Source: Mycobacterium terramassiliense
GTDB lineage: Bacteria > Actinomycetota > Actinomycetes > Mycobacteriales > Mycobacteriaceae
Length of the DNA: 32,000 nucleotides
NCBI RefSeq assembly: GCF_900157385.1
Contig: NZ_LT717700.1
Span: forward strand, 673,818-705,817
Direction: 5' to 3'
This document shows, piece after piece, positions 1-32,000 of this stretch. The notes below the pieces were generated by a model. That model saw only the letters and a program-made list of their open reading frames with translations, had not been told where the DNA came from and ran no database searches. The position numbers and the translations under genes are program-made. Within the stretch, counting starts at the first letter, position 1, and the number at the start of each line of letters is the position of its first letter.

Positions 1-830
<830 letters not shown>

Positions 831-853
831 CTATTTGATGCCGCTGTGTTGTC

Positions 854-900
854 CCGCGGCGACCCGCTGCGCCCGGCTTCGCCGCGCTTGCGATCCCCGC
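854..900 (-). repeat. 47-bp GC-rich intergenic repeat, copy A (rpsD-rpoA spacer)
   Basis: ccgcggcgacccgctgcgcccggcttcgccgcgcttgcgatccccgc matches 2521-2567 at 44 of 47 positions. It contains an internal inverted repeat cgcggcga (855-862) / tcgccgcg (879-886). Confidence 0.8.
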
Positions 901-931
901 AGACCTGCGCTGGGTCCAGCGCAGGGGGTCT
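901..931 (-). promoter_or_regulatory. GC-rich hairpin immediately 3' of the rpsD stop codon (possible attenuator, processing or stabilising stem-loop)
   Basis: cctgcgctgg (904-913) and ccagcgcagg (916-925) are perfect reverse complements. The flanks agacc/ggtct extend the stem with a 3-nt bulge. The structure starts 1 nt after the rpsD stop (932-934). Confidence 0.5.
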
Positions 932-1537
932 TTACTTCGAGTAGTACTCGACGATCAGCTGCTCGGTGAGCGGCACGTCGATCTGCGTGCGCTCGGGCAG
1001 TTGGTGGATGAGGATGCGCTGGCGCTCCCCCACGACCTGCAGCCAGCTCGGGATCGGGCGGTCGCCCGCGGTCTCCCGCGCGATCTGGAACGGCACCGTG
1101 TTCAGCGAGCCGTCCCGCACGTCGATGATGTCGTACTGCGACACCCGGTAGCTGGGGACGTCCACCTTCACGCCGTTGACGCTGAAGTGGCCGTGGCTCA
1201 CCAGCTGGCGGGCCATCCGCCGGGTACGCGCCAGGCCGGCGCGGTAGACGACGTTGTCCAGCCGGCTCTCAAGGATGCGCAGCAGTTCCTCACCGGTCTT
1301 GCCGGGCTGGCGCACGGCCTCTTCGTAGTAGCGGCGGAACTGCTTTTCCATCACGCCGTAGGTGAAGCGGGCCTTCTGCTTCTCCTGCAGCTGCAGCAGG
1401 TACTCGCTCTCCTTGATCCGCGCGCGGCCGTGCTGGCCGGGCGGGTAGGGGCGCTTCTCGAACGCCTGGTCGCCGCCGACGAGGTCGGTGCGCAGCCGGC
1501 GCGATTTGCGGGTGATGGGTCCGGTGTAACGAGCCAT
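932..1537 (-). CDS. rpsD: 30S ribosomal protein S4
   Basis: ORF 932..1579 contains MARYTGPITRKSRRLRTDLVGGDQAFEKRPYPPGQHGRARIKESEYLLQLQEKQKARF..., full-length S4 of 201 aa. The start was moved to the internal ATG at 1537, which gives the canonical MARYTGP N-terminus. Confidence 0.95.
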   Translation of the reverse strand: MARYTGPITRKSRRLRTDLVGGDQAFEKRPYPPGQHGRARIKESEYLLQLQEKQKARFTYGVMEKQFRRYYEEAVRQPGKTGEELLRILESRLDNVVYRAGLARTRRMARQLVSHGHFSVNGVKVDVPSYRVSQYDIIDVRDGSLNTVPFQIARETAGDRPIPSWLQVVGERQRILIHQLPERTQIDVPLTEQLIVEYYSK

Positions 1538-1548
1538 GATCTTTCTCC

Positions 1549-1971
1549 CTAGACCCTTCTGCGCTTCGGCGGACGGCATCCGTTGTGCGGCTGCGGGGTG
1601 ACGTCGGAGATCGCGCCGACCTCCAGGCCCGCCGCCTGCAGCGACCGGATCGCGGTCTCGCGGCCCGAGCCCGGGCCCTTCACGAACACGTCGACCTTGC
1701 GCACGCCGTGCTCCTGGGCCTTGCGCGCGGCGTTCTCCGCGGCCAGCTGGGCGGCGAACGGGGTCGACTTGCGCGAGCCCTTGAAGCCGACGTGGCCCGA
1801 CGACGCCCAGGCGATGACGTTGCCCTGCGGGTCGGTGATCGTCACGATCGTGTTGTTGAACGTGCTCTTGATGTGCGCGGCGCCGTGCGGAATATTCTTC
1901 TTTTCCCGCTTCCGGGTCTTGTGCTGCCCCTTCTTAGCGGAGCTTGCCTGCGCTTTCTTTGCTGGTGGCAT
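1549..1971 (-). CDS. rpsK: 30S ribosomal protein S11
   Basis: The 140-aa ORF includes ...[50 protein letters not shown]...[11 protein letters not shown], a typical S11 with the basic N-terminal extension seen in actinobacteria. Confidence 0.95.
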
Positions 1972-1977
1972 CCGGTT

Positions 1978-2352
1978 TTACCTGGCCTTCTTCTTGCCCG
2001 CGATGGTGCGCTTCGGGCCCTTGCGGGTGCGCGCATTGGTCTTGGTCCGCTGGCCGCGCACCGGCAGGCCGCGGCGGTGCCGCAGGCCCTGGTAGCAGCC
2101 GATCTCGATCTTGCGGCGGATGTCGGCCTGCACCTCCCGGCGCAGGTCACCCTCCACCTTGAGGTTCGCCTCGATGTAGTCACGCAGGTGGGTCACCTGG
2201 TCATCGGTGAGGTCCCGGGTGCGCAGGTCCTTGTCGATGCCGGTGGCGGCCAGGATTTCGTTGGCGCGGGTTCGCCCGACGCCGAAGATGTACGTCAACG
2301 CGATCTCCATCCGCTTGTCGCGCGGGAGATCGACGCCTACTAGTCGAGCCAT
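1978..2352 (-). CDS. rpsM: 30S ribosomal protein S13
   Basis: The 124-aa ORF reads [53 protein letters not shown]... Confidence 0.95.
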
Positions 2353-2520
2353 AGGTGGCGTTTCCTCTTTTTCTAGGCGGAGGTCTTATCCCAGTCCGTT
2401 CCCGCCCCAGGTTTGAGGTGGGGCCCGGCCTCCGTCCGGGCGTGGATGAACGGCGTATCCGTTCAGTGGTGCTGGGAGGTCAGCATTCAGTTGTGTTGGG
2501 GCGGCGCCTTGCTCACTACA

Positions 2521-2567
2521 CCGCGGCGACCCGCTTCGCCCGGCTACGCCGCGCTTGCGATCGCCGC
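2521..2567 (-). repeat. 47-bp GC-rich intergenic repeat, copy B (abuts the rpmJ stop codon)
   Basis: ccgcggcgacccgcttcgcccggctacgccgcgcttgcgatcgccgc differs from copy A at element positions 16, 26 and 43. Its last base is the first base of the complement of the rpmJ TAG. Confidence 0.8.
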
Positions 2568-2680
2568 TAGCCCTGCCGCTGCTTGTGGCGCGGATCGGAG
2601 CAGATCACCATGACCCGCCCATGCCGACGGATCACCCTGCACTTGTCACAGATTGGCTTGACGCTGGGGTTCACCTTCAC
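2567..2680 (-). CDS. rpmJ: 50S ribosomal protein L36
   Basis: This gene is not in the ORF track because it is too short. Reverse-strand translation from GTG (complement of cac 2678-2680) gives [37 protein letters not shown] followed by TAG, 37 aa in total. Confidence 0.9.
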
Positions 2681-2728
2681 GGCTGGTCGATCCTGTTCTG
2701 TCTTCTCGTCGGTGGTGGTTCGGGCTTG

Positions 2729-2950
2729 TCACTTGTACCGGTACACGATGCGGCCCCGGGACAGGTCGTAGGGAGACAACTCCACCACCACCCGGTCCTC
2801 GGGAAGGATGCGGATGTAGTGCTGCCGCATCTTGCCGCTGATGTGGGCGAGCACCTTGTGACCGTTCTCCAGCTCAATGCGGAACATCGCATTGGGCAGG
2901 GGCTCGACCACGCGGCCCTCGACCTCGATGGCACCGTCCTTCTTGGCCAT
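2729..2950 (-). CDS. infA: translation initiation factor IF-1
   Basis: ORF 2729..2962 contains [73 protein letters not shown] (73 aa). The start is placed at the MAKKDG methionine. Confidence 0.95.
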
Positions 2951-3200
2951 ACTTGTCAGCAATCCTCGTCATTCGTTTCGTTCGCGTAAGCGCCCGGATC
3001 GGCGCGACGTATGCACCGACTTCGAACGTGAGCCGGTGACAGGAAATTCCTAGGGACTGGGCACGCAAAAAGTCGGCGCGAAACCGCACCGTTCCCTAAC
3101 GATACCTGGTCATCGGCCCCGGCCAAAATCGCTGCGAGAGGAATCCGGCCGGCCTTCTCGACCCACCGCACGGCGCCTGACAAGCGCATACTTAACGCCG

Positions 3201-4895
3201 ATGACAAATCCTCGAGACCCTGCGCAGCCGTCGGCCGCCACCGGGCAACCGCGCAAGCCCGTCCTGCTGACCGTCGACGACGATCCCTCGGTCTCGCGCG
3301 CGGTGGCCCGGGACCTGCGCCGCCAGTACGGCGACCGGCACCGCATCGTGCGCGCCGAGTCGGGCTCCGACGCCCTGGAGACGCTCAAGGAGCTCAAACT
3401 GCGGGGCGAGACCGTCGCGGTGCTCATCGCCGACTACCGAATGCCGCAGATGAGCGGGATCGAGTTCCTCGAGCAGGCGATGGACCTCTACCCGGCGGCG
3501 CGGCGCGTCCTGCTGACCGCCTACGCCGACACCCATGCGGCCATCGACGCGATCAACGTCGTCGACCTCGACCACTACCTGCTCAAGCCGTGGGACCCGC
3601 CGCAGGAAAAGTTCTACCCCGTCGTCGACGGGCTGCTGGACGCCTGGCGGGCGGCGCCGGAGCATCCCATCCCGCACACCAAGGTGATCGGGCACCGCTG
3701 GTCGGAGCGGTCCTGGCAGGTGCGCGACTTCCTGGCCCGCAACGGCCTGCACTACTCGTGGTTCATGGCCGACGACCCCGACGGCGAGCGGTTGCTGAAG
3801 GCCGCCGGCGCGGATTGCCTGCGGCTGCCCGTCGTCGTCACCGAACGCGGCGACACCCTCGTCGAACCCACCGACGCGCAGCTGGCCGACACGCTGGGCC
3901 TCACCACCACGCCGTCGCAGGCGTTCTATGACCTGATCGTCATCGGCGGCGGGCCCGCGGGCCTGGCCGCCGCCGTCTACGGTGCGTCGGAGGGGCTGCG
4001 CACGGTCCTGATCGAGCGCACCGCGACGGGCGGTCAGGCCGGCCAGAGCTCGCGGATCGAGAACTACCTCGGCTTTCCCGACGGGGTGTCGGGCGGCCAG
4101 CTGGCCGAACGCGCGCGCAGGCAGGCCGAGAAGTTCGGCGCGGAGCTGATCACCGCCCGCGCCGCCACCGCGCTGGAGGTCAACGGTTCCAAGCGCACGG
4201 TGCGGTTCGCCGACGGTGGCTCGATCGATGCGCACTCCGTCATCCTGGCCACCGGCGTCGCGTACCGGCAGCTGTCGGCCCAGGGATGCACCGAGCTGAC
4301 CGGCCGGGGCGTCTACTACGGGGCGGCCGTTTCCATCGCGACGGAGTGCGCCGGCGAGGAGGTGTACGTGATCGGCGGGGCCAACTCCGCCGGGCAGGCC
4401 GCGATGTATCTGTCCCGCGAGGCGAAATCCGTGACGATCGCCGTGCGCGCCGCGTCCCTGGAGTCGTCGATGTCCTACTACCTGATCGAGCAGATCAGGC
4501 AGCGGCCCAACATCACCGTGCGCACCTGCACCGAGGTGCAGCGCGCCGTCGGCAACGACCATCTGGAAAGGCTGACCCTGGTCGACAACCGGACCGGCGA
4601 CACCGAGGACGTCACCTGCGCCCGGATGTTCATCTTCATCGGCGCCGCCCCGCGCACCGAGTGGCTGGACGGGGTGGTCGCCCGCGACGACCGCGGCTTC
4701 ATCCTCACCGGACCGGACCTGCGCAACGTGTGCGGCTGGACGTTGGACCGCCCGCCGCACCACCTGGAGACCAGCGTGCCGGGCGTGTTCGCCACCGGCG
4801 ACGTGCGCGCCGAGTCCGCCAAACGCGTCGCGGCAGCCGTCGGCGAGGGGTCGATGGCCGTGATGCTGGTGCACCGCTACCTCGCCGAAGCATGA
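3201..4895 (+). CDS. fused response-regulator receiver / glutaredoxin-like linker / thioredoxin-reductase-like FAD-NAD(P) oxidoreductase
   Basis: The protein is 564 aa. The receiver motifs are LLTVDDDPS, the acceptor Asp in VLIADYRMP (gac 3432-3434), LLTAYAD and LLKPW. The C-terminal half carries DLIVIGGGPAGLAAAVYG (FAD), VYVIGGANSAGQAAMYL (NAD(P)H) and VFATGDVR, as in TrxR-family flavoenzymes. Confidence 0.85.
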   Translation: MTNPRDPAQPSAATGQPRKPVLLTVDDDPSVSRAVARDLRRQYGDRHRIVRAESGSDALETLKELKLRGETVAVLIADYRMPQMSGIEFLEQAMDLYPAARRVLLTAYADTHAAIDAINVVDLDHYLLKPWDPPQEKFYPVVDGLLDAWRAAPEHPIPHTKVIGHRWSERSWQVRDFLARNGLHYSWFMADDPDGERLLKAAGADCLRLPVVVTERGDTLVEPTDAQLADTLGLTTTPSQAFYDLIVIGGGPAGLAAAVYGASEGLRTVLIERTATGGQAGQSSRIENYLGFPDGVSGGQLAERARRQAEKFGAELITARAATALEVNGSKRTVRFADGGSIDAHSVILATGVAYRQLSAQGCTELTGRGVYYGAAVSIATECAGEEVYVIGGANSAGQAAMYLSREAKSVTIAVRAASLESSMSYYLIEQIRQRPNITVRTCTEVQRAVGNDHLERLTLVDNRTGDTEDVTCARMFIFIGAAPRTEWLDGVVARDDRGFILTGPDLRNVCGWTLDRPPHHLETSVPGVFATGDVRAESAKRVAAAVGEGSMAVMLVHRYLAEA

Positions 4896-6379
4896 CCGCC
4901 AAGACGCCCTGCCGGCCCGACGAACTGCGCAGCCTGTTCCTGTTCGAGGCCCTGACCGACGAACAGCTGGCGACGCTGTGCGCCGACGGGCAAATCCAGG
5001 AGTACGAACCCGGCCCGATCTGCGTCGAGGGCGAACCCGCGACGTGCTTCTACGTCCTCATCGAGGGCGAGCTGGTGATGTCGAAGCTCTCCGGCGGGCA
5101 GGACATCGAGACCAACCGCACGTCGCAGCGCGGGGTGTACTGCGGCGCCTGGCAGGCGTTCACCGGCGAGCAGCAGCAGGCCTACAGCACCTCGGTGCGG
5201 GTGACCAAGCCGTCGCGGTTCTTCGTGCTGGACGCGCCCGCGTTCGCCCGCTTCATGCAGGACCAGTTCCCGATGGCGGTCCACCTGCTCGACGGGATCG
5301 CCGTGGGCACCGAGCGGACCCGGCGGATCATCGACAACCGGGAGAAGCTGCTGGCCCTGGGCCAGTTGTCGGCCGGGTTGACCCACCAACTGAACAACCC
5401 CGCCGCGGCCACCGTCCGGGCCGCCGCCGAGCTGCGCGAGCGGGTCGCCGGAATGCGCCAGAAACTGGCGATGCTCGCCGACGGGACCGTCACGCCCGAG
5501 GCGCTGCGCGCCCTGGTGCGGCTGCAGGAGGAGGTGGCGGCCCAGGTCGCCAAGTCGGCGTCGGCGAACCTGTCGGCGATCGAGACCGCCGACCTCGAGG
5601 ACGCCGTCGGCGAATGGCTCGACGAGCACGGCGTCGAGGGCGGTTGGGACATCGCCCCGACCTTCGTCGAGGGCGGCATCGACACCGCGTGGCTGGAGAG
5701 GATCGCCGCGACGACCGACGAACTCGACGCGTCGACCTCGCTGGAAAAGGCGATCCGCTGGCTCACCTACACCGTCGAGGGCGAGCTGCTGCTGAACCAG
5801 CTCCTGGAGGCGAGCAAGCGAATCTCGGCGCTGGTCGCCGACGCCAAGCAGTACTCGCAGATGGACCGGGCGCCGTTCCAGGTGGCCGACGTCCACGAAC
5901 TGCTGCGCAGCACGCTGACGATGTTCGCCGACCGGCTGGGCAAGGACGCCACGAAGGACGCGCCCGCGATCACGGTGGTCAAGGACTTCGACAAGTCCCT
6001 TCCCGAACTCCCTTGCTACCCAGGCGATCTCAACCAGGTGTGGACCAACATCATCGACAACGCCCTCGCCGCGATGCGCGACGGGGGCGGCACGCTGACC
6101 ATCCGCACCTGCCGGGAAGGCGAGAAGATGGCGCGGGTCGAGATCCGCGACACCGGACCGGGGATCCCCGACGACGTGCGCGAGCGGATATTCGAGCCGT
6201 TCTTCACCACCAAGCCGGTCGGCGAGGGGACGGGGCTGGGGCTGGACCTGGCGTGGAACATCGTCGTCAAGAAGCATCGCGGGGACCTGCGGGTCGAATC
6301 CGTACCCGGCGACACCCGGTTCATCGTCCTGCTGCCGCTCGAGCTCCCGCCCGCCGTCGACGTGAGTTTTCCGGAATAG
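4892..6379 (+). CDS. sensor histidine kinase with an N-terminal cyclic-nucleotide-binding-like domain
   Basis: The start ATG at 4892 overlaps the upstream TGA (ATGA, 4892-4895). The N-terminus LFLFEALTDEQLATLCADGQIQEYEPGPICVEGEPATCFYVLIEGELVM resembles a CAP/cNMP-binding beta-roll. The H-box is LSAGLTHQLNNP (His codon 5384-5386), the N-box is WTNIIDNALAAM, G1 is IRDTGPGIP, the F-box is FEPFFTTK and G2 is GTGLGLD. The 5' part of track ORF 4286..6379 is an out-of-context extension. Confidence 0.85.
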   Translation: MTAKTPCRPDELRSLFLFEALTDEQLATLCADGQIQEYEPGPICVEGEPATCFYVLIEGELVMSKLSGGQDIETNRTSQRGVYCGAWQAFTGEQQQAYSTSVRVTKPSRFFVLDAPAFARFMQDQFPMAVHLLDGIAVGTERTRRIIDNREKLLALGQLSAGLTHQLNNPAAATVRAAAELRERVAGMRQKLAMLADGTVTPEALRALVRLQEEVAAQVAKSASANLSAIETADLEDAVGEWLDEHGVEGGWDIAPTFVEGGIDTAWLERIAATTDELDASTSLEKAIRWLTYTVEGELLLNQLLEASKRISALVADAKQYSQMDRAPFQVADVHELLRSTLTMFADRLGKDATKDAPAITVVKDFDKSLPELPCYPGDLNQVWTNIIDNALAAMRDGGGTLTIRTCREGEKMARVEIRDTGPGIPDDVRERIFEPFFTTKPVGEGTGLGLDLAWNIVVKKHRGDLRVESVPGDTRFIVLLPLELPPAVDVSFPE

Positions 6380-6408
6380 CCGCCCCGCGCGGCCGGTTGG
6401 GAACAACC

Positions 6409-7254
6409 ATGACCGCCTCTGACGCAAGCAAACCCAACCTCGGCCGGTTCGGATCGTTCGGACGCGGCGTGACGCCCCAGCAAGCCAAAGAGATCGAATC
6501 CGTGGGTTACGGGGCCGTCTGGGTGGGCGGTTCCCCGCCCGCCGAGCTGGCCTGGGTGGAGCCCCTGCTCGAGGCCACCACCACGTTGCAGGTGGCCACC
6601 GGCATCGTGAACATCTGGACCGCGGCCGCCGGGCCGGTGGCCGAGTCGTTCCACCGCATCGACAAGGCCTACCCCGGCCGCTTCCTGTTGGGCATCGGCG
6701 TCGGCCATCCGGAGGCGCACACCGAGTACCGCAAGCCCTACGACGCGCTCGTGGGATATCTGAACCAGCTCGACGAGTACGGCGTGCCGGCGAACCGGCG
6801 CGTCGTGGCGGCCCTGGGCCCCCGGGTGCTGAAGCTGTCGGCCGAACGCGCCGCCGGCGCGCACCCCTACCTGACCACTCCCGAGCACACCGCGCAGGCC
6901 CGCGAGCTGATCGGCCCGTCGGCGTTCCTGGCGCCCGAACACAAGGTGGTGCTGACCACCGACGCGGAACAGGCCCGGGCGGTGGGCCGCAAGGCGCTCG
7001 ACATCTACTTCAACCTGGCCAATTACCGCAACAACTGGAAGCGGCTGGGCTACTCCGAGGAGGAGGTCGTGCGCCCGGGCAGCGACCGCCTGGTCGACTC
7101 GGTGGTGGCCTACGGCACGCCCGAGCAGATCGCCGCGCGGCTCAACGAGCACCTCGACGCGGGCGCCGACCACGTGCCCGTGCAGGTCCTCACCAAGGAT
7201 GAAAACCTGGTGTCGGCGCTGGCCGAATTGGCGGGGCCGCTCGGACTGAACTGA
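6409..7254 (+). CDS. luciferase-like (LLM) family oxidoreductase, probably F420-dependent (Rv3463-like)
   Basis: The 281-aa protein starts at ATG 6409, in the same frame as track ORF 4978..7254. It contains GYGAVWVGGSPP...LQVATGIVNIWTA...GRFLLGIGVGH...GAHPYLTTPEHT...VVAYGTPEQIAARLNEHLDAGADHV. It lies next to rmlB-rmlC, as Rv3463 does in M. tuberculosis. Confidence 0.8.
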   Translation: MTASDASKPNLGRFGSFGRGVTPQQAKEIESVGYGAVWVGGSPPAELAWVEPLLEATTTLQVATGIVNIWTAAAGPVAESFHRIDKAYPGRFLLGIGVGHPEAHTEYRKPYDALVGYLNQLDEYGVPANRRVVAALGPRVLKLSAERAAGAHPYLTTPEHTAQARELIGPSAFLAPEHKVVLTTDAEQARAVGRKALDIYFNLANYRNNWKRLGYSEEEVVRPGSDRLVDSVVAYGTPEQIAARLNEHLDAGADHVPVQVLTKDENLVSALAELAGPLGLN

Positions 7255-7275
7255 CCGACTTCGAGGGGGACACCA

Positions 7276-9166
<1,891 letters not shown>

Positions 9167-9167
9167 C

Positions 9168-9776
9168 ATGGCGGCGCGCGAGCTCAAAGTCAAAGGCGCC
9201 TGGGAGATCACCCCCACCATCCACGGCGATTCCCGTGGCATGTTCTTCGAATGGCTGACCGACCGCGCGTTCACCGAGTTCGCCGGCCATCGGCTACACG
9301 TCCGGCAGGCCAACTGTTCGGTGTCCGCGGCCGGCGTGCTGCGTGGCGTGCACTTCGCACAGGTGCCCCCGAGCCAGGCGAAATACGTGACCTGCGTGTC
9401 CGGTTCGGTCTTTGACGTCGTCGTCGACACCCGGGTCGGCTCCCCGACTTTCGGCCAGTGGGACTCCGTCCTGCTCGACGACAAGGACCGCCGGACGATC
9501 TACATCTCCGAGGGCCTGGGGCACGGGTTCCTTGCGCTGCAAGATAATTCGACGATCATGTACCTGTGTTCGTCGGAATACAACCCGCAGCGCGAGCACA
9601 CCATCTGCGCCACGGACCCGGAGCTGGCGATCGACTGGCCGCTGGTCGGCGGCGCCACCCCCACGCTGTCCGACCGCGACGCCGCGGCGCCCAGCTTCGA
9701 GGAGGTGCGCGCCTCCGGCCTCCTGCCCACCTGGGAGGAGACGCAGCGCTTCGTCGCCGGGCTGCGCGATACGTGA
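9168..9776 (+). CDS. rmlC: dTDP-4-dehydrorhamnose 3,5-epimerase
   Basis: The sequence MAARELKVKGAWEITPTIHGDSRGMFFEWLTDRAFTEFAGHRLHVRQANCSVSAAGVLRGVHFAQVPPSQAKYVTCVSGSVFDVVVD... closely resembles mycobacterial RmlC. The start lies 1 nt after the rmlB stop. Confidence 0.93.
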   Translation: MAARELKVKGAWEITPTIHGDSRGMFFEWLTDRAFTEFAGHRLHVRQANCSVSAAGVLRGVHFAQVPPSQAKYVTCVSGSVFDVVVDTRVGSPTFGQWDSVLLDDKDRRTIYISEGLGHGFLALQDNSTIMYLCSSEYNPQREHTICATDPELAIDWPLVGGATPTLSDRDAAAPSFEEVRASGLLPTWEETQRFVAGLRDT

Positions 9777-9783
9777 GCGATCG

Positions 9784-10245
9784 ATGAGACGCGGGGTGCT
9801 GATCGCCATCGCGACCGCGGCCGTCGCCACGGGCCTGGGCGGCTGCGCCAAGGGCGACAACGCTTCGAGCGCAACATCTTCCAGCGCGACCCCATCCGGC
9901 ACTGCCGCCGCGGCCGGGCCGGTGCGGGTCACCATCGGCGGCCAGCCCCACAACGTCAGCGGCCCGGTGGTGTGCGGCACGAACAACGGCAAGTTCTCTA
10001 TCGCGGTCGGAGACATGGCCACCGGCATCATCGTCGGGCTCGAGCCCGACGCGTCGGTGGTGCACGGCGCGGGGCTCGGCACCGTCGACGGGGTGGTCAT
10101 GAGCTTTACCGAGGGGGTGCCCGGCGAAAACGCCACCGCCACCAAGACGGGCAGCACCTACAAGATCACCGGCACGGCCAGCGGCACCGACAACGCCGGG
10201 GCCCAGGTGCACAAGCCTTTCGAAGTCAACGTCACCTGCCCGTAG
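9784..10245 (+). CDS. LpqH-like (19-kDa antigen family) lipoprotein
   Basis: The 153-aa protein has the signal peptide MRRGVLIAIATAAVATGLGGC with a lipobox (LGGC), then a Ser/Thr/Ala-rich linker. The domain ...VTIGGQPHNVSGPVVCGTNNGKFSIAVGD...YKITGTASG...FEVNVTCP is typical of the LpqH family. Confidence 0.75.
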   Translation: MRRGVLIAIATAAVATGLGGCAKGDNASSATSSSATPSGTAAAAGPVRVTIGGQPHNVSGPVVCGTNNGKFSIAVGDMATGIIVGLEPDASVVHGAGLGTVDGVVMSFTEGVPGENATATKTGSTYKITGTASGTDNAGAQVHKPFEVNVTCP

Positions 10246-10262
10246 CCGAGTATCCTTCGCCC

Positions 10263-17463: not shown

Positions 17464-18891
17464 TCAGCTCGGGTTACAGGAGAGTTCGGCGGCCATCAGC
17501 TGGTCGAGCTTGCCGGCCGTGGTCGATAGCGCCGAGCGGGCGATGCGCAGGATCCGATCCCGCACCCGGGGCTTCGCCGACGCCGGCGCCAGCAGATGGC
17601 CCATCAGATGACCGAACAGGTCCAGGCGCGCCGTGGCAAGCCAGGCGGTCAGGTCCGGGTCGTCGAGCCAGCGCAGCTGATTGCCGTAGTCGGCCCGCGC
17701 GACGCGCAACCAGTCCAGGTCGCTGTCGGGATGCGGCAGCGGCGGGCATAGCGCGTTTTTCGCGGCGTCGTCGGGGCAGGCGGTCTCGAGGTGAGCGATC
17801 AGCGCCGCGCTGAATATCTGCTGGCACCCACGCACACTCTGCAACGTGATGTGGCCCGGACCGAAGATCGGTGTGGCGGGCCGCTTCTCGGCCCCGTCGG
17901 CGGTGCAGTCGACGTACAGCGCCGGGACCTCCGTGCGGACGGCGCCGCCCTCGAGGACCATTCCGTCGCCGTCGACGCGCAGCAGGTGGCCCATGCGCAC
18001 GACGTCGGTGATGCGCCGCAGCTGCTCCAGCTCGGCGTGGGTGACGGTGGCGCAGCGGTACATGGTGGGGCGGATCGCCGGGTCGATCCGCAGCAGCGTG
18101 CCGGCGTCCTCGAGGCGGGAGAACAGATCCTCGACCGAGGTCGCATCCCGGACGGCCCGCAGCTGGGCGGTGAAGGCGGCCTTGATCCGGTCGGCGAACA
18201 ACGATCCCGGCTGGATCGTCGCGCGATCCAGCAGCCATGAGTCCCGCGGCATGATCCAGGTCAGCCGGTCCGCCGCGATGCCCTGCCCCAGCAGCCACAG
18301 GCAGGTGTCGATGCCGGTCTTGCCCGCCCCGACGATGACGTAGCGCTCACGGGCCGCGAGCCGCGGCAGGTCGTTGGGCGGCACGCACGTGACGCCGGGC
18401 GCGACCTCGTACGGGGGCGGGCGCATCGAGGGAACCTCGACGCGCATGTAGGTGGCGTCGACGACGCGGCGCGTGACGTCGACGGCGTAGTCGGCCCCGC
18501 CGAGCGTCGTGAAGCGGCCCCGTAATCCGTCGCTGCCGCGGTACTCGCTCATCGGGAAGTAGGAGACGCGGCCGGTGGGCAGGAAGCGCCGGCGCAGGAC
18601 GTGGTCGTAGTACGCGCAGACCTCACCGGCGGTCGCCAGCTCGTAAAGCCCCTCGTTCCAGCCGACCTGGTCGATGGCGTCGCTACCCAGGGGCAGCGAG
18701 TTGACGCCGTAGAACGCCGACGGCTGGTGCAGCCGTACGAACGGGTACGCCGTGGTCCAGTGCCCACCCGGCTGGTGGTGGCGATCCACCAGCACCACGC
18801 GGGCCCGCGTCTCGGTGAGCAGCGTGTCGAGGAACGCCATGCCCATGGCGCCCGCCCCGACCACCAGGTAGTCGGCATCGATGGTGTGCAT
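17464..18891 (-). CDS. FAD/NAD(P)-binding oxidoreductase (two-dinucleotide-binding-domain flavoprotein)
   Basis: The 475-aa protein has two Rossmann motifs, DYLVVGAGAMGMAF and RYVIVGAGKTGIDT. No closer family assignment is possible by eye. Confidence 0.7.
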   Translation of the reverse strand: MHTIDADYLVVGAGAMGMAFLDTLLTETRARVVLVDRHHQPGGHWTTAYPFVRLHQPSAFYGVNSLPLGSDAIDQVGWNEGLYELATAGEVCAYYDHVLRRRFLPTGRVSYFPMSEYRGSDGLRGRFTTLGGADYAVDVTRRVVDATYMRVEVPSMRPPPYEVAPGVTCVPPNDLPRLAARERYVIVGAGKTGIDTCLWLLGQGIAADRLTWIMPRDSWLLDRATIQPGSLFADRIKAAFTAQLRAVRDATSVEDLFSRLEDAGTLLRIDPAIRPTMYRCATVTHAELEQLRRITDVVRMGHLLRVDGDGMVLEGGAVRTEVPALYVDCTADGAEKRPATPIFGPGHITLQSVRGCQQIFSAALIAHLETACPDDAAKNALCPPLPHPDSDLDWLRVARADYGNQLRWLDDPDLTAWLATARLDLFGHLMGHLLAPASAKPRVRDRILRIARSALSTTAGKLDQLMAAELSCNPS

Positions 18892-18933
18892 ACGGGGTCA
18901 AGGCTAACCCGGCCGCCATCGTGGCGGTCGCGG

Positions 18934-20049
18934 TCACGCCGCCCGGGCCTCGACCACGCTGAGCGGAGCAGCGGTGTGCACCACCCGGGTGACTCGGAAT
19001 CCGGCCTGGCCGAGTAGATCTCGGTACTCGGAGGCGGTGCGTTCGCGGGCCCCCAGGTTCAGCAGCATTTCCAAATCCACCCACTTTCCCGGGAAGTCAC
19101 GGTCGTGCCCGGGAATGACCAGTTCGACCAGCAGCACCGTGGCGTGCGGGCCGGCCGCGGCGCGCACGTTACGCAGGATCTGCACCGCTTTGTCGTCGGG
19201 CCAGTCGTGGACGATGTTCTTGAGGATGTAGGCATCGCCGCCGCACGGAACGCTGTCGAAAAAAGAACCCGCTGCGAGGCGGACGCGGTCGGCGACGTTG
19301 CTCTCGCGCAACAGCTTTGGGGCCTCGGCGATCACGTGGGGCAGGTCGTAAAGTACGCCCCGCGACGCAGGCGCTCCCGCCAGGATGGCGGCCAGCAGCG
19401 GTCCGTGCCCGCCGCCCACGTCGACGATCGTGGGGTAGGCACCGAAGTCGTAGCCGGCGACCACCGGCCCGTCGGTCAGCGCCGAAACGCTCGTCATCGT
19501 GCGGTTGAAGAGGTTGGCGAGCTCGGGGTACCGGTCGAAGTAGTCGAAGCTCGCCTCCCCGCGCAACGCCGGGACGACCGTCCTTCCGGTGCGGATCGAG
19601 TCGACCAGCAGGGTCCAGCGTTCGCGCTGTTCGGCCGAGCCGTAGAACTGCGCCGCCCACGTCATCGAGATCGGCGCATCCGAACGCAGCGTTGCGGCAA
19701 GGGAATTCAGCTCGTAGCGCCCGTCGCGGCGATGACGGAAGATGCCCTTGCCGATCAACGCCCGCAGCAGCCGGCCCAGCGCGTCCGCGTCGGCGCCCAC
19801 CCGGGCGGCCAGCTGCTCGATCGGCAGCGGGCCGTCCGCCAGGGCGTCGGCGACGCCGAGTTGGGCCGCCGCGGTGATGGCCTGCGATGTCCAGTTCGCA
19901 ATGATCAGCTCCATCATCGCGGCCGGCGCGGGTGTCAGCCGTTGATGCAGCCGGTACAGGTGGTGGCGAATCCACTCCACGGCGCGGGCCAGCGTGGCGG
20001 GCGGCACCCTGGTGGTCCTGTCGGCGGCCGTGTTGGTCGAAGACGTCAT
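18934..20049 (-). CDS. SAM-dependent O-methyltransferase (family 2, with an N-terminal dimerisation/winged-helix domain)
   Basis: The 371-aa protein has SAM motif I (TIVDVGGGHGPLLAAIL), then DLPHV and YILKNIVHDWPDDKAVQIL, typical of small-molecule O-methyltransferases. The ATG overlaps the upstream stop (ATGA at 20046-20049). Confidence 0.8.
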   Translation of the reverse strand: MTSSTNTAADRTTRVPPATLARAVEWIRHHLYRLHQRLTPAPAAMMELIIANWTSQAITAAAQLGVADALADGPLPIEQLAARVGADADALGRLLRALIGKGIFRHRRDGRYELNSLAATLRSDAPISMTWAAQFYGSAEQRERWTLLVDSIRTGRTVVPALRGEASFDYFDRYPELANLFNRTMTSVSALTDGPVVAGYDFGAYPTIVDVGGGHGPLLAAILAGAPASRGVLYDLPHVIAEAPKLLRESNVADRVRLAAGSFFDSVPCGGDAYILKNIVHDWPDDKAVQILRNVRAAAGPHATVLLVELVIPGHDRDFPGKWVDLEMLLNLGARERTASEYRDLLGQAGFRVTRVVHTAAPLSVVEARAA

Positions 20050-21284
20050 GTGGCATCGACAAGACGGGGGGTCGCCGCGAGGTCACTGCTGACCTTGGCG
20101 GAGATCCGGCGGTGACTCACCGCGCACAGAAACGTCGTGAGCGCCCAGGTCATGACGCGGTCCGAGATCATCCCCGCCGGCCTCAGCGCGGACTCGCTGC
20201 GGGAGACCTGCTGCGTGGTCACCCAGGACACCGCGCCGACCTTGCGTCGCCTGGTGTTCTCGTACCAGCGCAGCGCGGCCGAGAGATCCCGGACGTTGCC
20301 GCGTGCCCCCCCGCGGCCCGTGCGGGGATGCGAAAGCGCCTGGCACAACACCATCGTGTCGAGCAGCGCCTGATTGGTTCCCTGCGCCAGGGTCGGCGGC
20401 ATCGTGTGTGCGGCGTCGCCCAGCAACGTGACCGGCCCGTGCCCCGGGCCGGGAATCGGATGCCGGAAATGGGGGAACGGCGAAGGGGCCAGATCCCCGT
20501 CGGTCAACGCCGCGAGTACGCGGTCAGCCGCCTCCGACCATCCCCCGAAATGGGACCGGATCATCTCGATCGGGCGTTGTGGTCTGACGAAGTCGTGCGA
20601 CCACGGCAGGTCGAACCACCACTGCAGCTGCGAACCTCCGGCCGGCCACAGTCCGAGGTTTCCGTGCTCGCCGATGATCATCTGAGCGGCGTGCCTGTCG
20701 CCGATGTCGGGCAGGCTGACCAGCCCCTGCCAGCTGCACCAGCCGGTCGATTTCGCCGGTGGCGCACCGACGACGCCGCGAACCATCGAGTGCAGGCCGT
20801 CCGCACCGATCAGCAGGTCTCCGTCGGCCGAGCAGCCGTCTTCGAACTCGATCCGAATTCCGTTGTCCGTGTTGACCACCCCGGCCGCACGGCTGTTGCA
20901 GCGGATGCGATCGAGCGGAAAGCCTTCCAACAGCCGTTCCAGCAGGACTCGACGCGGGACCATCCGAACCGGCGCTCCCAGCCGGTCGATGATCGCGGTC
21001 AGGTCGACGGTGGCGACCGAGCGGCCGCTCGGTGTGTTCACCCGCACCGTGGACAGTGGCTGACCGGCCCCATCCATCTCGACCCCCAGCTGCCGCAGAA
21101 CGGTCGAGCCATTGGACCAGATGGTCACGGCGCCGCCGCCCGCAGTCACCTCCGGTCGCCGTTCGAAGACGGTGACGTCGTGTCCGTCACGCAATAATCC
21201 CCGGGCGGCGGAGATGCCGCCCACGCCGGCGCCGACGATGAGGATCCTGAGCTTGTTGGAATGGCTCACTTCGGTCCCCGGCAT
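20046..21284 (-). CDS. FAD-dependent aromatic-ring monooxygenase (group A flavoprotein hydroxylase-like)
   Basis: The 412-aa protein starts at ATG 21284, 5 nt after the aminotransferase stop. It carries LRILIVGAGVGGISAA (GxGxxG), LLIGADGLHSMVR (DG motif) and VTLLGDAAHTMPPTLAQGTNQALLD (GD motif). The track ORF extends further 5', overlapping the upstream gene. Confidence 0.8.
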   Translation of the reverse strand: MPGTEVSHSNKLRILIVGAGVGGISAARGLLRDGHDVTVFERRPEVTAGGGAVTIWSNGSTVLRQLGVEMDGAGQPLSTVRVNTPSGRSVATVDLTAIIDRLGAPVRMVPRRVLLERLLEGFPLDRIRCNSRAAGVVNTDNGIRIEFEDGCSADGDLLIGADGLHSMVRGVVGAPPAKSTGWCSWQGLVSLPDIGDRHAAQMIIGEHGNLGLWPAGGSQLQWWFDLPWSHDFVRPQRPIEMIRSHFGGWSEAADRVLAALTDGDLAPSPFPHFRHPIPGPGHGPVTLLGDAAHTMPPTLAQGTNQALLDTMVLCQALSHPRTGRGGARGNVRDLSAALRWYENTRRRKVGAVSWVTTQQVSRSESALRPAGMISDRVMTWALTTFLCAVSHRRISAKVSSDLAATPRLVDAT

Positions 21285-21289
21285 CCCGA

Positions 21290-22333
21290 TCAGCCCCGCG
21301 CCCTGTCCACCGCGGCCAGCACCGCTCTCGTAGACGCGCGGCTTGCGACGGTGATCCGGGCGGCGCCGTCGGGGTAGTAGCGGGCCGTCAGCCCGGTGTC
21401 GCCGAACACCTCTCGCCATGCTCGCGCGACGGCGGGGAGGTAAACGAAGTTGGCGTGCCCGCCGGTGGTGTACACGCCCTTCGCGCGAAGGCGCCGGGAC
21501 AGGAAGTCGCGCTCACCGGTGATCCGCAGGACGCGTTGCCGCAACTGGTCTTCGGCGTCGTAGCACGCCGCGACCGCGACCAGGCTGGTGATGCCCATGC
21601 CGAACGGCAGCTGCATCTCCCACAGGGTCGCGGCCAGCGCCGGTGAAGAGAACCCGTACCCGACGCGAAGCCCGGCCAGGCCATAGGCCTTCGAGAAGGT
21701 CCGCACCACAACGACGTTCGGGAATTGCCGGATCAGGTCGGGTCCGTCGATGCGGAGCCGGGGGGAGACGAACTCGATATAGGCCTCGTCGAGCAGGACG
21801 ATCGTGTCGTCCGGCACCTGCCGCAGGAATCGCTGCACGTCCGCGACGGGCTCCAGGGTGCCCGTCGGGTTGTGGGGCCGGCACAACACCACCACGCGGG
21901 CGTCCGCCGCCGCTTCGGCCATGGCGCCCAGGTTGTGGTGGCCGCGAGCGTCGAGCGCAACGGTGACCGGTGTGAGGCGGGCCATCCGGGCGAAGATCGG
22001 GTACCCGTCGAAAGTCGGCTCGCTCAGCACAATCCGATCGCCGGGCCGCGTCATCGCGTGCAGGATCTGCATCACGACTCCGCTGGCGCCGGCTCCGAGC
22101 ACCACTTGCTCGTCGCACACCCCGATGTGACCGGCGACCAGGCGGCGCAGCCGTTCGGGCAGGAACTCCGGGTACCGGTTGGCGACGTCGATGGAGCGGA
22201 TCAGCGCCGAGCGCACCGCCGGCAGCGGCGGAAACGGGTTCTCGTTGAGCGACAAGGCGAATGGATCGCTCGCGATCGGCAGCGCATCGAGGATCTCGGC
22301 GGTGACGGGGCTCGCCGCCAGCAAGGGCAACAT
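21290..22333 (-). CDS. class I/II PLP-dependent aminotransferase (HisC / aromatic aminotransferase-like)
   Basis: The 347-aa protein contains LSLNENPFPP, CRPHNPTG, LLDEAYIEF and RTFSKAYGLAGLRVGY, the last holding the PLP-lysine motif SKxxGLAGxRxGY. Confidence 0.85.
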   Translation of the reverse strand: MLPLLAASPVTAEILDALPIASDPFALSLNENPFPPLPAVRSALIRSIDVANRYPEFLPERLRRLVAGHIGVCDEQVVLGAGASGVVMQILHAMTRPGDRIVLSEPTFDGYPIFARMARLTPVTVALDARGHHNLGAMAEAAADARVVVLCRPHNPTGTLEPVADVQRFLRQVPDDTIVLLDEAYIEFVSPRLRIDGPDLIRQFPNVVVVRTFSKAYGLAGLRVGYGFSSPALAATLWEMQLPFGMGITSLVAVAACYDAEDQLRQRVLRITGERDFLSRRLRAKGVYTTGGHANFVYLPAVARAWREVFGDTGLTARYYPDGAARITVASRASTRAVLAAVDRARG

Positions 22334-23352
22334 CAGCTTCGTCCTCCCCAGCGCAGGGCCGCCGCGCCCGCGAAGTCGCCGGCGTGGGCGAAGGCGGCCA
22401 TCATCACGACGTCACCGGCGTTCAGCCGACCGTCCGATATCGCGCGATCCAGGTTGATCGGGATGCCGGCGCCAAACAGGTTGCCGCACTCGTCAAAAGT
22501 GTCGACGTGTCTCGATTCGGGAACCTCCAGCGCCTCGCGCCAATTGCGCAGGAACACCCGGTTGGGTTGGTTGGTCACCAGCAGGTCGATGTCCTTGGAC
22601 GCCAAGCCGATTCGATCACAGACGGCCAGCGCCACCTCGGGGACCTGCCGATTGCCCCGCGCAAGCACCTTGGTGATCTTGGATTCGGTGAACCCGATGG
22701 AGGCTTCACCCGGCCCGGGCTGCCACCACTTGCGGGGCGGGTCGATGGCGAGCGTCATGTCACCGGCGTATTCGCCGTAGGTGCGGCACTCGACATCCAG
22801 GATCGGGGATTCATCCGAGAGCGTCACCAATCCGACGGCGGCGCCGTCACCGGGGACCGCGGCCTGCGCCTTGCGCCGCACCCCCGGCTGGTCGAAGGCC
22901 TGGCCGGCGGCGTTCTGGGCGATCGCGACCAGCGCGGTGCTCCCCTGTCCGGACGCGAGCAGTTGACGGGCCACGTTGAGCGCCAGCACGAACGCCGCGC
23001 AGCCACCGTTGTGCAGATCCAGCACCGAGCTCGGGCGCATGCCCAACCGGTGCGCGATGCTGCCCCCCCCGCCATAGAACGGCATGTCGGGCATTTGCGC
23101 GTGGGTGATCAGCACGTCGACGTTGGCAATGACGTCGTGGCCGTGCCGTTCGATCAGCCCCTGGGCCGCGCGCTCGATCATGTCGGTCGCGGTTTCGTCC
23201 GGGCCGACGTGATGGCGGAACTTGGGCGCGCGGAACATCAGGTTGGCCGCCAGGTCGTCCGAGCCAGCGAACTGCGCGTAATAATCGGCGCCGATCGGTT
23301 CGCCGGGCAGGTAGGTGGACACGTCGGCCAGGCTGACGGTGGGTCGGTTCAT
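22333..23352 (-). CDS. KAS III (FabH)-like thiolase-fold enzyme with an atypical catalytic triad
   Basis: The 339-aa protein starts at ATG 23352, which overlaps the upstream stop (ATGA at 23349-23352). The active-site Cys lies in LHNGGCAAF (C118). The FabH PHQAN box reads TNQPN (Asn261, codon 22570-22572). The GN box is conserved as ECGNLFGAGIP (N291). Confidence 0.8.
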   Translation of the reverse strand: MNRPTVSLADVSTYLPGEPIGADYYAQFAGSDDLAANLMFRAPKFRHHVGPDETATDMIERAAQGLIERHGHDVIANVDVLITHAQMPDMPFYGGGGSIAHRLGMRPSSVLDLHNGGCAAFVLALNVARQLLASGQGSTALVAIAQNAAGQAFDQPGVRRKAQAAVPGDGAAVGLVTLSDESPILDVECRTYGEYAGDMTLAIDPPRKWWQPGPGEASIGFTESKITKVLARGNRQVPEVALAVCDRIGLASKDIDLLVTNQPNRVFLRNWREALEVPESRHVDTFDECGNLFGAGIPINLDRAISDGRLNAGDVVMMAAFAHAGDFAGAAALRWGGRS

Positions 23353-24020
23353 GAGGTGCTCATCCATTCCGGCGTGACGGGCAAGCCGTTGCGGTGCCGG
23401 TACTCGGCGATTGACTTGAGGTTGTTCAGTTCCAGCCCGTGGCCGGCTCCGAAGATGTCCCAGAAGTCGCCTACCCAGCCGGTGCGCTCCGGCGGGGCGG
23501 CCTCGGGATACGGGTTGTGGTCGTAGAAGGGGTGGCGGCAATTGGTCCACAGCACAACGGAACCGGGCTTGCCGAGCACGACCTGTGCGTCGAGCACCCG
23601 CATCAGGTAGATCATCCACAGGTGCTCGCCCTGGTCCCAGGCGCAGTGGTAGTCGACGGTGCGGGCCTGCGCGTTGGACACCGTGCGCGTGTAGATCTTG
23701 GTGTCCGGAAGCAACCGGTCGTAGGCCAACCAGAGCCCGGGCTCCCCGGTGGGGGTGAAGTCGCGAAGGGTGTAGGTCCACTCCTCGAGGCTGCGGGTGT
23801 CGGCCAGGTATTCGAACAGCTCGTCGGGTGGGCAGTCGACGTAGTCGTTGACCGTGCAGTACTGCCCGAAGACCTCGTCGTGCGGGTAGACCGATCGCAT
23901 CTTCGCCATGAACATCGGGGCGGTTTCCTCGAGCGGCGAGGTCTCGATGCGGACCACTCCCTCGATCGGCCGGGTGGTGCCGCTGTGCACGGCGATATCG
24001 TCAAGCGCTGCTATGGACAT
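23349..24020 (-). CDS. hypothetical protein (223 aa), conserved-looking, family not recognisable by eye
   Basis: The sequence reads MSIAALDDIAVHSGTTRPIEGVVRIETSPLEE...YCTVNDYVDCPPDELFEYLADTRSLEEWTYTLRDF...DYHCAWDQGEHLWMIYLMRV.... The composition is coding-like and not Arg/Gly/Pro junk. The ATG lies inside the last 10 nt of the ThDP gene and is preceded by GGAGAA. Confidence 0.6.
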   Translation of the reverse strand: MSIAALDDIAVHSGTTRPIEGVVRIETSPLEETAPMFMAKMRSVYPHDEVFGQYCTVNDYVDCPPDELFEYLADTRSLEEWTYTLRDFTPTGEPGLWLAYDRLLPDTKIYTRTVSNAQARTVDYHCAWDQGEHLWMIYLMRVLDAQVVLGKPGSVVLWTNCRHPFYDHNPYPEAAPPERTGWVGDFWDIFGAGHGLELNNLKSIAEYRHRNGLPVTPEWMSTS

Positions 24021-25759
24021 GTAATCGGTTCTCCTTTTTGCGGTGTGATCTGTTGTTCGGCCACGTGATTGGCGGGCTTGCGGTTGAGGAACGCCGCGAA
24101 CGGGGGGATTTCGTCGGCGGCGCACTCGACGCTGACCACGGCCGGGCCGTCGACCGCCAGTGCCCGTCGCAGTGCGGCGGCAAGCGCGTCGGGGTCGGCC
24201 ACGTCGACCGCGCACAGCCCGGGGAACATCGCCGCCAGGCCGGCCGCCAGCCGGCTGGGAGCAAACCGGTTGTAGCTGTAGAGGTCGTCGTAGAACAGCT
24301 GCTCGCGGGTCACGCACATGGCGTGGGCGTTGTTGTTGAACAGCACGAAGGTCACGGGCAGCCGGTACTGCACGGCGGTGTGCACCTCCATGCCGTGCAT
24401 GAAGAACGCGCCGTCCCCGGCGATCACGACGGTGCGCCCGCCGGGGCGCCCGCTGCCGGCCCGCCCGAAGGCCATCCCGATGCCGGCACCGAAGCTGTAA
24501 CCCATACCCCCCATGCCGAGTGCGACCGCGAAGCGGCCGTCCCGCCGCGCCGGCAGGTAATGGATCGCGGCCGCGCCGGTGTTGCCCGCGTCGACGACGA
24601 TGTCGGTCCCGCCGGGCAACGCGCTGTCCAGCGCCACCATGGCGTCCCGGTAACGCACGCCCGTGCCGGCAAAGGATGGTGGGCTGAGCTCTGTGCCCGC
24701 AACGAAATCGGGCACGCGCAGCCCCCGTGCCCGCCCCGGCCCGGACAACGCCCTGGTCAGCATCGTCAACGAACCCCGCAGATTCTCGGTGTGCACATGC
24801 GTGCACGGCAGGTAGGGCGCGGCGGAGCCGAGCGAGACCGTCCGCACCGCGGCGAGCGCGTCGTCGAGGCCGGCGCGGGCCGTCACCGACAGCCGGGTGC
24901 CGACCACCAGGCACACGGCGCTCGCGGCGACCGCGTCGGCCACACCGGGATGACCCATCACACCCGTCACGCCGAGCGCGGAAGAGGAACCGAAACCCGG
25001 CGTGCCGGCGACATCTTTGGCGTCGGGCACGCATGCCACCTGGGCACGCAGCAGGGCGCGCAACTCCTCGAGTTCGGCCCGGGCGTCGTCACGCGCGACC
25101 TGTTCGCCGGCGATGATGGTGACAGGCCCCTTCGCTCGCCGCAGGGCGCGCACGATCGGGTGCGGATCGCCGATGCTCGCCCCCGGGTGCTCCGCGCCGC
25201 GCCGATCACCACCTCCGTAGCCATCGATGTCCACCTTCGCCTGCTGAATATCCTTGGGCAGCAACAACACCGCCGGGCCGCCGGCGCGCGCCGCCGCGAT
25301 GGCGCTGGGCAACGCCGAAACGATGTCGGCGGGCGTCAGGACCCGCCGGCAAAAGACCGAGACCGCAGAGAACAGCGCCTCGGCGTCCAGGGAACCGTTG
25401 CGGCCGCTGGTGTCCTGGAAACTGCCCCGACCATCCATCGTGGTAGCGGGCTGACCCACCAATGCCAACACCGGCACCCGGCTGGCCAATGACTCCCCAA
25501 GGCCCGGAATGAGATTCAGCGCGCCTCCGCCGGATGTCGCCGCCACCACGCCCAAACCGGCGCCGCTGCGGCTATACCCGTCGGCCATCGTGGCCGCGGA
25601 GAACTCGTGCTTCGCCAATACCGCGGTGATGTCCGAATTGAAATGTGCGGCGTCGTAAAGATCTTCGATATTGGCGCCGTCGACGCCGAAGATGTAATCG
25701 CTGTCGATTCTCGCGAGGTATTCGACGATGTGGTCGACCACCCTGTGTTGCCTGGGCAT
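24011..25759 (-). CDS. thiamine-diphosphate-dependent enzyme (acetolactate-synthase / acyloin-forming family)
   Basis: The 582-aa protein has the N-terminal PYR domain (DYIFGVDGANIEDLYDA...ATMADGYSR...GVVAATSGGGALNLIPGLGES) and the C-terminal ThDP motif IAGDGAFFMHGMEVHTAVQYRLPVTFVLFNNN (GDG...NN). An AGGTGAG SD precedes ATG 25759. Confidence 0.85.
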   Translation of the reverse strand: MPRQHRVVDHIVEYLARIDSDYIFGVDGANIEDLYDAAHFNSDITAVLAKHEFSAATMADGYSRSGAGLGVVAATSGGGALNLIPGLGESLASRVPVLALVGQPATTMDGRGSFQDTSGRNGSLDAEALFSAVSVFCRRVLTPADIVSALPSAIAAARAGGPAVLLLPKDIQQAKVDIDGYGGGDRRGAEHPGASIGDPHPIVRALRRAKGPVTIIAGEQVARDDARAELEELRALLRAQVACVPDAKDVAGTPGFGSSSALGVTGVMGHPGVADAVAASAVCLVVGTRLSVTARAGLDDALAAVRTVSLGSAAPYLPCTHVHTENLRGSLTMLTRALSGPGRARGLRVPDFVAGTELSPPSFAGTGVRYRDAMVALDSALPGGTDIVVDAGNTGAAAIHYLPARRDGRFAVALGMGGMGYSFGAGIGMAFGRAGSGRPGGRTVVIAGDGAFFMHGMEVHTAVQYRLPVTFVLFNNNAHAMCVTREQLFYDDLYSYNRFAPSRLAAGLAAMFPGLCAVDVADPDALAAALRRALAVDGPAVVSVECAADEIPPFAAFLNRKPANHVAEQQITPQKGEPITCP

Positions 25760-25793
25760 CTGCTCACCTAACTTGGGTATCTGCTTCTAACAC

Positions 25794-25825
25794 GACCCCC
25801 GGGTGACTTCAGTTCACCCGGGGTC
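25794..25825 (-). terminator. GC-rich hairpin between the rslA-like stop and the ThDP gene start (candidate terminator or attenuator)
   Basis: The arms gacccccgggtga (25794-25806) and tcacccggggtc (25814-25825) form a 12-bp stem with one bulged C and a 7-nt loop. On the transcript the hairpin is followed by UGUUAGAAG. It begins 8 nt after the rslA-like stop codon. Confidence 0.5.
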
Positions 25826-25832
25826 GAAAGAT

Positions 25833-32000: not shown

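Follow-up and report, generated by a model that had tools for sequence, protein, structure and literature searches.

A regulator–kinase gene pair with a CxxC-less thioredoxin reductase-like flavoprotein as predicted output of a non-transcriptional two-component system

A gene pair of Mycobacterium terramassiliense encodes what, judged from sequence, appears to be a real cognate, non-transcriptional two-component module, belonging to a kind that is known but uncharacterized. It consists of a response regulator that carries a thioredoxin reductase (TrxR)-like flavoprotein and a soluble histidine kinase. On balance, we lean towards the reading that the two genes form a self-contained, non-transcriptional two-component system with a CxxC-less flavoprotein as its output. 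To our knowledge, nearly all two-component outputs that are well understood act on transcription, or else on second messengers, partner switching or chemotaxis. Signal sensing would be tied directly to redox metabolism in a phospho-relay that ends in a pyridine-nucleotide flavoprotein. Because this soluble two-gene module is found from mycobacteria and streptomycetes to cyanobacteria and acidobacteria, a single biochemical study could annotate thousands of genes.

The window (the whole 32,000-nt stretch of contig NZ_LT717700.1 that was analyzed) contains the following features, numbered from its first letter:

3201..4895, + strand: regulator gene ORF A (receiver, mycoredoxin-like and CxxC-less TrxR-like domains; 564 aa), from ORF, Pfam and NCBIfam
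3258..3602, + strand: receiver (REC), residues ~20–134, from Pfam Response_reg (23–134)
3432–3434, + strand: codon of the acceptor Asp78, within IADYRMP (residues 76–82)
3672..3896, + strand: glutaredoxin/mycoredoxin-fold domain, residues ~158–232, from AlphaFold model and profile match
3699–3713, + strand: W167-S-E-R-S171 at the CxxC site, from profile alignment with mycoredoxin-1
3927..4889, + strand: TrxR-fold FAD/NAD(P)H domain, residues 243–563, from Pyr_redox_2 and alignment to TrxR 7jyp
4308–4331, + strand: GVYYGAAV at the CxxC segment, residues 370–377, from alignment to 7jyp
4892..4895, + strand: ATGA, kinase start within regulator stop, read from sequence
4892..6379, + strand: kinase gene ORF B (soluble histidine kinase, 495 aa), from ORF and Pfam
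4925..5296, + strand: CAP/cNMP-binding-like sensor domain, residues ~12–135, from Pfam cNMP_binding
5132–5200, + strand: degenerate phosphate-binding cassette, residues 81–103, from alignment to CRP
5333..5443, + strand: DHp helix 1 with H-box GLTHQLNNP, from HisKA match and CckA alignment
5384–5386, + strand: codon of the predicted phospho-His165, in the H-box
5444..5785, + strand: ~115-residue insert between DHp helices 1 and 2, from the gap in the CckA alignment and orthologs
5786..6343, + strand: DHp helix 2 and catalytic ATP-binding domain (N, G1, F and G2 boxes), from HATPase_c and structure alignments

The start codon of ORF B (ATG, 4892–4894) overlaps the stop codon of ORF A (TGA, 4893–4895), as described in a first-pass annotation of this DNA, whose sequence-level statements all held up. 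Neither protein contains a membrane-like segment by the Kyte–Doolittle scale: the highest mean over a 19-residue window is 1.52 for ORF A and 1.16 for ORF B, the latter in agreement with the earlier prediction that the kinase is soluble. The receiver of ORF A matches Pfam Response_reg with 53 bits (cutoff 30.2), and the previously assigned acceptor Asp78 is kept in 80 of 80 orthologous loci, together with the acidic DDD at residues 26–28, T106 and K129. It most closely resembles the receivers found in NosR-type and HD-domain regulators, whose output is an enzyme. Receivers that gate a fused enzyme are familiar from CheB, PleD/WspR, RpfG and RsbU-type regulators, which follow the same logic as ORF A but differ from it in output, here a flavoprotein of the pyridine-nucleotide oxidoreductase class. 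In the literature searched, we found no characterized precedent for a response regulator with such an output.

The combination of a REC domain with a thioredoxin reductase-like domain has been catalogued as a response-regulator type (PMC5847659, PMC9953108). Among the regulator classes of a census table is TrxB (pyridine nucleotide-disulphide oxidoreductase); in this table, TrxB regulators and cNMP_binding kinases each occur in a single cyanobacterial strain, and it is the same strain (PMC9953108). ORF A has the identical architecture (a receiver with acidic pocket, Asp, Thr/Ser and Lys, and a TrxB-like oxidoreductase domain C-terminal in the same polypeptide) and is a member of this class. 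Searching the literature for the function, partner kinase or active site of TrxB regulators returned census mentions only. ORF A has more than 8000 homologs (including some from Mycobacterium with 94–97% identity), named by PGAP as 'fused response regulator/thioredoxin-disulfide reductase' or 'FAD-dependent oxidoreductase'. The initial impression that such fusions are labeled generically and lack functional characterization proved correct.

The kinase accompanies the regulator over large phylogenetic distances. Of 80 loci examined in eight phyla (Actinomycetota, Cyanobacteriota, Chloroflexota, Acidobacteriota, Gemmatimonadota, Planctomycetota, Dormibacterota and Pseudomonadota), 78 encode an orthologous, full-length kinase no more than 6 kb away from the regulator, so the conserved neighborhood on which the first-pass annotation had staked its model is present. 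The kinase directly adjoins the regulator in 74 loci; the stop and start codons overlap in ~45 loci, by 4 nt in ~25, and the 78 kinase orthologs align across residues ~10–484. Comparative genomics therefore supports the proposal of a regulator without DNA-binding output that is paired with a cognate kinase, the two genes being translationally coupled. No third gene (substrate or partner) is conserved with the pair across the 80 loci. For relatives of the regulator that lack the acceptor Asp, two contexts were long enough to judge, and in neither does a kinase gene lie next to the regulator; this association rests on few cases because the contexts are mostly short contigs. A canonical receiver is present in only 5 of 120 complete-core representatives. 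The bulk of the family thus evidently functions independently of phosphorylation, which weighs against the two-component reading favored here.

The C-terminal part of ORF A had been read as a TrxR-type oxidoreductase, which holds for the fold and both dinucleotide-binding motifs, but not for disulfide reduction. Pfam Pyr_redox_2 matches residues 243–550 (E 5e-34), and the AlphaFold model (pLDDT 92.3, pTM 0.87) retrieves AhpF and TrxR entries in Foldseek, superposing best on TrxRs, such as 5mh4 (FR conformation) with a TM of 0.95. The FAD motifs (GGGPAG, GGQ and GD) and the NAD(P)H motif (GGANSAGQ) are invariant or nearly so among 54 divergent members (kept residues: G249/G251/P252/G254, G277-G278-Q279, G392/N395/S396/A397 and G533-D534), which argues for a working flavoprotein. 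The CAAC of TrxR 7jyp, in contrast, aligns with GAAV. A redox CxxC is found in 0 of 150 family representatives and 0 of 80 loci, and neither CxxC position holds a Cys in any of 120 complete representatives or 80 loci. As the motif is missing family-wide, ORF A is, by all sequence indications, not a TrxR-type disulfide reductase. Where the active site used to be, Y373 and the surrounding GVYYGA motif show no variation; Cys383 is the lone semi-conserved Cys.

A similar loss has occurred in the linker between the receiver and the flavoprotein. Its suspected glutaredoxin-like fold was confirmed: residues 160–231 are modeled by AlphaFold as beta-alpha-beta-alpha-beta-beta-alpha, and profile A3 of the linker region matches mycoredoxin-1 (M. 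tuberculosis Rv3198.1, PDB 2lqo) as its best hit with E 3.5e-7. Pfam Glutaredoxin is detectable in 7 of 30 family members, and NrdH-type glutaredoxins rank beside mycoredoxin-1 among its closest known counterparts. Linker and mycoredoxin-1 share the fold and a cis-Pro loop (LPVV versus TVPTV). However, the linker lacks the active-site CxxC or CxxS of glutaredoxins and mycoredoxins: W-S168-E-R-S171 (family consensus WSxRS) takes the place of WCGYC, which makes thiol chemistry impossible in this domain.

ORF B carries the H-box His and the catalytic-domain boxes N, G1, F and G2 of a HisKA kinase (N390, DTGPG at 420, FEPFFTTK at 434 and GTGLGL at 446). The HisKA HMM matches with positions 2–29 of 66 at residues 156–183, which hold the H-box (nearly invariant in kinase orthologs), and Pfam HATPase_c matches residues 379–484 (E 2e-22). 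In H-box and catalytic domain, ORF B resembles the NtrB/CckA/ZraS group (CckA 5idj, E 1e-20), but differs from it by its CAP-fold sensor, by having no PAS, HAMP or transmembrane segment, and by a DHp hairpin that is split by a ~115-residue insert. Residues 150–178 align with residues 4–32 of CckA, after which the alignment jumps to residue 301, from where ORF B aligns with the CckA, NtrB and ZraS structures up to residue 483. The contiguous ~65-residue DHp hairpin is thus absent: helix 2 restarts ~120 residues on, and 225 residues separate His165 from the N-box Asn390. The insert is gap-free in 78 of 78 orthologs and carries the motif SD(R/L)ED..WL..HG...W.LAPT.V.AG.D..WL, and neither PDB nor Pfam yields a meaningful match to its profile (best E 1.1). 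It may be helical, a low-confidence prediction taken from a single-sequence AlphaFold model of the kinase with a pLDDT of 36. The earlier sequence reading had overlooked this insert, as well as the CxxC loss and the degenerate cNMP cassette described below. The insert and the non-canonical CAP pocket offer two additional testable features.

For the two-component system that we favor, we infer a ligand, phosphotransfer, direction of control, allosteric route and acceptor that would combine as follows. The soluble kinase would sense a cytoplasmic small molecule via its CAP-fold domain, in a pocket that is not a canonical cyclic-nucleotide site. It would autophosphorylate at His165 and hand the phosphoryl group on to the regulator, at Asp78. 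Once phosphorylated, the receiver would alter the activity of the fused flavoprotein, possibly by changing the packing of the receiver and the cysteine-free mycoredoxin-like domain on the TrxR-fold module. Turnover in this fold requires the NAD(P)H domain to rotate against the FAD domain, a movement that such a change could influence. As the cofactor motifs are all kept and the redox cysteines are gone, the reaction would be NAD(P)H-dependent flavin chemistry on some acceptor, and not a TrxR-type reduction of thioredoxin or disulfides.

The wiring might also be reversed, which we regard as unlikely but deserving of serious weight. Here, the flavoprotein would sense the NAD(P)H/NAD(P)+ ratio or its flavin redox state, and would tune (de)phosphorylation of the receiver or dock on the DHp insert of the kinase, with the regulator serving as a redox-gated phosphate sink or protein–protein effector. 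All four redox cysteines of a TrxR–Trx-type ancestor are gone while the cofactor sites are kept, a pattern typical of enzymes turned sensors. Furthermore, the conserved insert is located at the regulator-docking end of the DHp domain, and pseudo-receivers that lack a kinase make up most of the family. Against this, a pure sensor would control nothing in a system of two conserved genes with no further output, and the invariant Y373/GVYYGA suggests a conserved catalytic or ligand site. A related idea, speculative and in our estimate quite unlikely, is that the DHp insert contacts the regulator flavoprotein and allows the kinase to read the redox state (flavin/NAD(P)H) of the very protein that it phosphorylates, so that the 'output' becomes a second input. 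If true, the module would integrate a small-molecule signal from the CAP domain with redox state via a relic of a TrxR/mycoredoxin system that has lost its cysteines, and a flavoprotein output acting as second input would be a two-component design without described precedent.

The nature of the signal sensed under our preferred reading depends on the CAP domain of the kinase. The proposal of an N-terminal CAP/cNMP-like sensor stands for its fold, with a Pfam cNMP_binding match at residues 42–124 of 36.5 bits (cutoff 27.5), but not for cAMP or cGMP as ligands. In the alignment to CRP, the ribose-binding Glu (E72) corresponds to A86 and the phosphate-binding Arg (R82) to Y98. Among 79 kinases (the window kinase and its 78 orthologs), these positions are Ala in 52 and Tyr in 61, and only one (L063) has the canonical Glu and Arg. 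Neither cAMP nor cGMP is therefore a likely ligand. The nearest structural relative by sequence is DNR, of the CRP/FNR family, many members of which bind ligands other than cyclic nucleotides. That either nucleotide is the signal, an idea favored by the above-cutoff Pfam match and by the canonical GE...PR[ST]A cassettes of L063 and of an extra domain in a relative (P0247), is very improbable given these replacements.

Small-molecule sensing recurs elsewhere in the family. In sister proteins, a CAP domain is fused directly to the same glutaredoxin-like and TrxR-like core, while P0247 combines this core with a REC and its canonical cNMP domain. The core has thus repeatedly been placed downstream of small-molecule sensor domains. 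Domain shuffling was rejected as origin of the kinase CAP domain, since it shows no specific relatedness to the CAP domains that are fused directly to the core (≤15.6 bits). The parallel between kinase and direct fusions is one of logic, not descent, and this counts against the preferred reading.

The annotated identity, a phosphorylation-regulated thioredoxin-disulfide reductase, is hardly credible. It is the name given by PGAP and JGI, and the best PDB sequence matches are indeed TrxRs (E 7e-46), in keeping with the TrxR fold. Low-molecular-weight TrxRs (TrxB; 7jyp, 5mh4 and 2a87) share with ORF A the two-domain FAD/NAD(P)H fold at ~30–33% identity, as well as the GxGxxG, GGQ, GxGxxA and GD motifs, but ORF A has GAAV instead of CAxC and two extra N-terminal domains. 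In our own alignment to E. coli TrxR, which uses three Arg residues to bind the 2′-phosphate of NADPH, ORF A appears to keep one of them, R416. The TIGR01292 model (thioredoxin-disulfide reductase, EC 1.8.1.9) scores 220.8 bits, under its cutoff of 343.45. Together with the family-wide absence of CxxC and a glutaredoxin-like domain that is itself cysteine-free, this score speaks against the name, and ruling it out corrects a widespread database label.

Two other groups resemble ORF A in part. AhpF, and TrxR–Trx fusions such as NTRC, likewise combine a thioredoxin-fold domain with a TrxR-like flavoprotein. AhpF 4xvg is the top Foldseek match with 574 aligned columns, although the superposition is poor (rmsd 25, TM 0.38). 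Whereas AhpF has a CxxC in both modules and transfers electrons between them, both sites are cysteine-free in ORF A, which scores 174 with TIGR03140 (AhpF) against a cutoff of 502.9. YumC-type ferredoxin/flavodoxin-NADP+ reductases (FNRs; 3lzw, 2zbw and 3ab1) have, as ORF A, a TrxR fold without CxxC. In TrxR-type FNRs, the equivalent position holds a comparable motif, G-x-G-V-(H/Y)-Y. However, their structures match ORF A with E 1e-12 to 1e-17, far weaker than TrxRs (1e-46), and ORF A stops at the last TrxR helix (H543–563 in the model), lacking the C-terminal extension with which FNRs stack an aromatic residue on FAD.

We see next to no chance that the pair represents an insertion between infA and an Rv3463-like gene that is in decay or has lost its function: it is presumably missing at the equivalent position in M. 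tuberculosis and a neighboring gene carries an in-frame stop, but both ORFs are intact with 82–97% identity to many mycobacterial orthologs, and the catalytic and cofactor motifs are all conserved across phyla.

A luciferase-like oxidoreductase gene begins 29 nt past the stop codon of the kinase gene, and no terminator is predicted in between. It was rejected as a component of the system because it is not conserved with the regulator–kinase pair in orthologous loci. The in-frame stop lies in a second, neighboring luciferase-like gene.

GC content across the window is 67-71%, and the gene order is mycobacterial, with minus-strand rpsD, rpsK and rpsM followed by rmlB, rmlC and PE-PGRS genes. Within it lie a response regulator-flavoprotein fusion (ORF A), a histidine kinase (ORF B) and, in the kinase, an insert in the two-helix phospho-His (DHp) domain:

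3201-4895, plus strand: ORF A, regulator, 564 aa
4892-6379, plus strand: ORF B, kinase, 495 aa
5444-5785, plus strand: DHp insert, kinase residues 185-298, ~115 residues

The first-pass annotation read this pair as a phospho-relay ending in a flavoenzyme, and the overlap of start and stop codons that it described is present: B begins with an ATG at 4892-4894, which runs into the TGA stop of A at 4893-4895. The nearest homologs of both proteins (82-97% identity) come from slow-growing Mycobacterium species, including M. paraense, M. nebraskense, M. scrofulaceum and M. malmoense. Downstream of the pair lie two luciferase-like oxidoreductase genes in tandem. The second copy (LLM class; 7276-8142, plus strand) has an in-frame stop at ~7402-7404, reading 'AVWIG*SPD' where the first copy (6409-7254) reads 'AVWVGGSPP', and is either a pseudogene or the product of a sequencing error.

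Pfam assigns residues 23-134 of A to a receiver and 243-550 to Pyr_redox_2. The receiver carries the full set of residues for phospho-chemistry (D26-28, D78, T106 and K129), the phospho-acceptor originally proposed among them. An AlphaFold model based on an alignment of 54 sequences has high confidence (pLDDT 92.3, pTM 0.87). In this model, residues 160-231 are predicted to adopt a beta-alpha-beta-alpha-beta-beta-alpha thioredoxin fold, and a profile of this linker region matches M. tuberculosis mycoredoxin-1 (PDB 2lqo, E 3.5e-7). The linker was thus rightly described as glutaredoxin-like, but the domain lacks cysteines: at the position of the WCGYC active site of mycoredoxin-1, A reads WSERS and the family consensus WSxRS. 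The C-terminal module is modelled as a thioredoxin reductase (TrxR) fold that superposes on TrxRs with TM up to 0.95, among them 5mh4 in the FR conformation; the top Foldseek match is AhpF.

The best PDB match of this module is the TrxR 7jyp (E 7e-46), whose redox-active CAAC aligns to GAAV in A. None of the best 150 representatives from a 1.84-billion-protein library has a CxxC at the TrxR site; a conserved G-x-G-V-(Y/F)-Y-G-A motif occupies it instead, with Y373 kept in 113 of the 120 complete sequences among them. Scores against TIGR01292 (220.8, cutoff 343) and the AhpF model (174, cutoff 503) fall far below threshold. We therefore reject A as a thioredoxin reductase. The fold of the 'TrxR-type oxidoreductase' first proposed stands, and its motifs for FAD and NAD(P)H are invariant family-wide, but the missing cysteines exclude disulfide reduction by the TrxR mechanism. 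Going by our alignment to E. coli TrxR, probably only one of the three arginines binding the 2'-phosphate of NADPH is kept (R416), so that either NADH or NADPH may be preferred. A single semi-conserved cysteine, Cys383 (codon 4347-4349), lies where the helix that would bear the CxxC ends; it is found in 76 of the 80 loci of the phospho-competent, kinase-linked clade and is not conserved in relatives with a receiver-like domain that is missing the acceptor Asp (pseudo-receivers).

Kinase B has no hydrophobic segment, in line with its predicted solubility. Its N-terminus matches Pfam cNMP_binding above threshold, so the CAP-like sensor put forward earlier is borne out as a domain, but not as a cAMP or cGMP site: compared with E. 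coli CRP, the ribose-binding Glu is replaced by Ala86 and the cyclic-phosphate-binding Arg by Tyr98. Among 79 sequences (the window kinase and 78 orthologs), these positions hold Ala in 52 and Tyr in 61, and the canonical cassette occurs in just one, from an Anaerolineae genome. The ligand is likely to be something other than cAMP or cGMP. In the alignment to CckA, the H-box (His165) matches CckA 4-32 and the next aligned residue of B is 301, which places an insert of ~115 residues between the two DHp helices. From His165 to the N-box Asn the chain spans 225 residues, about twice the usual distance. No gap interrupts the insert in any of the 78 orthologs, which span eight phyla; it bears the conserved motif SD(R/L)ED..WL..HG...W.LAPT.V.AG.D..WL. 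It has no match in PDB or Pfam, and a low-confidence single-sequence model suggests that it may be helical.

Searching one genome per species gave 80 loci with full-length relatives of the receiver type, from Actinomycetota, Cyanobacteriota, Chloroflexota, Acidobacteriota, Gemmatimonadota, Planctomycetota, Dormibacterota and Pseudomonadota. The receiver residues are kept in all 80 regulators. A B-like protein (aligned over ~10-484) lies within 6 kb of the regulator in 78 loci, so the two genes are conserved neighbours, and the non-conservation that the first-pass annotation had named as grounds for abandoning its model is not observed. The kinase follows on the same strand, at most 113 nt downstream, in 72 loci and abuts the regulator upstream in two; with kinase starts assigned approximately, stop and start codons overlap in ~45 loci, by 4 nt as in the window in ~25. 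All-against-all clustering of neighbouring ORFs at the 80 loci revealed no further gene that is conserved alongside the pair. Some genomes have two paralogous CAP-type kinases near the regulator (L003, 7440-10565; L053; L057; L078): they are tandem in Mycolicibacterium austroafricanum, two cyanobacteria have two copies, and in Caballeronia one copy lies on each side of the regulator.

The most economical reading is that the CAP-fold sensor would control autophosphorylation of the kinase at His165, that the phosphoryl group would pass to Asp78 of the regulator, and that the receiver would then alter the behaviour of the fused flavoprotein. TrxR-fold enzymes rotate their NAD(P)H domain relative to the FAD domain during turnover, as established for TrxR. 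Since turnover needs this rotation, we infer a plausible allosteric route in which the receiver restrains or frees it. As the module consists of only two conserved genes and holds no other output domain, we regard regulated flavin chemistry as its likeliest output, with somewhat better than even confidence. The main rival, which we consider rather unlikely, reverses the flow of information: the cofactor-binding module, being cysteine-free, would act as a redox sensor feeding back on the phospho-relay, possibly via the DHp insert.

The core formed by the Grx-like and CxxC-less TrxR-like domains occurs alone, directly fused behind a CAP-family domain (7/7 tested) and behind pseudo-receivers. In P0247, a metagenomic representative of 714 aa, receiver and core are followed by a cNMP domain at the C-terminus whose PRTAS cassette is canonical, so that both regulatory inputs would converge on a single flavoprotein. 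With canonical receiver residues in only 5 of 120 complete-core representatives, the phospho-competent, kinase-linked form is one slowly evolving clade inside a larger family of regulated flavoproteins. Of the pseudo-receiver contexts, two (P0249, which is L081, and P0275) are long enough for a judgement, and neither has an adjacent kinase; the remaining ones are too short. We found no specific kinship between the CAP domain of B and those of the direct fusions, and CAP-type sensing upstream of the core seems to have arisen more than once. Two pseudo-receiver relatives have a gene with a rhodanese domain just upstream: P0275 (a weak Pfam match; this context also has genes for a Frankia_peptide and an FAD monooxygenase) and P0280 (L082, a 3-kb contig).

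The architecture itself is already catalogued: a cyanobacterial census has a 'TrxB' response-regulator class, represented in one strain, and no other strain in it has a cNMP_binding kinase, which that strain does (PMC9953108). A REC-flavoprotein fusion alone would hardly surprise a specialist. Database names are generic, as had been remarked ('fused response regulator/thioredoxin-disulfide reductase' or 'FAD-dependent oxidoreductase' for A; 'histidine kinase' or 'ATP-binding protein' for B), and in full-text searches we found no functional study of a 'TrxB'-type regulator, no mention of the family's absent CxxC and no description of the partner kinase or its insert. The PDB holds no member of the regulator family, the closest entries being TrxRs at 30-33% identity. 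The conserved two-gene module, its mis-annotation and its two unexplained features make it a worthwhile and tractable target.

Elsewhere in the window, a PE-PGRS gene (12712-14382, plus strand) combines PE, PGRS and, by Pfam, a C-terminal aspartyl-peptidase-like domain; just 5' of it lie a PE-like ORF (11228-11953, plus strand) and then another ORF (11712-12623, plus strand). A minus-strand run at 17464-29307, which may be a cluster for small-molecule biosynthesis or modification, encodes an O-methyltransferase, an FAD monooxygenase, a class I/II aminotransferase, a KAS-III-like protein, a TPP-dependent enzyme, an FAD_binding_4 oxidase and an FMO-like monooxygenase.

Follow-up and report, generated by a model that had tools for sequence, protein, structure and literature searches.

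The cqs and nzs pathways of Streptomyces build the carbazole skeleton from a 2-oxo acid by way of a ThDP-dependent acyloin step and a KASIII-type condensation, followed by hydroxylation and O-methylation (PMC7466098). Ring closure in this chemistry requires a ring that is rich in electrons, for example indole C2, and a set of catalytic residues has been proposed for the enzyme CqsB2 (PMC7466098). The carbazomycin cluster (cbz) comprises seven genes within 8.3 kb, includes an O-methyltransferase (OMT) and a BBE-type flavoenzyme, and has neither an ACP nor NzsF (PMC11610953). '3-Oxygenated' carbazoles include carazostatin and the lipocarbazoles of Tsukamurella pseudospumae (PMC7466098).

The cluster described here lies in a 32,000-nucleotide stretch of Mycobacterium DNA (the window) and is a divergent, previously uncharacterised relative of the Streptomyces tryptophan-to-carbazole pathway. 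Judged from homology, the locus is likely to encode a divergent version of the bacterial route to carbazole alkaloids.

Organisation of the locus

Seven open reading frames (G1-G7), all on the minus strand, occupy positions 17464-25759 (Table 1), and the coordinates and domain types first described for these co-directional genes were borne out. The start of the KAS gene (G3) is corrected to the ATG at 23367, and that of the FAD monooxygenase gene (G5) is most likely 21284 rather than 21419. The genes are tightly packed, with overlaps of 10 nt (G1/G2), 19 nt (G2/G3) and 1 nt (G3/G4), a gap of 5 nt between G4 and G5, a further overlap of 4 nt (G5/G6) and a gap of 42 nt before G7; a strong Shine-Dalgarno sequence, AAGGAG, precedes the start of G2. 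Domain searches of the window's main ORFs found neither PKS nor NRPS domains, and a scan of all six reading frames for the carrier-protein motif [LIVMF]G[LIVMFAY]DS[LIVMA] gave no match in the window. The initial annotation of a specialised-metabolite cluster free of PKS, NRPS and ACP holds.

Table 1. Genes of the cluster and its surroundings, with the matches on which their assignment rests.
Feature	Position	Strand	Match
FMO-like class B flavoprotein monooxygenase, accessory candidate	28081..29307	-	Pfam Pyr_redox_3 + FMO-like
VAO/BBE-type FAD oxidase, accessory candidate	26744..28084	-	Pfam FAD_binding_4, weak BBE match
zf-HC2 anti-sigma factor, possible regulatory neighbour	25833..26615	-	Pfam zf-HC2, NCBIfam anti-sigma match
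G1, ThDP-dependent ALS-like carboligase, CqsB3/NzsH counterpart	24011..25759	-	Pfam TPP_enzyme N/M/C domains
G2, CqsB2/NzsI-type carbazole synthase homologue, Bet v1/SRPBCC fold cyclase, 223 aa	23349..24020	-	PDB 6IPV match
G3, KASIII-like condensing enzyme, CqsB1/NzsJ counterpart	22333..23367	-	Pfam ACP_syn_III + ACP_syn_III_C
G4, class I/II HisC-like aminotransferase, CqsB7/NzsD counterpart	21290..22333	-	Pfam Aminotran_1_2
G5, group A FAD monooxygenase, candidate tailoring aromatic hydroxylase	20046..21284	-	Pfam FAD_binding_3
G6, class I family-2 O-methyltransferase, candidate tailoring enzyme	18934..20049	-	Pfam Dimerisation + Methyltransf_2
G7, 475-aa flavoprotein, two dinucleotide-binding motifs (GxGxxG)	17464..18891	-	Rossmann-type matches, weak
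ECF sigma factor	16905-17441	-	90% identical to M. avium Sigma70_r2 + Sigma70_r4 protein gene
Rieske-domain membrane protein	16219-16908	-	Pfam Rieske

A carbazole synthase homologue and its partners

G2, first recorded as a 223-aa protein of unknown type, matches nothing in Pfam or NCBIfam but is recognisably a homologue of CqsB2/NzsI (PDB 6IPV), with an E-value of 1.2e-51 against CqsB2 and 42-44% identity to the characterised cyclases. Its AlphaFold model (pLDDT 88.6) finds CqsB2 as the best Foldseek match (E=7.7e-21), with proteins of the Bet v1 type ranking next. The residues E105/Y144/Y172/H206/E209 of CqsB2 correspond to D101/Y138/Y166/H194/E197 of G2, all invariant in alignment A1; four of the five are identical between the two proteins and the fifth is a Glu→Asp exchange, while the Y-Y-H-E set is invariant across 395 members of the cyclase family. 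This family is small and specific: of 1.84 billion representatives, only 169 clusters at 50% identity belong to it. On sequence grounds G2 is thus assigned as a CqsB2-type carbazole synthase homologue, and the scaffold therefore becomes predictable, where the initial annotation had held that the product could not be predicted.

The ThDP enzyme, KAS, aminotransferase and cyclase each match counterparts in two reference loci that we retrieved, the cqs cluster itself (L081) and a cluster of the carbazomycin type (L082), with scores that exceed those against solved ALS and FabH structures and against the second KASIII, CqsB5. G1 shares 33% identity with CqsB3 and 38% with the ThDP enzyme of the carbazomycin type (207-212 bits); solved ALS structures reach no more than about 104 bits. 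Both the catalytic Glu and the ThDP motif GDG...NN are retained in G1. BbmA and CsmA (PDB 8X3X, 8X3Z) are also fairly near G1, which counts against a carbazole product; no description of their function was found in the literature. G3 scores 132 bits against CqsB1 (28% identity); CqsB5 gives 59 bits and the best of the solved FabH structures 72 bits. The G3 triad, Cys123-Asn266-Asn296, is a variant of Cys-His-Asn, the motif VTNQPN aligning with ITHQPN of CqsB1 and VPHQAN of CqsB5. Cys-Asn-Asn occurs in all 68 mycobacterial loci in which the three positions can be read, and the replacement of the catalytic His of CqsB1/NzsJ by Asn266, shared by all clade members examined, also weighs against the carbazole assignment. 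G4 shows 44% identity with CqsB7 and 45% with the aminotransferase of the carbazomycin type, and is predicted to convert L-Trp to indole-3-pyruvate.

Conservation of a four-gene core

Among 53 related Mycobacterium loci whose flanks extend for 8 kb or more on both sides, the order ThDP–cyclase–KAS–aminotransferase (21290-25759 in the window) is contiguous and co-directional in 44, and the ThDP gene is present in 51. Tsukamurella, Gordonia, Nocardia, Streptomyces and M. avium/MAP all have the operon in intact form, its genes overlapping; the cyclase gene is translationally coupled between the ThDP and KAS genes at every locus, and in Mycobacterium, Tsukamurella, Gordonia and Nocardia the KAS gene is immediately followed by that of the aminotransferase. 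This association is far beyond chance, and hundreds of mycobacterial species, the M. avium complex among them, keep the core. With dN/dS values of 0.10-0.22 for G1-G3 and 0.19-0.43 for G4, the genes are under purifying selection. The core is an ancient operon of Mycobacteriales that selection has maintained. Its enzymes form a clade that is sister to those characterised in Streptomyces, marked by the Cys-Asn-Asn KAS, Asp in place of Glu105 in the cyclase, and the lack of a dedicated ACP or second KASIII; no ACP is encoded at any examined locus of the mycobacterial-type clade.

The best NCBIfam names for these proteins, acetolactate synthase, FabH and HisC, would suit chance neighbours that are paralogues of housekeeping IlvB/IlvG, FabH and HisC and have no dedicated product. 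None of the cluster's proteins reaches the NCBIfam equivalog cut-offs for IlvB, FabH, HisC or Xsc, and all scores fall far short of the curated values, those of G1 against ALS and Xsc and that of G4 against HisC included. Together with four-gene synteny across genera this contradicts such an origin, and purifying selection and the narrowness of the cyclase family make it more improbable still, to the point where we hardly entertain it.

A ThDP carboligase together with KASIII-like enzymes forms the core of xenocyloin biosynthesis, and the co-occurrence of both at this locus without PKS, NRPS or ACP had suggested a cluster of the xenocyloin/sattabacin acyloin type, in which the KASIII-like enzyme does no more than acylate an acyloin, without ring formation. 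These pathways are not known to have a CqsB2-type cyclase, and they end at acylated acyloins. The cyclase at every locus, with intact catalytic residues and coupled to both genes, and the counterparts of all four core proteins in authentic carbazole clusters render this very unlikely; with G2 of the CqsB2 type, the nearest system is the cqs/nzs/cbz carbazole pathway.

Accessory genes and a neighbouring sigma factor block

The 'seven-gene operon' of the initial annotation is composite, with a conserved core of just four genes, G1-G4; G5 and G6 are accessory, and G7 travels with an ECF sigma gene. Among solved structures, HpxO and tropone 2-monooxygenase come nearest to G5. In 25 of the 53 loci G5 lies no more than 10 kb from the core, and G6 is present in 22. 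They are paired in 21, with the pair upstream of the core in six of these; M. avium has a G5 copy, 69% identical, that adjoins the anti-sigma gene. The closest solved structures to G6 are AlpH and the methyltransferase 6C5B, and the SAM motifs DVGGGxG and LYDLPHV are canonical in G6 but missing from AlpH.

Upstream of the core, the VAO gene is found nearby in 41/53 loci, in varying orientation; the FMO gene, which overlaps it by 4 nt, is invariably paired with it (40/53). The earlier suggestion was that the two flavoenzymes (26744-29307) may belong to the cluster, but the pair is missing at the examined core loci of M. avium and of genera other than Mycobacterium and is therefore accessory at best. 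Both this pair and G5/G6 are lineage-specific accessories.

The anti-sigma gene, present in 46/53 loci, lies 73 nt upstream of the ThDP gene without an adjacent sigma gene; its product is 67% identical to an M. avium anti-sigma factor whose gene follows a sigma gene beside adk-map. G7 occurs in only nine of the 53 loci, directly upstream of the sigma gene wherever the flank extends that far. The sigma/Rieske block (16219..17441) is co-directional with the cluster and conserved apart from the core in M. avium, where mmsB-like, acyl-CoA dehydrogenase and aldehyde dehydrogenase genes separate the core from a G7-sigma-Rieske-cupredoxin-metallophosphoesterase block. G7 thus probably belongs to this block and not to the biosynthetic core, and probably stands outside the pathway.

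A predicted route to a carbazole

While the homology holds enzyme by enzyme, we infer all substrates and the product by analogy with the characterised Cqs and Nzs enzymes. G4 would transaminate L-tryptophan to indole-3-pyruvate, which G1 would convert to an acyloin. Cys123 of G3 would be loaded with an acyl group, from acyl-CoA or a housekeeping acyl-ACP since no carrier protein is encoded, and G3 would condense it decarboxylatively with the keto acid. Cofactor-free G2 would then close ring A onto indole C2 and aromatise it, giving a 1-alkyl-2-methyl-3(,4)-oxygenated carbazole that the G5 hydroxylase, the G6 O-methyltransferase and possibly the VAO/FMO pair would decorate. The order proposed at the outset, from transamination through acyloin formation and a KASIII step to hydroxylation and O-methylation, closely parallels the published route to the skeleton (PMC7466098). 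Against a carbazole count the modest identities to characterised enzymes (KAS 28%, ThDP enzyme 33-38%, cyclase 42-44%) and the fact that amino-acid and acyl-donor specificity is not readable from sequence; a literature search yielded no report of a carbazole from Mycobacterium.

The same low identities would also fit an operon that shares ancestry with the carbazole core and makes a different scaffold, from another arylpyruvate or 2-oxo acid or through altered condensation or ring closure, as would the correlated, clade-wide changes in the KAS triad and cyclase Asp101, the lack of an ACP at all examined clade loci, and tailoring genes that are not orthologous to those of cqs, nzs or cbz. We regard this as unlikely, given that four of the five proposed cyclase residues never vary and the fifth shows a conservative exchange, that the aminotransferase resembles the Trp-specific CqsB7, that the published ring closure demands the kind of electron-rich ring that indole offers at C2 (PMC7466098), and that Tsukamurella, a genus that makes lipocarbazoles (PMC7466098), has the operon of the mycobacterial-type clade. 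A carbazole thus stays the likely product.

Comparison with known systems

G2 has the fold of TcmN ARO/CYC and other Bet v1/SRPBCC proteins, and TcmN-type aromatase/cyclases have a similar role, guiding a reactive keto intermediate through cyclisation (PMC7466098). Unlike the type II PKS cyclases, to which it has no detectable sequence similarity, G2 has no KS-alpha/beta or ACP partners, and its proposed substrate is an indole acyloin adduct rather than a poly-beta-ketone. By description, what the xenocyloin/sattabacin systems share with the route proposed here is a KASIII-like step that comes after a ThDP enzyme has carboligated a 2-oxo acid, without PKS or NRPS.

The cqs and nzs clusters unite the same four enzyme types (CqsB7/NzsD, CqsB3/NzsH, CqsB1/NzsJ and CqsB2/NzsI; PMC7466098), and cyclase Tyr144, Tyr172, His206 and Glu209, the ThDP motifs and the KAS Cys, Asn and QPN are all kept. 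The window differs in its host, Mycobacterium, in its order of overlapping genes, ThDP-cyclase-KAS-aminotransferase, in the His to Asn (KAS) and Glu105 to Asp (cyclase) exchanges at identities of just 28-44%, and in having no ACP (NzsE/CqsB6), second KASIII (NzsF/CqsB5), prenyltransferase or P450.

The cbz cluster (PMC11610953; L082) is equally compact, with seven genes in ~8.3 kb, the same four core genes and no ACP or NzsF, and both loci have a Dimerisation + Methyltransf_2 OMT and a nearby FAD_binding_4/BBE flavoenzyme. The OMTs are just 32% identical. The VAO-type protein matches the L082 BBE protein only in part (31%) and is its analogue, not its orthologue. Unlike the window, cbz encodes an NmrA/SDR reductase, no group A FAD monooxygenase, a Cys-His-Asn KAS and core proteins of another clade.

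For the lipocarbazoles, no published assignment of a gene cluster was found, and we infer their link to the mycobacterial-type operon from taxonomy, not from data. Tsukamurella sp. 8F, also of the Mycobacteriales, has a four-gene operon of the same clade, its cyclase 70% and its KAS 55% identical to those of the window.

Gene layout of the locus

All seven minus-strand genes that the initial annotation had placed in one biosynthetic operon were recovered by an ORF and domain search, each with the domain type assigned to it there (G1 to G7 in the table). The DNA is mycobacterial, with a GC content of about 69%, and from position 13480 to 32000 the window is collinear with Mycobacterium interjectum DSM 44064 at 92-95% identity. 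From G1 to G6, successive genes overlap (by 10 nt for G1/G2 and 19 nt for G2/G3) or lie no more than 5 nt apart; gaps of 42 nt and 22 nt separate G7 from G6 and from a sigma factor gene, respectively. A consensus scan of positions 14000-30000 returned no promoter-like sites and terminator-like sites no commoner than chance, and therefore the limits of the operon rest on gene spacing and synteny. As stated previously, PKS, NRPS and ACP (PP-binding) domains are absent from the main ORFs of the window, and a carrier-protein motif is absent from all six frames; neither a second KASIII nor a prenyltransferase was found in the window.

The window also holds rpoA-rpsD-rpsK-rpsM-infA, rmlB, rmlC, PE-PGRS genes, an aldehyde dehydrogenase and an acyl-CoA dehydrogenase. 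An unusual signalling pair adjoins the ribosomal-protein genes, and two adjoining genes encode products with a PE-PGRS-type aspartyl-peptidase-like domain.

Features of the window and their coordinates
Feature	Position	Strand	Product or content
Signalling pair, first gene	3201-4895	+	response-regulator receiver domain fused to pyridine-nucleotide disulfide oxidoreductase
Signalling pair, second gene	4892-6379	+	cNMP-binding and HATPase_c domains; overlaps the first gene
PE-PGRS-type gene	11712-12623	+	PE-PGRS C-terminal aspartyl-peptidase-like domain
PE-PGRS-type gene	12712-14382	+	same domain; complete PE and PGRS N-terminus
Sigma block	14804-18891	-	G7, ECF sigma, Rieske-domain membrane protein, cupredoxin-like ORF, metallophosphoesterase
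G7	17464-18891	-	flavoprotein, two Rossmann motifs
G6	18934-20049	-	family-2 O-methyltransferase
G5	20046-21284	-	group A FAD monooxygenase
G4	21290-22333	-	HisC-like aminotransferase
G3	22333-23367	-	KASIII-like enzyme
G2	23349-24020	-	223 aa; no Pfam or NCBIfam match
G1	24011-25759	-	ThDP enzyme
Anti-sigma gene	25833-26615	-	zf-HC2 anti-sigma factor
VAO/FMO pair	26744-28084, 28081-29307		flavoenzymes

The predicted cyclase G2

The key to identifying the locus is G2, since it matches CqsB2. Its product had been recorded as an unknown protein, which holds as far as family databases are concerned, but it is readily identifiable in the PDB through 6IPV (CqsB2; E=1.2e-51), and it is 42-44% identical to CqsB2. 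CqsB2 is a cofactor-free carbazole synthase of carquinostatin biosynthesis, for which Glu105, Tyr144, Tyr172, His206 and Glu209 are the proposed catalytic residues of ring-A closure (PMC7466098). These align to D101, Y138, Y166, H194 and E197 of G2, all invariant among the mycobacterial homologues; the last four are identical in both proteins, and the exchange of Glu105 for Asp101 is conservative. The Tyr-Tyr-His-Glu set is invariant in 395/395 cyclase sequences. An AlphaFold model of G2 (pLDDT 88.6) finds CqsB2 as its top Foldseek match (E=7.7e-21), with Bet v1/START-type proteins next. Cyclases of this kind are a small, specific family: a set of 1.84 billion representatives holds 169 clusters of them at 50% identity. 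Judged by its homology, the locus encodes a predicted carbazole synthase of the CqsB2/NzsI type.

A CqsB2-like domain also occurs at the C-terminus of proteins of 550-800 aa (P0441, P0504, P0522, P0560 and P0561), which suggests natural fusions with another pathway enzyme.

The ThDP enzyme, KAS and aminotransferase

A search with the CqsB2 sequence retrieved the authentic carquinostatin (cqs) cluster (L081) and a cluster of the carbazomycin (cbz) type (L082), and G1, G2, G3 and G4 each have a counterpart in these loci. G1 is 33% identical to CqsB3 and 38% identical to the cbz-type ThDP enzyme (207-212 bits), conserves the catalytic Glu and the GDG...NN motif, and scores about 104 bits or less against solved ALS structures; it is predicted to be a CqsB3/NzsH-type carboligase, encoded beside the cyclase. 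The solved ThDP structures closest to G1 are BbmA and CsmA (8X3X, 8X3Z), and the BbmA score of 176 bits is of the same order as those to CqsB3 and the cbz-type enzyme. This likeness does not separate the hypotheses, because CqsB3 also matches these structures best; a literature search on BbmA and CsmA gave nothing relevant. On the other side of the cyclase gene, G3 matches CqsB1 (28%, 132 bits) well above the classical KASIII CqsB5 (59 bits) and the best solved FabH (72 bits), as a putative CqsB1/NzsJ homologue would. The aminotransferase gene directly follows the KAS gene, and at 44-45% identity to CqsB7 and its cbz counterpart (227-235 bits) G4 is probably the CqsB7/NzsD-type aminotransferase of the cluster.

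That these genes are paralogues of housekeeping IlvB, Xsc, FabH or HisC is contradicted by both NCBIfam scores and synteny. All fall below the equivalog cut-offs: 184 bits against 538 for the best ALS model, 123 against 676 for Xsc, 118 against 249 for FabH, and 223 against 277 and 290 against 374 for HisC. The initial annotation had instead likened the operon to acyloin pathways of the xenocyloin/sattabacin type. In every locus, however, the ThDP and KAS genes flank a translationally coupled gene for a CqsB2-type cyclase, catalytically intact by its residues, and this obligatory third partner makes an acyloin pathway of that kind highly improbable.

Two co-diverging clades

The cyclase-ThDP-KAS trio falls into two clades that have diverged together. 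Among the members examined, those of cqs, cbz type, Sorangium and Legionella make up the characterised clade, with a Cys-His-Asn triad in the KAS (ITHQPN) and usually Glu at cyclase position 105 in CqsB2 numbering (69/93). The window's clade comprises Mycobacterium, including M. avium, Nocardia, Gordonia, Tsukamurella and one Streptomyces; cyclase position 105 is Asp in 298 of its 302 members, and the gene order is fixed as ThDP-cyclase-KAS-aminotransferase. G3 itself has a Cys-Asn-Asn triad, with VTNQPN aligned to the ITHQPN of CqsB1. The same triad is found in all 68 mycobacterial loci in which the three positions are readable, as well as in clade members from Streptomyces, Tsukamurella, Gordonia, Nocardia and M. 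avium. Because of this triad, the locus is a sister variant rather than a plain member of the characterised family.

The altered triad and the low identities to characterised enzymes would also fit a pathway in which the same enzyme set makes a product other than a carbazole, a reading that we regard as unlikely. Most likely, the sister-variant locus works like the carbazole pathway.

A gammaproteobacterial trio (cyclase-ThDP-KAS) from Legionella dresdenensis (L085, 10001-13340), without an adjoining aminotransferase gene, looks mosaic, with a KAS and a cyclase like those of the characterised clade and a ThDP enzyme closer to that of the mycobacterial clade (40% identity to G1 versus 32% to CqsB3).

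Extent and conservation of the core operon

The conservation of individual genes was surveyed in 80 genome loci from GTDB species representatives, out of at least 573 matching stretches, and presence was counted in those 53 whose flanks extend 8 kb or more on each side. The ThDP enzyme (51/53), KAS (52/53) and aminotransferase (49/53) are nearly always present, and in 44 of the 53 loci the four core genes G1-G4 form a contiguous, co-directional run, which bears out the earlier proposal of a cluster rather than scattered genes. G5 and G6 occur together in 21/53 loci, upstream of the core in six of these; VAO and FMO genes occur together in 40/53, in variable orientation; and G7 is present in 9/53. 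Wherever the flank extends that far, G7 stands directly upstream of an ECF sigma gene. M. avium and M. paratuberculosis keep the block G7-sigma-Rieske-cupredoxin-metallophosphoesterase whole, with mmsB-like, acyl-CoA dehydrogenase and aldehyde dehydrogenase genes between it and the core. Given this arrangement and its constant place beside the sigma gene, G7 is assigned to the sigma block, and would be so even if co-transcribed with the core here. The seven-gene operon originally proposed is thus composite, with G1-G4 as its conserved core.

The same four-gene operon, with 4-nt overlaps, is found among wholly different neighbours in Tsukamurella sp. 8F, Gordonia polyisoprenivorans, Nocardia sp. 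and Streptomyces sp. NPDC057910. The core genes are under purifying selection (dN/dS of 0.10-0.22 for G1-G3 and 0.19-0.43 for G4). Among the matches listed (at least 573 stretches), several hundred Mycobacterium species-level genomes carry the sister-clade core operon, as do the M. avium complex, M. paratuberculosis, Nocardia, Gordonia and Tsukamurella; the name M. tuberculosis is absent among the named matches listed, which says nothing on presence in that species.

In some genomes the cyclase or the entire operon is duplicated: MAGs CAWERF01 and CAWKME01 have two loci each (the pairs L066/L067 and L017/L043), and Streptomyces stramineus has two cyclases (P0126/P0138). A 4.8-kb contig of a MAG labelled Jatrophihabitans sp. 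(L045) encodes a cyclase 84% and ThDP and KAS enzymes 80-83% identical to those of the window, and looks like a Mycobacterium contig that was mis-binned.

Accessory and neighbouring genes

The solved structures nearest to G5 are HpxO and tropone 2-monooxygenase; PDB and family searches with G7 gave no informative match. The closest solved relative of G6 is AlpH (8H3T, 308 bits), a SAM-independent, OMT-like enzyme that acts in kinamycin diazo formation. An AlpH-like role was rejected for G6, which retains the DVGGGxG and LYDLPHV SAM motifs that AlpH has lost and is probably a true methyltransferase. The VAO-type flavoenzyme was likewise rejected as an orthologue of CbzC, the match being weak and partial (31% over 211 residues, E=1e-7).

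The sigma block, also conserved in L089 (17039-20648), occurs in M. avium independently of the carbazole-like core; the N-terminus of its Rieske protein is anti-sigma-like, and the protein also contains a hydrophobic segment rich in alanine. The gene for the zf-HC2 anti-sigma factor, a possible regulatory neighbour of the core, is found 73 nt upstream of the ThDP gene, without an adjoining sigma gene. Its M. avium counterpart (67% identical) directly follows a sigma gene beside adk-map, in a SigL/RslA-like position, and in the window's lineage the place expected for the sigma gene is taken by the VAO/FMO pair.

Proposed pathway

In the following scheme the enzymes are assigned by homology, and substrates and product are inferred. 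[quoted passage not shown] G3 would then take an acyl group from acyl-CoA or housekeeping acyl-ACP for a decarboxylative condensation with the keto acid. Published work reports that 3-hydroxybutyryl-CoA is accepted by CqsB1 and proposes acetyl-CoA as the donor in the cbz cluster, which lacks an ACP (PMC7466098, PMC11610953). Ring A would be closed onto indole C2 and aromatised by G2, and the scaffold would then be hydroxylated by G5 and O-methylated by G6. The cbz cluster has a BBE-type protein, to which there is a weak partial match, and on that analogy the VAO/FMO pair may carry out further redox steps.

A possible link to lipocarbazoles

Tsukamurella pseudospumae is a known source of lipocarbazoles, a structural type used here as classified in a recent review, which describes the machinery for '3-oxygenated' carbazoles as unidentified (PMC7466098). 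The Cys-Asn-Asn/Asp101 clade could be the machinery for 'mono-oxygenated' long-alkyl carbazoles of the lipocarbazole/carazostatin type, with a KAS supplied with long-chain acyl thioesters straight from the fatty-acid metabolism of mycobacteria and an altered cyclase that finishes ring A differently. We hold this reading tentatively, as possible though doubtful. Since Tsukamurella carries the same-clade four-gene operon, the hypothesis is testable, though unproven, and the locus supplies a candidate cluster for lipocarbazole synthesis in Tsukamurella. If true, it would mean that lipophilic, redox-active carbazoles are a conserved class of products, so far sought by nobody, of mycobacteria (the M. 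avium complex and M. paratuberculosis among them), Nocardia, Gordonia and Tsukamurella; they might be subject to sigma/anti-sigma control.

Significance and comparison with known clusters

To our knowledge, bacterial carbazole biosynthesis has been worked out in a few Streptomyces only. The homologous clusters listed in a 2020 review are those of S. cattleya, Sorangium and Scytonema, with no mention of mycobacteria (PMC7466098), and a literature search on the carbazole pathway in mycobacteria found nothing. The chemistry is already known from Streptomyces and the enzyme inventory is ordinary; what is noteworthy is the breadth across Mycobacteriales, which extends to the M. avium complex and M. 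paratuberculosis, and the consistent active-site differences. Should the clade be active, an indole alkaloid of slow-growing non-tuberculous mycobacteria has so far gone unrecognised; like known carbazoles, it may act as an antioxidant or redox-active lipid. The His-to-Asn change in the KAS and the Glu-to-Asp change in the cyclase offer a handle on the choice of acyl side chain in ACP-less clusters, and on the origin of 3-mono-oxygenated carbazoles.

The carbazole pathway yields a tricyclic carbazole from Trp, pyruvate and an acyl unit, and a product of this kind is predicted for the window's locus. The cqs locus runs CqsB1, CqsB2, CqsB3, prenyltransferase, CqsB5, ACP and CqsB7, with a P450 nearby, and the carbazomycin-type locus runs KAS, cyclase, ThDP enzyme, BBE flavoenzyme, aminotransferase, NmrA and OMT. 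Both cqs and the neocarazostatin (nzs) cluster have a dedicated ACP and a classical KASIII (NzsE/NzsF) for 3-hydroxybutyryl-ACP; cbz lacks both, and so do the window and the other loci of its clade that were examined. The published carbazomycin cluster, with seven genes in 8.3 kb that include an OMT and a FAD-binding protein and neither an ACP nor NzsF (PMC11610953), is strikingly parallel to the window's locus.
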